Of a stretch of 64,000 bases of DNA, positions 1-64,000 are shown one piece after another (the first letter of the stretch is position 1; the number at the start of each line of letters is the position of its first letter). Below the pieces are notes generated by a model. The model was not told the origin of the DNA. It did not search any database and saw only the letters and a list, made by a program, of their open reading frames with translations. The stretch is taken from the NCBI GenBank assembly GCA_045132495.1, contig JBGUSK010000075.1, positions 350-64,349 of the forward strand, given 5' to 3'. The position numbers and the translations under genes were made by a program. Source of the stretch: Christensenellales bacterium. Its GTDB lineage: Bacteria > Bacillota > Clostridia > Christensenellales > Aristaeellaceae.

Positions 1-113
1 GCAAGGGTTTTTCAGTAAATCTTTTGCGTCTGCCAGCCTTCGCTTGCACTTTGGGTCCCCTTTTATGTTACACTGACAAAAACGTTTCCATACTGATATT
101 AGCAAGGTGTCCT

Positions 114-959
114 ATGCAATACAATCCCGTTCCGAAAGAAATGTACGCGCCCTGCGATCAGCCCGGAAAGCTGCAACGCTTCTGGTATACCAGCGGCGGT
201 AAACAAAAGGACGCCCTTGTCTACCTGCCCTATGGGTATGCGGACGGCACGGCGGATTATCCCGTACTGTACCTAATGCATGGCGGCGGAGGCAACTCCG
301 ACGAGTTCTTCGGCGGTCTCGAAGCCCGTACGCCGCTGAAGAATCTGCTGGACAACGCCATCGCCGCCGGATACGCCCGACCGATGATCGTCGTCGCGCC
401 GACGTACATGATCGAAGGCGTAGAGGGCGCTCGCCGTCAGATCGGCGAGGCGGTTCAGCTGACCCACCGATTCCCGGAGGAATTCAAGCGGGATCTGATC
501 CCCGCCATCCAGGCGAATTTCCGGGCAATGAATGACCGCAAAGCCCGCGCATTCGGCAGATTCTCCATGGGCGGCGAGACCACCTGGAGCGTCATGGCCC
601 AGGCTCTTAGGGATGTCTGGTGCTTCCTGCCCCTGTCCGGGGACTACTGGGCCGTTGGTCTCAAAGGCGGTAAGGATTTCCCTGTGGAAACGGCAGATGC
701 GCTGATCGCTTCCATCGCCGCATCGGGCGTGAATCCGGAGGATTACCGCGTCCTCCCCTGCACCGGCGACAAGGATATCGCCTATGAAGCCCTTGACCCC
801 ATGGTGCATGAGCTTGAAAAGCGTCATCCCTGGTTCACCCCGGGTGAAACGCCGGAAGAAGGCAACCTCTGCTACCTGCTCAAGCCCGATGGCTGGCACA
901 CTTATGACGACTGCTATGAGTACCTGTGGCACATGCTGCCCTGGTTGTTCGGCTGCTGA
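114..959 (+). CDS. Esterase, alpha/beta-hydrolase fold (putative esterase family, possibly carbohydrate/feruloyl esterase)
   Basis: ORF 24..959 starts at TTG; trimmed to the first ATG (114), which is preceded by AAGGTG. Motifs LMHGGGGNSDEFF and nucleophile-elbow-like FSMGGETTW. Hairpin terminator follows the TGA stop. Confidence 0.75.
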   Translation: MQYNPVPKEMYAPCDQPGKLQRFWYTSGGKQKDALVYLPYGYADGTADYPVLYLMHGGGGNSDEFFGGLEARTPLKNLLDNAIAAGYARPMIVVAPTYMIEGVEGARRQIGEAVQLTHRFPEEFKRDLIPAIQANFRAMNDRKARAFGRFSMGGETTWSVMAQALRDVWCFLPLSGDYWAVGLKGGKDFPVETADALIASIAASGVNPEDYRVLPCTGDKDIAYEALDPMVHELEKRHPWFTPGETPEEGNLCYLLKPDGWHTYDDCYEYLWHMLPWLFGC

Positions 960-966
960 GATCAGC

Positions 967-996
967 GGCGGAGTCCTGCGAAGGCTCCGCCGTTTT
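967..996. terminator. Bidirectional hairpin terminator between convergent genes
   Basis: GGCGGAG (967-973) pairs with CTCCGCC (985-991), followed by GTTTT. Confidence 0.5.
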
Positions 997-997
997 C

Positions 998-1981
998 TTA
1001 TTCTCGCGAGGGCGCTGTTATCCGCATCAGCAAAGCGCAGGCCGCACCTGCCAGCAGAATGACTGCCGCATCTACCGGCGCTATCACCAATGCGCCCATA
1101 CCGGCGAAGAAAAAGCCCTGTCCAAAGCGATACAGATGACCACCCAACAGCGCCATCTCGCCCAGGTACATCAGCAGCGTCACCACGGAGGATGTACACG
1201 CTGCCCAAATCGTACGCTGGCCATGCAGCACATTCCCCAGCATCAGCCCAGCCGTAACACCCAGCAGGATGAAAAATACCGCCATCAGTCCCGCGGACAA
1301 GGGCGATACCAGCAGGCTGCCGTCCCGTAAGAATGCGGTAAGGCAGGCCAGCACACACATCGCCAGGAAAGCCCCTGTCGCAGCGGACTGGGTGATCAGC
1401 AGGCGAAGGCGGCTCCAGTTGCCGGTGCAGACTGCGGAAAAAAACCCGTACAGGCAGCTCAGCATGCCCAAGATCAACACGATGGAAATCATATAGAAAT
1501 GGAGCTTGAAGGACGGATCATACTCCCCCATCAGCACCTCCACCTCCGACAGCGCTTCAGGCATCCGCAGCCCACCGGTCACCTCGATGGCCTTGTTGAT
1601 GGGCTGATAGCACATGTACATCTGCCAGCTTTCCAGTTTTGTCGTCACCCATCCGCGCACCATGACATTTTCGAGCAGAAGCTCGCTTGCAAAGAACACC
1701 GCCAGCGATAGCACGGAACCCGCCAGTATTGGACGGCGGATTCGCTGGACAAACCACGGCATGACAAGCGTGCCCGCCATCACCGCCAGGCTGATGGGCG
1801 TATACGGGATCACATATTTCGGGTAATTGGCACTCGAAACCACGCCATAACGAATCACGTCCGCAAGAATCCGTGCACCCATCATCAGCGGATATATCGA
1901 CAATACCAGCACCGCTGCAAGCGAGATCAGCCAGCAGCACCGCAGCCGTTTCGGCATATTCCTCATCCTTCCGCTTTTCAT
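998..1981 (-). CDS. Polytopic membrane protein, function unknown
   Basis: 327-aa ORF with ATG start and many hydrophobic helices (e.g. LISLAAVLVLSIYPLMMG, FYMISIVLILGMLSCLYGFF). No family recognised. Confidence 0.6.
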   Translation of the reverse strand: MKSGRMRNMPKRLRCCWLISLAAVLVLSIYPLMMGARILADVIRYGVVSSANYPKYVIPYTPISLAVMAGTLVMPWFVQRIRRPILAGSVLSLAVFFASELLLENVMVRGWVTTKLESWQMYMCYQPINKAIEVTGGLRMPEALSEVEVLMGEYDPSFKLHFYMISIVLILGMLSCLYGFFSAVCTGNWSRLRLLITQSAATGAFLAMCVLACLTAFLRDGSLLVSPLSAGLMAVFFILLGVTAGLMLGNVLHGQRTIWAACTSSVVTLLMYLGEMALLGGHLYRFGQGFFFAGMGALVIAPVDAAVILLAGAACALLMRITAPSRE

Positions 1982-2062
1982 CTTCGGTCAGTATATCAAC
2001 CGCAGCGACAGCCGTCAAGATGCGCGGCACAATTGTTACAACTCCTGCCGATGCCGGGTTCA

Positions 2063-2091
2063 TTGACAAGCCTCGCGAAAAATGATATATT
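2063..2091 (+). promoter_or_regulatory. SigA-type promoter of the GH5 gene
   Basis: TTGACA (2063-2068), 17-nt spacer, TATATT (2086-2091) with an upstream TG (extended -10). Confidence 0.5.
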
Positions 2092-2142
2092 GATTGCACC
2101 CAACCCAGCGTTTTCATTATTCTCTGAAAGGATGGACGGTTC

Positions 2143-3891
2143 ATGAAGAAACTCGTCTGCACCCTGCTGGCACTCCTGCTGCTCAGCGTCCTGCCCGCCA
2201 TGGCAGACTCCGCCGATGACGGCGTTATGCGCGAAGGGCTCACCGCCGTGGAGCTCACCCGCCTGATGGGCAACGGCACCAACCTGGGCAATACCCTTGA
2301 GGCTTGCGACAACAAGCGGGGCAATTTCTCCACCGACCCCAAGAGCTACGAAACCTACTGGGGCCAGCCCGTCACCACCCAGGCGATGCTCACCGCCATG
2401 AAGGCCGCCGGCTTTGACACCATCCGCATCCCTGTGGCCTGGATGACCAACGCCACCAATCTGGACAAGGGCGATTACACCATTGATCCCGCCTACCTGG
2501 CCCGTGTCAAGGAGGTCGTCGACTACGCCCGCAATGCGGATATGTATGTCATCCTCAACGACCACTGGGACGGCGGCTGGTGGGGCATGTTCGGCTCGGA
2601 GGACAAGGCCACCCGCGACCTGGCCCTGGAAGCCTACAAGGGCATGTGGACGCAGATCGCTGAGTACTTCCGGGATTACTCGGACTATGTGATCTTCGAG
2701 TCCGCCAACGAAGAGCTGGGCGCCCGTTTTGATGAGGATTCCCCGCTGTACTGCTCCGATTCCGCCGCAAAGCCGATGATGGATCTCCTGCGCTACAACG
2801 TCTGCAACCAGATCAATCAGGCCTTTGTGGATACCGTTCGCGCCACCGGCGGCAACAACGCCCAGCGCTTCCTGCTCATCGCAGGCTATGGCACCAATAT
2901 TGATTCTACCTGTGATTCCCGCTTCTTCATGCCCCGGGACTCCGCTCAGAAGAAGCTCCTCGTCTCCGTGCACTACTATGATCCCTGGAGCTACTGCGGC
3001 GCCACCGACGCGACGGGCGCCACTGCCTGGGGCATCACTTCCGACTATGAATACATGGACAAGCAGCTGGCCAAAATGACCAAGTTTGTCAAGCGCGGCG
3101 TCGGCGTGGTCATCGGCGAATACGGCGCGCTGCCGGATGACAAGGGCCGCATCAAGGCCAACAGCCTCGCCTACCACACCCGCTTCCTCGACCTGTGCGA
3201 CTACTACGACCTGACTTCCTGCCTGTGGGACTGCAGCGGCTTCTTTGTCCGCCGGACACTGAGCATGTCCGATTCCAAGCTGGCGGAGCTCTATGTTTCC
3301 CGCAATGCCGCCTCCGAGGCCGGCAAGGAATACGCGGAGATCCAGTCCGCCGCCAAGGTCCGCCTGGACGAAGCCCTTGCCGCTGCACCCGCCACCTACC
3401 GGGATGTTCAGCTGGAGATCAGCGACACCGCCACCGCCGCCTGGATCATGTGGAACTCCGGCGACTGGGCCTTGTCCTACTCCGTGGGCGACACCTACAG
3501 CCCGGACGCCATCTCTCCCGGCATGACGGTCACTGACGCCCAGGTCACCGGCCCCGGCGTCTACACCGTCAAACTGGACTTCACCGGCACGCAGCAGGGT
3601 GCGTCCGCCTCCGTGGGCTTCTCCGCCCTGGCGATCATGAACGGCGAGAAGCTCTTCCCCAACCATCAGATCGTCATCCGTGAGGTGCTGGTCAACGGGC
3701 AGCCCCACACCCTCACCGGCACGCCCTACACCACTACGGACGACGGCGTGACCAGCCGCGTCAACCTGTACAACGAATGGGTGGGCAAGAAGACCGGCGT
3801 GACCGCCACGCCCCTGAACAAGAATGCCCCCGAAATGAAGAAGATCAAGACCATCTCAGTCACCTTTGAGCTCGTTGCTCCGGCTGAATAA
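2143..3891 (+). CDS. Secreted glycoside hydrolase family 5 (cellulase/mannanase-type) with C-terminal binding-like domain
   Basis: Signal peptide MKKLVCTLLALLLLSVLPAMA. GH5-like motifs GTNLGNTLEA, ILNDHWDGGWW, FESANEE, VHYYDPW. About 200 extra C-terminal residues. Confidence 0.85.
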   Translation: MKKLVCTLLALLLLSVLPAMADSADDGVMREGLTAVELTRLMGNGTNLGNTLEACDNKRGNFSTDPKSYETYWGQPVTTQAMLTAMKAAGFDTIRIPVAWMTNATNLDKGDYTIDPAYLARVKEVVDYARNADMYVILNDHWDGGWWGMFGSEDKATRDLALEAYKGMWTQIAEYFRDYSDYVIFESANEELGARFDEDSPLYCSDSAAKPMMDLLRYNVCNQINQAFVDTVRATGGNNAQRFLLIAGYGTNIDSTCDSRFFMPRDSAQKKLLVSVHYYDPWSYCGATDATGATAWGITSDYEYMDKQLAKMTKFVKRGVGVVIGEYGALPDDKGRIKANSLAYHTRFLDLCDYYDLTSCLWDCSGFFVRRTLSMSDSKLAELYVSRNAASEAGKEYAEIQSAAKVRLDEALAAAPATYRDVQLEISDTATAAWIMWNSGDWALSYSVGDTYSPDAISPGMTVTDAQVTGPGVYTVKLDFTGTQQGASASVGFSALAIMNGEKLFPNHQIVIREVLVNGQPHTLTGTPYTTTDDGVTSRVNLYNEWVGKKTGVTATPLNKNAPEMKKIKTISVTFELVAPAE

Positions 3892-3900
3892 CGTCAAGAC

Positions 3901-3928
3901 AGGCTCCTCCGCATAAGCGGAGGAGCCT
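3901..3928. terminator. Bidirectional hairpin terminator
   Basis: 12-bp stem AGGCTCCTCCGC / GCGGAGGAGCCT with an ATAA loop, followed by a T-rich run. Confidence 0.7.
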
Positions 3929-3937
3929 TCGTCTTTC

Positions 3938-4489
3938 TCACAGGTACTGTTCGATCGCGCCCACGACCTGCTTCGCCACGAGGGTGTTGCCCTCCTCGTT
4001 CAGGTGCAGGTGATCGCCGCGGTCATAGGTGACCATCTTATCATGGAAGCCGGCATACAGGTCATCCACCGGGATGTCGTACTTCGCCGCGACCTTCTTG
4101 ATGATGTTGTTGTAGCTGATGATGCCCGTGTGATCAGGGCCGGTGGTGGGCATGATGGTGGCAAAGATGATCTTCACGCCGGGGAAAAGCTTGCGCAGCA
4201 CGATCACCGTGCGCTCCACCGCGGACTCGTACTCCTCCGGCAGGGAGAAGGGGCGGCCGATGTGGTAGTCATCGCCCAGATCCCACAGGCCGCAATTCCA
4301 GTGGACGATATCCGGCACGGGGAACTGATCAAGCCAGAATCGCAGGGAGTTCAGCGTGTAGCCCGCCCAGCGGCCGTTTTCACTGGGGCCGTAAACGCCG
4401 GCGCGGCCCTCGAGGATCTGGCGGACAAAGGGTTCATAGCCCTGGCGGCGGCTGTCGCCCAGGAGCAAAATGTTTTTCATTTCAGACAT
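3938..4489 (-). CDS. SGNH/GDSL-family hydrolase
   Basis: N-terminal block I LLLGDSRRQ (GDS) and C-terminal DHLHLN (DxxH block V). 183 aa, ATG start. Confidence 0.75.
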   Translation of the reverse strand: MSEMKNILLLGDSRRQGYEPFVRQILEGRAGVYGPSENGRWAGYTLNSLRFWLDQFPVPDIVHWNCGLWDLGDDYHIGRPFSLPEEYESAVERTVIVLRKLFPGVKIIFATIMPTTGPDHTGIISYNNIIKKVAAKYDIPVDDLYAGFHDKMVTYDRGDHLHLNEEGNTLVAKQVVGAIEQYL

Positions 4490-4646
4490 GGCGGATGCCT
4501 CCTTGTTTCAATCGGGATCAGTATAGCACAGCTTGCACGAAATTGCTATCACCCAAGCAAATTTTCATCTTCCCTATCCGCCCAATATGTGTTATACTGA
4601 TGCCAACGTGATTTAATCGCACCCAACAGAATAAGGAGGTTCCCCC

Positions 4647-5669
4647 ATGAAAGCACTCTTTATCGGCGGTACCGGCACCATCTCGATGGCCATCACCCGC
4701 GCCCTGGCACAGAATCCCGACTGGGAGCTGTACCTGCTCAACCGCGGCAGCCGTGAGGATGAGCTCCCCGCCGGCGTACACACCATCCACGCCAACATCA
4801 ATGACGAGCAGGAAGCCGCCAAGGCCCTGGAAGAGATGACGTTCGACTGTGTGTGTGACTTCATCGCTTTCGTCCCCGGCCAGCTGGAGCGCGATTACCG
4901 CCTCTTCAGCGTCAAGACCAAGCAGTTCATGTTCATCTCCTCCGCCTCTGCTTACCAGAAGCCCCTGGCGGATTATCGCATCACCGAGTCCACGCCCCTG
5001 GTCAATCCCTATTGGGAGTACAGCCGCAACAAGATCGCCTGCGAAGAATATCTGATGAAGATGCATCGGGAGAATGGCTTCCCGGTGACGATCATCCGTC
5101 CCAGCCACACCTACGACGAGCGCAATGTGCCCGTGGGCGCCCATGGCGATAACGGCTCCTGGCAGGTCCTCAAGCGCATGATGGAAGGCAAGCCCGTCAT
5201 CGTCCACGGCGACGGCACCACTCTGTGGACCATCACCCACAACACCGATTTCGCCAAGGCCTTCATCGGCCTGATGGGCAATATCCATGCCATCGGCGAA
5301 GCCTACCACATCACCTCCGACGAGTCAGTCACCTGGAACCAGATCTATCGCATCATCGCGGACGAGCTGGGCGTGGAGCTGAAGCCCTACTATGTGCCCT
5401 CCGACTTCCTGCATAAGGCGGGCAAGTATGACTTCGAGGGCGGCCTCATCGGCGACAAGGCCAACACCGTCGTGTTTGACAATTCCAAGGTCAAGCGGGC
5501 CATGCCGGACTTCGTGTGCACCGTGCGCGCGGATCAGGGCCTGCGCAAGACCGTCCGCCACATGCTGGCCACCCCCGAGCTGCAGGTGGAAGACCCTGAG
5601 TTCGACGCCTGGTGCGACAAGGTGATCACCGCCATGGAAAAAGCAAAGGAGGACATTCTCAATGGTTAA
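4647..5669 (+). CDS. NAD-dependent epimerase/dehydratase family protein
   Basis: Rossmann motif MKALFIGGTGTIS at the N-terminus. SD AAGGAGG lies 7 nt upstream. 340 aa. Confidence 0.8.
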   Translation: MKALFIGGTGTISMAITRALAQNPDWELYLLNRGSREDELPAGVHTIHANINDEQEAAKALEEMTFDCVCDFIAFVPGQLERDYRLFSVKTKQFMFISSASAYQKPLADYRITESTPLVNPYWEYSRNKIACEEYLMKMHRENGFPVTIIRPSHTYDERNVPVGAHGDNGSWQVLKRMMEGKPVIVHGDGTTLWTITHNTDFAKAFIGLMGNIHAIGEAYHITSDESVTWNQIYRIIADELGVELKPYYVPSDFLHKAGKYDFEGGLIGDKANTVVFDNSKVKRAMPDFVCTVRADQGLRKTVRHMLATPELQVEDPEFDAWCDKVITAMEKAKEDILNG

Positions 5670-6408
5670 TATGAAGGGACGCTGGTGCCTGATCACCGGC
5701 GCAGCACGCGGCATCGGCTATCTGACCGCGAAGTTCATGGCAGAGCAGGGCGCGAACCTGATCCTGCACAGCCGCAAGCTGGCCCACACCGAAAAGGTGC
5801 TGGAAGAAGTCCGCGCCCTGGGTGTGGAGGCCTACGCAGTGGAAGCTGAACTCACCGACCTGGAGGCCGTCAAGGCCATGCTGGCGCAGATCGACGAGCG
5901 CGGCACCCAGGTGGATATCGTCCTCAACAACGCGGGCATGCAGATCGCCTATCGCGTGGACTATTTGAAGACTCCCATCGAGGACTACACCGAGTCCTTC
6001 AAGATCAACACCATCGCCCCTATGATGATCTGCTACCACTTCCTGCCCGGCATGATGGAACGGGGCTTCGGCCGCATCCTGAACACCACCAGCGGCATCC
6101 GCCTGGATCCCCAGCAGGCAGGCTACTCCGCCAGCAAGGCAGCCCTGGACAAGGTCACCATCGACCTGGGAAGCAAGGTGCAGGGCACGGATGTGATGAT
6201 CAACCTGACCGATCCCGGCTGGTGCCGCACCGACCTGGGCGGCCCCCACGCCCCCAACGCCCCCGAAAGCGCCATCCCCGGCATTGTGGTAGGCGCCTTC
6301 GTGGACGACAAGAAGTCTGGCCGCTACCTCAATGCACCGCACTTCACCGGCATGACGCTGGAGGATGCAGTGAAGAAGGCCGAAGCGGAGTTCGACAGTC
6401 CTTATTGA
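5662..6408 (+). CDS. Short-chain dehydrogenase/reductase (SDR) family oxidoreductase
   Basis: ITGAARGIGY cofactor motif, NNAG, and YSASKAAL (YxxxK). Start ATG overlaps the upstream stop by 8 nt. SD AAGGAGG at 5646-5652. Confidence 0.8.
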   Translation: MVNMKGRWCLITGAARGIGYLTAKFMAEQGANLILHSRKLAHTEKVLEEVRALGVEAYAVEAELTDLEAVKAMLAQIDERGTQVDIVLNNAGMQIAYRVDYLKTPIEDYTESFKINTIAPMMICYHFLPGMMERGFGRILNTTSGIRLDPQQAGYSASKAALDKVTIDLGSKVQGTDVMINLTDPGWCRTDLGGPHAPNAPESAIPGIVVGAFVDDKKSGRYLNAPHFTGMTLEDAVKKAEAEFDSPY

Positions 6409-6486
6409 CCCATACGCGTCTCCCGACAGCTGGGAGGATGGAAAGGAAGGAGTTATCCTTCCCTTTGCACCAAAGAAATACCGAAA

Positions 6487-6516
6487 CAGCAAGCCCGCCA
6501 AGGCTTGCTGTTTCTT
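6487..6516 (+). terminator. Rho-independent terminator after the SDR gene
   Basis: 9-bp stem CAGCAAGCC / GGCTTGCTG followed by TTTCTTGTT. Confidence 0.65.
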
Positions 6517-6572
6517 GTTCTGCGTGATAGAATGAAAGCGACAAACTTGAATTTGGCGAAAGGATTGGATAT

Positions 6573-7013
6573 ATGGACAGACAACTTTTTTTCGAAATCA
6601 TTATGACTATCTGCGATTGGGACGCAATGGGTGATGATGACAAGGTGTTAAGTCCCTTGATAGAGTATCTGGCACAACAGCCAGACGAAACCATATTTTC
6701 TTTCGACGAAACTATGGCAGAGTTGCTTTTTGAATTGGACACAAAAAAGAACTTTAGAAAGGCTCGCAGATACTATAACCACTCGGATGATAGCTTTCTT
6801 TATTCTCGCTGTTGCGCGTTGATTAACGGTGAGGAGTATTATGAGAAGGCTAAAGCTGGGAAGGTTAGTGATCTATGGCAAATGGAATTTGAAGCCATTT
6901 TGAGTGTTCCTATGTGCGCGTGGGAAAGAAAGCACGGAGAAGATGCTGGTGATTATCCGTATTCGACAACAAAAAGCTATGAAACAGGAAGTAATGCCGA
7001 AGGATGGAAATAA
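6573..7013 (+). CDS. DUF4240-like small acidic protein on a low-GC islet
   Basis: 146-aa ORF. The SDDSFLYSRCCALINGEEYYEKA segment resembles the DUF4240 core as I recall it. A sampled 60-nt line is 45% GC versus about 60% in the flanks. The gene has its own terminator. Confidence 0.6.
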   Translation: MDRQLFFEIIMTICDWDAMGDDDKVLSPLIEYLAQQPDETIFSFDETMAELLFELDTKKNFRKARRYYNHSDDSFLYSRCCALINGEEYYEKAKAGKVSDLWQMEFEAILSVPMCAWERKHGEDAGDYPYSTTKSYETGSNAEGWK

Positions 7014-7121
7014 CGACAAATTCCAATTTGTTGAGCAAACCAAAGCAGATTTTCTCCCTCTTAGGAGGGCGCAATTATGCGCACTGTACCAGTGCATTGC
7101 GTCTGTGCAACCACATGAAAA

Positions 7122-7153
7122 ACGAGCATCCAAACACGGATGCTCGTTTGTTC
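7122..7153 (+). terminator. Rho-independent terminator after the DUF4240-like gene
   Basis: 10-bp stem ACGAGCATCC / GGATGCTCGT followed by TTTGTT. Confidence 0.65.
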
Positions 7154-7254
7154 GTTGCAGGATAAATTGTTCCTTAACAACCCTCCTACCACCGGGAGGC
7201 GCTTTTTCTTACCGCAATTGTTTTGACATCCCAAGGAATTTTGCCGGCCAGCGC

Positions 7255-7283
7255 TTGACGAATTCCCGTTAAAATCCTATAAT
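7255..7283 (+). promoter_or_regulatory. SigA-type promoter of the phosphodiesterase gene
   Basis: TTGACG (7255-7260), 17-nt spacer, TATAAT (7278-7283). Confidence 0.55.
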
Positions 7284-7335
7284 GGGGAGGTATTCCAAAC
7301 CCTGATACAAGCTTTGACAAAGGAGAAATCCGGTT

Positions 7336-8373
7336 ATGAAGAAATTTTTCAAAGGCCTTGCCGTTGTGGTGCTGGTGCTGCTTCTCGCCTGGCTGGTGTG
7401 CTTCATTCTGCCCAAGCCGCAGAATTTCCCCATGGATAACCCCATGATGAAAAGCAGCGAGCTGCCCATCCTCATCGCCCACGGCGGCGGCAACCGGGAG
7501 TTCCCCGACAACACCCTGGAGGCCTTCTACAACGCCTACAGCGTCGATCCCCGCGCGATGATGGAAACCGATGTGTCCATCACCAGGGACGGCGTGGTCA
7601 TCCTCTCCCACGATGTACGCCTTGACCGCAAGACCAACGTCACTGGCGAGATCGCTGAATGGAACTACACCGACCTCATCGCCCAGAAGGTCGATTTCGG
7701 CTACACGAACCAGACCAAGTCTCAGGTGCGGGTCGAAGGCAGCGAGCTGATCAAATTCACCACCGATGACGGCAAGGCTGTCACTCCGCTGGATGTGGAG
7801 TATCCCGAAGGCATCACACCTCGTGACAGTGAGGTTTTCCTCGCCACCACGCTGGAGGAGCTGATCGTCGCTTTCCCGGAGAACGCCATCAATGTGGAGA
7901 TCAAGCAGGAAGGCGAGCTGGGCATGAAGTGCATGCAGGAGGTTCTCCGCCTTCTAAAAAAGCACAACGCCTGGGATCGCGTGGTGCTGGCCTCCTTCCA
8001 CAACGACATCTACGCCGAGTACCAGCGCCTGCAGGAAACCGGTGAAGTGCCGGAGAACTTCATGTGCTCCCCCGGTTTGGGCAACGCAGCGATCTTCTAC
8101 GTCATGCATCTGCTGGGCGCCGACTCCCTGTTCCAGGATGATATGTGCGTCTTCCAGCTGCCCATCGACTACTCCCTTGCCGGACTGACCTTCGATCTGG
8201 CTACTGAATACCTGGTGGATACGGCCCACAAGCATAACCTGGCCGTGCACTACTGGACGATCAATGATCCCGAAGAAATGCGCATGCTGATCGGCATCGG
8301 CGCGGACGGCATCATGACCGACTACCCTCACCGCCTGGCGGAGGTGTACGCTGAGTATGCCGAAGCGGAATAA
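7336..8373 (+). CDS. Glycerophosphodiester phosphodiesterase family protein, N-terminally membrane anchored
   Basis: GDPD signature IAHGGGNREFPDNTLEAF plus a later HYWTIND. N-terminal hydrophobic anchor. SD AAAGGAG. Confidence 0.85.
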   Translation: MKKFFKGLAVVVLVLLLAWLVCFILPKPQNFPMDNPMMKSSELPILIAHGGGNREFPDNTLEAFYNAYSVDPRAMMETDVSITRDGVVILSHDVRLDRKTNVTGEIAEWNYTDLIAQKVDFGYTNQTKSQVRVEGSELIKFTTDDGKAVTPLDVEYPEGITPRDSEVFLATTLEELIVAFPENAINVEIKQEGELGMKCMQEVLRLLKKHNAWDRVVLASFHNDIYAEYQRLQETGEVPENFMCSPGLGNAAIFYVMHLLGADSLFQDDMCVFQLPIDYSLAGLTFDLATEYLVDTAHKHNLAVHYWTINDPEEMRMLIGIGADGIMTDYPHRLAEVYAEYAEAE

Positions 8374-8386
8374 CTCCATGCACACA

Positions 8387-8423
8387 CAGCCCGGAGGCAG
8401 TCGCTTCCGGGCTGGTTCTTTTT
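8387..8423 (+). terminator. Rho-independent terminator
   Basis: Stem CAGCCCGGA / TCCGGGCTG followed by GTTCTTTTT. Confidence 0.65.
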
Positions 8424-8490
8424 GAAACAGACGTTGGCACGGCTCACGCAGGCTCGCTCAAATGCCTGCCCGCAAAAAGGCGCGTTCCCC

Positions 8491-8519
8491 TTGTTCCCCT
8501 GCGCCATGCATGCTATAAT
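8491..8519 (+). promoter_or_regulatory. Candidate SigA-type promoter
   Basis: TTGTTC, 17-nt spacer, TATAAT (8514-8519), about 35 nt upstream of the 8553 start. Confidence 0.4.
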
Positions 8520-8552
8520 ATCCCCATCCACTGACGAAGGGAGGCCTCCGCC

Positions 8553-8954
8553 ATGTCCGACCAGACCCCCAATACGCTTCGAAGCTTCATTGATGCCGTC
8601 CACGGCAGCAAATGGGCGCGCATCATCCCTCTGGCGCTGATGGGGCTGCTCTATGTGATTTCCATGATCGCCTGGCCCCCCGCAGAGCCCATGGGCTGGG
8701 TGCTCCCACTGCTGCTGGACGCTCTTTTTGCAGGCAGCATGTACTTCATCAACCGGTTCTCCCCCAGCAATGAGCGATTCGGCAATCTCTGCGTCCTGTT
8801 TTTCAGCCTCTCCGCGGCCATCGCCACCCTCATGGGGCTCCGCGTTCTTCCGCATACGCTCCAGAAGGGCTTCAACCCCGGCCTGGGCGTTGGCCCGGCC
8901 ATGTTCCTGGGCATCTCCCTCTACCACCGCCGCCGCATGAAAAAGGGCATTTGA
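8553..8954 (+). CDS. Small membrane protein, unknown function
   Basis: 133 aa with 3-4 hydrophobic segments. SD GGGAGG. No family recognised. Confidence 0.5.
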   Translation: MSDQTPNTLRSFIDAVHGSKWARIIPLALMGLLYVISMIAWPPAEPMGWVLPLLLDALFAGSMYFINRFSPSNERFGNLCVLFFSLSAAIATLMGLRVLPHTLQKGFNPGLGVGPAMFLGISLYHRRRMKKGI

Positions 8955-8976
8955 TGCCCCCAAGGAGGCCTCCGCC

Positions 8977-9843
8977 ATGCTCTACCTCAGCCGTTTCACC
9001 TTCCCCAGCCAGGAGCGGGAGTCCCTCGCCTTCCACGGCCCCCAGCGGCAGTGCTACAACACCAACTACCCCTTCGGCATCATCGCCCGTTTTGATCCCA
9101 CGGTCATCGAGTTCGAGCCCGTCACCATCCTCTACGGCGGCAACGGCACAGGCAAGTCCACCGCCCTCAATGTCATCGCGGAGAAGCTGGCCCTCCAGCG
9201 GGACGCGAGATACAACCGTTCCACCTTCTTCGAGCGCTATGTGGGCCTGTGCGAGGCAGAACTCCGCCGTTCCGTGCCCCGCCACAGCCGCATCATCACC
9301 TCGGACGATGTGTTTGACTACATGCTCAACCTCCGCGCACTCAACGAGGGAATCGACGAACGCCGGGAGGAGATCTTCCGCGAGTACATCGAGGGCAACG
9401 ACAAGGTCAACCCCTTTCGCTACCGCACGATGGAGGACTACGACCGTCTGAAGCGCGTCAACCTGGCCCGCCGCACGACCCAATCCGCCTATACGAAAAA
9501 GCGGCTGATGCCCAACGTTCGGGAGCAGTCCAACGGCGAAAGCGCGTCGTTCTACTTCACCAGCCGCATTCAGGATGGCGGATTGTACCTCCTGGACGAG
9601 CCGGAAAATAGCCTCTCTCCCACCCGGCAGATGGACCTGCTGCAGTTCCTGGAGGACTCCGCCCGTTTCTACGACTGCCAGTTCATCATCGCGACCCATT
9701 CCCCCTTCCTGCTGGCCATGCGGGGCGCGCGCATCTATGACATGGAGGCAGATCCCGTCTGCCGCCGCAGGTGGACGGAGCTTCCTGCCGTCAGAGCCTA
9801 TCACGATTTCTTCACCAGGCATTCGGAAGATTTTCACACCTGA
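8977..9843 (+). CDS. ABC-like AAA family ATPase (stand-alone)
   Basis: Walker A YGGNGTGKST, Walker B/D-loop LYLLDEPENSLSP, H-loop IIATHSPF. 288 aa. Confidence 0.75.
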   Translation: MLYLSRFTFPSQERESLAFHGPQRQCYNTNYPFGIIARFDPTVIEFEPVTILYGGNGTGKSTALNVIAEKLALQRDARYNRSTFFERYVGLCEAELRRSVPRHSRIITSDDVFDYMLNLRALNEGIDERREEIFREYIEGNDKVNPFRYRTMEDYDRLKRVNLARRTTQSAYTKKRLMPNVREQSNGESASFYFTSRIQDGGLYLLDEPENSLSPTRQMDLLQFLEDSARFYDCQFIIATHSPFLLAMRGARIYDMEADPVCRRRWTELPAVRAYHDFFTRHSEDFHT

Positions 9844-9850
9844 TCCCACC

Positions 9851-9887
9851 GCCCGCCGGAAGCCCGTGCGGGCATTGTTTTTTTATT
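9851..9887 (+). terminator. Rho-independent terminator
   Basis: Stem GCCCGC / GCGGGC followed by ATTGTTTTTTT. Confidence 0.6.
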
Positions 9888-9895
9888 GTTTTTTC

Positions 9896-9924
9896 TTGAA
9901 TCTGCGGATGAACGAGCGTACAAT
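9896..9924 (+). promoter_or_regulatory. SigA-type promoter of the sodium symporter gene
   Basis: TTGAAT, 17-nt spacer, TACAAT. Confidence 0.5.
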
Positions 9925-9957
9925 ATTGCTTGACCAACTGCAATCCGGGGGCAATTT

Positions 9958-11325
9958 ATGCAACGTGAATCCTTCAAATCCCGCCTGGGCTTCCTGCTGG
10001 TGAGCGCCGGCTGTGCCATTGGCATCGGCAATGTGTGGCGTTTTCCCTATGTGGCAGGGCAAAACGGCGGCGGCATATTTGTGCTGTTTTATCTGCTGTT
10101 CCTCCTGTGCCTGGGCGTACCGGTGCTGACGATGGAATTTGCCGTCGGCCGCGCCAGCCGCAAAACCGCTGTGGAGGGCTACAAGGCCCTTGAAAAACCG
10201 GGACACAAGTGGCATCTGCACGGTTGGATGGCCATGCTCGGCTGCTATCTGCTGATGATGTATTACACCACCGTTGCCGGGTGGATGGTAAACTATTTCG
10301 GCAAATTTCTTACCGGCGTCTTTTCCGCCGGGATGGACAAATCCGCTGTGGACGGCGTGTTCTCGGCGATGCTGCAACATCCTGCGGAGATGATCTTCTG
10401 GATGGCGCTGACCGTCATTGCGGGCTTCGCTGTGGTGAGCCTTGGCCTGCAAAAGGGGCTGGAGCGCATCAGCAAGTGGATGATGCTCGCGCTGCTGGGG
10501 CTGATCGTGGTGCTGGCCGTCCACAGCCTGACGCTGAAGGGAGGCATGGACGGCGTGAAGTTCTACCTGCTGCCGAGCCTCAAACAGGTGCAAAGCGTCG
10601 GCGGGCTGGGCAAAGTGATCGTCGCGGCGATGAATCAGGCCTTCTTCACCCTGAGCATCGGCGCAGGCTCCATGCAGATCTTCGGCAGCTACATGTCTCG
10701 GGACAATACCCTTGCAGGCGAATCTGTGCGCATCTGCGGGCTGGATACCTTTGTGGCACTGATGAGCGGCATGATCATCTTCCCCGCCTGCTTCTCCTAT
10801 GGCGTGGAGCCGGATGCAGGCCCCTCGCTGATCTTCAAGACGCTGCCCAATGTGTTCGTCAACATGACAGGAGGGCGCATCTGGGGCGCGCTGTTCTTCC
10901 TGTTCATGACCTTCGCCAGCTTCTCCACGGTGATCGCGGTGTTTGAGAACCTGCTGGCTTTCTGCATCGACACCTTCGGCTGGAGTCGCAAAAAGGCGGT
11001 GCTGCTCAACTGCGGCTTTATGCTCATCGCCAGCCTGCCCGCATTGCTGGGCTATAATCTCCTCAAGGATGTACGGCTCATCCGCGGCATGGACATCCTG
11101 GACACGGAGGATTTCATCGTCAGTAACCTGCTGCTGCCCATTGGGTCGCTGGTGTATCTGCTGTTCTGCGTCAGCAAATGGGGCTGGGGCTTTGATAAAT
11201 ACCTGACGGAAGCCAACACCGGCAGCGGTTTGAAGCTCTCTCCGAGGCTCAAGCCAGTGTTCCAGTTTGTGCTGCCGGTGCTGATTGTCATCATTCTCAT
11301 CTGCGGTCTGCTGCCGCAGCAGTAA
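9958..11325 (+). CDS. Sodium-dependent transporter, neurotransmitter:sodium symporter (SNF) family
   Basis: Hallmark GCAIGIGNVWRFPY near the N-terminus. About 12 TM segments. 455 aa. Confidence 0.9.
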   Translation: MQRESFKSRLGFLLVSAGCAIGIGNVWRFPYVAGQNGGGIFVLFYLLFLLCLGVPVLTMEFAVGRASRKTAVEGYKALEKPGHKWHLHGWMAMLGCYLLMMYYTTVAGWMVNYFGKFLTGVFSAGMDKSAVDGVFSAMLQHPAEMIFWMALTVIAGFAVVSLGLQKGLERISKWMMLALLGLIVVLAVHSLTLKGGMDGVKFYLLPSLKQVQSVGGLGKVIVAAMNQAFFTLSIGAGSMQIFGSYMSRDNTLAGESVRICGLDTFVALMSGMIIFPACFSYGVEPDAGPSLIFKTLPNVFVNMTGGRIWGALFFLFMTFASFSTVIAVFENLLAFCIDTFGWSRKKAVLLNCGFMLIASLPALLGYNLLKDVRLIRGMDILDTEDFIVSNLLLPIGSLVYLLFCVSKWGWGFDKYLTEANTGSGLKLSPRLKPVFQFVLPVLIVIILICGLLPQQ

Positions 11326-11335
11326 GGAGGCCCCC

Positions 11336-11572
11336 ATGAAAAGCTATCTCATCAAGGACACGACCCGCGAGGAGCGAGAACAGATCGTCGCCGAAGCCCT
11401 GGGCAATATCGAGGCCTCTTGCGACGGCTGCACGCCCGGCCTGGCGGAAATGTATCAGGCCTATATCGATGGCAAAATGGAGCTGCGCGAGTGCAACGCA
11501 GCCTTCAACAAGGGGTATATTTCCGGCAGGCAGGGGCCCGAACGCGGGGGAAGCTGCCTGCAGGGGCTGTGA
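11336..11572 (+). CDS. Small cytoplasmic Cys-containing protein, unknown function
   Basis: ORF 11285..11572 trimmed to ATG 11336. The upstream stop lies inside the SD (cagcagTAAGGAGGcccccATG), implying coupling to the SNF gene. 78 aa. Confidence 0.5.
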   Translation: MKSYLIKDTTREEREQIVAEALGNIEASCDGCTPGLAEMYQAYIDGKMELRECNAAFNKGYISGRQGPERGGSCLQGL

Positions 11573-11589
11573 TATGGAAAAAGCGGCGG

Positions 11590-12066
11590 TCAGTGCGACC
11601 GTCGCTTTTCGCATCTATAGAGAATGATACTGCCCACCACATCCAACACAAAGATGCACTGGCTGACCGCCAGCACGAACGCCCACGCCGTGAACAGGTG
11701 TCCCGCGCGCCAGTCAAGGTACACGCTCCGCAGGGTATAGGCGGAGGTCGCCAGCAATAGCAGTGCGTTCAGAAGGAAGATGACGATCACCGCAGGCGGC
11801 GCAGCAAAGAGCATGATCCCATATACAAAGGTAATCGCATAGTAAGGAATCAGCGTCAGCTTGACAAGCATTCCCGCAAGAGCGGCCCCTTCCTTCCTCC
11901 TCATTGCATGAATGATGTTTATCCCACAGGCGACAACCAACCCTGCCATCCATGCCAGCACCGGCACGAATGTCCACGACTCCAACTGCCGCAGCACCTC
12001 CAGCAGCAAAACGCCTGAATAGGGCCACAGCGCCAGCAGCAGGATCTGCCAGTTGAGTTTTCGCAT
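11590..12066 (-). CDS. Small membrane protein (4 predicted TM), unknown function
   Basis: Track start 12069 is TTG. ATG at 12066 is preceded by GGAAAGGGGG. Hydrophobic throughout. Confidence 0.55.
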   Translation of the reverse strand: MRKLNWQILLLALWPYSGVLLLEVLRQLESWTFVPVLAWMAGLVVACGINIIHAMRRKEGAALAGMLVKLTLIPYYAITFVYGIMLFAAPPAVIVIFLLNALLLLATSAYTLRSVYLDWRAGHLFTAWAFVLAVSQCIFVLDVVGSIILYRCEKRRSH

Positions 12067-12067
12067 C

Positions 12068-12135
12068 AAAAAGCCCCCTTTCCGCTGTCATTGTAGCATA
12101 GGCGGCCACGTGTCACAACGGAAAGGGGGCTTTTT
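12068..12135 (-). terminator. Long-stem hairpin terminator of the upstream gene; the 3' arm carries the SD of the next gene
   Basis: 17-bp stem AAAAAGCCCCCTTTCCG (12068-12084) / CGGAAAGGGGGCTTTTT (12119-12135) with a 34-nt loop. Confidence 0.5.
12090..12118 (-). promoter_or_regulatory. Candidate promoter located inside the hairpin loop
   Basis: On the minus strand: TTGTGA (12118-12113), 17-nt spacer, TACAAT (12095-12090). Confidence 0.35.
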
Positions 12136-12155
12136 TCATGCAATTCTCATCTGTG

Positions 12156-12551
12156 TCAGATTTTCATCGTCTCAGCATATTCCTCCAGCAGTGCGTTGAT
12201 GAGGCCCTCATGCTCGTAGAACACATCATCGCATTCGCTGAAGATATCATCGTTTTCATCTTCCGCATCCGGACAGGCCTTGTAAGCCTCATAGGCCCGC
12301 AGCAAATTCACCTTCAGCGGCTCCGGCAGGATGGACAGCACAGTCTCCACCTCCGCCTTCAGATCGCTGGCTTCGTTGACATTGAAAAAGTACTGGTCAT
12401 GCCCGCCATTGCCCACCTCGCTCTGGTAGGTCATCAGCTGTGCATAGGGGGCAGCAGCCTTCCCTTCCGTCCATAGATCCCACATTCTGTTCCACTTGCG
12501 ATCCTTTTCGGGCAGCTTTTCCTTCTTTGCGAACAGATCAAAAATCCCCAT
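12156..12551 (-). CDS. DUF4375 / DMP19-like small acidic protein
   Basis: 131 aa. SEVGNGGHDQYFFN resembles the DMP19/DUF4375 core as I recall it. SD TAAGGAGG. Confidence 0.55.
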   Translation of the reverse strand: MGIFDLFAKKEKLPEKDRKWNRMWDLWTEGKAAAPYAQLMTYQSEVGNGGHDQYFFNVNEASDLKAEVETVLSILPEPLKVNLLRAYEAYKACPDAEDENDDIFSECDDVFYEHEGLINALLEEYAETMKI

Positions 12552-12561
12552 AAGCGCCTCC

Positions 12562-13401
12562 TTACTTTACCGGTACACCTGCCTGCTCCGCAGCCTGACG
12601 CATCACGGCGGCAGCCTTCATGTAGGCCGCATGATCCGGCAGGTGTTCCACAAAGACTGGGATGTCGTCACCCAGCGCATGAGCAAGTTCCGTCACCAGC
12701 GGCAGGTCGATGCTGCCTTCCCCCGGGGGAACCTCGTTGATATTCACCGGCAGCGCGCCCTCGGAGATCAGCACATCCTTGGCATGGATGGACACGATGT
12801 TTTCCCCCAGCAGTTCGAAGCAGTGGGCGATAAAGTTCGACGCATCACGGTAACGCTCCACGCCGTTGATCATGTTGCAGTAGTCCAGATGTACCTTGAA
12901 GGCGCTGCGGTCAACATCCCTCATCAGCTGCAGATACTGCTCTGGGGATTCAGGCACCATCCACGGCATGGGTTCCAGGGAGTAGGCCGTATGGGCGGGC
13001 TTCACGGCATCAATGATGCGCTGCGTGTTTTCCACGACCCGTTCGTACACCTCACGGGTGCCCAGCGCGGGATGATAGCCATCCCACAGCTCCGCCATGG
13101 AGCCGGAGATGTTCACACAGCAGTTCGCACCGACTGTTTCAGCCAGCTCCAGCTGACGGATGTTTCAGTCGAGATTCGCCGCACGTTCCTTTTCATCCCG
13201 GGCCATGACATTGCGCCACGCGCCGACCTCGCCAATGAGCAGGTCGTTGTCGCGGCAGCACTGCAGATAATCACGGATGACATGGGCAGGCGCTGTGCTC
13301 TCCACCGGGAAGATCACTGCACTATACCCCAGTTCCTTCACATGCGCGAGCCATTCCTTGGGACTTGAGTAGGGCTTCATCACAGAACCGCCAAGCCGCA
13401 T
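12562..13401 (-). pseudogene. Sugar phosphate isomerase/epimerase (xylose-isomerase-like TIM barrel) interrupted by one in-frame TGA
   Basis: ORFs 13165..13401 and 12562..13116 are in the same frame. TGA lies at 13167-13165, and translation continues NIRQLELAETVGANCCVNISGS across the gap. Together they give a full-length TIM-barrel-like protein. Confidence 0.6.
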
Positions 13402-13413
13402 ACAATTTCCTCC

Positions 13414-14307
13414 TTACCAGGTGTGCTTTGCCAGCCGGACGATGCTCGGATCCACGCTCCGCACATCCGGAGAGGCCGTCATCGCCATGTTATAGCGCAG
13501 GTCAGTGGTGATGTTCGCGATCACACCGCGCACGCCCTCCGCGCCCTTTTCCCGCAGGGGCTGCATCAGCGGACGGCCCACGCAGGCGCCCGTCGCGCCC
13601 AGGGCCAGGCACTTGAGCACGTCCAGGCCGGACTGGATGGCGCAGTCCACAAACAGTGCCGCTTCGCCGTTCACTTCTTCAGCGATCTCCGGCAGCACCA
13701 TCAGCGGAGGCACAGCGGTGTCAATGCGGCCGTTGTGGTGACTGACCACCATGCCCTTCACGCCGCAGTCCAGGCACTTGCGGGCTTCCTTGCGGGACAG
13801 CACGCCCTTGATAAAGAAGGGCAGCTTCGTTGCCTTGACCATATCTGCCAATTCCGCGGAGGACAGCGGGAACATGGGCATGCCCTCGATGCAATCGTAG
13901 CCGTTTCTACTGAACGCATGGTCAGTGTCGATGCCCACGCCCAGGCAGCCGATCTCCTCGGCATGGCGGATCTTGTCATACACAGATTCGCGGTCGGCGT
14001 AGGGCTTGATGATCTTGATGACCTGCGCACCGGTGGCAACCATGCGCTCCAGCTCATCCTTGGGTCCCATGCCGCTGAAGACCAGGGCGCCCGCCTGATT
14101 TGCGCCGTCCGCCATGGCTGCCATGCCGTCGGGGTACTGATTCGCCATGTGAGAGAGGGCCGCCGTTGCAACGGGGGTAGCAAAGGTTTTGCCGAAGAGC
14201 GTCATCTCCGTGGAGGGCATGACCGCATCCAGGTGGCGCACCTCCACCAGCAGAGAGTCAATATAGGCCCGGGTGATCACATCAGAGGAAAGGGATTTGC
14301 GTTCCAT
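13414..14307 (-). CDS. FMN-dependent alpha-hydroxy-acid oxidising enzyme family protein
   Basis: GMVVSHHNGR, VDCAIQSGLDVLKCLALGA and related FMN-dehydrogenase barrel motifs. 297 aa. SD GGAGG. Confidence 0.8.
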   Translation of the reverse strand: MERKSLSSDVITRAYIDSLLVEVRHLDAVMPSTEMTLFGKTFATPVATAALSHMANQYPDGMAAMADGANQAGALVFSGMGPKDELERMVATGAQVIKIIKPYADRESVYDKIRHAEEIGCLGVGIDTDHAFSRNGYDCIEGMPMFPLSSAELADMVKATKLPFFIKGVLSRKEARKCLDCGVKGMVVSHHNGRIDTAVPPLMVLPEIAEEVNGEAALFVDCAIQSGLDVLKCLALGATGACVGRPLMQPLREKGAEGVRGVIANITTDLRYNMAMTASPDVRSVDPSIVRLAKHTW

Positions 14308-14328
14308 GGGGAAGGCCTCCTTCGTAAA

Positions 14329-15099
14329 TCAAGTGAAAGCGTTGACCAAAAGAATCACCGCACCCAGCACCACCAGAACCACGCCAGTGGCCCGGTTGAG
14401 GGTGACAGGCTTGGCCTTGTTGGCGAACTTCGCCGCCAGGCGGGCAAAGAGCAGCGTGAATGCCACACAGAGGATCAGCGTCCACCAGTCCGGTGCGCCG
14501 CCAATGGCAAAGTGGCTCACCGAGCCCGTCAGCGCCGTGAAGGCCATGATGAACACGCTGGTACCCACCGCTGTCTTGAGCTCATAGCCCATGACCGTGG
14601 TGAGGATGAGGAGCATCATCATGCCGCCGCCAGCGCCGATGAAACCGCAGATGAAGCCGATCATCGCACCGCAGAGGATGGACTGGATGGTGCGCTTCTT
14701 CGCATCCACCTGCGCCATGGCTTCCTTGGTGGTCATGACAGGCTTCAGGATGAACTTCACGCCCAGCATCATCGTCATGAACACAGAGAAGCTGCCCATC
14801 GTCTGGCTGGGCACCAGGCTGGATACCCAACTGCCCACCACGGTAAAGGCCAGCACCGAAAGCATCATCGTCAGGCCATTTTTGACGTCCAGATTTCCGT
14901 TTTTCTTGTACGTCCATGCGGACACAGCGCTGGCCAGCACATCGCTGGCAAGGGCGATGCCCACCGCGTCATAGGTTTCCATCCCCAGGAAGGTCACCAG
15001 CATCGGGGTGATGACCGCAGCAGCGCTCATTCCTGCAAAACCTGTGCCCAGGCCCGCGCCGAGGCCTGCGAACAGGCAAACAATAAACTCAACTATCAT
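14329..15099 (-). CDS. TauE/SafE family sulfite/organosulfonate exporter-like membrane protein
   Basis: 256 aa and about 8 TM, with the duplicated G-rich helices typical of TauE (GAGLGTGFAGMSAAAV, GFIGAGGGMMM). Confidence 0.8.
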   Translation of the reverse strand: MIVEFIVCLFAGLGAGLGTGFAGMSAAAVITPMLVTFLGMETYDAVGIALASDVLASAVSAWTYKKNGNLDVKNGLTMMLSVLAFTVVGSWVSSLVPSQTMGSFSVFMTMMLGVKFILKPVMTTKEAMAQVDAKKRTIQSILCGAMIGFICGFIGAGGGMMMLLILTTVMGYELKTAVGTSVFIMAFTALTGSVSHFAIGGAPDWWTLILCVAFTLLFARLAAKFANKAKPVTLNRATGVVLVVLGAVILLVNAFT

Positions 15100-15122
15100 A
15101 ATAGGTTATTCGCTTCCTTCCG

Positions 15123-15854
15123 TTATTCTCCTGCCAGCACAGACAAAATCGCCTGTACCGTCGCATCCAACTGCTCTTGGGCGGTGATGGATGCAACGCC
15201 ATCGCCCTTCTGATGCCCATAATCGCCGAACTGGGCGTGATTCCCGCCGGCCACGATGACTTCCACCGCACTTTCCAGCAGATTGCCGCGATATTCAGCG
15301 TACTTTTCCCGCTTCATGACCTGATCCTGATCGCCATAGATGCTCACAACGGACAGGCTCTCCGGCAATTCCGCCGTGGAATAGGCCGCCAGCAGCACCA
15401 AAGCGTCGTAATCTGCCGCGTTCTTCGCAGCATAAGAGGCTGCCATCGCGCCGCCAAGGCTGTGACCGCCAATGGCCCAGCGGATGATCTCAGGGTACTG
15501 ATTGGCAATGCCGTCAGCAGCATTCATGTCCAGCACCGCCAGGCGCAGGGGCATATGTACTGCCACGCAGAGGACGCCGTTCTCCGCCAGGGCCCGCAGC
15601 AGGGGCGCATAGGCCTCCGCTGGCACCAAAGCGCCAGGGTAAAAGATGAAGCCCACTTCGGGCTCATCCGGGATGAATACAATACTGTCGTCCGTGCTCT
15701 GTACGGTCACATTCTGGGCCGGGGCGAGCGCTGCCTGAGCCGCTTCCTGTACGGGGTAGAGACTCTCCACCCAGACAGTTGCGCCCGCCGCAGCCACCGC
15801 CAGCACCAGCACAATGGCAATCAGCCAGGCCCATAGTTTGCGCCTGATTCTCAC
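15123..15854 (-). CDS. Membrane-anchored alpha/beta hydrolase
   Basis: GTG start overlaps the Hsp70 stop (GTGA). N-terminal TM helix. Nucleophile elbow GGHSLGG. Confidence 0.7.
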
Positions 15855-17635
15855 TGCTGTTCCCCCATGTTGTTCGCCAGGTGGATGACATGGATGCTGC
15901 TGCCGCGCAGCACCTCCATCGAAGCCTTGATGTCGGTCAGATCAGCCTCGGTCATCTTGTCGGGCTTGGCACGGGAAATCAGCTTGCGAAGGGCGGCCTC
16001 GTCGTCCTTGACGCGTTTCTTTTCTTCCTTTTCGAGCTGCTTGCCGGCCTTGCCCAGCGCCATGCTGACCTGATTGCACAGCATTTGCGCCTCGTTGAGA
16101 GTCTGCATCAGGTCGCGGCGGAAGCCATCCTGCACGGCGTACTGCTCCGCGTCGCGGATGGCCTGCTGGATCTCTGCTTCGGACATCTTCTCATTCGCCG
16201 TGATGGTGATGGACTGGTTCGCGCCGGTGTCCTGATCGCGGGCAGACACGGTGAGGATACCGTTGACGTCGATATCAAAGGTGACCTCGATCTTGGGCAC
16301 GCCGGCCATGGCCTTGCGGATGCCCTTGAGCTTGAACTTGCCGATGGTCTTGTTGTCCTTGGCCATGGGACGCTCGCCCTGCAGCACGTGGATCTCGACG
16401 CTGCCCTGGAACATGCCTGCCGTGGTGAACACCTGGGAGTAGTGCACCGGCAGGGTGGAATTGCGCTCCACCACGCGGGTGGCGACACCGCCGACGGTCT
16501 CGATGGCAAGGCTCAGGGGCGTCACGTCCAGCAGCAGGATGCCGGTATGCTGGGTCAGCGTGGTGTTCTCGCTGCCCAGGGTATCGCCCTGGATGGCTGC
16601 GCCCTGGGCGACGCACTCGTCAGGGTTGATGTTTTTGGAGGGAATCTTCCCGGTGATCTGCTGCACCTTCTGCTGCACGGCGGGGATTCGGGTGGAGCCG
16701 CCCACCAGCAGCACGCGGCCCAGCTCGCTGGGGGCGATGCCCGCGTCGTTCAGGGCGCTGCGGACAGGGCCTTCCGTGCGGTCAACCAGATCGCGGGTCA
16801 GTTCGTTGAATTTGGCGCGGGTGAGGGTCATGTCCAGGTGGACAGGCTGACCGTTCACCTGCATGATGAAGGGCAGGGAAATGCTTGCCATCTCGGAGGC
16901 GGACAGCTCCTTTTTGGCCTGCTCGGCAGCTTCCTTGACACGCACCATCGCGGCGGGGTCACGGGTCAGGTCAGCGCGGGAGGTCTTCATGAACTCGCCG
17001 CACATCCACTGCACGATGCGCTCGTCGAAGTCGTCTCCGCCAAGATGATTATCGCCGCAGGTCGCCAGCACCTCAATGACGCCGTCGCCGATCTCAATGA
17101 TGGACACGTCAAAGGTACCGCCGCCCAGGTCGTAGACCATGATCTTCTGGGCCGCACCGTTGTTCAGGCCATAAGCCAGGGCCGCGCTGGTGGGCTCATT
17201 GATGATGCGGCGAACGTTCAGCCCGGCGATGCGGCCTGCGTCCTTGGTAGCCTGGCGCTGAATGTCGTTGAAGTATGCCGGCACGGTGATGACTGCGTCG
17301 GTGACCTTCTCGCCCAGGTAGGCTTCCGCATCCTCGCGGAGCTTGCGCAGGATCATCGCGCTGATCTCCTGCGGGTTGTACATCTTGCCGCCCAGCTCCT
17401 TGCGCCAGTCGGTGCCCATGTGGCGTTTGATGGACGCAACAGTGCGGTTTGCATTCACCGCCGCCTGACGTTTCGCTGCAGTGCCGACGAGCCGCTCGCC
17501 GGAATCAGTGAAGGCCACCACGCTGGGGGTGGTGCGCTCGCCCTTGTCGTTGGGGATAATGGTGGCCACGCCGCCCTCCACCACGGAGACGCAGCTGTTG
17601 GTGGTACCAAGATCAATGCCGATCACTTTGCTCAT
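15851..17635 (-). CDS. Hsp70-family chaperone (DnaK paralog, not in a grpE-dnaK-dnaJ context)
   Basis: Trimmed to ATG 17635 ([14 protein letters not shown]). Motifs DLGGGTFD and VGGSTRIP, plus a substrate-binding domain. 594 aa. Confidence 0.9.
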
Positions 17636-17679
17636 AACGATAATATCCTTTCTATATGCGGCCGTACAGCCGGAGGAAC

Positions 17680-17801
17680 GGGCGAGCAATGCTCGCCCCT
17701 ACGTATCAACGGAAGACGCAAACAGGCCGTAGGGGCGACCATTGGTCGCCCGCAACCTTCACGACCACTCAACCACATAGCCCGCGCGATAGCGAGCGCG
17801 G
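17680..17801. repeat. REP-like palindromic units (family 1) in the J-protein/Hsp70 spacer
   Basis: GGGCGAGC-aat-GCTCGCCC (17680-17698) and GGGCGACC-att-GGTCGCCC (17733-17751) lie in inverted orientation, flanked by CCCCTACG / CGTAGGGG. A further CCGCGC..GCGCGG hairpin lies at 17781-17801. Confidence 0.7.
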
Positions 17802-17914
17802 CCAGTCAACATCAGAGGCAGTCCCAGCCCCACGCGGTAGGTCTATGGCGAAGAAGTCAACTCGATCGCGTGAAAAAGGGACGAAGTCCCCGCGCGAAAA
17901 CGGGGTCGAAGACC

Positions 17915-18742
17915 TCAACAGCAAATAATCCCCGGCCCATAGGGGCAGCACAGCTGCATCAGGCAGCACAGATAGCACAGGCGACTGGGATCAAAGAAGG
18001 TCGTTTTGTACCCGCCGGCATTCTGCTGGTAAGTCTGGCCGGACTGCCGATATTGCCGCAGAAGAGTCTGGTATACGCCATTGTTGGGGTCCATCTGACA
18101 GGCTCGGGTCATGTGCTCCACCGCCTGGATGGTATTGCCTGCGCCGTGATTTGCCACGCCGGAGAGATAATACCACCGGGCGTTGCGCTGGGCGCTCACC
18201 ACATTCGACAGGTGCAGAATGGCGGAGTTGTACGCCCGCATCTGAATATCGCGGATGGCCTGACGGACGAGTTCCGGGTCGCCGGGCTGCTCGGCAGGCG
18301 GAGGCACCTGGGTGCTCTGATAGCCGCCAAAGCCGAAGAAATCGTCAAACCCGAAGCCGCCGAAATCGCTCTGCCAGCCGCCGCGATTATACCCGCCCTG
18401 TCCGGAGGAATAGCCTCCGTATTGCTGACCGCCGTACTGCTGCCGCTGCTGGCCATAGGGATTTCCCTGCTGACCATAGCCGCCGTAGCTCTGACCGCCG
18501 TAGGCCTGTCCATAGGGATTGCCTCCATAGGGGTTTGGCTGCTGCTGACGCTGGCGGTACTTCTCCGGATTCATCAACATGTCGTAGGCTTCGTTGAGCT
18601 CGTTCATCTTTCGGGCTGCGTTGGAGTCCCCCGGGTGCAGGTCAGGGTGGCACTCCTTGGCCTTGCGACGATAGGCGCGCTTGATCTCCTCCTGCGTGGC
18701 GTTTTCCGATACGCCCAGCAGCTGATGGGGATTATTCACCAT
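17915..18742 (-). CDS. J-domain protein with Q/G/Y-rich linker, TPR-like segment and C-terminal cysteine string
   Basis: J domain with HPD (KECHPDLHP). About 90 aa of low-complexity NPYGGQ repeats. C-terminus LCYLCCLMQLCCPYGPGIICC. Confidence 0.85.
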   Translation of the reverse strand: MVNNPHQLLGVSENATQEEIKRAYRRKAKECHPDLHPGDSNAARKMNELNEAYDMLMNPEKYRQRQQQPNPYGGNPYGQAYGGQSYGGYGQQGNPYGQQRQQYGGQQYGGYSSGQGGYNRGGWQSDFGGFGFDDFFGFGGYQSTQVPPPAEQPGDPELVRQAIRDIQMRAYNSAILHLSNVVSAQRNARWYYLSGVANHGAGNTIQAVEHMTRACQMDPNNGVYQTLLRQYRQSGQTYQQNAGGYKTTFFDPSRLCYLCCLMQLCCPYGPGIICC

Positions 18743-19586
18743 GGCCTTCCACCTCGCTTTCCTTGTTCATCTTTTTATCCTTTTTGTGCAGATATTCATT
18801 GTAACCCTGCCACACGCCGGAATAGAGGATGTTGCGCAGGATCTCCTCATCCTGAATGAGCGGCAGCCTCTCGAAGGCTGCGGAGGCGTCTCCCAGCAGC
18901 AACTCAAGGGTATCGCGCATGTCCTCCGGCTTTTTCTCCATGAGGATGACCGGATTGTAGCTGCCAGATTTCACGTCCTTGTCGTAATCGCAGGTCGCGT
19001 CCAGCAGGTAGATATATCGGCCCAGGGAATACCCGAAGGCGCGCAGGGCATTCGCCCAGTAGTCCTCCTGCATCACGAAGAGCTCCGCCATTAATTCACC
19101 GAAGCACCGCGCCGCCGCATCGGGAGACGGGTCGCGCCGCTTCTCCACCTCAGAGAGGTCCGCCAGTGTGCGCTCGATGACTTCGCACTGCCTCGGCCAG
19201 TCCGCCCTGACCTTCGCGTAGGCCTTCTTCAGCGCTGCGGAGGCGCCCCTTGCAGCAAGGTTGTGATCATCCTGCCAGTCGTCCATGAGCTTGTGATATG
19301 TCAGCGCGATGGTCATATCTGCCGCGTAATCAGTGACGCGGGAGCGCACCCAATGGTGCGTTTTCACCGGATGAGGCACGCAGCGGCCCTCGCCGGAGGT
19401 TTCCTCCGGCTCATAAAGCGAGCCCAGAAAAACAGTCAGGTAGGTCAAGTCGAAGGTCAGCGCCATGCGAGCCATTTGGCCGTGGCGCGCGCCGATAGCA
19501 TGGCACAGCCCGCAGTAATGGGCCCGGTAGCGCTGCTGGTCGCTTTCCTGCATATCGACCAGGTTGGGTCTTACATAGCCAAACAT
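18732..19586 (-). CDS. DUF5685-like protein
   Basis: N-terminus MFGYVRPN...YRAHYCGLCHAIG matches my recollection of the DUF5685 start. It overlaps the J-protein start by 11 nt. Confidence 0.65.
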   Translation of the reverse strand: MFGYVRPNLVDMQESDQQRYRAHYCGLCHAIGARHGQMARMALTFDLTYLTVFLGSLYEPEETSGEGRCVPHPVKTHHWVRSRVTDYAADMTIALTYHKLMDDWQDDHNLAARGASAALKKAYAKVRADWPRQCEVIERTLADLSEVEKRRDPSPDAAARCFGELMAELFVMQEDYWANALRAFGYSLGRYIYLLDATCDYDKDVKSGSYNPVILMEKKPEDMRDTLELLLGDASAAFERLPLIQDEEILRNILYSGVWQGYNEYLHKKDKKMNKESEVEGHGE

Positions 19587-19593
19587 ACGCTTG

Positions 19594-20001
19594 TCACGCC
19601 TTCTGGTCGAACTGGTGCCTGCACACCGGGCAGGTGATGTGCTTCTCCCCGCACCCGCGGCGCAAGCGCAGGCGGTTCTTGCAGGAGGGGCAGCGGAAGT
19701 ACTTGTACTCCTTCGTACCCTTGAGGCGCAGGAAGAATTGCTTCACTTCCTTCTGCCAATTGTTCGCGAACTGCACGTAGCGGGCATTTTCCGCCTGACG
19801 CTTCTGCACATTCCGGCTCAGCATGCGGAAGAGCGCATAGATATACAGCGCATGGCCAACAAGGCTCAGCAGCGGCATGCCGATGAAGGTATTCACCAGC
19901 ACGACGATCAGCCCCGCCCACAGGGCATGATAGCCCAGATTATCCACACCGTTGCGGCCCTGCATGAAGCGCATGATCGCCATTTTGATCCGAGTCCACA
20001 T
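19594..20001 (-). CDS. Membrane protein with C-terminal zinc ribbon
   Basis: Trimmed to ATG 20001 (SD GAAGGAAG). Two TM helices followed by CPSCKN...CPVCRH. Confidence 0.6.
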   Translation of the reverse strand: MWTRIKMAIMRFMQGRNGVDNLGYHALWAGLIVVLVNTFIGMPLLSLVGHALYIYALFRMLSRNVQKRQAENARYVQFANNWQKEVKQFFLRLKGTKEYKYFRCPSCKNRLRLRRGCGEKHITCPVCRHQFDQKA

Positions 20002-20104
20002 AAGTCTTCCTTCTTTCCACGGGACAAGCCCGTCCCATTCCATGATACATTATAAATTATAATTGAGATTTTTCAACCGAATATGAACAGATATGCAAAG
20101 TTGA

Positions 20105-20133
20105 TTGAAAAAAACAGCTTCGGGGCTTATAAT
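20105..20133 (+). promoter_or_regulatory. SigA-type promoter of the GH2 gene
   Basis: TTGAAA, 17-nt spacer, TATAAT (20128-20133). Confidence 0.5.
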
Positions 20134-20169
20134 GTTGCCATCCGATTTCACATCAGCGAGGTGCGATGT

Positions 20170-22833
20170 ATGCAAAAGATCGATCTTTCCGGCCTGTGGC
20201 AGGTGTATCTGGACGCGGACAAGTCCCCTGCCCTGCCCGCCGTATATCCCGATGCAATAACCCTCCCCGGCACGACCTCCGCCGCCGGACTCGGCCCGGA
20301 AAATCCTGCCCGGGAAACCTATTTTCTCACCGACGCCCACAAATTCGAGGGGTATGCGTGGTTCATGCGCACCTTTGAAAGCGGCGACTGGCAGAACATG
20401 CAGGTGGAGCTCACCCTGGAGCGCACCCGCAAGACCACCGTGTTCCTCGACGGCAAAGAAGTCGGCAGCCAGGACAGCCTGTGCGCACCCCACCGCTATC
20501 TGCTGGAAGGGCTGACGGCGGGCGTCCACTCCCTCGTCGTGCGCGTGGACAACACCGACTACCCCACCCGCGGCGGCCATCTGACCAGCCAGGACACCCA
20601 GTCCAACTGGAACGGAATCACCGGCGAAATCAGCCTGACGGTTGCCAAGGCCATCGTCGGCCAGGTGCAGGTGTTCCCGGACATCGCAGGCGGCAGCCTC
20701 CGCATCCGGGCGGACGTGCTCGGCGAGCACAACGGCTTTGCCTCCGTCGCGCTGCCCGGCCAGATGGAGCAGCTCATCCCCATCGTGGATGACAAGCTGG
20801 ACGGCGTCCTCCCCCTGACCGGCAATGAAGCCCTCTGGGACGAGTTCTCCCCCAACCTGCACACCCTCTCCATCGACGTGGACGGCGACGTCTACATGAC
20901 CACCTTCGGCCTGCGCAAGTTTGAGGGCAAGGGCCGGAGCCTCCTGTGCAACGGGCGCGAGGTGTTCCTGCGCGGCAAGCACGACGGCCTCATCTTCCCC
21001 CTGACTGGCTACGCCCCCACCGACGTGGAAAGCTGGCGCAAGGTCATGCAGACCGCGAAGGATTACGGCGTGAATCACTACCGCTTCCACACCTGCTGTC
21101 CGCCGGATGCAGCTTTCACCGCCGCCGACGAGCTGGGCATTGCCATGTCCCCGGAGCTGCCCTTCTGGGGCACGATCCACGAGGAGGGCGAAGAGGGTTA
21201 CGATGCTGCCGAGCGCACCTTCCTGATCAAAGAGGGTTTCCGCATGCTGCGGGAGTTCGGGCATCACCCCAGCTTCGTGTTCCTGTCCATGGGCAACGAG
21301 CTGTGGGGCAGCAAGAAGGCCCTGAACGCCATGCTGGCCGACTACCGCAATTTCGACCCGGACAAGCTCTACGTTTCCGGCGCGAACAACTTCCAGTGGG
21401 TGCCCGAGGTGCTGGACGAAGAGGACGTCTTCGTGGGCGTGCGTCTGTCCGGCGAGCGGCTCATCCGCGGCAGCTACGCCATGTGCGACGCACCCCAGGG
21501 CATCGTGCAGACGACCGAGCCGGAATCCGTCACCAACTATGACAGGATGATCGCCCCTGAGGTCATGGCGGACAACGCCGGCAAAACCGGAAAGATTCAG
21601 ATTCAGTACGGCACAGGCGTGAAGGAAGTGGATGCGGAGAGCGCGCAGGCCTTCATCCCCGAGGTGCCGGTGATCAGCCATGAGGTCGGGCAGTATGAGT
21701 TCTACCCGGACTTCGATGAAATTGACAAATATACCGGCCCCCTCAAGGCCCGCAACTTCGAGGTTTTCCGGGAGAGGCTGCAAAAGGCTGGGCTTTGGGA
21801 AGACCACGAGCGTTTCTTCCGCGCGGCAGGCAAGCTGGCCATCGACTGCTACCGCCGGGAGATCGAGGCCTTCCTGCGCACGTCGGAATTGTCCGGTTTC
21901 CAGCTGCTCGACCTGCAGGACTTCACCGGCCAGGGCACCGCGCTGGTGGGCGTGCTGAACGCCTTCATGGAGTCCAAGGACCTCATCACCCCGGAGGCAT
22001 GGCGGGAATTCTGCGCGTCCACGGTGGTGCTGGGCGAGTTTGACAGGTTTGTCCTCGCCTGCGGGGAGGAAGTCCGCTTCAGTGTCCGCGTCAGCGAGTG
22101 CGACCCGCGCAAAGTGCATACCTCCGTGCACTGCGAGCTGATGGAGGGAGACGCCGTCCTCGCAGACATCACCGTACCGGTGCACAACACCGACCGCCGC
22201 CTGTCCGAAGCGGTGCAGGCATCGCTGGGGCAGGTGCACACCCTGCCCTTCCAGCCCCGCCGCCTCACCGTCCGATTGACACTGGAAGACGGCACCGTCA
22301 ATCACTACCCCCTGTGGGTGTTCCCCCGGTATCCCATCGAGATCACCGAGCAGGGCATCACGCTGGGCGACAAGCGGGTGGTGTTCGTGAAGTCCATCGA
22401 GGAGGCGAAGGCTTCCGCCGTGCCCGCCATTGTTATTCCATCCGCTGAAGGAAAGCTCCCCGCCACCTACGCCAGCGACTTCTGGTGCTACCCGATGTTC
22501 CGCTCCATCTCCGAGAGCATGGGCAAGCCGCTGCCCATCGGCACGCTGGGCCTGTGCGTGGATGCGCAGCACCCGTGGCTCAATTCCTTCACACAGGAGG
22601 ACCACACCACCCCCGCGTGGTACCGCGTCATCCAGACGGCCCACTGCGAGAATGTGGAATGTGCCGCACCGGTTATTCAGGTCATCGACAACACCGAGCG
22701 CTGCCAGCGGCTGTGCATCCTGTGGGAGCAGGAGGGCGTGCCCCACCTGACCGCCCGCCTGTGGGAGGACGCAGATGACGTGTCCGTTCAGGCCTTCGCG
22801 GCGTCGCTGCTGGAGGCATTGACATGCGCATAA
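20170..22833 (+). CDS. Glycoside hydrolase family 2-like protein
   Basis: Trimmed to ATG 20170 (SD GAGGTG). N-terminal sugar-binding-type domain (LSGLWQV), TIM-barrel segment NHYRFHTCCPPDAAFTAADELGIAMSPELPFWG and NELWG. Confidence 0.75.
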   Translation: MQKIDLSGLWQVYLDADKSPALPAVYPDAITLPGTTSAAGLGPENPARETYFLTDAHKFEGYAWFMRTFESGDWQNMQVELTLERTRKTTVFLDGKEVGSQDSLCAPHRYLLEGLTAGVHSLVVRVDNTDYPTRGGHLTSQDTQSNWNGITGEISLTVAKAIVGQVQVFPDIAGGSLRIRADVLGEHNGFASVALPGQMEQLIPIVDDKLDGVLPLTGNEALWDEFSPNLHTLSIDVDGDVYMTTFGLRKFEGKGRSLLCNGREVFLRGKHDGLIFPLTGYAPTDVESWRKVMQTAKDYGVNHYRFHTCCPPDAAFTAADELGIAMSPELPFWGTIHEEGEEGYDAAERTFLIKEGFRMLREFGHHPSFVFLSMGNELWGSKKALNAMLADYRNFDPDKLYVSGANNFQWVPEVLDEEDVFVGVRLSGERLIRGSYAMCDAPQGIVQTTEPESVTNYDRMIAPEVMADNAGKTGKIQIQYGTGVKEVDAESAQAFIPEVPVISHEVGQYEFYPDFDEIDKYTGPLKARNFEVFRERLQKAGLWEDHERFFRAAGKLAIDCYRREIEAFLRTSELSGFQLLDLQDFTGQGTALVGVLNAFMESKDLITPEAWREFCASTVVLGEFDRFVLACGEEVRFSVRVSECDPRKVHTSVHCELMEGDAVLADITVPVHNTDRRLSEAVQASLGQVHTLPFQPRRLTVRLTLEDGTVNHYPLWVFPRYPIEITEQGITLGDKRVVFVKSIEEAKASAVPAIVIPSAEGKLPATYASDFWCYPMFRSISESMGKPLPIGTLGLCVDAQHPWLNSFTQEDHTTPAWYRVIQTAHCENVECAAPVIQVIDNTERCQRLCILWEQEGVPHLTARLWEDADDVSVQAFAASLLEALTCA

Positions 22834-23774
22834 TTGCACCTGATTATTACCGCGAATTCCACTGCATCGCGGACAAATGCCGCCATTCCTGCTGCATCGG
22901 CTGGGAGATCGACATCGACTCGTCTGCCCGCGAGGCTTATCGGCGGGTGCCCGGGGACTTCGGCGCACGGCTGAATGCAGCCATTGAGGACGGCGAGGTC
23001 AGCAGCTTCCGCCTTGGCGAAGGCGAGCGCTGCCCAATGCTGAACGCCACCGGCCTGTGCGATCTGATCACCGAGCTGGGCGAAGAAAGCCTTTGCCAGA
23101 TCTGCGCGGATCACCCGCGGTTCCGCAACTTCTATGCAGACCGCACGGAAATCGGCCTCGGCATGTGCTGCGAGGAGGCGGCGCGGCTGATCCTCTCGCA
23201 GGAAGAGCCCATGCGACTGATCTTCCTGGAGGACGACGGTGCTGATGATGAACCCAACGAGGAGGAAGCCAACCTGCTGGCCCTGCGCACAGCGCTGATC
23301 TGCATCATGCAGAACGAAACCCAGCCCCTTGCCGCACGGCTGGACAGGCTGCTGGCTGCGGTGGATTTCACCATCCCTGAGCGCAACTGGGCGGCGGTTT
23401 ATCGCAATTTGGAGCGGCTTGACTCCACATGGGATCACTGTCTGAACCTGCTTGTTCCCAGGGGGCTTTCCGATCGCCCCCTGGACCCCTTCGGGGGCAC
23501 CTCCAAAGAGGCGAAATCCATGCAAAGAGCATGGAGCAACTTCACCGTATACCTGCTCTACCGGCACCTGCCGGGCGCGTTGGATGACGACGACATCCCC
23601 GGCCGGGTGGCCTTCTGCGTGTTGTCCACACGGGTGCTGATGGCCCTGTGTGCATCACACGAAAGCTGCACCCTGGCGGACTGTATCGAATTCGCCCGGA
23701 TGTACTCTGCTGAGATCGAGTACTCCGAGGACAACATCGCCGCGCTGCTGGACGCGCTCTGGGAGGAAGCATAA
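22824..23774 (+). CDS. Cys-rich FliB-family (flagellin lysine-N-methylase-like, YkgJ-type CxxCxxCC) protein
   Basis: N-terminus YYREFHCIADKCRHSCCIGWEIDID. It overlaps the GH2 stop by 10 nt and contains an in-frame REP-family insert. Confidence 0.6.
   Translation: MRIIAPDYYREFHCIADKCRHSCCIGWEIDIDSSAREAYRRVPGDFGARLNAAIEDGEVSSFRLGEGERCPMLNATGLCDLITELGEESLCQICADHPRFRNFYADRTEIGLGMCCEEAARLILSQEEPMRLIFLEDDGADDEPNEEEANLLALRTALICIMQNETQPLAARLDRLLAAVDFTIPERNWAAVYRNLERLDSTWDHCLNLLVPRGLSDRPLDPFGGTSKEAKSMQRAWSNFTVYLLYRHLPGALDDDDIPGRVAFCVLSTRVLMALCASHESCTLADCIEFARMYSAEIEYSEDNIAALLDALWEEA
23459..23530 (+). repeat. REP-like element (family 2) embedded in frame in a CDS
   Basis: 23459-23494 matches 36341-36376 at 35 of 36 nt. 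ATGCAAAGAGC (23520-23530) equals 36215-36225. The length is 72 nt, i.e. 24 codons. Confidence 0.7.
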
Positions 23775-24472
23775 TGGAAACCTTGCACGAATTTCACGCC
23801 CGGGTGGACGGCTTTCAGCATGATAGCCTGCCCCACGACGGCCCGCTGGTGACCAAGCCCCTGCTGGTGGAGAAGGTCGCCCCGGACGGCGGACTTCGCC
23901 CCTTTTTCGGGAATACAATGATCTTCGACCTGCCGCAGGATGTGCAGCTCACCATCACCCGGATGCAGCTCATCCTCCACCACCGCTGCGGGTGGATGCT
24001 GGCCCAGCCGCTCACCCCGGACACGCTGCATATGACCCTCCACGATCTGCTCAACGGCGTAGACGCAGACGGGCTGGCAGAGCCCGTCCGCCAAACGGGC
24101 GCGCAGGCGAAAGCCATCCTTGCCCGACAGCGCGCCGCCGGAATTCCGCCCATCCGCCTGAGCTCTACGCTGGCCTTCAACATGACAAACGGCAGCGTGG
24201 CCCTGGGATTTGCGCCGGATACCGAGACGGATTGCGCCGCCCTCATGAGCATGCACGCCGATTATCAGACCGTTGTCGCGCTGAACTACCCCCTCACGCC
24301 CCATGTGACGCTGGCCTACTACAAGCCCGGCAGCTACGGCCCGGAGGAGGTCGCCGCGCTGGCGGAAGCGCTTCACGAGATCAACAAGCTTCCGAAGGTA
24401 CACGTCACGGTGGACGCGGAATGCCTGCATTACTACACCTTTGAGGACATGAATAACTACATCAGGGGGTGA
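23774..24472 (+). CDS. 2H phosphoesterase superfamily protein (LigT/DUF1868-like)
   Basis: Two HxT motifs (LHMTLHD and PHVTLAYY). The ATG overlaps the upstream TAA (TAATG). Confidence 0.6.
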   Translation: METLHEFHARVDGFQHDSLPHDGPLVTKPLLVEKVAPDGGLRPFFGNTMIFDLPQDVQLTITRMQLILHHRCGWMLAQPLTPDTLHMTLHDLLNGVDADGLAEPVRQTGAQAKAILARQRAAGIPPIRLSSTLAFNMTNGSVALGFAPDTETDCAALMSMHADYQTVVALNYPLTPHVTLAYYKPGSYGPEEVAALAEALHEINKLPKVHVTVDAECLHYYTFEDMNNYIRG

Positions 24473-24473
24473 A

Positions 24474-25499
24474 ATGCCCATGACCATCGCCGACCTCCTC
24501 TTGCATCGCCTCCATGCCCAGCACCTGCTGTCTCCCTCTTCCGATCCGGCGGCGGACTTGTGCGGCATGCAGGCCCAGTTCCTGCGCAATGCCCTGCACG
24601 CCCTGCGCATCCGTTCCCATGAGGTGTACCTGGATGACCTGGTCAAAACCTGGACGCTGCGCGGCACGGTGCATCTGGTTCCGGAGCGCGACCTGCCGCT
24701 GTACATCCGTCATTGCGGCACAGCGGAGGACGTATGCCAGTCCGGGTGGTATCAGTGGACAGCCGGGCGCGGCCACGCCAATCCCCCGGAGCGGGAGCGG
24801 CATTTCGCCCGGCTCATGGTGGACGCCATCGCGAACGGCATTGACGATCGGGAAGCGCTGCGGCTTCATCTCCGTAGCTGCGGCATGACAGAGGACGAGG
24901 AAGCCCGCGTCTTCAACCCCTGGGGCGGGCTGATCGCCGAGCTGGCGAACGTCGGCGTGATCGCCTTCCGCGTGGAGGAAACCAAGCGCTACCGACTGCT
25001 TGCGCCCTTTGAGCCGATGGATGAATCCGCCGCGCATCTGGAACTGGCCCGCCGCTATTTCACCCACTACGGCCCGGCGACGCTGCGGGACGCAGCCTAC
25101 TTCTTCCACTGGACGCAGACAGAGGTGAAGGCGCTGCTGGCACAGCTCCCTGTGGAGAGCATGGTCGCTGCAAACCGGACGTACTTCTACATCCCCTGCG
25201 GCGAGCCGGAACAGGACACGCCGGACTGCATCCTGCTGGCGGGCTTCGATCCGCTGATGCTGGGCTACCGCAAGGAGGACAACCCCTTCCTGCCGCCAGC
25301 CCATCTGCGGGGGATCTTCAATCTCGCCGGCATCGTGAACCCGGCGATCCTGCTGCACGGCAGGGTTGTCGGCAAGTGGAAGGAGAAGAACGGCAATGTG
25401 GAGCTGACCGCTTTTGAAGCCATCCCCGACGCTGACCGGGAAGTCATCATCGAGGAGACCATCCGCCAGTTCGTTCCGAAGAAAATCAAGTGGACATGA
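24474..25499 (+). CDS. Winged-helix YcaQ/AlkZ-family (DUF1006) DNA glycosylase-like protein
   Basis: LHRLHAQHLL and TWTLRGTVHLV segments are typical of the family as I recall it. 341 aa. Confidence 0.7.
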   Translation: MPMTIADLLLHRLHAQHLLSPSSDPAADLCGMQAQFLRNALHALRIRSHEVYLDDLVKTWTLRGTVHLVPERDLPLYIRHCGTAEDVCQSGWYQWTAGRGHANPPERERHFARLMVDAIANGIDDREALRLHLRSCGMTEDEEARVFNPWGGLIAELANVGVIAFRVEETKRYRLLAPFEPMDESAAHLELARRYFTHYGPATLRDAAYFFHWTQTEVKALLAQLPVESMVAANRTYFYIPCGEPEQDTPDCILLAGFDPLMLGYRKEDNPFLPPAHLRGIFNLAGIVNPAILLHGRVVGKWKEKNGNVELTAFEAIPDADREVIIEETIRQFVPKKIKWT

Positions 25500-25500
25500 G

Positions 25501-25528
25501 AAGGACGCTGCACAATCGCAGCGTCCTT
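25501..25528. terminator. Bidirectional hairpin terminator
   Basis: 11-bp stem AAGGACGCTGC / GCAGCGTCCTT. Confidence 0.65.
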
Positions 25529-25535
25529 TGTGTTA

Positions 25536-27482
25536 TCAGTTCTCAGGCGTGACCATCCACCAGTCCGCCGTCACATCTCCGGCGAAGATGATGTAAAGGT
25601 CGGTTTTTCCGCTGACAGCGGCGCAATCCACAGTGATCTCGCCCTCATGCCCCGCAGGCAGGGTCATCTCACAGAGCACATCGCCGTCGATCTTGCCGGT
25701 GGCGACGCGCACAGCACCGCCATTGTCGGAGGACGCACACAGGGTAAACTGCTTGGCGCCCTGCGCAAAGTCCACCTCCTTCACCTGCAGCCAGTCGCCG
25801 GAGGTGGCGACGGTGCGGGCTTCGTCCGCATAGCCGGTGACGGTCAGGCCTGCCTGGCGATACATCGTCTGGGCGGACACGCACTGGTACGGATTGAAGC
25901 TTTCCAGCTGGCCGACGCCCTTCATCGTGCCCTTCACCGGGCCGAGGGAGCCATCCGCATTCACGGGCAGCACGTTGATCTGCGGGCTGCGGTAGTTGCC
26001 GGTGATGCCCATCGACTTCTCCACCGGACGGTTATGGTACAGCAGATAGTGCACGCCCTTGAAGGTCACGATGGAGTGATGGTTGTTGCCGTAAAGCCCG
26101 AAGAACCGGCCCTGATTGACAAACAGCTCGCCGCCGTAGGTGAAGGGGCCCATGGGGCTGTCTGACACCATGTAGTTGATCGCGCCGGAGGTCAGGCCGT
26201 AGGGATTGCCGGTGGTGTTCCAGTTGGAGCAGTAGGAGTAGTAATACCTGCCGCCAATCTTGTTCATGCCGCTGTCTTCAAAGACGTAGGGCGCGTCAAT
26301 GACCTGCGGCTCGCCGATGATGGAGATCATATCGTCCCCCAATTGGACGCAGCGGATAGTGCCGGGGTTGGCGTCCATGCCCGCAGGCACACCGCCGCCG
26401 AAGTACAGATAGCCCGTGCCGTCGTCATCCACGAACACGGCGGGGTCAAAGAGCCACAGCACGTTGGCGCAGTTGGGGGTCTTGCGGGTGATGAGGCCAT
26501 GTCCCAGCGGATCGGTCCAGGGACCAGCAGGATCATCCGCCGTCAGCACGGACACACCGTTGCCGCCGTTGCAGAAGTACAGGAAAAACTTGTCCTTGCC
26601 GTCCACGACCTTATGAGCAGCCGCGGGCGCCCAGGAGTTGTTCGCCCACTTGGCAATCCCCTTGCGCCCCGCCACAGGAATCGCGCCGTGATCCGTCCAG
26701 TTGACGAGGTCAGCAGAAGAAATGCAGTTGATCTTGTTCACCAGACCGTAGCCGTTTTCCTTCACGGTGCCGTCGGCGTTGTACTCAATCACATCGTTGG
26801 TGGTGTAAACGTAAAGGCGGTCATTCCAGACCAGATAGCCGGGGTCTGCGCCGAAGCGCTGGGTGAACAGCGGGTTGTTTTCGCCGTCCTTCTTGTGGCT
26901 CTTATTCAGCTGCAGATCGTTGAACATGGCGTTGAGTTCCTCCTTGGTTTCAGGCATCATGAAGGGCTCGGCGGCCAGCTCCTCCTCGGTTTGGGGGGCA
27001 GCGCCGGTGATGCGGAAGTTGCGGATGGTGAAAGGCGTGGTGGCTTCGCCGCTGCCAGTGGGGCTCCCACCCTCGATGTAGAGGACGTATGTGTCGAAGT
27101 CACCCGCCGTCCAAGAGGCGGAGAGGGTCGTCCACTCATCCTTGGGGACGTCTGCAGCGACGATGTTCTCATAGGATGTCTCTTCGCCCTTTTTGTGCTC
27201 GCAGGAAAGGATGAATCGCCCGGAATCAAGCTTGGTCTGCTTCACCTCAACAGAGATCGTGTAGATCTCGCCGGGCGCCAGCTCAAAGGCTCGTCCGGGG
27301 GAATTCCATGCAGACTTGCGAAAATCGGTCAGCAGGCCCTCCTTCGTCACCCGCACGGAGCAGCCGCGGCCATACCAGCCATCGGTGCTGACGGAGAAGT
27401 CGGACTCGTAATCAAGCTGCGCCGCATGGGCGATGCTGCACAGCAGGAGCAAGGACAGGAGAATGATAACGATGCGCTTCAT
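25536..27482 (-). CDS. Secreted GH43 arabinofuranosidase/xylosidase-type enzyme with N- and C-terminal carbohydrate-binding modules
   Basis: Signal peptide. GH43 core FGADPGYLVWNDRLYVYTTND ... NSWAPAA. C-terminal CBM6-like segment. 648 aa. Confidence 0.8.
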   Translation of the reverse strand: MKRIVIILLSLLLLCSIAHAAQLDYESDFSVSTDGWYGRGCSVRVTKEGLLTDFRKSAWNSPGRAFELAPGEIYTISVEVKQTKLDSGRFILSCEHKKGEETSYENIVAADVPKDEWTTLSASWTAGDFDTYVLYIEGGSPTGSGEATTPFTIRNFRITGAAPQTEEELAAEPFMMPETKEELNAMFNDLQLNKSHKKDGENNPLFTQRFGADPGYLVWNDRLYVYTTNDVIEYNADGTVKENGYGLVNKINCISSADLVNWTDHGAIPVAGRKGIAKWANNSWAPAAAHKVVDGKDKFFLYFCNGGNGVSVLTADDPAGPWTDPLGHGLITRKTPNCANVLWLFDPAVFVDDDGTGYLYFGGGVPAGMDANPGTIRCVQLGDDMISIIGEPQVIDAPYVFEDSGMNKIGGRYYYSYCSNWNTTGNPYGLTSGAINYMVSDSPMGPFTYGGELFVNQGRFFGLYGNNHHSIVTFKGVHYLLYHNRPVEKSMGITGNYRSPQINVLPVNADGSLGPVKGTMKGVGQLESFNPYQCVSAQTMYRQAGLTVTGYADEARTVATSGDWLQVKEVDFAQGAKQFTLCASSDNGGAVRVATGKIDGDVLCEMTLPAGHEGEITVDCAAVSGKTDLYIIFAGDVTADWWMVTPEN

Positions 27483-27485
27483 ACC

Positions 27486-28979
27486 TTATTCCTCCTCAAC
27501 GTGGTAGGTGAAGCCGGTGAATCGGGCGCTGCCGCCGGTTTCCCGGGTGGAATACATGAACAGCCCGATGCGGCAGCCCATGAAGTGATCCAGCCGGTAG
27601 ACGAGCTGGTGGGGCGGGCCGAATTCCAGCCTGCCCGCCTGTGCATCCGCGAGGATGAATTGCACCGTGTCGTTGGTGAAGTCGAACCGTGCGTGCAGGC
27701 GGGAGACATCGCCCAGGGGCCGTTCGGCTTCTGTGATGATCTCGCCGGTATCCGCATCCCTGCGGGTATAAACGAGGTACAGCCCATCCTCCTTCCGGGT
27801 AACGGCGAGCTGGGCGAAGCAGCCCATCAGCGCGCAGATGCCCGCATAATCGCCGATCTTCATGTCCTCCGGGTGCAGGCACACGCCGGCCTCGCACTTC
27901 GGGCCGAAGCAGCGCTGGGTCAGGGTGTTGATGGCCTCGGTACAGTTGGTCGCCAGACGGTCAGTGGTGATGCGCAAGCCATGCGTCGTATCCACCAGTG
28001 CCGGATGCGGTTCGTGATTCCACTGCCACAGCGGGGATGTCGGTATGCGTGTCAACTGACCGGTGGCATACAACGGCGCGTATTCATAATCCGGGCGGGA
28101 GGAGGGCAGATCAAGCTGCTTGGGGACCTCATCGACCACCGGCCAGCCGTCCGCCCAGCGGAAGGGCACGACCACCGGGATGCGCCCCACCGCACCGTGA
28201 TCCTGGAACAGGAACAGCGCCCAGGAGCCGTCGTGCAGCTGTACCGGGCCGCCCTGGGCCACGCCATCATGGCGCTCATCCAGGTCAAGCTCCATGAACT
28301 CGCCGCCCTCAAAGGCACCGTCGAGAGTTTTCGCGCGGAAGCAGCCCATCGCGCGCATGGCATCGGGCCGCCAGTGGATGCAGAACAGGTAGTACCCGCC
28401 GTCGTGCTTGATGAGGTGACTGCCCTCCCAGCCCAGCCGGGGATTGTCGTCCACCACGACCACGCGATCCAGTCCGCCCTCCTTCGGGGCAGACAGGTCA
28501 GCCGTCAGCTCGGTGATGCGAACCGTGCGGTTGCCGTGGGCAACGTATACTCTGCCGTCGTCATCAAACAGCAAACCGGGGTCGTACCAGAAGGCGGGAG
28601 CCCCGCCGGCACCGGTCATTTCCTGGCGCGACCAGGGGCCCTCGGCCTGTTCGGCGGTGTAATGGTAGCTGTGTCCGGTGTCATTGGACGTAAACACCAC
28701 ATGGAAACGTCCGCCGTGGTGCTTGAGGGACGCAGCCCACATGCCCTTGCCATAAATATGGGGCGGCTTACCTTCCCCCTCCATACGCTGGCGGGCGGTT
28801 TCGCCCAGGGTGTCGTAGACATAGCCGCAGTGCTCCCAGTGCATCAGGTCATAGGAACGCAGGATCTGCGCGCCGGGAAACATGTGCATCGTCGTGGAAA
28901 CCATGTAGTAGCAGTCCCCCACCCGTACCACGTCGGGGTCGGGGAAATCGGCATATATGACGGGATTGGTCGCGTGCAT
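27486..28979 (-). CDS. GH43 beta-xylosidase/alpha-L-arabinofuranosidase (intracellular type)
   Basis: NPVIYADFPDPDVVRVGDCYYMVSTT at the N-terminus. No signal peptide. SD GGGAGG. Confidence 0.85.
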   Translation of the reverse strand: MHATNPVIYADFPDPDVVRVGDCYYMVSTTMHMFPGAQILRSYDLMHWEHCGYVYDTLGETARQRMEGEGKPPHIYGKGMWAASLKHHGGRFHVVFTSNDTGHSYHYTAEQAEGPWSRQEMTGAGGAPAFWYDPGLLFDDDGRVYVAHGNRTVRITELTADLSAPKEGGLDRVVVVDDNPRLGWEGSHLIKHDGGYYLFCIHWRPDAMRAMGCFRAKTLDGAFEGGEFMELDLDERHDGVAQGGPVQLHDGSWALFLFQDHGAVGRIPVVVPFRWADGWPVVDEVPKQLDLPSSRPDYEYAPLYATGQLTRIPTSPLWQWNHEPHPALVDTTHGLRITTDRLATNCTEAINTLTQRCFGPKCEAGVCLHPEDMKIGDYAGICALMGCFAQLAVTRKEDGLYLVYTRRDADTGEIITEAERPLGDVSRLHARFDFTNDTVQFILADAQAGRLEFGPPHQLVYRLDHFMGCRIGLFMYSTRETGGSARFTGFTYHVEEE

Positions 28980-29090
28980 GCGTGCACCTCCCTGTAAACG
29001 ATTGGCTGTATCCTTATCATAACAGCTTGAACAAAGGATTGGCCTCGCACATCTTGCCGGATTCTATGTGGATTTTGCTTTTCTCCACGC

Positions 29091-29120
29091 AAAAGGGAGC
29101 CATGCTCGCGCATGACTCCC
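29091..29120 (-). terminator. Rho-independent terminator after the ABC exporter genes
   Basis: Minus-strand stem GGGAGTCATGC / GCATGGCTCCC followed by TTTT. Confidence 0.6.
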
Positions 29121-29127
29121 TGCGGGA

Positions 29128-30930
29128 TCAAATGTTGACGCCCTGTTCACGGGCCTGAGCGGTGTAAAGCTCGTAGTAGGCGCCCTTTTTCGCCATCAGC
29201 TCGTCGTGGGAACCAGCTTCCATGATCCCCTTGTTGCCGATGTAGAGGATGCGGTCGCAGTTCTTGATGGTGGACAGGCGATGGGCGATGATGAAGGAGG
29301 TGCGGCCCTTGAGCAGCGCCTGGATGCCGTCCTGCAGGAGCTTCTCCGTCTTGGTGTCGATGGAGGAGGTGGCCTCATCCAGGATCAGGATGCGGGGATC
29401 GCTCAGCAGCGTACGGGCGAAGGCGATCAGCTGACGCTGGCCCTGGCTGAGACTGGAGCCGCGCTCGTTGACGCTGGTTTGATACTGCTGGGGCATCTCG
29501 CGGATGAAGTCATCCGCGCGCACCACGGCGGCGGCCTGGCGGACTTCCTCGTCGGTAGCGTTCAGGCGGCCATAGCGGATGTTGTCCATCAGCGTGCCGG
29601 TGAAGATGAAGGAATCCTGCAGCATGATGCCCAGCTGGGTGCGCAGGCTGTGGATGGTCACATCCGTGATGTCGTGCTTTTCGCCCTTCTCGTCAGTGAG
29701 AAGGATCTTGCCGCCGCGCAGGTTGTAGAAGCGGCACAGCAGGTTCACGATGGTGGACTTGCCCGCGCCGGTGGGACCGACCAGGGCAATGGATTCGCCC
29801 GCCTTGACATGAAGATTCAGGTCCTCCAGCACCGTCTGGCCCTCTTCGTAGCCGAAGTTGACGTGCTCAAAATCGACCTCGCCGGTGATGGCAGGCAGCG
29901 TGGTCGCGCCGGGCTTATCATCCACCACAACGGGCTCATCCATAGTTTCGAAGATGCGCTCCAGGTAAGCCAGGTTGTTGACGAAGGAATTGTAGATGTT
30001 CGCCAGGTTGGTGATGGGCTGCCAGAAGCGGTTGAGGTACTGACCCATCGCCAGGATGGTACCGAAGGCGATGATGCCGCCGCCCACCCAATACACGCCC
30101 GCGATATACAGCAGTGTAAACACGATCTGGGTGGTCAGGGCAGAGGTCAGCCACACGGTGTTGGAAATGTAAATTGCACGCATCCATACCTTCCGGCAGG
30201 CGATCGCCAGCTTCTTCATGATGGAGATATTAACTTCCTGGCGGGAGAATATCTGGGAAACGCGAACGCCGTCAATGGACTCTGCCAGATAGGCGTTATA
30301 GTTGGAGTTTTTGTTGGACTGCGCCTGCCAGGCCTTGCGCTGCCTCGGCTTGATGAACATGATGAATGCCACGAACACCGGCAGTCCAGCCACGACCACC
30401 GTCGCCAGGGTAGGCTCGGTGGCGTACATGAACACCACGATGAAGATCACGTTGATGATCTCCAGGATGGCGTTGATGATGCCGTTGGACAGGATATCCG
30501 ACACGGAGTTGACATAGTTGATCACGCGCACGAGGATCTTTCCGGCGGGGCGGCTGTCGTAGTAGGAGAAGGGCAGCCGCTGCAGGTGGGCAAACAGATC
30601 CTTGCGGATATCGTAAATGATCTCCTGGGAGACCTTGGCCATCATGCGGGAACGGATGACCGTAAACGCGATGGAAACGGAGATGATGCCCAGGTATGCC
30701 AGCGCCATGGGCAGCAGCTGATCCGCCGCCTTGTTAGGCACGATGACATTCAGCACATGCTCGGTGATCTTGGGGGAGAACAGGCCTGCGATGGAGGCGA
30801 AGGAGCTCAGCAGCAGCGCAATGAGCATCTTCCACTTATGGCGGCCGATGTAATAAATAACGCGCTTCAGGTGGCCTGCGTCAAAGGGGCTCTCCAGGCT
30901 CTCGTCCACGTCGAACTTATTGCGTGCCAT
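29128..30930 (-). CDS. ABC exporter, fused permease/ATPase (multidrug/lipid-type)
   Basis: Six-TM domain, then Walker A GPTGAGKST, signature LSQGQRQ and Walker B ILILDEATS. Confidence 0.9.
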   Translation of the reverse strand: MARNKFDVDESLESPFDAGHLKRVIYYIGRHKWKMLIALLLSSFASIAGLFSPKITEHVLNVIVPNKAADQLLPMALAYLGIISVSIAFTVIRSRMMAKVSQEIIYDIRKDLFAHLQRLPFSYYDSRPAGKILVRVINYVNSVSDILSNGIINAILEIINVIFIVVFMYATEPTLATVVVAGLPVFVAFIMFIKPRQRKAWQAQSNKNSNYNAYLAESIDGVRVSQIFSRQEVNISIMKKLAIACRKVWMRAIYISNTVWLTSALTTQIVFTLLYIAGVYWVGGGIIAFGTILAMGQYLNRFWQPITNLANIYNSFVNNLAYLERIFETMDEPVVVDDKPGATTLPAITGEVDFEHVNFGYEEGQTVLEDLNLHVKAGESIALVGPTGAGKSTIVNLLCRFYNLRGGKILLTDEKGEKHDITDVTIHSLRTQLGIMLQDSFIFTGTLMDNIRYGRLNATDEEVRQAAAVVRADDFIREMPQQYQTSVNERGSSLSQGQRQLIAFARTLLSDPRILILDEATSSIDTKTEKLLQDGIQALLKGRTSFIIAHRLSTIKNCDRILYIGNKGIMEAGSHDELMAKKGAYYELYTAQAREQGVNI

Positions 30931-30932
30931 GA

Positions 30933-32690
30933 TTACTCAACCTCCTTTCCGGAAGGAGCTTCATCAATATCGATGCCGTTCTGCAGGCAGAAGGTCTCGT
31001 AGTAGTAGCCGCGGTTCTTCAGCAACTCCTCGTGTGTGCCGCGCTCGGAGATCTCGCCGTCCTGCAGGATGAGGATCTCATCCGCCTCCTTGACGGAGGA
31101 GATGCGCTGGGCAATGATGATCTTGGTGCAGTCATAGGGCAGCTCGCGCAGCTGCTGCTGGATGTACTGCTCGGTCTCCATATCCACGGCGGAGGTGGTG
31201 TCGTCCATGATGAGGATGCCGGGCTGGACGACCAGCGCACGGGCCAGGGCAATACGCTGCTTCTGGCCGCCGGAGAGGCCCACGCCGCGTTCGCCCACGA
31301 TGGTGTCGTAGCCATCGGAAAGGTGCTCGATGAAGTCCCCTGCCGCCGCACGGCGGGCGAAGTCATGCACCTGCTCTTCGGTCAGCTCCTGATCACCGAA
31401 GGCAATGTTGCCCTCCACGGTGTCGGAGAAGAGGAAGACGTCCTGGGTAGCAGTGCCGATGCCATCGCGCAGCTGATTCAGCTTCCAGCGCTTGATGGGG
31501 CAGCCGTCCACCAGGATCTCACCCTGCTTGACCTCATAGCAGCGGGCCAGCAGCTGGATGATGGTGGTCTTGCCGGAACCGGTGGGGCCCATGATCGCCA
31601 GTGTCTTGCCGGGGGCCACCTTGAAGCTCACATTTTTGAGGACAGGGGCGCCATCATGGCTGAAGGACACATTGCGGAACTCCACCTCACCCTTGACGCG
31701 ATCATGCTCCACCGCGTCAGGCGCATCAACGATGTCCGCCCTGGACAGTTCCAGCTCCATGACCTTGTTGGAGCAAGTAATGAAACGCTGCCAGTCATTG
31801 AGCAGGTTGCCCAGATTGCGCATGGGCACGGACAGCGCCCAGGAAAGGCTGGTGAAGACGGTCAGGTCGCCAGCGGTCATTTCGCCCTGGATCATCAGGA
31901 AGCCGCCGAAGAAGACAGTGATGAGGGTCATGGCGTTGGCGAGGATCTCAATAAAGGGGAAGAAGGTCAACCAGCGCTTGTTGATTGCCAGATGAGCGTC
32001 ACGGAAGGCAGAGGATCGCTTGTCAAAGGCGTCCTTCTCATATTCCTCGCGGGCAAAGGCCTTGATGACGCGGTTGGCGGCGATGTTCTCCTGGGCCGCG
32101 GCGTTCATCTCGCTCTGACGCTCACGCATGGCCATGAACAGCTTGCGGGAGCCCTTTGAATACACCTTGGTGATCAGCATCAGCACGGGTGTAACGCACA
32201 CCAGCGCCAGCGCAAGCTTCCAGTTGATCCAGAACAGGTAGATGGACGTGGACAGGAACATGACCACGCTGTCAATGATGGAATAATCAATGTAGCTCAG
32301 GAAATGACGGCACCAGTCCGTATCGGCGGACATGCGGGTCATCAGATCACCGGTGCGGTGCCGGTCGAAGAAGCGGGTGTCCTGATACTGCAGACGCGTG
32401 AACAGCCGCACACGCAGGTTATAGATCACATTCTGGCTTGTTTTTTCCAGCGTGATGACCATCAGGTATCGGAAGCCTTCATGGAGGATCCGCACCGCCA
32501 GCATGGCAAACAGAATACCCAGCAGAGGATCGGGATTCTGCGCGATGATGACATCATCCACCAGGCGCTTTTGCAGCGTCGGATTGATCAGCAGCCCCAG
32601 AGAGCTGACCGCACTGATGCACAGCGCCATGATGTGCCACTTGCGGTACTTCTTGTCCATCAGGCCAAAAAGCCATTTGATGTTTTCCAC
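30933..32690 (-). CDS. ABC exporter, fused permease/ATPase (partner subunit)
   Basis: GPTGSGKTT, LSGGQKQR, ILIMDDTTS. Start set to GTG 32690, 8 nt after AGGAGGG. The track ORF extends to 32834. Confidence 0.85.
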   Translation of the reverse strand: MENIKWLFGLMDKKYRKWHIMALCISAVSSLGLLINPTLQKRLVDDVIIAQNPDPLLGILFAMLAVRILHEGFRYLMVITLEKTSQNVIYNLRVRLFTRLQYQDTRFFDRHRTGDLMTRMSADTDWCRHFLSYIDYSIIDSVVMFLSTSIYLFWINWKLALALVCVTPVLMLITKVYSKGSRKLFMAMRERQSEMNAAAQENIAANRVIKAFAREEYEKDAFDKRSSAFRDAHLAINKRWLTFFPFIEILANAMTLITVFFGGFLMIQGEMTAGDLTVFTSLSWALSVPMRNLGNLLNDWQRFITCSNKVMELELSRADIVDAPDAVEHDRVKGEVEFRNVSFSHDGAPVLKNVSFKVAPGKTLAIMGPTGSGKTTIIQLLARCYEVKQGEILVDGCPIKRWKLNQLRDGIGTATQDVFLFSDTVEGNIAFGDQELTEEQVHDFARRAAAGDFIEHLSDGYDTIVGERGVGLSGGQKQRIALARALVVQPGILIMDDTTSAVDMETEQYIQQQLRELPYDCTKIIIAQRISSVKEADEILILQDGEISERGTHEELLKNRGYYYETFCLQNGIDIDEAPSGKEVE

Positions 32691-32771
32691 GGTATTCTTT
32701 CCCTCCTGTATGTCCCGGTCAGCCGGAAGCGTGCGGACATGCCGCGTCGTGAGGTACATAAATTCGCGGAC

Positions 32772-32802
32772 AGTATAGCACGGAATCGTTGCGTGCGCAA
32801 CG
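32772..32802 (-). promoter_or_regulatory. Candidate promoter with overlapping 7-bp inverted repeat (possible operator)
   Basis: Minus strand: TTGCGC, 17-nt spacer, TATACT. Palindrome CGTTGCG-tg-CGCAACG (32787-32802) overlaps the -35. Confidence 0.3.
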
Positions 32803-33030
32803 GCTGAAATGGGATGATTCACGTCAATTTGCACAAATCAGATGTTATCTTATCAGAAGAATTCTTGGCGTACTTTTCAGCATTTTTCTCGCCACAGGCA
32901 GTACACATTCATATCTTCCGGCGGTATGACAAACGAGCCGTTATCCCGCCGCAGACCACTCCCACAGCACTGCTGTGGAGTCAATGCCAGGGAAGGGAAA
33001 AATTTCTTCAAAATTTTTTGAAAAAAGGTG

Positions 33031-33059
33031 TTGACAAGCCCTCAGTATTGTGCTATACT
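33031..33059 (+). promoter_or_regulatory. Near-consensus SigA promoter of the tRNA pair
   Basis: TTGACA, 17-nt spacer, TATACT, preceded by an A/T-rich UP-like tract. Confidence 0.7.
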
Positions 33060-33105
33060 AATTCTCGCAGTCGAGCGAGAAAGCTCCCTGCCGGACAAAA
33101 GCCGA

Positions 33106-33176
33106 TGGGGAATGGTGTAACGGTAGCACCTGCGACTCTGACTCGTATTGCCTAGGTTCGAATCCTAGTTCCCCAG
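33106..33176 (+). tRNA. tRNA-Gln (anticodon CTG)
   Basis: Cloverleaf read by eye: acceptor TGGGGAA/TTCCCCA, anticodon arm TGCGA-CTCTGAC-TCGTA, T-arm CTAGG-TTCGAAT-CCTAG. CCA is not encoded. Confidence 0.9.
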
Positions 33177-33184
33177 CTTTATAT

Positions 33185-33257
33185 GCCTCCGTTGTCTAGA
33201 GGCCTAGGACGCGGCCCTCTCAAGGCTGAAACAGGGGTTCGAATCCCCTCGGAGGTG
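33185..33257 (+). tRNA. tRNA-Glu (anticodon CTC)
   Basis: Acceptor GCCTCCG/CGGAGGT, anticodon arm CGGCC-CTCTCAA-GGCTG, T-arm AGGGG-TTCGAAT-CCCCT. Confidence 0.85.
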
Positions 33258-33261
33258 CTTA

Positions 33262-33290
33262 AGCTCTGAATCGTAAGATTCAGAGCTTTT
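33262..33290 (+). terminator. Rho-independent terminator after the tRNAs
   Basis: 11-bp stem AGCTCTGAATC / GATTCAGAGCT followed by TTTT. Confidence 0.8.
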
Positions 33291-33521
33291 CACTTGTCTG
33301 AAGAAATTGCCGTCACCTTACCAGCACCACTTCCACGCTTCTCCGTGGATAACTTGTTTTATCACCCCTGGCACAGATTCCCGACCACATCTTCCATCCC
33401 CGGTGTTGACTTGCAATCCCTTGCCCTGCAAGCTGCAAGTTTACATGCAAAAGGGCTTTCCGACAGGTCAAAATGCAAGTACAGATAAAAAACATTTTTC
33501 ATGAAATCCTGCATTGTCCTC

Positions 33522-33549
33522 TTGATTTTCCGCTTTCGATGCGTATAAT
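33522..33549 (+). promoter_or_regulatory. SigA-type promoter upstream of a 39-codon ORF
   Basis: TTGATT, 16-nt spacer, TATAAT. Confidence 0.5.
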
Positions 33550-33618
33550 TAGAAGCACAAGAAGATATTTGCAGGGTTTCCTGCATTATGTGGACCAATA
33601 TGGTCGGGAGGTAAGCTT

Positions 33619-33738
33619 ATGATGTGGATTCTGGTGGCTGCTCTGGTTGGTGTGGTGACCCTGTCCGTGAAGGAACAGCTTGACCGTGAACGCGATGTAC
33701 ACTGCATGCGTCAGCTGGCCCGCGAGTATTCTTACTGA
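33619..33738 (+). CDS. Candidate 39-aa single-TM peptide (below the track's 60-aa minimum ORF length)
   Basis: GGGAGG SD 7 nt upstream of the ATG. Sequence MMWILVAALVGVVTLSVKEQLDRERDVHCMRQLAREYSY. Hairpin GCCCGGA..TCCGGGC lies 13 nt after the stop. Confidence 0.35.
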   Translation: MMWILVAALVGVVTLSVKEQLDRERDVHCMRQLAREYSY

Positions 33739-33788
33739 CCTGATTTGTTTGCCCGGAGCGGACGCGTTCCGGGCTAATTTGCACCATA

Positions 33789-33817
33789 AAGGGGACTGTC
33801 ATCACGACAGTCCCCTT
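33789..33817. terminator. Hairpin terminator downstream of pheT
   Basis: 12-bp stem AAGGGGACTGTC / GACAGTCCCCTT. Confidence 0.7.
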
Positions 33818-33830
33818 ATACGTTTTGGAA

Positions 33831-36191
33831 TTACTTCTTCAGCATGACGCCCTGCTTCTCCAGGTCGGCAATGACGCCGTCCACGACAGCCTGCACTTCC
33901 TCACGGGTGAGGGTGCGCTCAGCATGGGAGAAAAAGATGCGCACGGTGATGGACTTGCCCGCATCGTCGGTGTAAGTACCCACGACGGCCACCTTGTTCA
34001 CCAGGGGGCTGTTGGCAGCCTCGATGGCCTGCTTGATGGGCTCATACTTATCGCAGATGAAGGTCAGATCCTGCTCCATGCCGGGGAAGCGGCTGGGCTC
34101 GACGTACTTGATGCGCTCAGCGCCGATGTTCGCCAGCGCGTCGATGTCGATCTCCGCAAAGACAATGGCGGCCTTCTTGTCGATCTTCTTGCTGACGACG
34201 GGGTGCGCCACGCCGATGGTGCCCAGGGTCACGCCGTCGCAGACGATGGCGTTCAGGTTCTTGGGATGCTCCCAGGAGTGGGCGGCTTCCGCCTTCACCC
34301 AGGTCAGAGGCTTATGCTTGAGGTCGTCCACGGTGACGGCCAGCATGTCGCGCAGCTTGAAGTACAGCGTTTCGACGCTCTCCACCTTGCTGAACAGGGT
34401 GATGCAGAGCTTCTTGTGCTCGCGGGCGAGGTTGTTCTCGTCCACGCCGTCAGCCACACGGCCCACCTCGAACACGCCGAAGGAAGGCGCATAGGCGGTG
34501 TTGCCCTTCACCTGCACCAGCTGAGTGGGCACGATGGAGCGGCGGATGACCTCGATGTTGGGGTTGGCCGCGCCCAGCAGGCGGATGTTGTCCTCCACCT
34601 CGATGCCCAGCTTCTTGTACTCGTCGGAGTACTGCCAGACGTAGGAGTGCACCTCATGCAGCCCGTAACGCTTGACGAGGATGTCCTTCACCTTGTTCTC
34701 GGTGGTCTTTTCCACATGCTCGCGCACGGGGTACAGGGGCGCTTCGGCGGTATGGACGTCGAAGTTGTCGTAGCCGTAGATACGGGTGATCTCCTCGATG
34801 ATGTCGGCCTTGATGGTCACGTCCTTGGTGGCGCGCCAGGAAGGCACGTCCACGCTGAACTTGTCGCCATCCTGACGGACGACGAAGCCCAGGGCGGTCA
34901 GGGTGGACACGATGTGCTCGTCGCTGATCTCGATGCCGGTGTAGCGATCCACGAAGCGCTTGTCGAAGTCCAGGGTGACCTTGGGGTATTCGAAGGCGCG
35001 CTCGTCGGTCAGGCAGGAGGTGACGCGCATGCCGGCATCGGCATCCTGCAGGAGCTTGACGAAGCGGGCAATGGCGGGCACGGTCATCTCAGGATCGAGG
35101 GACTTCTCGTAACGGGCGGACGCATCGGTACGATGGGCCAGACGCACGGTGGACTTACGGACGGAAGCCGCGTCGAAGGTGGCAGACTCCAGGGTGAGGG
35201 AGGTGGTGTCGGCCACGATCTCGGAGTCCAGACCGCCCATGATGCCGGCGATGGCCACGGGCTTGTCACCATTGCAGATCATCAGGGTGTTCTCGTCGAT
35301 GTTGCGCTCCACCTTATCCAGGGTCTGGAAGGTGAAGGGCTCGGCGAAACGCTTGATGCGGATCTTCTCCACCTTGCGGCTGTCGAAGGCGTGCATGGGC
35401 TGGCCCATCTCCAGCATCAGGTAGTTGGTCAGGTCGGCCAGCAGGTTGATGGCGCGCATGCCGCAGTAGAACAGGCGGATGCGCATGTTCATCGGCGCGA
35501 CGTTGCGGGTGATGTTCTCCACCGTCAGGCAGGAATAGCGCTGGCAGAGGGGATCCTCAATCTTCATGTCGATAGCGGGCAGGTTCTTGTACTGCTCCAG
35601 ATCCACCACAGCCATGGGCTTGAGGGGACGCTTGGCCAGGGCGGCGAACTCGCGGGCGATGCCGTAGTGGCCCCACAGGTCGGGACGGTTGGTCAGGGAC
35701 TTGTTGTCCACCTCGAACACGATGTCGTCGATCTGCCACAGGTCCTTCACGTCGGTGCCGACGGCCACATCCTCAATGATGTCCATGATGCCGTCGTTGT
35801 TGTCGCTCAGGCCCAGCTCCTTTTCAGAGCAGCACATGCCGTGGGAAGTGCAGCCGGCCAGCTTGCGGGGGGCGATGGTGATGTCACCGATCTGGGCGCC
35901 CAGCTTGGCGAAGGCGGTCTTCATGCCCACGCGGACGTTCGGCGCGCCGCAGACAACGTCGACGAGGTCGGCTTCGCCGCAGTCCACCTTCAGCAGGTGG
36001 AGCTTCTTGCTTTCGGGGTGATTCTCAACGCTCTTGATCTCCGCGACGACAACGCCGGAGAGATCGGAGCCCTTGAGGAAGATCTCGTTTTCCACCTCGG
36101 CGGTGGACAGGGAGAACTGATGGATCAGCGCCATCAGGTCAATGCCGGACAGATCCACGAATTCCTGGATCCAGTTCATAGAAATATACAT
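33831..36191 (-). CDS. pheT: Phenylalanine--tRNA ligase beta subunit
   Basis: 786 aa with the typical N-terminus MYISMNWIQEFVDL, B3/4 and B5 domains and a C-terminal FDX-ACB-like end. It sits downstream of pheS. Confidence 0.95.
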   Translation of the reverse strand: MYISMNWIQEFVDLSGIDLMALIHQFSLSTAEVENEIFLKGSDLSGVVVAEIKSVENHPESKKLHLLKVDCGEADLVDVVCGAPNVRVGMKTAFAKLGAQIGDITIAPRKLAGCTSHGMCCSEKELGLSDNNDGIMDIIEDVAVGTDVKDLWQIDDIVFEVDNKSLTNRPDLWGHYGIAREFAALAKRPLKPMAVVDLEQYKNLPAIDMKIEDPLCQRYSCLTVENITRNVAPMNMRIRLFYCGMRAINLLADLTNYLMLEMGQPMHAFDSRKVEKIRIKRFAEPFTFQTLDKVERNIDENTLMICNGDKPVAIAGIMGGLDSEIVADTTSLTLESATFDAASVRKSTVRLAHRTDASARYEKSLDPEMTVPAIARFVKLLQDADAGMRVTSCLTDERAFEYPKVTLDFDKRFVDRYTGIEISDEHIVSTLTALGFVVRQDGDKFSVDVPSWRATKDVTIKADIIEEITRIYGYDNFDVHTAEAPLYPVREHVEKTTENKVKDILVKRYGLHEVHSYVWQYSDEYKKLGIEVEDNIRLLGAANPNIEVIRRSIVPTQLVQVKGNTAYAPSFGVFEVGRVADGVDENNLAREHKKLCITLFSKVESVETLYFKLRDMLAVTVDDLKHKPLTWVKAEAAHSWEHPKNLNAIVCDGVTLGTIGVAHPVVSKKIDKKAAIVFAEIDIDALANIGAERIKYVEPSRFPGMEQDLTFICDKYEPIKQAIEAANSPLVNKVAVVGTYTDDAGKSITVRIFFSHAERTLTREEVQAVVDGVIADLEKQGVMLKK

Positions 36192-36214
36192 GAGCTTCGT
36201 TTGCCTCCTAATTT

Positions 36215-36296
36215 ATGCAAAGAGCGGGCCCGAAGGTTTCCAAAGGGCGATCGGAAAGCCCTTTGGTCGCCTCCGCAGAGGCGAAACCCTTTGCAA
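36215..36296. repeat. REP-like element (family 2), inverted core copy plus tail module
   Basis: Contains the reverse complement of the 17-nt core GGGCTTTCCGATCGCCC, and CGCCTCCGCAGAGGCGAAACCCTTTGCAA, which is similar to 23497-23526. Confidence 0.65.
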
Positions 36297-36340
36297 CAAT
36301 CTTTCTTATCTGCATAAGAGGAGCCGCACTGCGGTGCGGG

Positions 36341-36376
36341 CAGGGGGCTTTCCGATCGCCCCCTGCACCCCTTCGG
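36341..36376. repeat. REP-like element (family 2), forward core copy abutting the pheS stop
   Basis: CAGGGGGCTTTCCGATCGCCCCCTGCACCCCTTCGG matches 23459-23494 at 35 of 36 nt. Confidence 0.7.
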
Positions 36377-37429
36377 TTACTCGTCGTCGGTAAACTGAGA
36401 CAGGCGGGTCAAATTGCCGCTGTTCAGGTCACGGATGTCCTTCACGCCGTACTGCATCATGGCCAGACGGGTCAGGCCCAGGCCGAAGGCGAAGCCGGTG
36501 TACTCCTCGGGGTCGATGCCGCCGGCCTTGAGGACTTCGGGGTGGATCATGCCGCAGGGGCACAGCTCCAGCCAGCCGGAGTGCTTGCAGGAGGGGCAGC
36601 CCTCGCCGCCGCAGATCAGGCAGGAGATGTCCAGCTCGAAGCCGGGCTCAACGAAGGGGAAGAAGCCGGGACGCAGGCGCACCTTGATGTCCTTGCGGAA
36701 CACCTCGCTCAGCATGGTCTTCATGAAGTAGATCAGGTTGGAAATGGAGATGTTCTTGTCCACCATCATGCCTTCCATCTGGAAGAAGGTGTTCTCATGG
36801 CAGGCGTCGGTGGCCTCGTTGCGGAAGCAGCGGCCGGGGAACACGGCCTTGATCGGCACGCCGTTATTCACCAGATCATCGCGGTACTTGCGGTAGATGG
36901 CGTTCTGGGCGGCAGAAGTCTGGGTCTTGAGCAGCTGGCCATTGTCCAGGTAGTAGGTGTCCTGCATGTCGCGGGCAGGGTGGAACTTGGGGATGTTCAG
37001 GGACTCGAAGCACTCGTAGTCCGTGACGATCTCAGCATAGTCCTCCAGATGGAAGCCCATCGTGCGGAAGACCTGCTCACACTGACGCTGCACCAGGGTG
37101 ATGGGGTGGTAGGAACCGCGATCCATATTGGCGGGCATGGACACATCGAACTCCGGCAGGGAGTCGATCTCCTTTTGGAGCTCGGCAGCCTTCATTTCTT
37201 CCAGCTTTTCCGCCAGGGCGACGGTGATCTGGTTCTTCAGCTCGTTGGTCTCGGCGCCGATGGTCTTGCGCTCCTCCACGGACATGTTGCCCATGCCCTT
37301 GAGCAGCTCGGTCATCTTGCCCTTCTTGCCCAGGTAGCCCACGCGCAGCGCTTCCAGAGCAGCCATATCGGCCACCTGAGAAAGCTCGGCTTCGAAGCTT
37401 GCCTTCAGGGCAGCGATCTTCTCGTTCAT
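36377..37429 (-). CDS. pheS: Phenylalanine--tRNA ligase alpha subunit
   Basis: Trimmed to ATG 37429 (SD AGGAGG). Class II motifs (FPFVEPG, GMIHPEVL, GFAFGLGLTRLAM). Confidence 0.95.
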   Translation of the reverse strand: MNEKIAALKASFEAELSQVADMAALEALRVGYLGKKGKMTELLKGMGNMSVEERKTIGAETNELKNQITVALAEKLEEMKAAELQKEIDSLPEFDVSMPANMDRGSYHPITLVQRQCEQVFRTMGFHLEDYAEIVTDYECFESLNIPKFHPARDMQDTYYLDNGQLLKTQTSAAQNAIYRKYRDDLVNNGVPIKAVFPGRCFRNEATDACHENTFFQMEGMMVDKNISISNLIYFMKTMLSEVFRKDIKVRLRPGFFPFVEPGFELDISCLICGGEGCPSCKHSGWLELCPCGMIHPEVLKAGGIDPEEYTGFAFGLGLTRLAMMQYGVKDIRDLNSGNLTRLSQFTDDE

Positions 37430-37454
37430 GTATGTTGCCTCCTTGATAGAAATA

Positions 37455-37682
37455 CAAAATAAAAACCGTCTCACATAAATGAGACGGATTATCCGCGGTA
37501 CCACTCAAATTGCCGTGTCGTTCGGCCACTCGATGCCTTAACGCGGCGAACGCCCACAGGGGGAACTCACGGGGTGAAATTCATCCGTCAGCACCCTTAC
37601 GGCTTTTCAGCATGCAGCCGCTCTCTGTGAAGGGAAAGCTGGGGGTTACTGTGTCCCGGTCATCGTTGTTGATATTGAATAC
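37455..37682 (-). promoter_or_regulatory. T-box leader (Phe specifier UUC) with terminator/antiterminator
   Basis: Minus strand shows AGAGAG, a specifier context GAAUUUCACC (UUC at 37578-37576 followed by A), the T-box AAUUUGAGUGGUACCGCGG, then terminator CCGTCTCA..TGAGACGG plus a T-run. Confidence 0.85.
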
Positions 37683-37688
37683 CTGCCT

Positions 37689-37717
37689 ATTTTAGCACGG
37701 TTCAAACGCTTTTGCAA
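37689..37717 (-). promoter_or_regulatory. SigA-type promoter of the T-box/pheST unit
   Basis: Minus strand: TTGCAA, 17-nt spacer, TAAAAT. Confidence 0.55.
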
Positions 37718-37727
37718 CCCCGAATTT

Positions 37728-38231
37728 TTACAGCCGCATATGCTTCATATACTTCATCACGCGATCCGCACACACACCGGTCAGCGCGCCGAAAATGAGG
37801 CCGGAGATCATCAGCACCGGCAGATATCCCAGCAGCCCCGGCGTATTGACAACCAGCATCGCCATGCCGATCTGGCCCACATTGTGCATCACGCCGCCCA
37901 CGATGGAGACCGTCACCGGATGCATGCCCTTGATGCGGGAGATCAGCACCATCGCCGTCAGCGACACGATACCGCCCGCAAAACCCATCGCGAAGGTCAC
38001 GCCCAGGCTGCCAAACAGCACATTGGACAGGAATACCTTAAAGAGCATCAGCACAAAGGCGGTTGGAATATCCAGCATATACACCGCAAAGATCAGCACG
38101 CTGTTGGAAAGCCCCAGCTTCACACCCGGATAGGGAGAGGGAATCTGTTTCTCCACCCATCCGAGAATGAGCATCATCGCCAGCAGCAGCCCGCACAGAG
38201 CCACCCGCTTGGTGTTGAATCGTTTACTCAT
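37728..38231 (-). CDS. Gx transporter family membrane protein (heptaprenyl diphosphate synthase component I-like fold)
   Basis: Trimmed to ATG 38231, which overlaps the upstream stop. 167 aa and 5 TM. Partnered with a NusG-domain-II protein, as is typical. Confidence 0.7.
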   Translation of the reverse strand: MSKRFNTKRVALCGLLLAMMLILGWVEKQIPSPYPGVKLGLSNSVLIFAVYMLDIPTAFVLMLFKVFLSNVLFGSLGVTFAMGFAGGIVSLTAMVLISRIKGMHPVTVSIVGGVMHNVGQIGMAMLVVNTPGLLGYLPVLMISGLIFGALTGVCADRVMKYMKHMRL

Positions 38232-38676
38232 TGCCTTCCTCCCCGGTATAGCCAGCCATGGACAGCAACAGACCTGCCACTTCCTCCTCGGTATAAAGCT
38301 CCAGCACCACTTCATTGGGCATGCAGAGGATCATGTTCTGCAGCACTCGGTCGGCGCGGTTCTGAAGGGACACAACGCCCTGCAGCACGCAGTCCTGATT
38401 GTCACAGGTGGAGGAATGCATGACCACGCTGTCCGGGGTGACCTCGATCACGTTGACCTTATCTCCCCGGGTGATGGTGTAGCGGCCATCCTCCTCCAGC
38501 TTGATGGGCTCGTACATCTCGCCGGCAACGGTGATCACCAGCCATGCCGACGCATCCTCCGGAACGTCTGCCAATTGCTTGCGCTGCATCGCGGCGATCA
38601 CGCCAACCACAGCGATCACCAGCACGATCACGGCGATCACGATCAGGTTCCTTTTATCAAATCGCTTCTGCTCCAT
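38224..38676 (-). CDS. NusG domain II-containing membrane-anchored protein
   Basis: N-terminal TM helix, then a beta-rich domain with STCDNQDCV ... ILCMPNEVVLEL. Confidence 0.65.
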   Translation of the reverse strand: MEQKRFDKRNLIVIAVIVLVIAVVGVIAAMQRKQLADVPEDASAWLVITVAGEMYEPIKLEEDGRYTITRGDKVNVIEVTPDSVVMHSSTCDNQDCVLQGVVSLQNRADRVLQNMILCMPNEVVLELYTEEEVAGLLLSMAGYTGEEGNE

Positions 38677-38708
38677 GCAAAAAGCTCCTTTTTGTCGATA
38701 TCCTCCTC

Positions 38709-38737
38709 ATCATACACGAATCGTCCTGCTTCGTCAA
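38709..38737 (-). promoter_or_regulatory. SigA-type promoter
   Basis: Minus strand: TTGACG, 17-nt spacer, TATGAT. Confidence 0.5.
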
Positions 38738-38775
38738 GGGGACTTCATTCCATTTCTTCCATATAAACAGCGCCG

Positions 38776-39468
38776 TTACACCAACCGCTGCATGCCAAGC
38801 GTGAGCCTTTCCTGCACCCGGCAGAGGAACTCCCGGTTGGTGGGCTTCCCCTTCTCCGGATCAACGCTGGAGCCGAAAAAACGCTCCATCGCCGCAAGGC
38901 TGCCATGTATCCAGGTGGACTCCACGCACAGCCGCAGGCTCCGCTCCACCCCGGCAGCGGTCATGCCGTATTTCCTGGCAATCAGGGGATACAGCCCATG
39001 CTGGAGATCCTTCAGCAGCGGCGGATGCACCACCGTCAGCGCGCACATTTCCGGCAGAAACTGCCATGCCCGCAGCCGTCCCGGCACCGCCAGCGTCCGC
39101 AGGAGCGCGGCAGCGATGTCCATCGTGGCTGGCAGATGTCGCTCCGCCATCACCGGCAGACGCCCCTCCTTCTGCCAGGCATGCAGCAGCACAGGCAGTT
39201 CCGCCACAGCGGGGAGCGCTCCATCCGGTGCACCTGTCCCCAGCACATAGGGCGGCGCAAGGAGCGGATGCTCTGCCAGCGAGCGCAGCAGCCGTTTGCT
39301 TTCTCCTCCCGGCAGGAGAAGCAGCACATCCGCCCATTCCCGCAGGAGAAGAGCGGCCTGTTCCGCGCTGGCAGCCGGCGTGCAGCGCCAGTCCGCCCCC
39401 AGATCCTCCACCGCAAATTGCCACTGCCGCCCGGTATGCTCCGACGGCGCAAGTACGATCACATCCAT
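38776..39468 (-). CDS. Spo0A-like regulator: Spo0A C-terminal DNA-binding domain with a degenerate receiver domain
   Basis: The C-terminal YPLIARKYGMTAAGVERSLRLCVESTW...GKPTNREFL closely resembles the Spo0A_C signature. The N-terminus lacks the DD pocket and the phospho-acceptor Asp (VIVLAPSEH, DVLLLLPGG). Confidence 0.7.
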   Translation of the reverse strand: MDVIVLAPSEHTGRQWQFAVEDLGADWRCTPAASAEQAALLLREWADVLLLLPGGESKRLLRSLAEHPLLAPPYVLGTGAPDGALPAVAELPVLLHAWQKEGRLPVMAERHLPATMDIAAALLRTLAVPGRLRAWQFLPEMCALTVVHPPLLKDLQHGLYPLIARKYGMTAAGVERSLRLCVESTWIHGSLAAMERFFGSSVDPEKGKPTNREFLCRVQERLTLGMQRLV

Positions 39469-39564
39469 GCCGTTCCCTCCCCCGTAAAGGATAGCACGGC
39501 ACCTCCTTGTCCTGCGAAAAAACGACGCAAAAAGACCGGAAGCATCGGCCTCCGGTCTTGTACA

Positions 39565-40083
39565 TCAGGGAATGATGCCCTCTTCGATCAGCAGCTCCAG
39601 CACCCGCGCCTCCCGGAGAAGCATGGTCTGATAGCGGTTGTTCAGGGCGTATTCGTGGTTTGCGCGAATGACGTGGCGTGCGTCCGCAAATTCCGGCGTG
39701 AATCCTGCCTCCGCCTCGTAATCCTCCATTTGCGGGGGCAGGGCTTCCTCCTCCGCCTCGCATATATAGTAGAAATTATCCTGGATGAAGCACTCGTTCG
39801 GATCCTTCCCGCCCCGCTGGATGCGGTGGACATAACCATACTCCCGCACGGTTTCCGGCTTGACGATCAGCCCGGCTTCCTCGCGGGTCTCCCGGATCAT
39901 GGCAGTGACAGGGTCTTCGCCCTCCTCAATGCCGCCGCCAGGAAACTTGTAGTACCCCTGCTTGAGGCTGTGGATCATCGCCACCTTGCCGCCGCGCAGG
40001 ATGATGCTCCTGGCGGAGTTGCGCACGAAGGTGTAGGTGCAATCGGCGTAATCCTGCATGTCCATGGCGAATAGAAGTCTCAT
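39565..40083 (-). CDS. NUDIX hydrolase
   Basis: Nudix box GGGIEEGEDPVTAMIRETREEAGL. The start overlaps the upstream stop (ATGA). Confidence 0.8.
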   Translation of the reverse strand: MRLLFAMDMQDYADCTYTFVRNSARSIILRGGKVAMIHSLKQGYYKFPGGGIEEGEDPVTAMIRETREEAGLIVKPETVREYGYVHRIQRGGKDPNECFIQDNFYYICEAEEEALPPQMEDYEAEAGFTPEFADARHVIRANHEYALNNRYQTMLLREARVLELLIEEGIIP

Positions 40084-40823
40084 GGGGCCTCCTGTTCTGC
40101 AGGGATGATCATATCCAGCATGGCCGCGCGGATAGCCGTCTTGTCCGCTGGGGCGAATTCATGATGCCGGCTCCCCGGCATGCGGTGCAGTATGATCGCC
40201 GGATTTCCTGCCATGCACTTTTCGCTGCGTTGGCTGACCTGCTCGTCATGCGCAGCCATAAACACACGGGTAGGGACGGTCAGGCGGGATACCTTCTGCC
40301 GTGCATCCCTGCTGAGGTCAAAGAGCTCCAGATACCGGGGAATCCACCCGATATATCGCCAGATACGCCAATCCACCTCCGTGCCGTAGCAGGTGTGCAG
40401 CTCCTCCTGACTCGTCAGGCCAAGCACGGCTTTGCCGATGTTCCGCACCCAGGCCGTGGGCCGCGACCAGATGCGCAGCGGTACGCAGAGCAGCAGCAGC
40501 CCGGCAATGCGGGAATCATCCCGGACGGCCTCGCGGATCGCCAGCAGCGTTCCCAGCGAATGGGCAACGATGTACACCCTCTCATGAGTCGCACGCAGCT
40601 CGTCAATCGCGCCGCGGACGTGGGCTTCCCACTCCTTCGCGCCATGCTTGCCGAAATCGCTGACGCTTCCGCCGTGACCAGGAAGGAGGATGCTGTACAC
40701 CGAGATATCTGCCGGAAGGGCAGCTGCGTATTCATCAAAGAACCGGGGCGTGGCGTTGATGCCGTGCACGAAGAGCACCGCATTCTTCGCGCTGGGGATG
40801 ATGCGTTTGTACTCGCTGTGCAC
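40080..40823 (-). CDS. Alpha/beta hydrolase (lysophospholipase/monoacylglycerol-lipase-like)
   Basis: VLFVHGI oxyanion region and VAHSLGT nucleophile elbow. Start set to GTG 40823, 8 nt after AAGGAGG. The track ORF extends to ATG 40859. Confidence 0.75.
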   Translation of the reverse strand: MHSEYKRIIPSAKNAVLFVHGINATPRFFDEYAAALPADISVYSILLPGHGGSVSDFGKHGAKEWEAHVRGAIDELRATHERVYIVAHSLGTLLAIREAVRDDSRIAGLLLLCVPLRIWSRPTAWVRNIGKAVLGLTSQEELHTCYGTEVDWRIWRYIGWIPRYLELFDLSRDARQKVSRLTVPTRVFMAAHDEQVSQRSEKCMAGNPAIILHRMPGSRHHEFAPADKTAIRAAMLDMIIPAEQEAP

Positions 40824-40836
40824 GATTTTCGCCTCC

Positions 40837-41922
40837 TTATATTTCAGCCAAGCGGGCATTTTTGTATTCCGGGTCGTCAGTGACCTCGCAGATCACGTGC
40901 AGCTGGGGCGGGAATTCAACCGGTTCGTTTTCATCGCTCAGCTCGATCTCCACGATGGCCTTGTCCTGCCAGAAGGGGTATACGTCGATCTCGAAATACT
41001 GGATGCCCCAGGTCAGGCAGTAGCGGGTCTTGCGGATTTGGCGGCGGCTGACATCAGCGTCCATCATGGCGATAAGGTACTCGTCCTTGGTGAGACGCTT
41101 CTCGACCTCCACGCGCTTGAGGCCTGTGCCGCGCTTGATGGTCTTGAAGTACAGATAATGCCCGTCACAGCCCCGCTGGCGGATGCGCCTTTCCTCACCG
41201 TTTTTCGCGGTGAGGTAGGTTTGGAGCAGGTCGATCTTCGAGCAGTTGGGCAGGCTCTCCAGCCAGGCGATATCCGGATATTCGATGAGGAACTTGCGCT
41301 CGATCTCCAGGGGCTCCGGCCCGCCGAGGAAGGAGGATATCTCCTTGATCAGCCGCTTCATCTTGTCCTCAAAATTGGTTTCGTTGTCGATCACGCGGAA
41401 ATGGGGATGCCCCGTCCATGCGGCGATAATCTTATCATCCAGCGCCACAGCCTGCTCCACCGTTTCGATGCGGGCAGAATTATTCGCCGTTGTGTAGAAC
41501 TGCTCCGCGCCCTTGGCGGCAGTCACCAGGTGGAACACCGCATCATACTGATCCCGCATTTCGACCTCACCCTCGCCGATGCGGTCCAGCACCCAGGCCG
41601 TTTCCTCCTCGTTCATGTAGGCCCGGTTGTCCAGCATACCCCGGTCACAGACGATGAGGATGCGATCCTTGGGCATGGTGCGTGCAGCCTGCTCAAAGAG
41701 GCGTTCCTTCTCCCTTTGGAGAGTCATCTGCACCACCTGATACTCCGCATTGGTGCCGCAGGTCCAGGGGGCGACGCCGCCGGAAATGAACTCCGTGGCG
41801 GTTTCCGGCACGAAGAGCACCGTCCAGCCCTTCTCGCTGAAGTGATTTTGAATCCAGCTCATGGCGGTGGATTTGCCCGCGCAGGGCCCGCCGGTGATCA
41901 CGATCTTGACAAGCTGCTGCAT
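40837..41922 (-). CDS. Fusion of an AAA_28/NadR-kinase-like P-loop domain and a CYTH (triphosphate tunnel) domain
   Basis: Walker A ITGGPCAGKST at the N-terminus. C-terminal half carries EIERKFL (ExExK) and AIVEIEL, typical of CYTH. Confidence 0.75.
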   Translation of the reverse strand: MQQLVKIVITGGPCAGKSTAMSWIQNHFSEKGWTVLFVPETATEFISGGVAPWTCGTNAEYQVVQMTLQREKERLFEQAARTMPKDRILIVCDRGMLDNRAYMNEEETAWVLDRIGEGEVEMRDQYDAVFHLVTAAKGAEQFYTTANNSARIETVEQAVALDDKIIAAWTGHPHFRVIDNETNFEDKMKRLIKEISSFLGGPEPLEIERKFLIEYPDIAWLESLPNCSKIDLLQTYLTAKNGEERRIRQRGCDGHYLYFKTIKRGTGLKRVEVEKRLTKDEYLIAMMDADVSRRQIRKTRYCLTWGIQYFEIDVYPFWQDKAIVEIELSDENEPVEFPPQLHVICEVTDDPEYKNARLAEI

Positions 41923-42007
41923 GTGTGTGCCCTCCCTTGGTATATGTACCTATATTATATCGAAGGCTGCGCAGGATTGCAAGTGGCGGCATGGATCGCC
42001 AACTGTT

Positions 42008-42036
42008 TTGACAGACCTCGACAATCATGCTATACT
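42008..42036 (+). promoter_or_regulatory. Near-consensus SigA promoter
   Basis: TTGACA, 17-nt spacer, TATACT. Confidence 0.6.
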
Positions 42037-42067
42037 GAAGCAGATTCCGGCGCAGGAGGTACCCGTT

Positions 42068-42553
42068 ATGCATGATCTCGCCAGTTCCGCCATTGCCCTG
42101 CTGAAAGCAAAGGGCCTGACCGTCGCAACCTGCGAAAGCCTGACCGGCGGCATGATCTGCTCCACGTTGGTGGACGTGCCCGGTGCGTCCCAGGTGGTGC
42201 GCGGCGGATTCATCACCTACCAGACCGACACGAAGAGCCTGCTGGCGGACGTTTCAGCAGCACTGATTGCCGACAGGGGTGTGGTCAGCGCGGAGGTCGC
42301 AATGGCCATGGCAGAGGGCGTCCGCAGCAAATTGGCGGCGGATATCGCCGTGAGCGCAACCGGTATGGCCAGTCCGGGAGAAAGCTGGGAGCCTCCTGCA
42401 GGGACGGTGTTTGTAGGTGTGGCGTCTGCCCACGGAACGCGGGCTATCCCTCTGAAGTTGTCCGGCAGTCGGGCAGAAGTCCGGCAGCAGACCGTGAAAG
42501 CCGCCCTCGGGGCGATCCTGACAGAAGCAAAGGAGCACACGCATGAACTATAA
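42068..42553 (+). CDS. CinA C-terminal domain protein (PncC-type nicotinamide-nucleotide amidohydrolase)
   Basis: Trimmed to ATG 42068 (SD AGGAGG). TCESLTGGM motif. 161 aa. Confidence 0.8.
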   Translation: MHDLASSAIALLKAKGLTVATCESLTGGMICSTLVDVPGASQVVRGGFITYQTDTKSLLADVSAALIADRGVVSAEVAMAMAEGVRSKLAADIAVSATGMASPGESWEPPAGTVFVGVASAHGTRAIPLKLSGSRAEVRQQTVKAALGAILTEAKEHTHEL

Positions 42554-43760
42554 GGCGCTCTTCCTCATTCTTTTCACGCTGGAGCACATCTATCAGCTGA
42601 TCCTGAACCTGGTGCAGTCCCGCAGCGCGTCGAACCCCACTCCGGCCAACGTGGCGGATGTGTACGACAGGAAAACCTACGAACGCTGGCGCGCCTACCA
42701 CGGCGAAAAGAGCCGGCTGACCCTGTGGCGGACGCTGGTCTCCTGGGTGCTGACGATGGTTCTGCTGATGACGGACTTCCACGCATGGGCCGCAAGCCTC
42801 TTCCCGGCGAATACCTTCATGCAGCTGCTGGGTGTGATCCTCGCGCAGACGCTGGCAGAGACCGTGGTGTTCATGGGCTTTGCCTGGGTGGACACGATGG
42901 TCATCGAGCAGAAGTACGGCTTCAACAAAACCACCGTCAGGACGTTTGTGATCGACCAGGTGAGGTCCTTTGTGATCGAGATCGTGCTGGGCGTGATCCT
43001 GATGGGGCTGCTGGCCTGGCTGCACATCTCCATGGGCGACTGGGTGGTGGTGCTGTTCACCGGCGCGGTGTTCGCGCTGACGCTGGCGATCTCCTTCCTC
43101 TACGGCCCCGTGTTCAGCCGCCTGGGCAACAAGTTTGTCCCCCTCGAAGACGGCGAACTCAAGGACAAGCTCCTCTCCCTGCTGACGAAGCACGGCTACC
43201 AGGTCAAGTCCATCGAGGTCATGGACGCCTCCCGCCGCACCACCAAGCTGAATGCCTACTTCACCGGGTTTGGCAAGCTGAAGAGCATCGTGCTGTATGA
43301 CAATCTGGTGAACAGCATGTCCACGGATGAGATCGTCGCGGTGTTCGCCCACGAGCTGGGCCACGGTCTGAACAAGGATGTGCTCAAGCAGCAGATCATG
43401 AACCTGGGCAATCTGCTCCTGATGGCGATCGCGGTCTGGCTGACCATCCGCACCCCGGTGATGCACGAGGCCTTCGGGTTTGCGGAGGTGAATTACGGGT
43501 TTGCGTTTGTGCTGCTGAGCGGACTGCTGGGACTGATCCAGCCGCTGACGGGTATGGCGATGAACGCCTACTCCCGCCACGCGGAATACCGCGCTGACGC
43601 TCAGGCGGTGAAGGAAGGCTACGGTAATGCGCTGGTCGGAGGTCTGAAAAAGCTTGCCCGGGAGAACTTCTCCAACCTTGCGCCCTCCAAGGCGCTGGTG
43701 GTGCTGCAGTACAGCCATCCCCCGCTGAGTGAGAGGATTGCTGCGATTGAGAAGAAGTAA
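42543..43760 (+). CDS. M48 family zinc metallopeptidase (Ste24/CAAX protease-like, membrane)
   Basis: Multi-TM N-terminal half and HELGHG zinc motif. 405 aa. Confidence 0.8.
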   Translation: MNYKALFLILFTLEHIYQLILNLVQSRSASNPTPANVADVYDRKTYERWRAYHGEKSRLTLWRTLVSWVLTMVLLMTDFHAWAASLFPANTFMQLLGVILAQTLAETVVFMGFAWVDTMVIEQKYGFNKTTVRTFVIDQVRSFVIEIVLGVILMGLLAWLHISMGDWVVVLFTGAVFALTLAISFLYGPVFSRLGNKFVPLEDGELKDKLLSLLTKHGYQVKSIEVMDASRRTTKLNAYFTGFGKLKSIVLYDNLVNSMSTDEIVAVFAHELGHGLNKDVLKQQIMNLGNLLLMAIAVWLTIRTPVMHEAFGFAEVNYGFAFVLLSGLLGLIQPLTGMAMNAYSRHAEYRADAQAVKEGYGNALVGGLKKLARENFSNLAPSKALVVLQYSHPPLSERIAAIEKK

Positions 43761-43917
43761 CGGCCTCATCCGTCTTCCCGCTAACGCGGGAATCCACCTT
43801 CCCCAAAGGGGAAGGTGGATTTTGTGACCACATCTCCCTGGGGCAGGTTGGCATCTATTCAACCCTTCCCCTCTGGGGAAGGTGGCATCGGGCTCTGCCC
43901 GATGACGGATGAGGCCG
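43761..43917. repeat. Composite palindromic REP-like element (family 3), two inverted units
   Basis: The outer 14-bp perfect inverted repeat CGGCCTCATCCGTC / GACGGATGAGGCCG encloses four hairpins (43775-43792, 43793-43819, 43864-43882, 43886-43904). Confidence 0.75.
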
Positions 43918-44044
43918 TCGGGCGAGCAAACCACGCTGCAAATAAATCCGAAAAACCTTCGTGCAGCTTATTGACAATGGGCATAATGGGCTTTATAATG
44001 GTCATAATGGAAAATGTTTTATTTGGTCGAAGGAGGCCTGTTTC

Positions 44045-44947
44045 ATGGAGTCCTACCTGTTTACGAATGTTGAAGCCGCGGCCGACACCCTCGTGGTGGA
44101 AGGCTGGCATAAGCCCGGTACCCTGACCCGCTCCAGCGGCGCGTGGATCCACGCCGCAGGCACCGCCATGTTTGAGAAGGGCGAGGTAGCCCTCAACAGC
44201 CACGAGCAGTGGATCTGGTTTGCCGTAGAGGCAGGCGAAGTCACGCTGCACTGGCAGGACAATGACCTGAAGCTCAAGGCCGAGGACACCTGCTTCCTCC
44301 CCGCAGGCGAGCATCAGGCGTACCTCGAGGTTCCCGAGCAGGCCCGCGTGCTGTGGGTCGCCCTGGAGGGCAATCTGGCCCCCATGGTCGTGCGCAAGAT
44401 GGGCGCGCTGCTGCATATGCCCCTGCGTCAGGGCGCGCTGCCCAGCCAGATGTACCTGGCCAAGCAGATCGTGCAGGTCATGGTGCGTCATTCCGGCACG
44501 GCGGACGCCACCTATCAGCTCCAGCACCTGATGTACGGCATGCTGGCCAGCCACTGGGGTCAGCCTGTCGCCATGGACGCGATGCTCTCCCACGAGATCG
44601 CCAAGGTGGTGGACACCCTGCGCGCTAACCAATACCGGGATAATTTCTCCCTGGCGGAAATGGCCGCGATCTCCCGCATGCCCATGGAGACCTTCCGCAA
44701 GCGTTTCGTGAGCGAAGTGGGTATGCCTCCGCTGAGCTACGTCCTCCACTGCAAGATGGAGCGCGCCAAGGAGCTGCTGCGCGAAGAGGGCCACACCGTC
44801 CGCCAGGCCGGTATCGAGGTCGGCATGCAGGACCCCTACCATTTCTCCAAGCAGTTCAAGAACATCGTGGGCATCAGCCCCTCCGCGTTCATGAAGCAGG
44901 CCGCCAAGCCGGACGCCACCATCCGCGGCAGCAGCAAGAACAAGTAA
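44045..44947 (+). CDS. AraC family transcriptional regulator
   Basis: Trimmed to ATG 44045 (SD GAAGGAGG). Cupin-like N-terminus and a C-terminal double HTH (PPLSYVLHCKMERAKELL ... DPYHFSKQFK). Confidence 0.8.
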   Translation: MESYLFTNVEAAADTLVVEGWHKPGTLTRSSGAWIHAAGTAMFEKGEVALNSHEQWIWFAVEAGEVTLHWQDNDLKLKAEDTCFLPAGEHQAYLEVPEQARVLWVALEGNLAPMVVRKMGALLHMPLRQGALPSQMYLAKQIVQVMVRHSGTADATYQLQHLMYGMLASHWGQPVAMDAMLSHEIAKVVDTLRANQYRDNFSLAEMAAISRMPMETFRKRFVSEVGMPPLSYVLHCKMERAKELLREEGHTVRQAGIEVGMQDPYHFSKQFKNIVGISPSAFMKQAAKPDATIRGSSKNK

Positions 44948-44954
44948 TATCAGG

Positions 44955-44982
44955 GTCGCACCGTGGCGGTGCGGCCTTTTTG
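44955..44982 (+). terminator. Rho-independent terminator after the araC-family gene
   Basis: 9-bp stem GTCGCACCG / CGGTGCGGC followed by CTTTTT. Confidence 0.7.
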
Positions 44983-45340
44983 TGTGGATATGTCCAGCGC
45001 TTTCCCAGCGGCCTAAGCAACACAAATCCTTTGGGGATTTGACATTTTCGTTACGGACTAAACTTTCGGTTTTGTTATTTCCGACCCTCAGGGCAACCGA
45101 ATGAAGCAATACATCTCTGCCGAACATACACGAACGCGCATAATTATTCATTTTGTCACATGTGTAAACAGGCAAAAAAATACAATAGTGCATGTCCACA
45201 TGAATATCCACATATGATTTCATTGAGGATAACATTTGTGGATAACCTGTGGATAATGTGGATAACCGCGATACAAAGCGCGTAAATCCGCCACTTTTCC
45301 CCTGTTGAATTGTGGATAACCCTGTGGACACTGTGGATGA
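44983..45340. promoter_or_regulatory. Cluster of DnaA boxes (candidate DnaA-binding region or origin-like element)
   Basis: Perfect TGTGGATAA at 45237, 45248, 45257 and 45311. One mismatch at 44983, 45204 (opposite strand), 45224 and 45332. Two mismatches at 45192 (opposite strand) and 45323. An A/T-rich tract lies at 45140-45190. Confidence 0.7.
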
Positions 45341-45538
45341 AACAACTCTTTGGCTGTGCATACGCCACGTTTATGAAGATGTATAAGCGCATATTCTTCG
45401 CAAAATCGGCATGCCGCGGGCGAACATTCGTCCGAAACACGCTGTTTTTTGTATGCATGCAAACTGTATACACGAAGGAAATCCTGCAAGGTATGGCAAA
45501 AGCGGGGGCTGCATAGGCTTTTTCACGGAGGTTTTGCC

Positions 45539-46315
45539 ATGAAAGCATCAGAACGCCCCATTCTCCCTCGCAAAAAAGCCGAACATCTGGTGACGCTCGC
45601 TGCCGCATTGCTCGTACTGATCGGCGGCCTCACCGCTGTCGCCGCATGGCGGAAAAAAGACACAAATGCGTCATCGTCCGGGCCGATGCCCTCCCCCGCC
45701 CTGACGGCGGCGCCCGGGCCACTAAGCGGTTTGGTCATCGCCGTTGACCCGGGCCATGGCGGTTATGACGGCGGCGCGCGGTGCCGGGATTCCGGCGTGT
45801 GGGAAAAGGAAATCAACCTGTCCGTGGCGCTGGAGGTAGCGAAAGCCCTCACCAGTCAGGGCGCGCAGGTGGTCATGACCCGGACGGAGGACGCTGACCT
45901 GTGTGAAGTCAACCGTCCCGCCGGGCTGACGAAAAAACGCCAGGACATGCAAAACCGCGTCGCCATTGCCCGGGACAATCAGGCGGACATGGTGATCTCC
46001 GTTCACATGAACGAATACCGCGTGCGCTCGGAATCCGGGCCGCAGGTGTTCTACCGGGAGGGTTGCGACGCAGGCCGTCTGCTGGCAGGATGTGTGCAGG
46101 CCGCGATGATCCAGCATCTTCAGCCAGCAAAGGAACGGGTCGCGATGGCCGGAGATTACTTCATATTGCAGCTGGATGTGCCATCGGTTCTGGTGGAATG
46201 CGGGTTCATTTCCAACCCGACAGAGGAAAAGCTGCTGCTGGATGCGGCTTATCAGGCGCGCATCGGAGAAGCCGTCGCGGAGGGTGTGCTGGAATTCATT
46301 CGGCTGAGACAATGA
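45539..46315 (+). CDS. N-acetylmuramoyl-L-alanine amidase, CwlD-like
   Basis: Trimmed to ATG 45539 (SD GGAGG). N-terminal TM helix, then VDPGHGGYDGGA ... ISVHMNE, as in Amidase_3/CwlD. Confidence 0.8.
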   Translation: MKASERPILPRKKAEHLVTLAAALLVLIGGLTAVAAWRKKDTNASSSGPMPSPALTAAPGPLSGLVIAVDPGHGGYDGGARCRDSGVWEKEINLSVALEVAKALTSQGAQVVMTRTEDADLCEVNRPAGLTKKRQDMQNRVAIARDNQADMVISVHMNEYRVRSESGPQVFYREGCDAGRLLAGCVQAAMIQHLQPAKERVAMAGDYFILQLDVPSVLVECGFISNPTEEKLLLDAAYQARIGEAVAEGVLEFIRLRQ

Positions 46316-46316
46316 A

Positions 46317-46344
46317 AAGGCGTCCCTTTGGGAGGGATCGCCTT
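46317..46344. terminator. Bidirectional hairpin between convergent genes
   Basis: AAGGCG-TCCC ... GGGA-t-CGCCTT. Confidence 0.5.
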
Positions 46345-46348
46345 AAGG

Positions 46349-47254
46349 TCATTGTTCGATTCCGTTGGATTTCATCCCCCGCAGGAAGGCCTCCGGCAGC
46401 TCCGCCGTGAAGGTCAGCCGTTCGCCGGTGGTCGGGTGGGTGAAGGACAGCGAATACGCATGCAGCATGAGCCTGGGCACCTTCGCCCCCTTGGGGCTGC
46501 CATAGATCGGGTCGCCGCAGACGGGGTGACCGATGTGCTTCATATGCACACGGATTTGATGCGTCCGCCCGGTAAGGATGTGCACATCCAGCAGCGTCAC
46601 GCCGCGGCCTCGCTGAAGCACCGTCCATTCGGTGATGGCCTCGCGGCCGTCCTCGTCCACCGCCATTTTCTTGCGATCCTTCTTGCTCCGGGCGATGGCG
46701 GCCTCGATGCGGCCCGAATCCTCGCGGACGCCGCCCTCCACCAGCGCACGGTAATGCTTCTCCATCGTGCGGGCAGAGAGCTGCTCAGAAAGCGCCAGCT
46801 GGGATGCGTCATTCTTGGCAACAAGCAGCAGACCGCTGGTATCCTTGTCCAGCCGGTGGACGATACCCGGACGCAGCTCACCGCCGATGCCGCCCAGGCT
46901 GTCCAGATGATGGAGAAGGGCGTTGACGAGGGTGCCGTCCTCATTGCCTGCCGCCGGATGAACGACCATGCCGCAGGGCTTGACCACAACAGCCAGATCG
47001 GTGTCCTCATACAGGATCGTCAGCGGAATATCCTGCGCTTCAGGGATGGCCGGCCTGGGTGCCGGAATGGTCAGCACCACCGTTTGCCCAGGCTTGGCTT
47101 TGAGTCCTGCTTTGATGACGACAACGCCGTCCACAGTGACGTTACCCGCTTCCATCAGAGCTGCCACACGGCTGCGGGTCAGCCCTGATTGCTCGGACAA
47201 AAGCACATCCAGACGGCGGCCATCGGCAGAAAAGGTCATTTCAGTTGCTTCCAT
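46349..47254 (-). CDS. rluD: RluA-family pseudouridine synthase with N-terminal S4 domain (RluD-like)
   Basis: S4-like LDVLLSE..GLTRSRVAALMEAGNVTVDG, then HRLDKDTSGLL and GRTHQIRVH. The start is ambiguous (47275, 47254 or 47239); 47254 has the best SD. Confidence 0.85.
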   Translation of the reverse strand: MEATEMTFSADGRRLDVLLSEQSGLTRSRVAALMEAGNVTVDGVVVIKAGLKAKPGQTVVLTIPAPRPAIPEAQDIPLTILYEDTDLAVVVKPCGMVVHPAAGNEDGTLVNALLHHLDSLGGIGGELRPGIVHRLDKDTSGLLLVAKNDASQLALSEQLSARTMEKHYRALVEGGVREDSGRIEAAIARSKKDRKKMAVDEDGREAITEWTVLQRGRGVTLLDVHILTGRTHQIRVHMKHIGHPVCGDPIYGSPKGAKVPRLMLHAYSLSFTHPTTGERLTFTAELPEAFLRGMKSNGIEQ

Positions 47255-47702
47255 CGTACTTCTCTCTCCATTCATCCGGGAAAAGCAGCAGCGACGCTGC
47301 CATCAGCACCGCGCCTACCGTGAGGGCTGAATCCGCCACGTTAAAGATGGCGAATTTCACAAACAGCGCCTCGAACATATCCACCACATAGCCCCTCAAA
47401 AAGCGGTCGATCATGTTGCCCACCGCGCCGCCGAGCATCAGCATCGCCGCGACCCGGCTGAGGGGCCCCAGCCTGTAGCGGCGCAGAACCAGCCATCCCA
47501 CGAGGATGCACAGGGCTGATACCACACCCAGCGCCCATGACCTGCCCGAAAACAGGCTGAAGGCCATGCCGGTGTTCTCCGCGTAGGTCAGCGCCAGCAT
47601 ACCGGGAATCAGCGTCACGCTGTCCGTCAGACCCATGCTGAGCCATTTCGTCAGGTGGTCGATGATCACCGTCAGTGCGGCGATCCAATAATACTTCCGC
47701 AT
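47241..47702 (-). CDS. lspA: Signal peptidase II (lipoprotein signal peptidase)
   Basis: Trimmed to ATG 47702. Motifs NTGMAFS and FNVADS are typical of LspA. 153 aa. Confidence 0.85.
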   Translation of the reverse strand: MRKYYWIAALTVIIDHLTKWLSMGLTDSVTLIPGMLALTYAENTGMAFSLFSGRSWALGVVSALCILVGWLVLRRYRLGPLSRVAAMLMLGGAVGNMIDRFLRGYVVDMFEALFVKFAIFNVADSALTVGAVLMAASLLLFPDEWREKYDGSN

Positions 47703-47703
47703 A

Positions 47704-47988
47704 TTACTCCAATCTGCGCTGCACAACGTTAACGATATCCGCCAGGAAATCCCCGATGACCGGAAGATTGCGCTGAGCCAGATCCTGCAGCAGCCACACC
47801 AGCGCCGCGCCGAGGATGGTGAAGCCAATGGCCGACCCCAGTCCGCGGATCATACCAGCGATAAAGTGCATCCGATAGAAACGCTTCCTGTCATCCAGAA
47901 AGCGGACGTAATCCGGCAGATGCATCCGCTCCAGCGTCGCGATGTGCTCATCCAGTTTGTTCGCCATCCAGGCCGTCCATTCCTTCAT
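47704..47988 (-). CDS. DUF5665-like small membrane protein
   Basis: Trimmed to ATG 47988 (SD GGGAGGG). FIAGMIRGLGSAIGFTILGAALVWLLQ resembles DUF5665 as I recall it. Located immediately upstream of lspA. Confidence 0.6.
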   Translation of the reverse strand: MKEWTAWMANKLDEHIATLERMHLPDYVRFLDDRKRFYRMHFIAGMIRGLGSAIGFTILGAALVWLLQDLAQRNLPVIGDFLADIVNVVQRRLE

Positions 47989-48210
47989 ACAATGCCCTCC
48001 CAATGACAGTTTGGGCGGGCAAATTGTATTTATTCGCCATCCGCGAAGATCACATTATGCTTTCACCGCCCGATGGCTCAGGCAGATGGTTCTGCATCAG
48101 CAGCCTCCAGCCTCGACACAGAGGGCACAGCTTACCAGTCAGGATTGATGCCAGATCGAAGGGGAAAAGCCGGTCATCAGGATGGGCATGGAGATTCCCC
48201 CTTTTGAACT

Positions 48211-48239
48211 ATGATAACACGCCCGGCTTTTCCCGTCAA
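48211..48239 (-). promoter_or_regulatory. Candidate promoter of the DUF5665-lspA-rluD unit
   Basis: Minus strand: TTGACG, 17-nt spacer, TATCAT. It would give a leader of about 215 nt. Confidence 0.4.
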
Positions 48240-48240
48240 C

Positions 48241-48271
48241 AAAAGAGGAGCCGCCATATGCAGCAGCTCCC
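48241..48271 (-). terminator. Hairpin terminator after a small ORF
   Basis: Minus-strand stem GGAGCTGC / GCGGCTCC (one mismatch) followed by TCTTTTG. Confidence 0.45.
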
Positions 48272-48285
48272 ATAAGATAAGTATA

Positions 48286-48456
48286 TCAGCAAAGCCTTTC
48301 GGCTGGATTGTCGGGTGTAGAGGGTTCCGGGGCGGTCTGGGTCAGGACAGCGAGGGGATCCTGGGACGGAAGCGCATGGAGCTCCCCGGCCAGGTCGGGA
48401 ATGCTGGTCAGCAGCAGCGCCGCAACGATCACAGCGTCGAGTCGGGTGCGATTCAT
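48286..48456 (-). CDS. Candidate 56-aa secreted or membrane-anchored peptide
   Basis: ORF 48286..48591 trimmed to ATG 48456, 6 nt after AAAGGAGGAAAAAAC. N-terminal hydrophobic stretch AVIVAALLLTSI. Confidence 0.4.
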   Translation of the reverse strand: MNRTRLDAVIVAALLLTSIPDLAGELHALPSQDPLAVLTQTAPEPSTPDNPAERLC

Positions 48457-48593
48457 GTTTTTTCCTCCTTTCAACATGCTGATTCTACCGCAGCCATGTG
48501 TCCCCGGTATGAATCCCCCATGAATCAAAAATGAAGTTTTGCTTCCCTTATCCGCAAGGCTGTGATATGATAATGCAAAGGAGGAATCCAAAA

Positions 48594-49466
48594 ATGCGCA
48601 AGATGCTTATTCTTCTTTTTGTCTTCCTGCTGCCGCTGACGGCGCTGGCAGAGCTCCCCGTCTATCCCTACGAGGCACAGGGCGACGCCATCGCAGAGCA
48701 TACATCCGAGACACTGTGGTGGCGGATCGAAAAGTTCAACGTTGAAGGCGCGAACGTCTATCTGACCAAGGTCTGTATGGCCGATCCTGGACGGCAGATC
48801 GGCAAGGCGACCTCCGACTGGCGGGAAAACACCATGGCCGCCGAGGATATCGCCAAGCGTGCACCGGAGGCGTCCCTGATCATCAACGGCAGCGGCTATG
48901 TGACCAAGCGGTACGCCTGGATCCCGGAAAACTACCCCGGCGTGAGCGAAGATTATCACTACACACCCCTGGGTTCGATAACGGTGACGGACGGCGAGGT
49001 TTTGCGCTGTTTGGAGGGCGTTCCCTACTACGGACTGACCCTCAACCGGGAAGGGCTGCGCCTCCATGTGTCGGACGATCCCATCGACGTGCTGGACGAG
49101 GAACCTACCCAGACCTGGTCCTTCTATGTGGAATGCCCCATCATCAACGATCACCAGTCCATTCTTGACCCGGAATGGACCTTCACCCGTGTAAGGGCCA
49201 TGCGCACCATCGTCGCCAAAATGGATGACCACAATTACCTGCTCATGACCGTCACAAGACAGAAGGGCGGATTGACCATGCAGCAGTGCGTGGACTTCCT
49301 GCTGGAAAAGTTCAGCCCGGAATGGGCCTACAATCTGGACGGCGGGCCTTCCTCAGCGCTGATGTACCGCAACCAAAAGGGCAAGCTGGTAACAATCTGG
49401 GCCCCCGGGCAGAACAATGTGGATATCATGACCTTCTCTGAATTGACAGAGGAACCCACACCATAA
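48594..49466 (+). CDS. Secreted phosphodiester glycosidase family (DUF2233-like) protein
   Basis: Trimmed to ATG 48594 (SD AAAGGAGG). Signal peptide MRKMLILLFVFLLPLTALA. Family call is from overall resemblance only. Confidence 0.6.
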   Translation: MRKMLILLFVFLLPLTALAELPVYPYEAQGDAIAEHTSETLWWRIEKFNVEGANVYLTKVCMADPGRQIGKATSDWRENTMAAEDIAKRAPEASLIINGSGYVTKRYAWIPENYPGVSEDYHYTPLGSITVTDGEVLRCLEGVPYYGLTLNREGLRLHVSDDPIDVLDEEPTQTWSFYVECPIINDHQSILDPEWTFTRVRAMRTIVAKMDDHNYLLMTVTRQKGGLTMQQCVDFLLEKFSPEWAYNLDGGPSSALMYRNQKGKLVTIWAPGQNNVDIMTFSELTEEPTP

Positions 49467-49469
49467 GCA

Positions 49470-49508
49470 ATGCGGCTCTCCCCAACCGGGAAGGGCCGCA
49501 TCTTTTTC
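49470..49508. terminator. Bidirectional hairpin terminator
   Basis: Stem ATGCGGC / GCCGCAT followed by CTTTTT. Confidence 0.6.
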
Positions 49509-49566
49509 ATTTCCTGCGGAAGCAGACCAGCCTGCATCGGGAGGACCTGCGAGGAAACAGAAAGCA

Positions 49567-51537
49567 TTACCACAGGGGCATTTCCGCCGCATCGGCAGAG
49601 GCGAAGGGGCCGGGCAGGACGCCCACGCCGCGGGTGTTGCCCAGGTAGTCCCGGTCAAAAACGATATCACTGCCGTCGGGGCTCTCGAAGCGTTGCTCCG
49701 GCTCGAAGGCCTTGCCCAGGATGTCGCTGTTCACCATTCCCGCGCGATAGGCCGCAATCAGCTCGTACACATTGGTGTTCAGCACCGGCGCGCCGTCCTG
49801 TTCGACCAGCTCCACCTTGGGCATGTCGGGCAGGACAAGGCAGTCGGTCTCGTTCTTCCAGGGCTTCGCACCGCCCAGATACACATTGCCCTTGGCCCAG
49901 ACAGGCAGATGCTTCTCGTGGAATTCGCCCAGCTTGTGCATGTTGGGGCGGGCTACATCCAGGTCGAACCAACTGATCCACTCGTCATAGGTGGGATACT
50001 CGTCGAACTGCCAGGTGCCGCAGATGCGCTCGTTTTCGTTCGGCTCGCCGCGGCGGGGATCAGGATTCTTGTCAATGCCCTGAACGAAGATGTTGTTGTA
50101 GAAGCGGTCGTCGCCGTGGAGGAAGTGCATGAAGCCGGCGACCTCCGTGCGGTGACGGATGTGGTAGGGGGTGTAGCGGGTGCCGGTTCCGCCGCCGACA
50201 AAGGTAAAGGTGCCCATCATCAGATTGTGCACCATGGCCACGCCCTGGGTCGCGATGCGAAGGCTCACGCGGGAAAGCAGGATGTTGTTGTCGATGAGGG
50301 TCGGGCCATGACTGACCTCCACGAAGATGTCCTGGCTTTCCATGCCGCCCTCGGCCCAGGTGCAGAAGTCCGGGCGCTGGTTGTCATGCAGCAGGTTCTG
50401 GCTGATCCGGGTGCCCTGAGCCTGCCAGTCGCACCAGATGCCCATGGTGCAGTGGTGGATGTGATTGCGGCGCATGGTCACGTCGATGGCCGCGTGGAGC
50501 TTGATACCGGAGATCTCCGCGCCGCCCAGCTCCTGCATGTTGTTGATGTGGTGGATGTGGTTGTCCTCGATCACAGAAAACACCGCGCCCATGCGGCCCA
50601 CGATGCCGGTCTGCTCGCAGTGATGGATGTTGCAGCGGCGGACGATGTGGCTGCCGACCTTCTTCTTCAGCCAGCCGTGGTACTGGCCGCGGCACAGGGC
50701 GTCGCGCTCCATCTGGGTGGGGGATTTGAGGTGCTTGGTCGTGAAATAGTGGTCGTTTTCCGGGTCATAATACTTGCCCAGGGAGATGCCGCAGCACTTG
50801 GAATGGGAGATCTCGCAATCCTCGATGATCCAGCCCTTGGACCAGTGGGGGCCAACCATGCCGTCCTGGAAGGCCGCCGGGGGCGCCCAGGTAGTGGCAG
50901 CCTTCTCCACCTTGAAGCCTGAAAAGGTGATGTAGCCGCGCCCTGTTTCCTCCGGGAAGAAGCAGCGGCGGCGGACGTTGATCTCCGTCTTCTGAGTGTT
51001 GGGGTCAACGTTGTGGAAGTTAGCATAGATGACAGTCTCATTGCCGACCTGCTGGGCGATCCACTTGTAGATGGAGTTTTCCGGGTCCCAGGAGGGCGTA
51101 TAGACCTCGCCCGCGATGCACTCCTCCATCGTCAGCGCCTCGTACATGGCGTTGTCGTTGAGGTAGACGCAGCCGGTGTGGCGGACGGTGGGGGCAAAGT
51201 ACCAGTCGCCGAAGGCCTCGACGATGTAGGGATTGAAGTCGCCGAAGATGGCGTTGTCCACGCGGATCATCCACAGGCCGTTATCCTGCTTGACCCAGCC
51301 GGAAACCTCTTCCGCGCCGGTGATGACAGCACCCAGAGGCTCCGCGGAGCGGTAGGTGATGCGATTATCCTCGGTGCCGCCGTTACGGGGACTGACCTGT
51401 TCCCGGTATATGCCTGGGTACACCAGCACTTCGTCGCCGGGCTGGGCGATGCTGGCCGCGTCAGAAATACGGCGGAAGGGGCGTTCCCTGGTTCCGCTGC
51501 CTTCACGGTGCGCACGGGCGTTGACGTAATAAATCAT
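49567..51537 (-). CDS. Right-handed parallel beta-helix repeat protein (polysaccharide lyase/hydrolase-like)
   Basis: N-terminus YYVNARAHREGSGTRERPFRRISDAASIAQPGDEVLVYPGIY is typical of DUF1565/pectate-lyase-fold proteins, with repeated NIHHC/NHIHH coils. 656 aa. Confidence 0.7.
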   Translation of the reverse strand: MIYYVNARAHREGSGTRERPFRRISDAASIAQPGDEVLVYPGIYREQVSPRNGGTEDNRITYRSAEPLGAVITGAEEVSGWVKQDNGLWMIRVDNAIFGDFNPYIVEAFGDWYFAPTVRHTGCVYLNDNAMYEALTMEECIAGEVYTPSWDPENSIYKWIAQQVGNETVIYANFHNVDPNTQKTEINVRRRCFFPEETGRGYITFSGFKVEKAATTWAPPAAFQDGMVGPHWSKGWIIEDCEISHSKCCGISLGKYYDPENDHYFTTKHLKSPTQMERDALCRGQYHGWLKKKVGSHIVRRCNIHHCEQTGIVGRMGAVFSVIEDNHIHHINNMQELGGAEISGIKLHAAIDVTMRRNHIHHCTMGIWCDWQAQGTRISQNLLHDNQRPDFCTWAEGGMESQDIFVEVSHGPTLIDNNILLSRVSLRIATQGVAMVHNLMMGTFTFVGGGTGTRYTPYHIRHRTEVAGFMHFLHGDDRFYNNIFVQGIDKNPDPRRGEPNENERICGTWQFDEYPTYDEWISWFDLDVARPNMHKLGEFHEKHLPVWAKGNVYLGGAKPWKNETDCLVLPDMPKVELVEQDGAPVLNTNVYELIAAYRAGMVNSDILGKAFEPEQRFESPDGSDIVFDRDYLGNTRGVGVLPGPFASADAAEMPLW

Positions 51538-51712
51538 CGATTTGACCTCCTTATGAAATTGAACGAAAGCTGAAGCCTGCCCTCATTATAACGTCAAAAG
51601 CAGCGGATGTCTACCAATAAAGCGAAGAAAACGCCTCACATTTTGCGCAGCTTTGCCAGCATAACGGACGCTCAAACCAGGCAAACTCCCTGTGAAAAAG
51701 GGAGGTTTTACG

Positions 51713-52969
51713 ATGAAAAAGCCCACGGTGCTGCGAAAGTCCGCCGGACTGGTCGCCACGTTTTTGCTGGCAGCGAGCTGGTTCTCCCCCATGCAGCAGA
51801 CGCTCCGGGACATGCCCGATACCCTCGCCCTCACACAGGGGCAGATGCGCACCATCAGCCTTGGCGGGTTAGCCCTCCAATCCGACGCGCTGACCGTCAC
51901 GTCCTCCGGGGACGAAACCCTCGCTTCCGTCGGGGCGGTGAATGTTGTCAGCCAGCAGACCGGCACGTCAGAGATGCTGCTGACCCTTTTCGGCATCCCG
52001 CTGAAAAAGGTAGAGGTACGCGTCAGCCCGGAGAAGCGGCTGATTCCCGGCGGAATGGCCCTCGGCGTGGCCATGCGCACGGATGGAGTGCTGATCGTCG
52101 GAGTAAGCGACGTGACAGAGGGCGTCAGTCCTGCCAAATCCGCCGGACTGTCTGCCGGAGATGTGATCACCAGCATCAACGGCAAGACGGTCACCACCGC
52201 TGACAGCTTGACCAGTTTGCTCAGCAGCTTCGGCCCCCAGCCGGTGCACATCACCTACCGCCGCGCCGGAGAAAACCGCACAGCCCTGCTCACCCCGCAC
52301 AGGGACGAGGCTACCGGTGCCGTCCGGCTGGGCGCATGGGTACGCGACTCCACCGCAGGCGTGGGCACGCTGTCCTTCTACGACCCGGACACAGGGCACT
52401 ACGCAGCCCTTGGGCACGCCATCACAGACGGAGACACCGGCTCCGTTCTGTCCGTGAGCGAGGGACAAGTGCTGAAGGCGAATATCGTTGCCGTGCAGAA
52501 GGGACAAAAGGGTGTTCCGGGAGAACTCAAGGGCAGCTTTCTCCGGGAAGGCGAAGTACTGGGGAACATCCGCCGCAACTCCATCCTGGGCATCTACGGC
52601 GAGCTGGACGAAGCAGCCGTGAACCCCCTTTACCCGGATGGACTTCCAATCGGGCTTCGTTCCGGCGTCCACACTGGCGAGGCAAGCATTTTGTCCTCCG
52701 TGGACGGCGAAGGTGTGAAGGAGTACGCCATTGAGATCACCCGAGTGAACCCTCAAAGTGCACCAGCGCCCAAATCCATGGTGCTGCGGGTAACAGACGA
52801 GCGCCTCCTGGCTGCCACCGGCGGCATCGTACAGGGTATGAGCGGGAGCCCCATCATTCAGGATGGGCGGATTGTGGGGGCGGTGACGCATGTGTTTGTG
52901 GGGGATCCCCAGCAGGGGTATGGATTGTACATTGATTGGATGTTGCAGGAGAGCAGCATAACTGATTGA
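51713..52969 (+). CDS. spoIVB: SpoIVB peptidase (S55), PDZ plus protease domain
   Basis: Trimmed to ATG 51713 (SD AAGGGAGG). PDZ segment LSAGDVITSINGK, His region ALGHAITD, Ser region GMSGSPIIQDGRIVGAVTHVF. Confidence 0.85.
   Translation: MKKPTVLRKSAGLVATFLLAASWFSPMQQTLRDMPDTLALTQGQMRTISLGGLALQSDALTVTSSGDETLASVGAVNVVSQQTGTSEMLLTLFGIPLKKVEVRVSPEKRLIPGGMALGVAMRTDGVLIVGVSDVTEGVSPAKSAGLSAGDVITSINGKTVTTADSLTSLLSSFGPQPVHITYRRAGENRTALLTPHRDEATGAVRLGAWVRDSTAGVGTLSFYDPDTGHYAALGHAITDGDTGSVLSVSEGQVLKANIVAVQKGQKGVPGELKGSFLREGEVLGNIRRNSILGIYGELDEAAVNPLYPDGLPIGLRSGVHTGEASILSSVDGEGVKEYAIEITRVNPQSAPAPKSMVLRVTDERLLAATGGIVQGMSGSPIIQDGRIVGAVTHVFVGDPQQGYGLYIDWMLQESSITD
52886..52969 (+). repeat. spoIVB 3'-end repeat, copy 1 (functional end of the gene)
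   Basis: Encodes THVFVGDPQQGYGLYIDWMLQESSITD*. The core 52892-52942 recurs at 53845-53895 and 55303-55353. Confidence 0.85.
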
Positions 52970-52977
52970 TACCATTA

Positions 52978-53007
52978 TTGTAAAACAAGTAAAGGTTGTG
53001 ATATAAT
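52978..53007 (+). promoter_or_regulatory. Promoter of the cassette-1 gene
   Basis: TTGTAA, 18-nt spacer, extended -10 TGaTATAAT (52999-53007). Confidence 0.5.
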
Positions 53008-53048
53008 GCAGTAAAGTCCTTATATTTTCGTGCAAGGAGGACACTCTT

Positions 53049-53819
53049 ATGTTTGTGCGAGTTACAGACCGAGCTACAGGAAAGCACTTCAAATCCATCG
53101 TGTATGGTCTTTTGAATTGCGGCTATTATGAAGAAGCGATCGTACTGAATCCTCTGGGAAACTGTTTTGAGATTATCAGCTATTTTGACAGAAGCAAGAC
53201 CGGCAAGGATTTTGATCCATTTCAGACAGGCTATGAAATCATTCATCCGGATCGTGGAGATTGGATAACAGCAGGTGCAAAGGAACTGCATATACTCAAA
53301 CCTGTGTTAAGCAGGACTCTGGGATGTGGAGTTACAGCACAGATGACAGGATACGAAGATGTGTTTTCTGATGTTGATAAACTGGTGCAGTTTCTGAATC
53401 AGCGCAGCATTCCGGCTAAGGACGCTTGGTTTTCTGTTCGCCAACTGCCTGATATCCAGGAGTGGAAGTACATTTCAACACAAGAAGATGCAGATGCCTT
53501 TATGGATATCTTCGCTGGATTCCATGATTCCACACTAAACAAAATGATCTATGAAGAAGAAAATCAAAGAACTAAACTCACAGCGACTTTTGATAATCGT
53601 GGATGGTATGGAATTGTTGAACTATGCTTCGAGGGCGTAACAGAGATTCATATCCGCCCGCCCAAGGAAAACCGCCTTCGCGATATTTGCTGTGCAATGC
53701 TTCGGATTGTGGATGAAATGGTTGTCTGGGCTGACGATTGGTGTGAAAACATCGAAGACATCCAGCCTGATTGGAGTTGTGTCAAGGCACTCAGTTTGAA
53801 ATGGCGAAGAATTGAGTGA
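53049..53819 (+). CDS. Hypothetical 256-aa cytoplasmic protein on lower-GC cassette 1
   Basis: ATG 8 nt after AAGGAGG. A sampled line is 42% GC. No family recognised. Confidence 0.6.
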   Translation: MFVRVTDRATGKHFKSIVYGLLNCGYYEEAIVLNPLGNCFEIISYFDRSKTGKDFDPFQTGYEIIHPDRGDWITAGAKELHILKPVLSRTLGCGVTAQMTGYEDVFSDVDKLVQFLNQRSIPAKDAWFSVRQLPDIQEWKYISTQEDADAFMDIFAGFHDSTLNKMIYEEENQRTKLTATFDNRGWYGIVELCFEGVTEIHIRPPKENRLRDICCAMLRIVDEMVVWADDWCENIEDIQPDWSCVKALSLKWRRIE

Positions 53820-53919
53820 AGATTGGTATCATCGACGTACATATGTGTTTGTGAGTGACCCCACGCAGGGGTATGGGCTGTATGTGGATTGGATGCTGGG
53901 GGAAGCGGGGCAGACATAA
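53795..53919 (+). repeat. spoIVB 3'-end repeat, copy 2 (orphan) with shared upstream segment
   Basis: In the tail frame: HRRTYVFVSDPTQGYGLYVDWMLGEAGQT*. The upstream 53795-53836 resembles 55249-55294. Confidence 0.8.
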
Positions 53920-53923
53920 AAAT

Positions 53924-53946
53924 GCACGTCCCGGCAAAGGACGTGC
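53924..53946. terminator. Bidirectional hairpin terminator after repeat copy 2 and the MFS gene
   Basis: 8-bp stem GCACGTCC / GGACGTGC, with an A-run upstream. Confidence 0.6.
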
Positions 53947-53955
53947 GGAAGTACA

Positions 53956-55218
53956 TTATTCGCAATGGGTCAGAATGAATGCCTTGGTGTGTCTGTTCAG
54001 GCAAACGTACAGTATGGGGAGTAGCGCCAGTGTGATGCCTGCGGCAAAAACCAGGTGTAACGGGAAAACATCCCCCAGAAAACCAAAGACCACCGCGGAC
54101 AGCGCCATGCCGCCACAGCAGGAGGACTGGACAAAGCCCAGGATAGCACTGCGGTTCTCTTCCGGCAGGGCCAGCATCAGGGCGGCGTTGAATACGGCGT
54201 TGCCGGCTGCATTGGTCAGGCTGGCAAGGAAAAAGAGTACACACATGGGTATGAACTGCGTGGAGAAATATGCCAGCAGGCTGAACACTCCGAAGAGGGA
54301 AAAGCCAAGAGTCATCGTCCAGAAGCGTGCCTTGGGCGTCAGCTTCACAATGCCCAGAAACAGCACGCACAAAAGGGAACCTGCTGTCATGACCGCAGAA
54401 AGGTAGCCGTACATATCCACGGTGAACCCCTTTTCCAGGCAGAAGGGCAGCATGAGGGTCGTGGGACCTGCACAAAGCAGGTTCAGCAGCAGGATGCTGG
54501 GGACAAACAGGCGCAGGCAGCCGTCTGAAAAGATGGTCTTCACGGCGCTGCCCATATCCCGCAAGAGGCCACTGGCTGTAACCTGTGTGCCTTGCTGGGG
54601 AGTTCTTGGCACATGGATGAAGAACTCAGAGACAGCGGAATACAGGTTGCTCAGGCCGTTGATGACCACAATCAGCGGTACGCCGAGGAAAGCTACCATC
54701 ACGCCGCTGAGGGCTGAACCAGTCAGGTTGATAAGCGATGAAACACCTGAAAAAACAGACTGGCCCTGTACCATATCATTGCGAGGGATAATATCGATCA
54801 TCAGCGTGCTGACAGCAGGAGAATAGAAAACGCTGCCAAAGGCGGCCAGCAATGCCACGATCAGCACGATGGGTACACTCAGGGTATTCTGCCAGGCCAA
54901 TAGTCCTACGACCAGCATGAGCAGGCCCTGCAATACATCGATGCCTACGATCATCCACTTGCGGTTGCATTTGTCCACGATGCTGCCGCAAAGAGGAGAG
55001 AAAAACATGGTCACAAACATCGATATGGAGGACATGATTCCCATCAGGGCGCTGGAACCTGTCTGCTGATAGACCCAATAGCCGATGGCAACGCTGTACA
55101 TCAAATCGCCAATGGTGCTGACCGTGTTTCCCTGCAGAAGCAGAATATAGTCTTTATTCCATAGCTTCTTATGCATAAAGGAAAGTTCCTTTCGTTCCTT
55201 TTCGAAAGGATTATACAT
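53956..55218 (-). CDS. MFS transporter (cassette 2)
   Basis: 420 aa and 12 TM. The start could be ATG 55218 or ATG 55176 (MHKKLWNKDY). Confidence 0.8.
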   Translation of the reverse strand: MYNPFEKERKELSFMHKKLWNKDYILLLQGNTVSTIGDLMYSVAIGYWVYQQTGSSALMGIMSSISMFVTMFFSPLCGSIVDKCNRKWMIVGIDVLQGLLMLVVGLLAWQNTLSVPIVLIVALLAAFGSVFYSPAVSTLMIDIIPRNDMVQGQSVFSGVSSLINLTGSALSGVMVAFLGVPLIVVINGLSNLYSAVSEFFIHVPRTPQQGTQVTASGLLRDMGSAVKTIFSDGCLRLFVPSILLLNLLCAGPTTLMLPFCLEKGFTVDMYGYLSAVMTAGSLLCVLFLGIVKLTPKARFWTMTLGFSLFGVFSLLAYFSTQFIPMCVLFFLASLTNAAGNAVFNAALMLALPEENRSAILGFVQSSCCGGMALSAVVFGFLGDVFPLHLVFAAGITLALLPILYVCLNRHTKAFILTHCE

Positions 55219-55248
55219 TATGCTGTTGCTGAATACAATGAGAGCCGC

Positions 55249-55377
55249 TTTGGAGTTGGATTAGAATTGCGTGAAAAGCTTCGACATCATCGACACACCT
55301 ACGTGTTTGTGGCGGATCCTCAGCAAGGGTATGGGCTGTATATTGATTGGATGCTGGGGGAGGCGGGCGCTGTCTGA
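55249..55377 (+). repeat. spoIVB 3'-end repeat, copy 3 (orphan) with shared upstream segment
   Basis: HHRHTYVFVADPQQGYGLYIDWMLGEAGAV*. This explains the tail of spurious ORF 55171..55377. Confidence 0.8.
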
Positions 55378-55400
55378 TCCGGCGCACCACCATACAAAAA

Positions 55401-55430
55401 GCACACCTGACCATTTCCGGCCGGGTGTGC
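55401..55430. terminator. Bidirectional hairpin terminator after repeat copy 3 and the ABC importer operon
   Basis: Stem GCACACC / GGTGTGC, with A-run upstream and T-rich run downstream. Confidence 0.6.
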
Positions 55431-55446
55431 TTATTGTTATGCGAGG

Positions 55447-56520
55447 TCATTCCTTCCCGTGGGAAGTCAGCCACTTGGGCATCATCTGCCTGATGCCGCC
55501 CTTGCCCCGCAGCGAGAGTACCACGCTCTGCAGCAGGATGAAGAAGCACAGCATCGCGCCCACGGTGATCTCCTGCCACCAGGGGTCGCGCAGGCCCGAG
55601 GAGGTCACGATGGCGTTGATGGTGGACAGCGTCAGCACGCCGAAGAAGGTGCCGATCACGTTGCCCACGCCGCCAGAGAGCAGCGTTCCGCCGATGATAG
55701 CCGAGGCGATGGCATTCATCTCCGCGCCGGCGGCGTTGGTGGCGTTGCCTGCGCCGGTGTGCATCATGAATACGAAACCTGCGATGCCGGAGAGCAATCC
55801 GCTGATGACATAGCTGAGGAAGCGGGTACGCTTGACGTTCACGCCCAGCATCAGGGCGCTGTTGCTATTGCCGCCGATTGCGTAGAAACCGCGGCCCAGC
55901 TTGGTCTTGCGCAGCATGATGAACACGATGATGACGATGGCCAGCGCCACCACCACACCGATCTCCGCACGGGCGGGGATCAGATTGCCCTTCTTGGCAA
56001 TGTAGCCCAGCCAGGGAATTTCGATCTTGGTCTTCATCAAGGCCTTGAAGCCTGCATGGGCAACTTTCTGCGGCTGGACGCTGACGATGGTGGTCATGCC
56101 TCTGGCGAAGAACATGCCCGCCAGGGTGATGATGAAGGGCTGTATCTCCAGGTAGGAGATGAGGAAGCCCTGGGTCAGACCGAAGGCCAGACCGATGCCG
56201 ATGGCCAGCAGCGCCGCAGTGAAGATACTTCCGCCGCTGTTCAGGTGAACAACGCAGGACATGACCACCAGCGCGATCACGCCGCCGACGGAAATATCAA
56301 TACCGCCGCCGATCATCACGATGGTCAGGCCGCAGGCGACGATGATCAGCGCCGCATTGTCGTTGAGCATGTCAAACACGCGCTGCCAGCGGAGGAATCC
56401 GCCGCCCCAGATGGCCATGGCGGAGAAGTACATGGCAAAGAAGATGCCGATGGTGATGGTGACGAGCAGCATCGTGTCCGTCAGCGGCTCGCGGCGGCGA
56501 TCAGGATTGCACTTCAGCAT
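55447..56520 (-). CDS. Sugar ABC transporter permease (CUT2 type)
   Basis: Trimmed to ATG 56520, which overlaps the upstream stop (ATGCTGA). About 10 TM. Confidence 0.85.
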   Translation of the reverse strand: MLKCNPDRRREPLTDTMLLVTITIGIFFAMYFSAMAIWGGGFLRWQRVFDMLNDNAALIIVACGLTIVMIGGGIDISVGGVIALVVMSCVVHLNSGGSIFTAALLAIGIGLAFGLTQGFLISYLEIQPFIITLAGMFFARGMTTIVSVQPQKVAHAGFKALMKTKIEIPWLGYIAKKGNLIPARAEIGVVVALAIVIIVFIMLRKTKLGRGFYAIGGNSNSALMLGVNVKRTRFLSYVISGLLSGIAGFVFMMHTGAGNATNAAGAEMNAIASAIIGGTLLSGGVGNVIGTFFGVLTLSTINAIVTSSGLRDPWWQEITVGAMLCFFILLQSVVLSLRGKGGIRQMMPKWLTSHGKE

Positions 56521-57590
56521 GCTGCCACCTCCTTCTTCGCGGCCCCGCGGGCCTTGAGCTTCGTCCACAGGCGGGAGAAGGCCTGTTTCACGATGGGCGA
56601 GGAGATCACCACGATCAGGATGATGACGATGGCCTTGTAGGCCTTGACGTCGGTGGAGGGCACCTTCATGGCGTAGAGGGTGGTGGTCAGTGCCTGGATG
56701 GCATACGCGCCCAGCACGGAGCCGGTGACCTTGAACTTGCCGCCGCCCAGCGCGTTGCCGCCGATGGCGACCGCCAGGATGGCGTCCATCTCGATCTCCA
56801 GCAGCATGGTCTCATGGTTGATCAGGCTCAGTCGGCTGACGCTGATGCAGCCCGCCACCGCACAGCACACGCCCAGCACCAGGAAGGATGCCAGCTTGAT
56901 CAGCGTGGGGCTGATGCCGTTGAGGCGGGCGGCACGCTGGTTGATGCCCACCGTCTGGGTGTAGAGGCCCAGGGTGGTAAAGCGGAAGATCAGGCCCAGG
57001 ATGATCGCCACAGCCGCCACGATGATGATCGGCGTGGGGATGGGGCAGCCGGGAATGAAGCTGCCGATGGCGGTGATCAGGGGGCTGGAAATGGTGGGGG
57101 TTGCGCCGCCGTTGATCCAGTAGGCGATGGAGCGGCCGCAGGTGAAGAGCACCAGCGTGGCGATCATCGGCTGGATCTTGAAGACGGACACCAGCGTGCC
57201 GTTGAAGGCACCAAAGAGCATCGCCACCACGCAGCACAGCAGGAAGCCCACGATGATGGAGCCCATGGTGATCTCACCGGCGCGCAGGTATTTGACGAAC
57301 ACGCTGCCCGCGATGGTCGCCAGCGCACCCACGGAGATATCCTGACCACCGCAGGCCGCCGTCACCAGCGTCATGCCCATGGCGATGATCGCCAGCTCCG
57401 ACGCGCCGTTGAGGATGGAGATCAGGTTGCCCGCCAGCACGGGATTGCCCAGGTTGTTGGTGCTCATCCCCACGGAGAAGAAGCTGGGGTCGCGGATGAG
57501 GTTGAACACCACGATCAGAAGGATGGACAGGAGCGGTACCAGCAGCTGTGCATACCGGCTCCATTTCACCTGAGAGAATTTCGGTTTCAT
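56514..57590 (-). CDS. Sugar ABC transporter permease (CUT2 type)
   Basis: 358 aa, polytopic, paralogous to the downstream permease. Confidence 0.85.
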   Translation of the reverse strand: MKPKFSQVKWSRYAQLLVPLLSILLIVVFNLIRDPSFFSVGMSTNNLGNPVLAGNLISILNGASELAIIAMGMTLVTAACGGQDISVGALATIAGSVFVKYLRAGEITMGSIIVGFLLCCVVAMLFGAFNGTLVSVFKIQPMIATLVLFTCGRSIAYWINGGATPTISSPLITAIGSFIPGCPIPTPIIIVAAVAIILGLIFRFTTLGLYTQTVGINQRAARLNGISPTLIKLASFLVLGVCCAVAGCISVSRLSLINHETMLLEIEMDAILAVAIGGNALGGGKFKVTGSVLGAYAIQALTTTLYAMKVPSTDVKAYKAIVIILIVVISSPIVKQAFSRLWTKLKARGAAKKEVAAC

Positions 57591-57593
57591 GGC

Positions 57594-59096
57594 TTAATCT
57601 GCACCTCCCGCGATCGTCCGCATCACATTGTCCTGGCTCAGTTCTGTTCCGCGCAGCTCGCCCACGATGCGCCGGTCACGCATGACGATCAGGCGGGAGC
57701 AGGTGCGCAGCATCTCCTCGATCTCCGAGGAAATAAAGGTCACGCTCATGCCCTCCTCGGAGAGCTTGCGCACCAGTCGCTGGATCTCCGTCTTGGTGCC
57801 CACGTCAATGCCGCGGGTCGGTTCGTCCAGGATCAGGTACTTGGGGTGGGTCAGCAGCCAGCGGGCCAGGATGACCTTCTGCTGGTTGCCGCCGGAGAGG
57901 GACTTAATGGGCGTGTCGCTGGAGGCCGTCTTGATCTCCAGCGCCTTAATGTATTCGTCTGCAAAGGCTTCCTGCTCCTTCTGGGTCATCGGGCGGAAGA
58001 AGCCCTTCATCACCTGCAAGGCCAGGATGATGTTCTCGCGGACGGACAGATCGGCGATGATGCCGTCGTCCTTGCGGTCCTCGGGGAGGTAGCCGATGCC
58101 GTGCTTCATGGCCTGCTTGGGGGTGGTGATCTTCACCTGCCTGCCGTCCATCTGGATGCTGCCGCCGCTGACCCGGTCTGCGCCGAAGATGGCGCGTACG
58201 CTCTCTGAGCGGCCGGAGCCCAGCAGGCCCGTAAAGCCGTTGACCTCGCCCTTGCGGATGGCGAAGTCGAAGGGCGCGATGCCGGTGTTGCTGGCCAGAT
58301 GAGCGGCCTCGTACACCGGGGTGGAGGTGTCTGCGGCGGCTGCGTCGTCCCGCTTGAGGTCGCTCAGCCCCTGCAGCTCCTTGCCCATCATTTTGGCGAC
58401 CAGCTCGACCTGGGGGAGATTTTCCACCTCATATTCCCCCACCAGCTCGCCGTTGCGAAGGACGGTGATGCGGTCGCTGACGGCATAGACCTGCTCCAGG
58501 AAGTGGGTGACGAAGATGATGCCCACGCCCCGGGCCTTCAGGTCGCGCATGAGGGAGAAGAGCATTTCAACTTCCTTGTCGTCCAGGGAGGAGGTGGGTT
58601 CGTCCAGGATGAGCACCTTGCAGTCCATATCCACCGCGCGGGCGATGGCGACCATCTGCTGCACCGCCAGAGAGCAGGAGCCCAGCTGCTGGCGGGGTCT
58701 GGCGGGGATGCCAAGGCTGTCCAGGATCTCCCCTGCCCGCTGGTAGCGCTTCTTCCACCCGACAATGCTGCCCTTTTCGCGACCGATGAACATATTTTCC
58801 GCCACAGTCAGGTTGGGGCAAAGGGTGATCTCCTGATAAACGGTGGAGATGCCCGCCTTCTGCGCATCCTGGGGGGAACGGATGACAACTTCCTTCCCTT
58901 CGATGGCGATGGTGCCTGCGTCCTTGCCGTATACGCCGGTAAGAACCTTGATCAGGGTGGACTTTCCTGCGCCATTCTCACCCATCAGCGCATGGACTTC
59001 GCCCTTGCGCAGGGTGAAATCTACATTGTGCAGCGCCCGGACGCCCGGAAAGGTTTTTCCGATCCCCCGCATAGACAAAACGACTTCGCTTTGCAT
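57594..59096 (-). CDS. Sugar ABC transporter ATP-binding protein with two fused ABC domains
   Basis: Trimmed to ATG 59096 (SD GGAGGAAC). GENGAGKST, LILDEPTS, LSGGNQQK and LILDEPTRGID. Confidence 0.9.
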   Translation of the reverse strand: MQSEVVLSMRGIGKTFPGVRALHNVDFTLRKGEVHALMGENGAGKSTLIKVLTGVYGKDAGTIAIEGKEVVIRSPQDAQKAGISTVYQEITLCPNLTVAENMFIGREKGSIVGWKKRYQRAGEILDSLGIPARPRQQLGSCSLAVQQMVAIARAVDMDCKVLILDEPTSSLDDKEVEMLFSLMRDLKARGVGIIFVTHFLEQVYAVSDRITVLRNGELVGEYEVENLPQVELVAKMMGKELQGLSDLKRDDAAAADTSTPVYEAAHLASNTGIAPFDFAIRKGEVNGFTGLLGSGRSESVRAIFGADRVSGGSIQMDGRQVKITTPKQAMKHGIGYLPEDRKDDGIIADLSVRENIILALQVMKGFFRPMTQKEQEAFADEYIKALEIKTASSDTPIKSLSGGNQQKVILARWLLTHPKYLILDEPTRGIDVGTKTEIQRLVRKLSEEGMSVTFISSEIEEMLRTCSRLIVMRDRRIVGELRGTELSQDNVMRTIAGGAD

Positions 59097-59208
59097 ACAC
59101 GTTCCTCCGTTCTGCCAACGCAGGAGCATTGGCTTATCTCATGTCCGGCCCCGCGCCGCCTCATGCAGCGCCGCAGGGCATATCGCATTCCGCCGCTTCA
59201 CGGCGAAA

Positions 59209-59249
59209 GCGGTGCGGCGTGCGGATTTTCTCCACAGCTGCCGCACCGC
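59209..59249 (-). other. Intercistronic stem-loop between the binding-protein and ATPase genes
   Basis: 10-bp GC-rich stem GCGGTGCGGC / GCCGCACCGC with a 21-nt loop in a 187-nt spacer. Confidence 0.45.
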
Positions 59250-59283
59250 AAGATTTACCTAACGATCACATGTCCCTGTGCGA

Positions 59284-60246
59284 TCACTCGCCCAGGCCGT
59301 AAGCATCGATGTCCGCCTGCGTGATGGTGGCAGCGTCGAAGCCCTTCTCCTCGGAGATGATCTTCTTGGACTCCAGGCCCAGCTCTTCACCGGCTTCCAG
59401 CTTCTGGATCAGGTCGGAGATGACCTTGGCCTGGAAGGGAGAGCACTGACCGTCGTAGTTCCAGTTGCCGGCGAGCACTTCGCGCAGCGCCCAGCGGTTG
59501 CAGTCGAAGCCCATCACGATGACCTTGCCGCCCACGCCGTGGGTGATGCCAGCCTCGTCCAGCGCAGCCACAGCGCCGCGGGCCATGCCGTCGTTCTCAG
59601 CGTAAACGATGTTGAAGTCTTCATCGGAGTTGATGACGGATTCCACGATCTTCTTGGCTTCGGCTTCGTCCCAGGTAGCGGTCTGCTGCACGACGATCTT
59701 CCAATTGTCGGCGGCGGCGACCTGAGCGTCCACAGCGCCGGTACGGCCCAGCTGAGCGTCGGAGCCCATAGCGCCCTGGATGTGGATGATGTTGTAGGCT
59801 TCCAGGTTCTGAGCGATCAGCCATTCAACGGCCAGCTTGCCCTGGTTGGCCATGTCGGACACGACGGCGGCCTCGTACAGGCTCTCGTCACAGTCGATCA
59901 TGCGGTCGAACAGGAACACGGGGATGCCATTCTCCTGGGCGGAAGCCAGCACGGCGTCCCAGCCGGTGGTCTCAGCAGCGGAGATCAGCAGGTAATCCAC
60001 GCCGTCGGTGATGAACTGCTGAGCGGCGGAGAGCTGCTCATCGTTCTTCAGGCTGTAGAAGGTCTTGGCGGCGTAGCCGTTCTCGGCGGAGAAGACAGCC
60101 TCGAAGTCCTTCACGTTGGCCTCACGGTAGCCGGACTCGGACGGGGGGTTGTTCACGATGCCCACGGTGATCTCAGCCGCGGCAACGCCGATGGTCATGA
60201 TGCAGACCATCATCAGGGCGACGAACAGACGGGCAAACTTCTTCAT
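59284..60246 (-). CDS. Sugar ABC transporter substrate-binding protein (periplasmic binding protein family 1, ribose/galactofuranose-like)
   Basis: Signal peptide, then a typical PBP1 fold sequence (VDYLLISAAETTGWDAVLASAQENGIPVFLFDR). SD AGGAGG. Confidence 0.85.
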   Translation of the reverse strand: MKKFARLFVALMMVCIMTIGVAAAEITVGIVNNPPSESGYREANVKDFEAVFSAENGYAAKTFYSLKNDEQLSAAQQFITDGVDYLLISAAETTGWDAVLASAQENGIPVFLFDRMIDCDESLYEAAVVSDMANQGKLAVEWLIAQNLEAYNIIHIQGAMGSDAQLGRTGAVDAQVAAADNWKIVVQQTATWDEAEAKKIVESVINSDEDFNIVYAENDGMARGAVAALDEAGITHGVGGKVIVMGFDCNRWALREVLAGNWNYDGQCSPFQAKVISDLIQKLEAGEELGLESKKIISEEKGFDAATITQADIDAYGLGE

Positions 60247-60477
60247 GATTGGTTCCTCCTATCTCACTTTGTCCATTCTGGTGGACTTGTTGATGTTATT
60301 GTATATGATCCGGAGGAAAATAACATTCAAATTCTTTTTACAGAACATAGCAACTATTTTGGGACTTTTTCGTCCGGGCAGCAAAAATGATAAATCCTTT
60401 CGATTTGTGACAGATTTTTTTGCATGTTGCCGGATGAGGCCAAATCCATGCTATAATGGCTGCAAGAGGTGGATACG

Positions 60478-61956
60478 ATGACCGGGAAAAACCAACATGC
60501 CAACCGCAGCATTGAGCAGCAGATCGCCAGGCTACTGTTGACCATCCTGCCTGTGATGGCGGCGATCATCATCATTCTGATCGTAACGCTGTTTTCTGTC
60601 AATTCCCGCTATACGTCTGTGCTGATGAGCGCCAACACGGCGGCGGATTTCAACAAGGAATTTAAGGTGATGCTGGATTCGGACATGTACAACCATGTCA
60701 TCCGGCCCCGCAGCGAAAACACGGCGGAGGACCTGCCCATGGACGTGCTGGAGGATGCAGAGGCCGTCCTGCGCCGCCTGGAAACGACCACCACGCTGCC
60801 GGACAACCGCTGGCGCATCCAGAGCATGCTGGACATGTGCGAGAACCTGCGCCAGTACATGCTGGACATCGCCCAGGAGGAATCCTACGACCAGCGGATG
60901 CTCCTGCTGGAGCGCAACATCCGCGGCGAGACGGGCTTGACGCTGCTGATCGAAACCTACATGCACGACTACATCGGCGATGAGGTGCGGGAACTGGCCC
61001 GCATCCAGGGGCAGATCCGCGCGCAGGTGATGGTGCTGTCCATCGTGATCGCGGCGGGCGTGGCGGTGCTGGTGATGCTGATCGTGCTCTATTCCGTCCG
61101 GGTGACGCGGCGCATCACCGGGCCCATCAGCACCCTCAGCCGCAAGGCGCAGCAGTTCGGCAGCGGAGATTTCACTCCGACCCCGGTGGAGACCCACATC
61201 ACCGAGCTGCAGACGCTGGACACCGGCTTCAACGACATGGCTCTGCGCATCAATGCGCTGATGGAAAAGCAAATAGAGGATCAGCGCTCGCTGCACCGCG
61301 CAGAGCTGGAGCTGCTGCAGGCCCAGATCAATCCGCATTTCCTGTATAACACGCTGGATTCCATCGCCATCCTGGCTGAGAGCGACCGCAGCGAGGACGT
61401 GGTCACGATGGTGACCAGCCTTTCGACCTTCTTCCGCAACTCCCTCAACAAGGGCCAGGACGTGCTGACCCTGGGCGCGGAGTGCGCGCAGGTGACCAGC
61501 TACCTGGAGATCCAGCAGATCCGCTACTCGGACATCCTGCGGTATGAGATCAACGTGCCCCAGGAGCTGATGGACTGCATGGTGCCCAAGCTGATCCTCC
61601 AGCCCCTGGTGGAGAATGCCCTGTACCATGGCATCAAGAACCGCAGGGGCATGGGCATGATCACCGTGACCGGCGAGGCAAAGGGCAGCGATCTCCTCCT
61701 GAAGGTGACCGACAACGGCGCCGGTATGGACGAGGAGCAGGTGCGCATATTGCAGTCCGGCATCTATGAGGACAAGCACACCGGCCTGGGCCTGGTGAAC
61801 GTACACAAGCGCATCCGCCTGTACTGCGGCGGGAGCCCCGCTGGCAGCGAACCCTATGGTCTGTCCTTTGAGAGCAGCGTGGGCAAGGGCTCCACGGTAT
61901 CCGTGCTGCTGCCCATGACCCGCAGCCTTGGCGAGAAGGAGGTTGAAAAAAGATGA
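60478..61956 (+). CDS. Sensor histidine kinase, LytS/YesM type (HAMP plus His_kinase plus HATPase_c)
   Basis: Track start 60469 is GTG; ATG 60478 follows AGAGGTGG. ELLQAQINPHFLYNTLDSI H-box region, N-box and G-box (TDNGAGM, GLGLVNV). Confidence 0.85.
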   Translation: MTGKNQHANRSIEQQIARLLLTILPVMAAIIIILIVTLFSVNSRYTSVLMSANTAADFNKEFKVMLDSDMYNHVIRPRSENTAEDLPMDVLEDAEAVLRRLETTTTLPDNRWRIQSMLDMCENLRQYMLDIAQEESYDQRMLLLERNIRGETGLTLLIETYMHDYIGDEVRELARIQGQIRAQVMVLSIVIAAGVAVLVMLIVLYSVRVTRRITGPISTLSRKAQQFGSGDFTPTPVETHITELQTLDTGFNDMALRINALMEKQIEDQRSLHRAELELLQAQINPHFLYNTLDSIAILAESDRSEDVVTMVTSLSTFFRNSLNKGQDVLTLGAECAQVTSYLEIQQIRYSDILRYEINVPQELMDCMVPKLILQPLVENALYHGIKNRRGMGMITVTGEAKGSDLLLKVTDNGAGMDEEQVRILQSGIYEDKHTGLGLVNVHKRIRLYCGGSPAGSEPYGLSFESSVGKGSTVSVLLPMTRSLGEKEVEKR

Positions 61957-62915
61957 AGCTCCGTTTGATCCCGATCCTGATGGCGATGCTCTGCCTGCTT
62001 GGCGGCTGCACCTCCCCCACTGGCAACACGATGGATGAAAAGTATGACGATCTGATCGTCGTCGGCTTCTCCCAGGTCGGTGCAGAGAGCGACTGGCGCA
62101 ACGCCAACACCCGGAGCATGCAGCAGGCCCTGTCCGCCGAGAATGGCTTCCGCCTCATCCTCGACGACGCCCAGCAGAAGAAGGAACGACAGATCACCGC
62201 CATCCGCAATTTCATCCACCAGGGCGTGGATTATATCGTCCTCGCGCCCACCACTGAGGATGGCTGGGAGACCGTCCTGGGCGAGGCCAAGGCAGCGGGC
62301 ATCCCGGTCATCATCATCGATCGAATGATCGACAGCTCCCTTGCCACCGGCGATGTGGGGGACGACCTGTTCACCTGCTGGATCGGCTCGGACTTCCAGC
62401 GCCAAGGGGACTGCGCGGTGGCCTGGCTTGAGCAGCGCTTCGGCGATGCTCCCCTGCAGATCGTCCACCTGCAGGGTAATTACGGTTCCTCCGCCCAGGT
62501 GGGACGCTCCGCCAGCCTGGATAAGGGACTTCAAAACAATCCCCACTGGACCCTCGCGGCCCGGGACAGCGGCGATTTTACGCAAGCAAAAGGCCAGGAG
62601 CTCGTCGAGACGGTTGTCTTGCTTTCCAAGGGCGAGGTCGACTCGAAAAAGATTCGGGTTGAGTTCTCTTTGGAAGATATGGATATGTCCGAATTTCAGG
62701 ATGGAGCAACCTACACGCAGATCAAGGACTATGTACTGGAACATAGCGGATTAAAGGTATCCAACCTGTATATCTCACAGATTAAGAGGAAATGTGGGAT
62801 TGAGATTGGTAAGAACTACAATCTGCCAAAGTCTGAAGATTCCAGACAGCCCCTGTGTCCGCCGGAAAAAGAGAAAGCAATCCGAGAAGCATTCAAATAT
62901 TTTGGGATGATCTAA
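61953..62915 (+). CDS. Sensor-type sugar-binding lipoprotein, apparently truncated and fused to unrelated low-GC sequence
   Basis: Lipobox LLGGC. PBP1-like sequence runs to about residue 222 (…GQELVETVV). The remaining ~95 aa are low-GC and unrelated to the fold. The ATG overlaps the kinase stop (ATGA). Confidence 0.6.
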   Translation: MKLRLIPILMAMLCLLGGCTSPTGNTMDEKYDDLIVVGFSQVGAESDWRNANTRSMQQALSAENGFRLILDDAQQKKERQITAIRNFIHQGVDYIVLAPTTEDGWETVLGEAKAAGIPVIIIDRMIDSSLATGDVGDDLFTCWIGSDFQRQGDCAVAWLEQRFGDAPLQIVHLQGNYGSSAQVGRSASLDKGLQNNPHWTLAARDSGDFTQAKGQELVETVVLLSKGEVDSKKIRVEFSLEDMDMSEFQDGATYTQIKDYVLEHSGLKVSNLYISQIKRKCGIEIGKNYNLPKSEDSRQPLCPPEKEKAIREAFKYFGMI

Positions 62916-62939
62916 CATCCTGCAGAACGGAGGTTTCTT

Positions 62940-63185
62940 ATGGATAGATTGATTTCTTGTGAGTTTAACATGGATAACGCTTGTGTAGAACTGAAATTTT
63001 TTGATGGCAGTATGATTGCTATTGATACGATTGTGATGGAGAACGAAGTTGCCGACAATATGTATCAGCGGTCCGAATTGGATTGGCTAATCTACAACAA
63101 GCCGCTGGAATATGCACAACTGGTATTCGGTGGTGATTTGGAACAGTACGTGCAAGGGATGCCGGAACATCGGATGATGGACTAA
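62940..63185 (+). CDS. Small hypothetical protein (DUF6061-like by recollection)
   Basis: 81 aa with SD ACGGAGG. The segment ENEVADNMYQRSELDWLIYN resembles small proteins I recall from Firmicutes mobile elements. Confidence 0.5.
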   Translation: MDRLISCEFNMDNACVELKFFDGSMIAIDTIVMENEVADNMYQRSELDWLIYNKPLEYAQLVFGGDLEQYVQGMPEHRMMD

Positions 63186-63192
63186 CAGCAAA

Positions 63193-63230
63193 ACAGCCCA
63201 TAGGTAGATACCTGCGGGCTGTGCCTTTTT
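63193..63230. terminator. Bidirectional hairpin terminator
   Basis: Stem ACAGCCC / GGGCTGT followed by GCCTTTTT. Confidence 0.55.
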
Positions 63231-63972
63231 ACTTGGCTCTTTTTTTGAAATAGATCAACACTACAGCAAGGCATTCAATGCAATATGCTGCTCCGAAAAT
63301 CACATGACGGACAGCAGCGGTTTGCCGAGCTTCCTGCAAATCATCCTCCGTGCAAACTGTAATCGGAAGGACAGTTCCATCTTTAGGCGTGTATCGGAGG
63401 GAAACAAAATTTCGGCGGTGAATATATTCACAGACCACATTGCCGTTTTTATCTTTCAGTCTGCTGGTCAGGGCTTCTTCTTCGGTGATTTCATTTCCAT
63501 ATTCATCATAATAAGTACCCTTTTCAATTTCTTCAGATGGAACGGGGATTTCTACAGCTCCCGTTCCGTCATCGAAAGAGTGCCATTGATCTTCTGGAAC
63601 ATCTTGCTCCATATATTCAATGAAGCTATCGTAGTCATCGAATGTTGTTCCTTTCATAATGCTGAATGGCCCCCAGATCGAGGTGGAAAAATAATGGCCA
63701 ATACCAGTAACTCCCAGAAGAACAATCAATACAATGACGCAGATACGTTTCAGCTTATGGTTATGGTGATAAATAGCGGATTCTTGTTCGGATAAGCTAT
63801 AAACACCTTTTCTCAAAAGAGAGGCATTGAGTAAATACAGCACAATAGCATAGATCAGGAGGAAGGACGAAGCTCCCATGGCTCCCCAGATCAGCAAGCT
63901 GTCAGAGCCGAGACCCATGTACGCATCCACCAAAATTAGAGGAAATGTAAAGCCGATAAAGACTACTGTCAA
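63229..63972 (-). CDS. Hypothetical membrane protein (low GC); the N-terminus may lie beyond the called start
   Basis: 247 aa with three N-terminal TM helices, an acidic extracytoplasmic middle and a C-terminal TM helix. The reading frame may continue toward the window edge. Confidence 0.5.
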   Translation of the reverse strand: MTVVFIGFTFPLILVDAYMGLGSDSLLIWGAMGASSFLLIYAIVLYLLNASLLRKGVYSLSEQESAIYHHNHKLKRICVIVLIVLLGVTGIGHYFSTSIWGPFSIMKGTTFDDYDSFIEYMEQDVPEDQWHSFDDGTGAVEIPVPSEEIEKGTYYDEYGNEITEEEALTSRLKDKNGNVVCEYIHRRNFVSLRYTPKDGTVLPITVCTEDDLQEARQTAAVRHVIFGAAYCIECLAVVLIYFKKRAK

Positions 63973-64000
63973 ACCGATGGATTTCTCTGCAAAGTTAATA

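What the first reader, a model, noticed from the sequence alone, without database searches (positions are those of the whole stretch)
44983..45340. Dense orphan DnaA-box cluster in a 590-bp ORF-free, partly A/T-rich gap with no dnaA gene nearby
Four perfect TGTGGATAA boxes (the complement of TTATCCACA) lie at 45237, 45248, 45257 and 45311. Four one-mismatch boxes lie at 44983, 45204, 45224 and 45332, and two two-mismatch boxes at 45192 and 45323. Under uniform base composition a given 9-mer or its complement is expected about 0.5 times in 64 kb, so four copies within 83 bp is far from chance. Three boxes are nearly contiguous (45237-45265). An A/T-rich tract (45140-45190) lies just upstream, and the whole 44948-45538 gap has no credible ORF. 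In Firmicutes such arrays mark oriC (normally flanking dnaA) or secondary DnaA-box clusters that titrate or are regulated by DnaA. Here the neighbours are an AraC regulator and a CwlD-like amidase. This could be a displaced or secondary origin, a DnaA sink, or DnaA control of the amidase gene.
Basis: partly seen in the sequence, partly recalled or inferred. Interest (0 to 1): 0.7.

Follow-up and report, generated by a model that had tools for sequence, protein, structure and literature searches.

The report
Conserved non-origin DnaA-box cluster beside cwlD
The dense cluster of DnaA-binding sites is real and strongly conserved, but it is most likely not a replication origin: it looks like the clostridial counterpart of a known secondary DnaA-binding site that sits downstream of the tsaD (gcp) gene in Bacillus subtilis and whose role is still unclear.

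Summary
Four perfect and four one-mismatch DnaA boxes lie in the AraC–cwlD gap, against 0.33 perfect boxes expected per window.

The boxes form two head-to-tail triple arrays (45237-45265 and 45311-45340) plus an inverted pair (45192-45212). In seven related genomes the boxes are invariant while the spacers diverge.

The same cluster lies upstream of the cwlD-like amidase in about 30 related Clostridia genomes (Aristaeellaceae/Christensenellaceae-like). In those loci 64 of 71 perfect boxes fall in the 1 kb before cwlD.

In eight of these genomes tsaD (gcp) lies immediately to the left. Other Clostridia carry the same triple array downstream of tsaD without cwlD. B. subtilis has a published high-affinity DnaA site (DBC[gcp-ydiF]) at that position, with the same strand orientation and the same abutting pair TGTGGATAGTGTG.

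An origin is unlikely:
- There is no dnaA or dnaN in the window or in any related locus.
- There are no DnaA-trios and no conserved unwinding element.
- In most relatives, genes and GC skew run in the same direction through the cluster.

Verdict: a new member of a known kind, a secondary DnaA-box cluster that here has been separated from tsaD. Its function is inferred, not shown.

The parts
43961..44947 (+). AraC-family regulator gene, the left neighbour. This neighbour is specific to the window's lineage and is not part of the conserved unit.
   Evidence: Pfam HTH_18, HTH_AraC and AraC_binding. The left neighbour differs among relatives.
44952..44978 (+). Intrinsic terminator of the AraC gene.
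   Evidence: Stem of 12 pairs followed by a T run.
44983..44991 (-). Isolated one-mismatch DnaA box (TGTGGATAT on the + strand).
   Evidence: A lone box about 250 bp upstream of the array also occurs in L011 and L012.
45140..45190 (.). A+T-rich tract (75% A+T). It is not conserved in relatives and is not adjacent to DnaA-trios.
   Evidence: L010 has a G+C-rich hairpin at this position.
45192..45212 (+). Inverted pair of degenerate boxes (ATGTCCACA tga ATATCCACA), oriented opposite to the main arrays.
   Evidence: It is conserved as TATCCGCA..TATCCACA in the 7-genome alignment. One inverted box lies 36-57 bp upstream of the array in most relatives.
45224..45232 (-). One-mismatch box (TGAGGATAA) that leads array A.
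   Evidence: A degenerate fourth box lies at -10 to -13 in relatives.
45237..45265 (-). Array A: three perfect head-to-tail boxes, TGTGGATAA cc TGTGGATAA TGTGGATAA (offsets 0, 11, 20).
   Evidence: These columns are invariant in alignment A3.
45266..45310 (.). 45-bp spacer between the arrays. Its length is kept (44-46 bp) in close relatives but its sequence is not.
45311..45340 (-). Array B: TGTGGATAA ccc TGTGGACAC TGTGGATGA (offsets 0, 12, 21). This spacing is found across the whole clade and downstream of tsaD in other Clostridia.
45491..45518 (+). Putative sporulation-sigma-type promoter of cwlD (GTATG, 16 nt, CATAGGCT). The RBS GGAGG is at 45527-45531.
   Evidence: Direct reading. A gCATA motif lies 12-40 nt upstream of the RBS in all 11 relatives printed. 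The sigma-factor assignment is inferred from B. subtilis consensus sequences (own knowledge).
45539..46315 (+). CwlD-like N-acetylmuramoyl-L-alanine amidase gene, the right neighbour conserved across the clade.
   Evidence: Pfam Amidase_3 at 9e-43. The best NCBIfam match is TIGR02883 spore_cwlD at 191 bits, below its 221-bit cut-off.

Best explanation
This is a secondary (non-origin) chromosomal DnaA-box cluster. Two head-to-tail triple arrays of DnaA boxes, with box starts 9-12 bp apart, plus an inverted pair upstream, should nucleate a cooperative DnaA oligomer on double-stranded DNA. That would make the site a high-affinity docking and buffering site for the initiator rather than a place where DNA is unwound. 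By chains of synteny, orientation and architecture it is most likely the clostridial counterpart of the B. subtilis cluster DBC[gcp-ydiF], which lies just downstream of tsaD (gcp). In the window's lineage, rearrangements have removed tsaD from the left side, and the element now sits between an AraC gene and cwlD. Shown here: the boxes, their conservation, their architecture, the synteny, and the lack of origin features. Inferred: DnaA binding and the buffering role. That role is the general one proposed for the set of B. subtilis clusters. It was not demonstrated for the gcp-ydiF cluster on its own. Whether the element also modulates cwlD is open.
For: (1) Box density is far above chance.
(2) Conservation: in 34 cwlD loci of related Clostridia (L009-L042; 31-33 of them analysed in detail), 64 of 71 perfect boxes fall in the 1 kb upstream of cwlD, which is about 7% of 486 kb. 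The boxes are invariant and the spacers are not. The triple-array pattern is always on the same strand as cwlD and tsaD, and only at this site, in 27 loci.
(3) tsaD is the immediate, co-oriented left neighbour in 8 loci from several genera.
(4) The same triple array lies downstream of tsaD without cwlD in other Clostridia: L104, L154 (followed by a HAD hydrolase and a convergent ABC-F gene, as ydiF is in B. subtilis) and L107.
(5) The B. subtilis tsaD-ydiF gap, fetched here, has boxes on the same strand relative to tsaD, an inverted TTATCCACA upstream, the abutting pair TGTGGATAGTGTGTATAA and a lone TGTGGATAA 42 bp further on.
(6) Published work: this B. subtilis site binds DnaA stably in vivo and is 'highly conserved' downstream of gcp in Bacillus species (PMC2533591). 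In vitro it has a Kd of 0.15 uM and a 16-fold preference for ATP-DnaA (PMC4447404). Deleting all six such clusters causes early initiation (PMC3245932).
(7) Origin features are absent.
Against: - The window itself has no tsaD, so orthology to the gcp cluster rests on relatives rather than on the window.
- Most of the 80 metagenome tsaD loci from other Clostridia have no boxes downstream of tsaD. The element is therefore patchy, and convergent evolution of similar arrays cannot be excluded.
- B. subtilis shares the abutting pair but not the full 0/12/21 triple spacing.
- No binding data exist for this clade.
- In B. subtilis the gcp-ydiF cluster alone did not restore initiation control to the six-fold deletion mutant (PMC3245932), so a titration role for this particular cluster is unproven even there.
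- The pooled skew regression shows a small but significant rise from left to right of the cluster (+0.014 per side, s.e. 0.003).
Confidence: 0.75

Rival explanations
1. DnaA-dependent transcriptional control of the cwlD-like sporulation amidase. DnaA bound to the arrays would repress or activate cwlD and so link replication status to spore-cortex maturation, as DnaA does at sda, ywlC and yydA in B. subtilis. This could coexist with the best explanation.
For: The cluster lies upstream of cwlD, on the same strand, in every related locus that has enough upstream sequence. It stayed with cwlD, not with tsaD, when the left flank was rearranged. Sporulation genes are nearby (a Spo0A_C protein and spoIVB). 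A weak sigma-70-like match (ATAACA, 17 nt, GATAAT) overlaps array A.
Against: - The distance from the array to the cwlD start varies from about 180 to 570 bp.
- A recognisable sporulation-type -10 element (gCATA) lies close to the RBS, about 170 bp beyond the last box.
- The same array exists without cwlD in L104, L107, L154 and B. subtilis.
- cwlD in other Firmicutes has no boxes (L043-L088).
- The GATAAT junction is not conserved. Many relatives have TGTGGATAAcTGTGGATAA instead.
Confidence: 0.2
2. The chromosomal replication origin (oriC), or one half of a split origin, displaced from dnaA in this lineage.
For: There are nine boxes within 150 bp and a 75% A+T tract next to them. dnaA is absent from the window, so the true origin is unseen. 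Two relatives (L017, L024) have minus-strand genes on the left, plus-strand genes on the right and a negative-to-positive skew change. The pooled regression gives a small positive step across the site.
Against: - No dnaA or dnaN lies within 10 kb in any of the roughly 80 cwlD loci, nor within the 64-kb window. Firmicutes origins are reported to lie in the rnpA-rpmH-dnaA-dnaN context (PMC7561715).
- There is no run of four or more DnaA-trios ([CT]T[AT]) in the gap or in 17 relatives. The published C. difficile trio string fits this pattern (PMC7561715).
- The A+T tract is not conserved.
- In 14 of 20 relatives both flanks have the same skew sign, and about 64% of coding DNA is on the plus strand on both sides. 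tsaD reads into the cluster and cwlD reads out of it.
- In the window the genes immediately to the left (CinA, M48 peptidase, AraC) point towards the cluster. Third-codon skew shows no shift at 45 kb once gene orientation is considered.
- The B. subtilis counterpart is a proven non-origin site (PMC2533591).
Confidence: 0.04
3. The repeats are binding sites for a factor other than DnaA (iterons of an integrated element or another regulator), or a chance or low-complexity artefact.
For: Binding has not been tested in this clade.
Against: The repeated unit is exactly the 9-bp DnaA consensus. The positions that vary among relatives (TGTGGAnAn) are those tolerated in known DnaA boxes. No mobile-element genes flank it. 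It is conserved at one chromosomal position across a deep clade. Shuffles give 0 occurrences.
Confidence: 0.01

Closest known systems
B. subtilis DnaA-box cluster DBC[gcp-ydiF] (Ishikawa 2007, PMC2533591; Okumura 2012, PMC3245932; Smith and Grossman 2015, PMC4447404)
   Same: It is an intergenic, non-origin cluster of 8-10 boxes with 4 perfect matches. It lies directly downstream of tsaD (gcp) in 8 relatives of the window and in other Clostridia. The boxes read TGTGGATAA on the tsaD coding strand. It has an inverted box upstream, an abutting pair beginning TGTGGATAG|TGTG, and a lone box 40-75 bp further on. A convergent ABC-F (ydiF-like) gene follows in L154.
   Different: In the window tsaD is absent and the neighbours are an AraC gene and cwlD. 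The clostridial version has a stricter triple array (offsets 0, 12, 21), which is duplicated in the window's subgroup. B. subtilis keeps only the abutting pair, with wider spacing of the other boxes. DnaA binding is shown for B. subtilis only.
Other B. subtilis DnaA-regulated promoters with box clusters (sda, ywlC, yydA)
   Same: A cluster of boxes lies upstream of, and co-oriented with, a gene (here cwlD), in a spore-former.
   Different: The boxes do not overlap a recognisable cwlD promoter. The distance is variable. The cluster persists without the gene in other lineages.
E. coli datA, DARS1 and DARS2
   Same: These are non-coding chromosomal DnaA-box clusters outside oriC that modulate initiator availability, and their architecture (number, orientation, spacing) is conserved.
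   Different: There is no sequence homology. The IHF or Fis sites and the DARS box I/II/III arrangement were not identified here. The nucleotide-state chemistry (DnaA-ATP hydrolysis or ADP release) is unknown for Firmicutes clusters.
Firmicutes oriC (bipartite, rpmH-dnaA-dnaN; B. subtilis, C. difficile PMC7561715)
   Same: Dense DnaA boxes, including head-to-tail arrays, with an A+T-rich tract nearby in the window.
   Different: There is no dnaA or dnaN, no DnaA-trio with GC cluster, no conserved unwinding element, and no divergence of genes or skew in most relatives.

Membership tests
Non-origin DnaA-box cluster (DBC) of Firmicutes | Several DnaA boxes (consensus TTATCCACA, at most 1 mismatch) packed into a short intergenic stretch | tested here: met
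   Eight boxes with at most 1 mismatch, plus two with 2 mismatches, lie within 358 bp. Seven of the eight lie within 137 bp.
Non-origin DnaA-box cluster (DBC) of Firmicutes | Located outside oriC | tested here: met
   There is no dnaA or dnaN in the window or in the related loci, no DnaA-trios, and co-directional genes and skew through the site in most relatives. Caveat: the whole replicon was not available, so the true origin was not located.
Non-origin DnaA-box cluster (DBC) of Firmicutes | Stable DnaA binding in vivo or in vitro | not testable with these tools
   This needs ChIP-seq, IDAP-seq or EMSA with DnaA from this clade.
Ortholog of B. subtilis DBC[gcp-ydiF] | Lies immediately downstream of, and co-oriented with, tsaD (gcp) | tested here: not met
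   The window has no tsaD; its left neighbour is an AraC gene. The feature is met in 8 relatives (L026, L030, L032, L033, L034, L036, L037, L042) and in L104 and L154. In L107 two genes separate tsaD from the cluster.
Ortholog of B. subtilis DBC[gcp-ydiF] | Continuity of the element between the window and tsaD-adjacent versions (same architecture, same right-hand neighbour) | tested here: met
   The same triple array lies on the same strand 180-570 bp upstream of cwlD, both in loci with tsaD on the left and in loci without it.
Ortholog of B. subtilis DBC[gcp-ydiF] | Box architecture shared with the B. subtilis cluster | tested here: inconclusive
   Shared: strand relative to tsaD, the inverted upstream box, the abutting pair TGTGGATAG|TGTG and the lone downstream box. 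Not shared: the 0/12/21 triple spacing. The comparison is qualitative and uses one Bacillus sequence.
Firmicutes oriC | Next to dnaA, dnaN or rpmH | tested here: not met
   tblastn with DnaA and DnaN found nothing in the window or in about 80 cwlD loci.
Firmicutes oriC | DnaA-trio repeats preceded by a GC cluster, beside boxes and an unwinding element | tested here: not met
   The regex ([CT]T[AT]){4,} on both strands gives 0 hits in the gap and 0 in the whole window. In 17 relatives only two T-rich low-complexity hits appear.
Firmicutes oriC | Switch of GC skew and gene orientation at the site | tested here: not met
   Fourteen of 20 relatives have the same skew sign on both flanks, and plus-strand coding is 65% on the left and 63% on the right. 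In the window the skew tracks gene strand and shows no step at 45 kb. Only 10-kb flanks were available.
Firmicutes oriC | Supports autonomous replication, or coincides with the marker-frequency peak | not testable with these tools
   Experimental.
DnaA-regulated promoter (sda, ywlC, yydA type) | Boxes overlap or abut the promoter of the regulated gene, and the association with that gene is conserved | tested here: inconclusive
   The association with cwlD holds throughout the clade. However, the distance is variable, the likely cwlD -10 element is about 170 bp away, and the cluster also occurs without cwlD.
E. coli datA / DARS | Specific box sets with IHF or Fis sites that promote DnaA-ATP hydrolysis or ADP release | not tested
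   There is no homology to test, and the biochemistry is unknown in Firmicutes.

The most novel reading that the evidence does not exclude
The tsaD-downstream DnaA-box array is an ancient, architecture-constrained cis element shared by Bacilli and Clostridia. It has head-to-tail boxes at 9-12 bp steps, a fixed strand and an inverted box upstream. It survives even when both neighbours are exchanged. That persistence would imply a specific and still unknown job in the DnaA cycle, for example a datA-like or DARS-like switch of the DnaA nucleotide state or a chromosome-organising anchor, rather than passive titration.
Probability: 0.25. Interest if true: 0.6.

Novelty: new member of a known kind. 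Interest (0 to 1): 0.33.

Why it matters
Secondary DnaA-box clusters are a known part of initiation control in B. subtilis, but the one downstream of gcp/tsaD has no assigned function. An element with the same position, strand and core architecture recurs in distant, mostly uncultured Clostridia. It persists as an autonomous unit after its neighbours change. This argues that the element is under selection and gives a precise motif (triple array at offsets 0, 12, 21) for mutational tests. On the practical side, the result warns origin-prediction pipelines that the densest box cluster on a MAG contig need not be oriC.

Tried and rejected
- **dnaA/dnaN search:** tblastn with E. coli DnaA and DnaN against the window and all fetched loci found nothing.
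- **Raw GC skew of the window:** the curve looked V-shaped with a minimum at 25-50 kb. Third-codon analysis showed that it mostly follows gene strand, so I rejected it as origin evidence.
- **DnaA-trio, Spo0A-box and DUE searches:** no trios, no TGTCGAA, and the A+T tract is not conserved.
- **Rfam at gathering threshold:** nothing in the gap.
- **An sda-like small gene between the boxes and cwlD:** the 68-aa ORF 45310-45516 gives an unrelated peptide in the same region of L010. This was read by eye. I treated the ORF as non-coding.
- **Same-species contigs L001-L006:** they are virtually identical in the gap (3 variable columns), so they say nothing about constraint.
- **Supplementary files of the B. 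subtilis papers:** they did not give the cluster sequence. I fetched the B. subtilis locus itself instead.
- **Metagenome scan with TsaD:** it returned mostly other Clostridia (52-67% identity) without boxes. It therefore did not tell me whether tsaD in the window's own lineage keeps a second cluster.
- **The block GAACATACACGAACG...CATGTGTAAACAG upstream of the boxes:** it is shared only with L010 and same-species contigs, so it is not part of the conserved element.

Full report
**1. Observation**

The 591-bp gap lies between an AraC-family gene (43961-44947, +) and a CwlD-like amidase gene (45539-46315, +; RBS GGAGG at 45527-45531).

- It contains four perfect DnaA boxes at 45237, 45248, 45257 and 45311. 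They read TTATCCACA on the - strand.
- The whole 64-kb window has five perfect boxes against 0.33 expected, and none of 100 shuffles reached five.
- One-mismatch boxes lie at 44983, 45204, 45224 and 45332. The one at 45204, and the two-mismatch box at 45192, have the opposite orientation.
- The gap has no credible ORF and no Rfam match.
- It begins with the AraC terminator at 44952-44978.
- The tract 45140-45190 is 75% A+T.

**2. Anatomy**

The boxes are organised rather than scattered:
- an inverted pair, ATGTCCACA-tga-ATATCCACA, at 45192-45212;
- a degenerate box at 45224;
- array A, TGTGGATAA-cc-TGTGGATAA-TGTGGATAA, at 45237-45265;
- a 45-bp spacer;
- array B, TGTGGATAA-ccc-TGTGGACAC-TGTGGATGA, at 45311-45340.

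The pattern TGTGGANAA-N2-3-TGKGGANAN-TGKGGA matches twice here and never in shuffles.

**3. Context and organism**

Pfam and NCBIfam scans of the neighbours show housekeeping and sporulation genes:
- pheST with a T-box leader;
- a Spo0A_C protein;
- CinA, an M48 peptidase, rluD, lspA and spoIVB;
- sugar hydrolases and transporters.

There is no dnaA, dnaN, rpmH or gyrB. The amidase best matches TIGR02883 (spore CwlD) at 191 bits, below the 221-bit cut-off.

Homologues of the amidase are named Aristaeellaceae or Clostridia MAGs (taxonomy). I also know this group as Christensenellales in GTDB. The window has about 59% G+C.

**4. Conservation**

I scanned one genome per species with a CwlD alignment and obtained 80 loci.

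- In the 34 loci from related Clostridia (L009-L042, CwlD 42-68% identical), 64 of 71 perfect boxes lie in the 1 kb upstream of cwlD. That region is about 7% of 486 kb.
- In cwlD loci of other Firmicutes (L043-L088) there is no cluster.
- The architecture recurs. A head-to-tail triple sits at offsets 0, 12 and 21 (or 0, 11, 20; or a pair at 0 and 9-10). A degenerate box lies about 10 bp before it. An inverted TTATCCACA lies 36-57 bp upstream. In several subgroups further boxes lie 63-95 bp downstream.
- An alignment of seven genomes shows that the invariant columns are the boxes, while the spacers diverge.
- The triple pattern occurs in 27 fetched loci. It is always on the strand of cwlD or tsaD and only at this site.

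**5. Is it the origin?**

- tblastn with E. coli DnaA and DnaN finds nothing in the window or in any fetched locus.
- No run of four or more DnaA-trios ([CT]T[AT], the complement of 3'-[G/A]A[T/A]-5' as defined in PMC7561715) occurs in the gap, in the window, or next to the arrays in 17 relatives.
- The A+T-rich tract is not conserved. L010 has a G+C-rich hairpin at that position.
- Across 20 relatives with more than 4 kb on both sides, the two flanks have the same GC-skew sign in 14. The means are +0.018 on the left and +0.043 on the right. Coding DNA is 65% on the plus strand on the left and 63% on the right.
- A pooled regression on 367 genes gives mostly positive locus intercepts (18 of 26) and only a small step across the site (+0.014, s.e. 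0.003). The step is real but far smaller than an origin switch would give. Two loci (L017, L024) do look origin-like.
- In the window the raw skew curve mainly follows gene strand, because third-codon positions are C-rich on the coding strand. It shows no shift at 45 kb. The three genes to the left (CinA, M48 peptidase, AraC) point into the cluster.

I therefore consider an origin unlikely (about 4%). The whole replicon could not be examined.

**6. What it corresponds to**

- The left neighbour varies among relatives: AraC, AlaRS, a NadR-like protein, an ABC permease or DUF4363.
- In eight loci from several genera the left neighbour is tsaD, co-oriented and ending just before the cluster.
- B. 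subtilis has eight stable DnaA-binding regions. [quoted passage not shown] It was noted to be 'highly conserved' downstream of gcp in Bacillus species, with an unclear role (PMC2533591).
- In vitro that site has a Kd of 0.15 uM for ATP-DnaA and a 16-fold preference for ATP-DnaA over ADP-DnaA (PMC4447404).
- Deleting all six non-origin clusters causes early initiation. The gcp-ydiF cluster alone does not restore control (PMC3245932).
- I fetched the B. subtilis locus. Downstream of tsaD, on the tsaD strand, it reads TTATCCACA ... GATGGATAA ... AGTGGATAA ... TGTGGATAGTGTGTATAA ... TGTGGATAA. It therefore has the same strand, an inverted box upstream, the same abutting junction TGTGGATAG|TGTG seen in L016, L017, L020 and L024, and a lone box 42 bp further on.
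- A metagenome scan with a TsaD alignment returned mostly other Clostridia without boxes.
- Several of those loci do carry the same array directly after tsaD and without cwlD:
  - L104: TGTGGATAAcctTGTGGATACTGTGGAAAA.
  - L154: TGTGGATGActtTGTGGATAATGTGGAAAA, followed by a HAD hydrolase and a convergent ABC-F gene like ydiF.
  - L126 and L132.
  - L107: tsaD, two genes, the array, then an FGGY kinase. This is the gene that follows cwlD in L042.

**7. Interpretation**

- The element is autonomous. It occurs with tsaD only, with tsaD and cwlD, or, as in the window, with cwlD only.
- The simplest history is an old DnaA-box cluster downstream of tsaD. It acquired cwlD on its right in the ancestor of this clade and lost tsaD on its left in the window's lineage.
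- Mechanistically, head-to-tail boxes at 9-12 bp steps should load a cooperative DnaA oligomer on duplex DNA. This is inferred from what is known of DnaA at oriC arrays and at the B. subtilis clusters.
- Without trios or an unwinding element, the site would hold DnaA rather than open DNA.
- A local effect on cwlD is possible but not favoured. The array-to-gene distance varies from 180 to 570 bp. All 11 relatives I printed have a gCATA motif, resembling the -10 element of sporulation sigma factors, close to the RBS. In the window this motif is 170 bp beyond the last box.

**8. Novelty and score**

This is a new member of a known kind. The extension beyond the literature I could search is that the gcp/tsaD-associated cluster, known from Bacillus and its close relatives, has counterparts with a stereotyped triple-box core in distant Clostridia. 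A search for 'DnaA box' together with tsaD found no paper.

A specialist would not be very surprised, but the conserved architecture makes the unexplained B. subtilis site more testable. Interest is 0.33.

Noticed in passing
window 38776-39468 (-): A 230-aa protein has a clear Spo0A C-terminal domain (PF08769, 1e-22) but no response-regulator receiver hit at E<=0.1. The N-terminus (MDVIVLAPSE...) lacks the usual acidic pocket, so it may be a degenerate-receiver Spo0A or a paralogue.
   Followed up: partly
window 1-64000: Third-codon GC skew follows gene orientation (the coding strand is C-rich at position 3), so raw GC-skew curves here trace gene strand rather than replication. Exceptions are the genes at 37.7-39.5 kb, 1-2 kb and 11.6-12.5 kb.
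   Followed up: partly
window 45110-45175: The block GAACATACACGAACG...CATTTTG.CACATGTGTAAACAG upstream of the boxes is shared only with L010 and same-species contigs. In L010 it ends in a terminator-like hairpin. It may be a lineage-specific promoter or small transcript.
   Followed up: partly
window 37477-37672 (-): A T-box leader (RF00230, 99.6 bits) lies upstream of pheS-pheT. tRNA-Gln and tRNA-Glu lie at 33106-33258.
   Followed up: no
window 19940-19948 (+): The only other perfect DnaA box in the window. It stands alone near the 5' end of ORF 19594-20043 (-) and upstream of the 916-aa ORF at 20083.
   Followed up: no
L116, L122, L125, L137, L144 (about 1.3-1.6 kb after tsaD): In other Clostridia a 16S rRNA gene starts about 1.3-1.6 kb downstream of tsaD, and many metagenome contigs end roughly 1-2 kb after tsaD.
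   Followed up: no
L120 about 8300-8400; L149 about 2140-2260: Low-GC metagenome contigs carry other DnaA-box clusters with abutting pairs (TTATGCACATTATCCACA; TTATCCACGTTATCCACA) about 5 kb from tsaD, followed by A+T-rich DNA. They could be origins or other secondary clusters.
   Followed up: no
L017 and L024 (relatives): These are the only two relatives in which the cluster coincides with minus-strand genes on the left, plus-strand genes on the right and a negative-to-positive skew change. It is unclear whether this is coincidence, a rearrangement boundary or an origin-proximal location.
   Followed up: no
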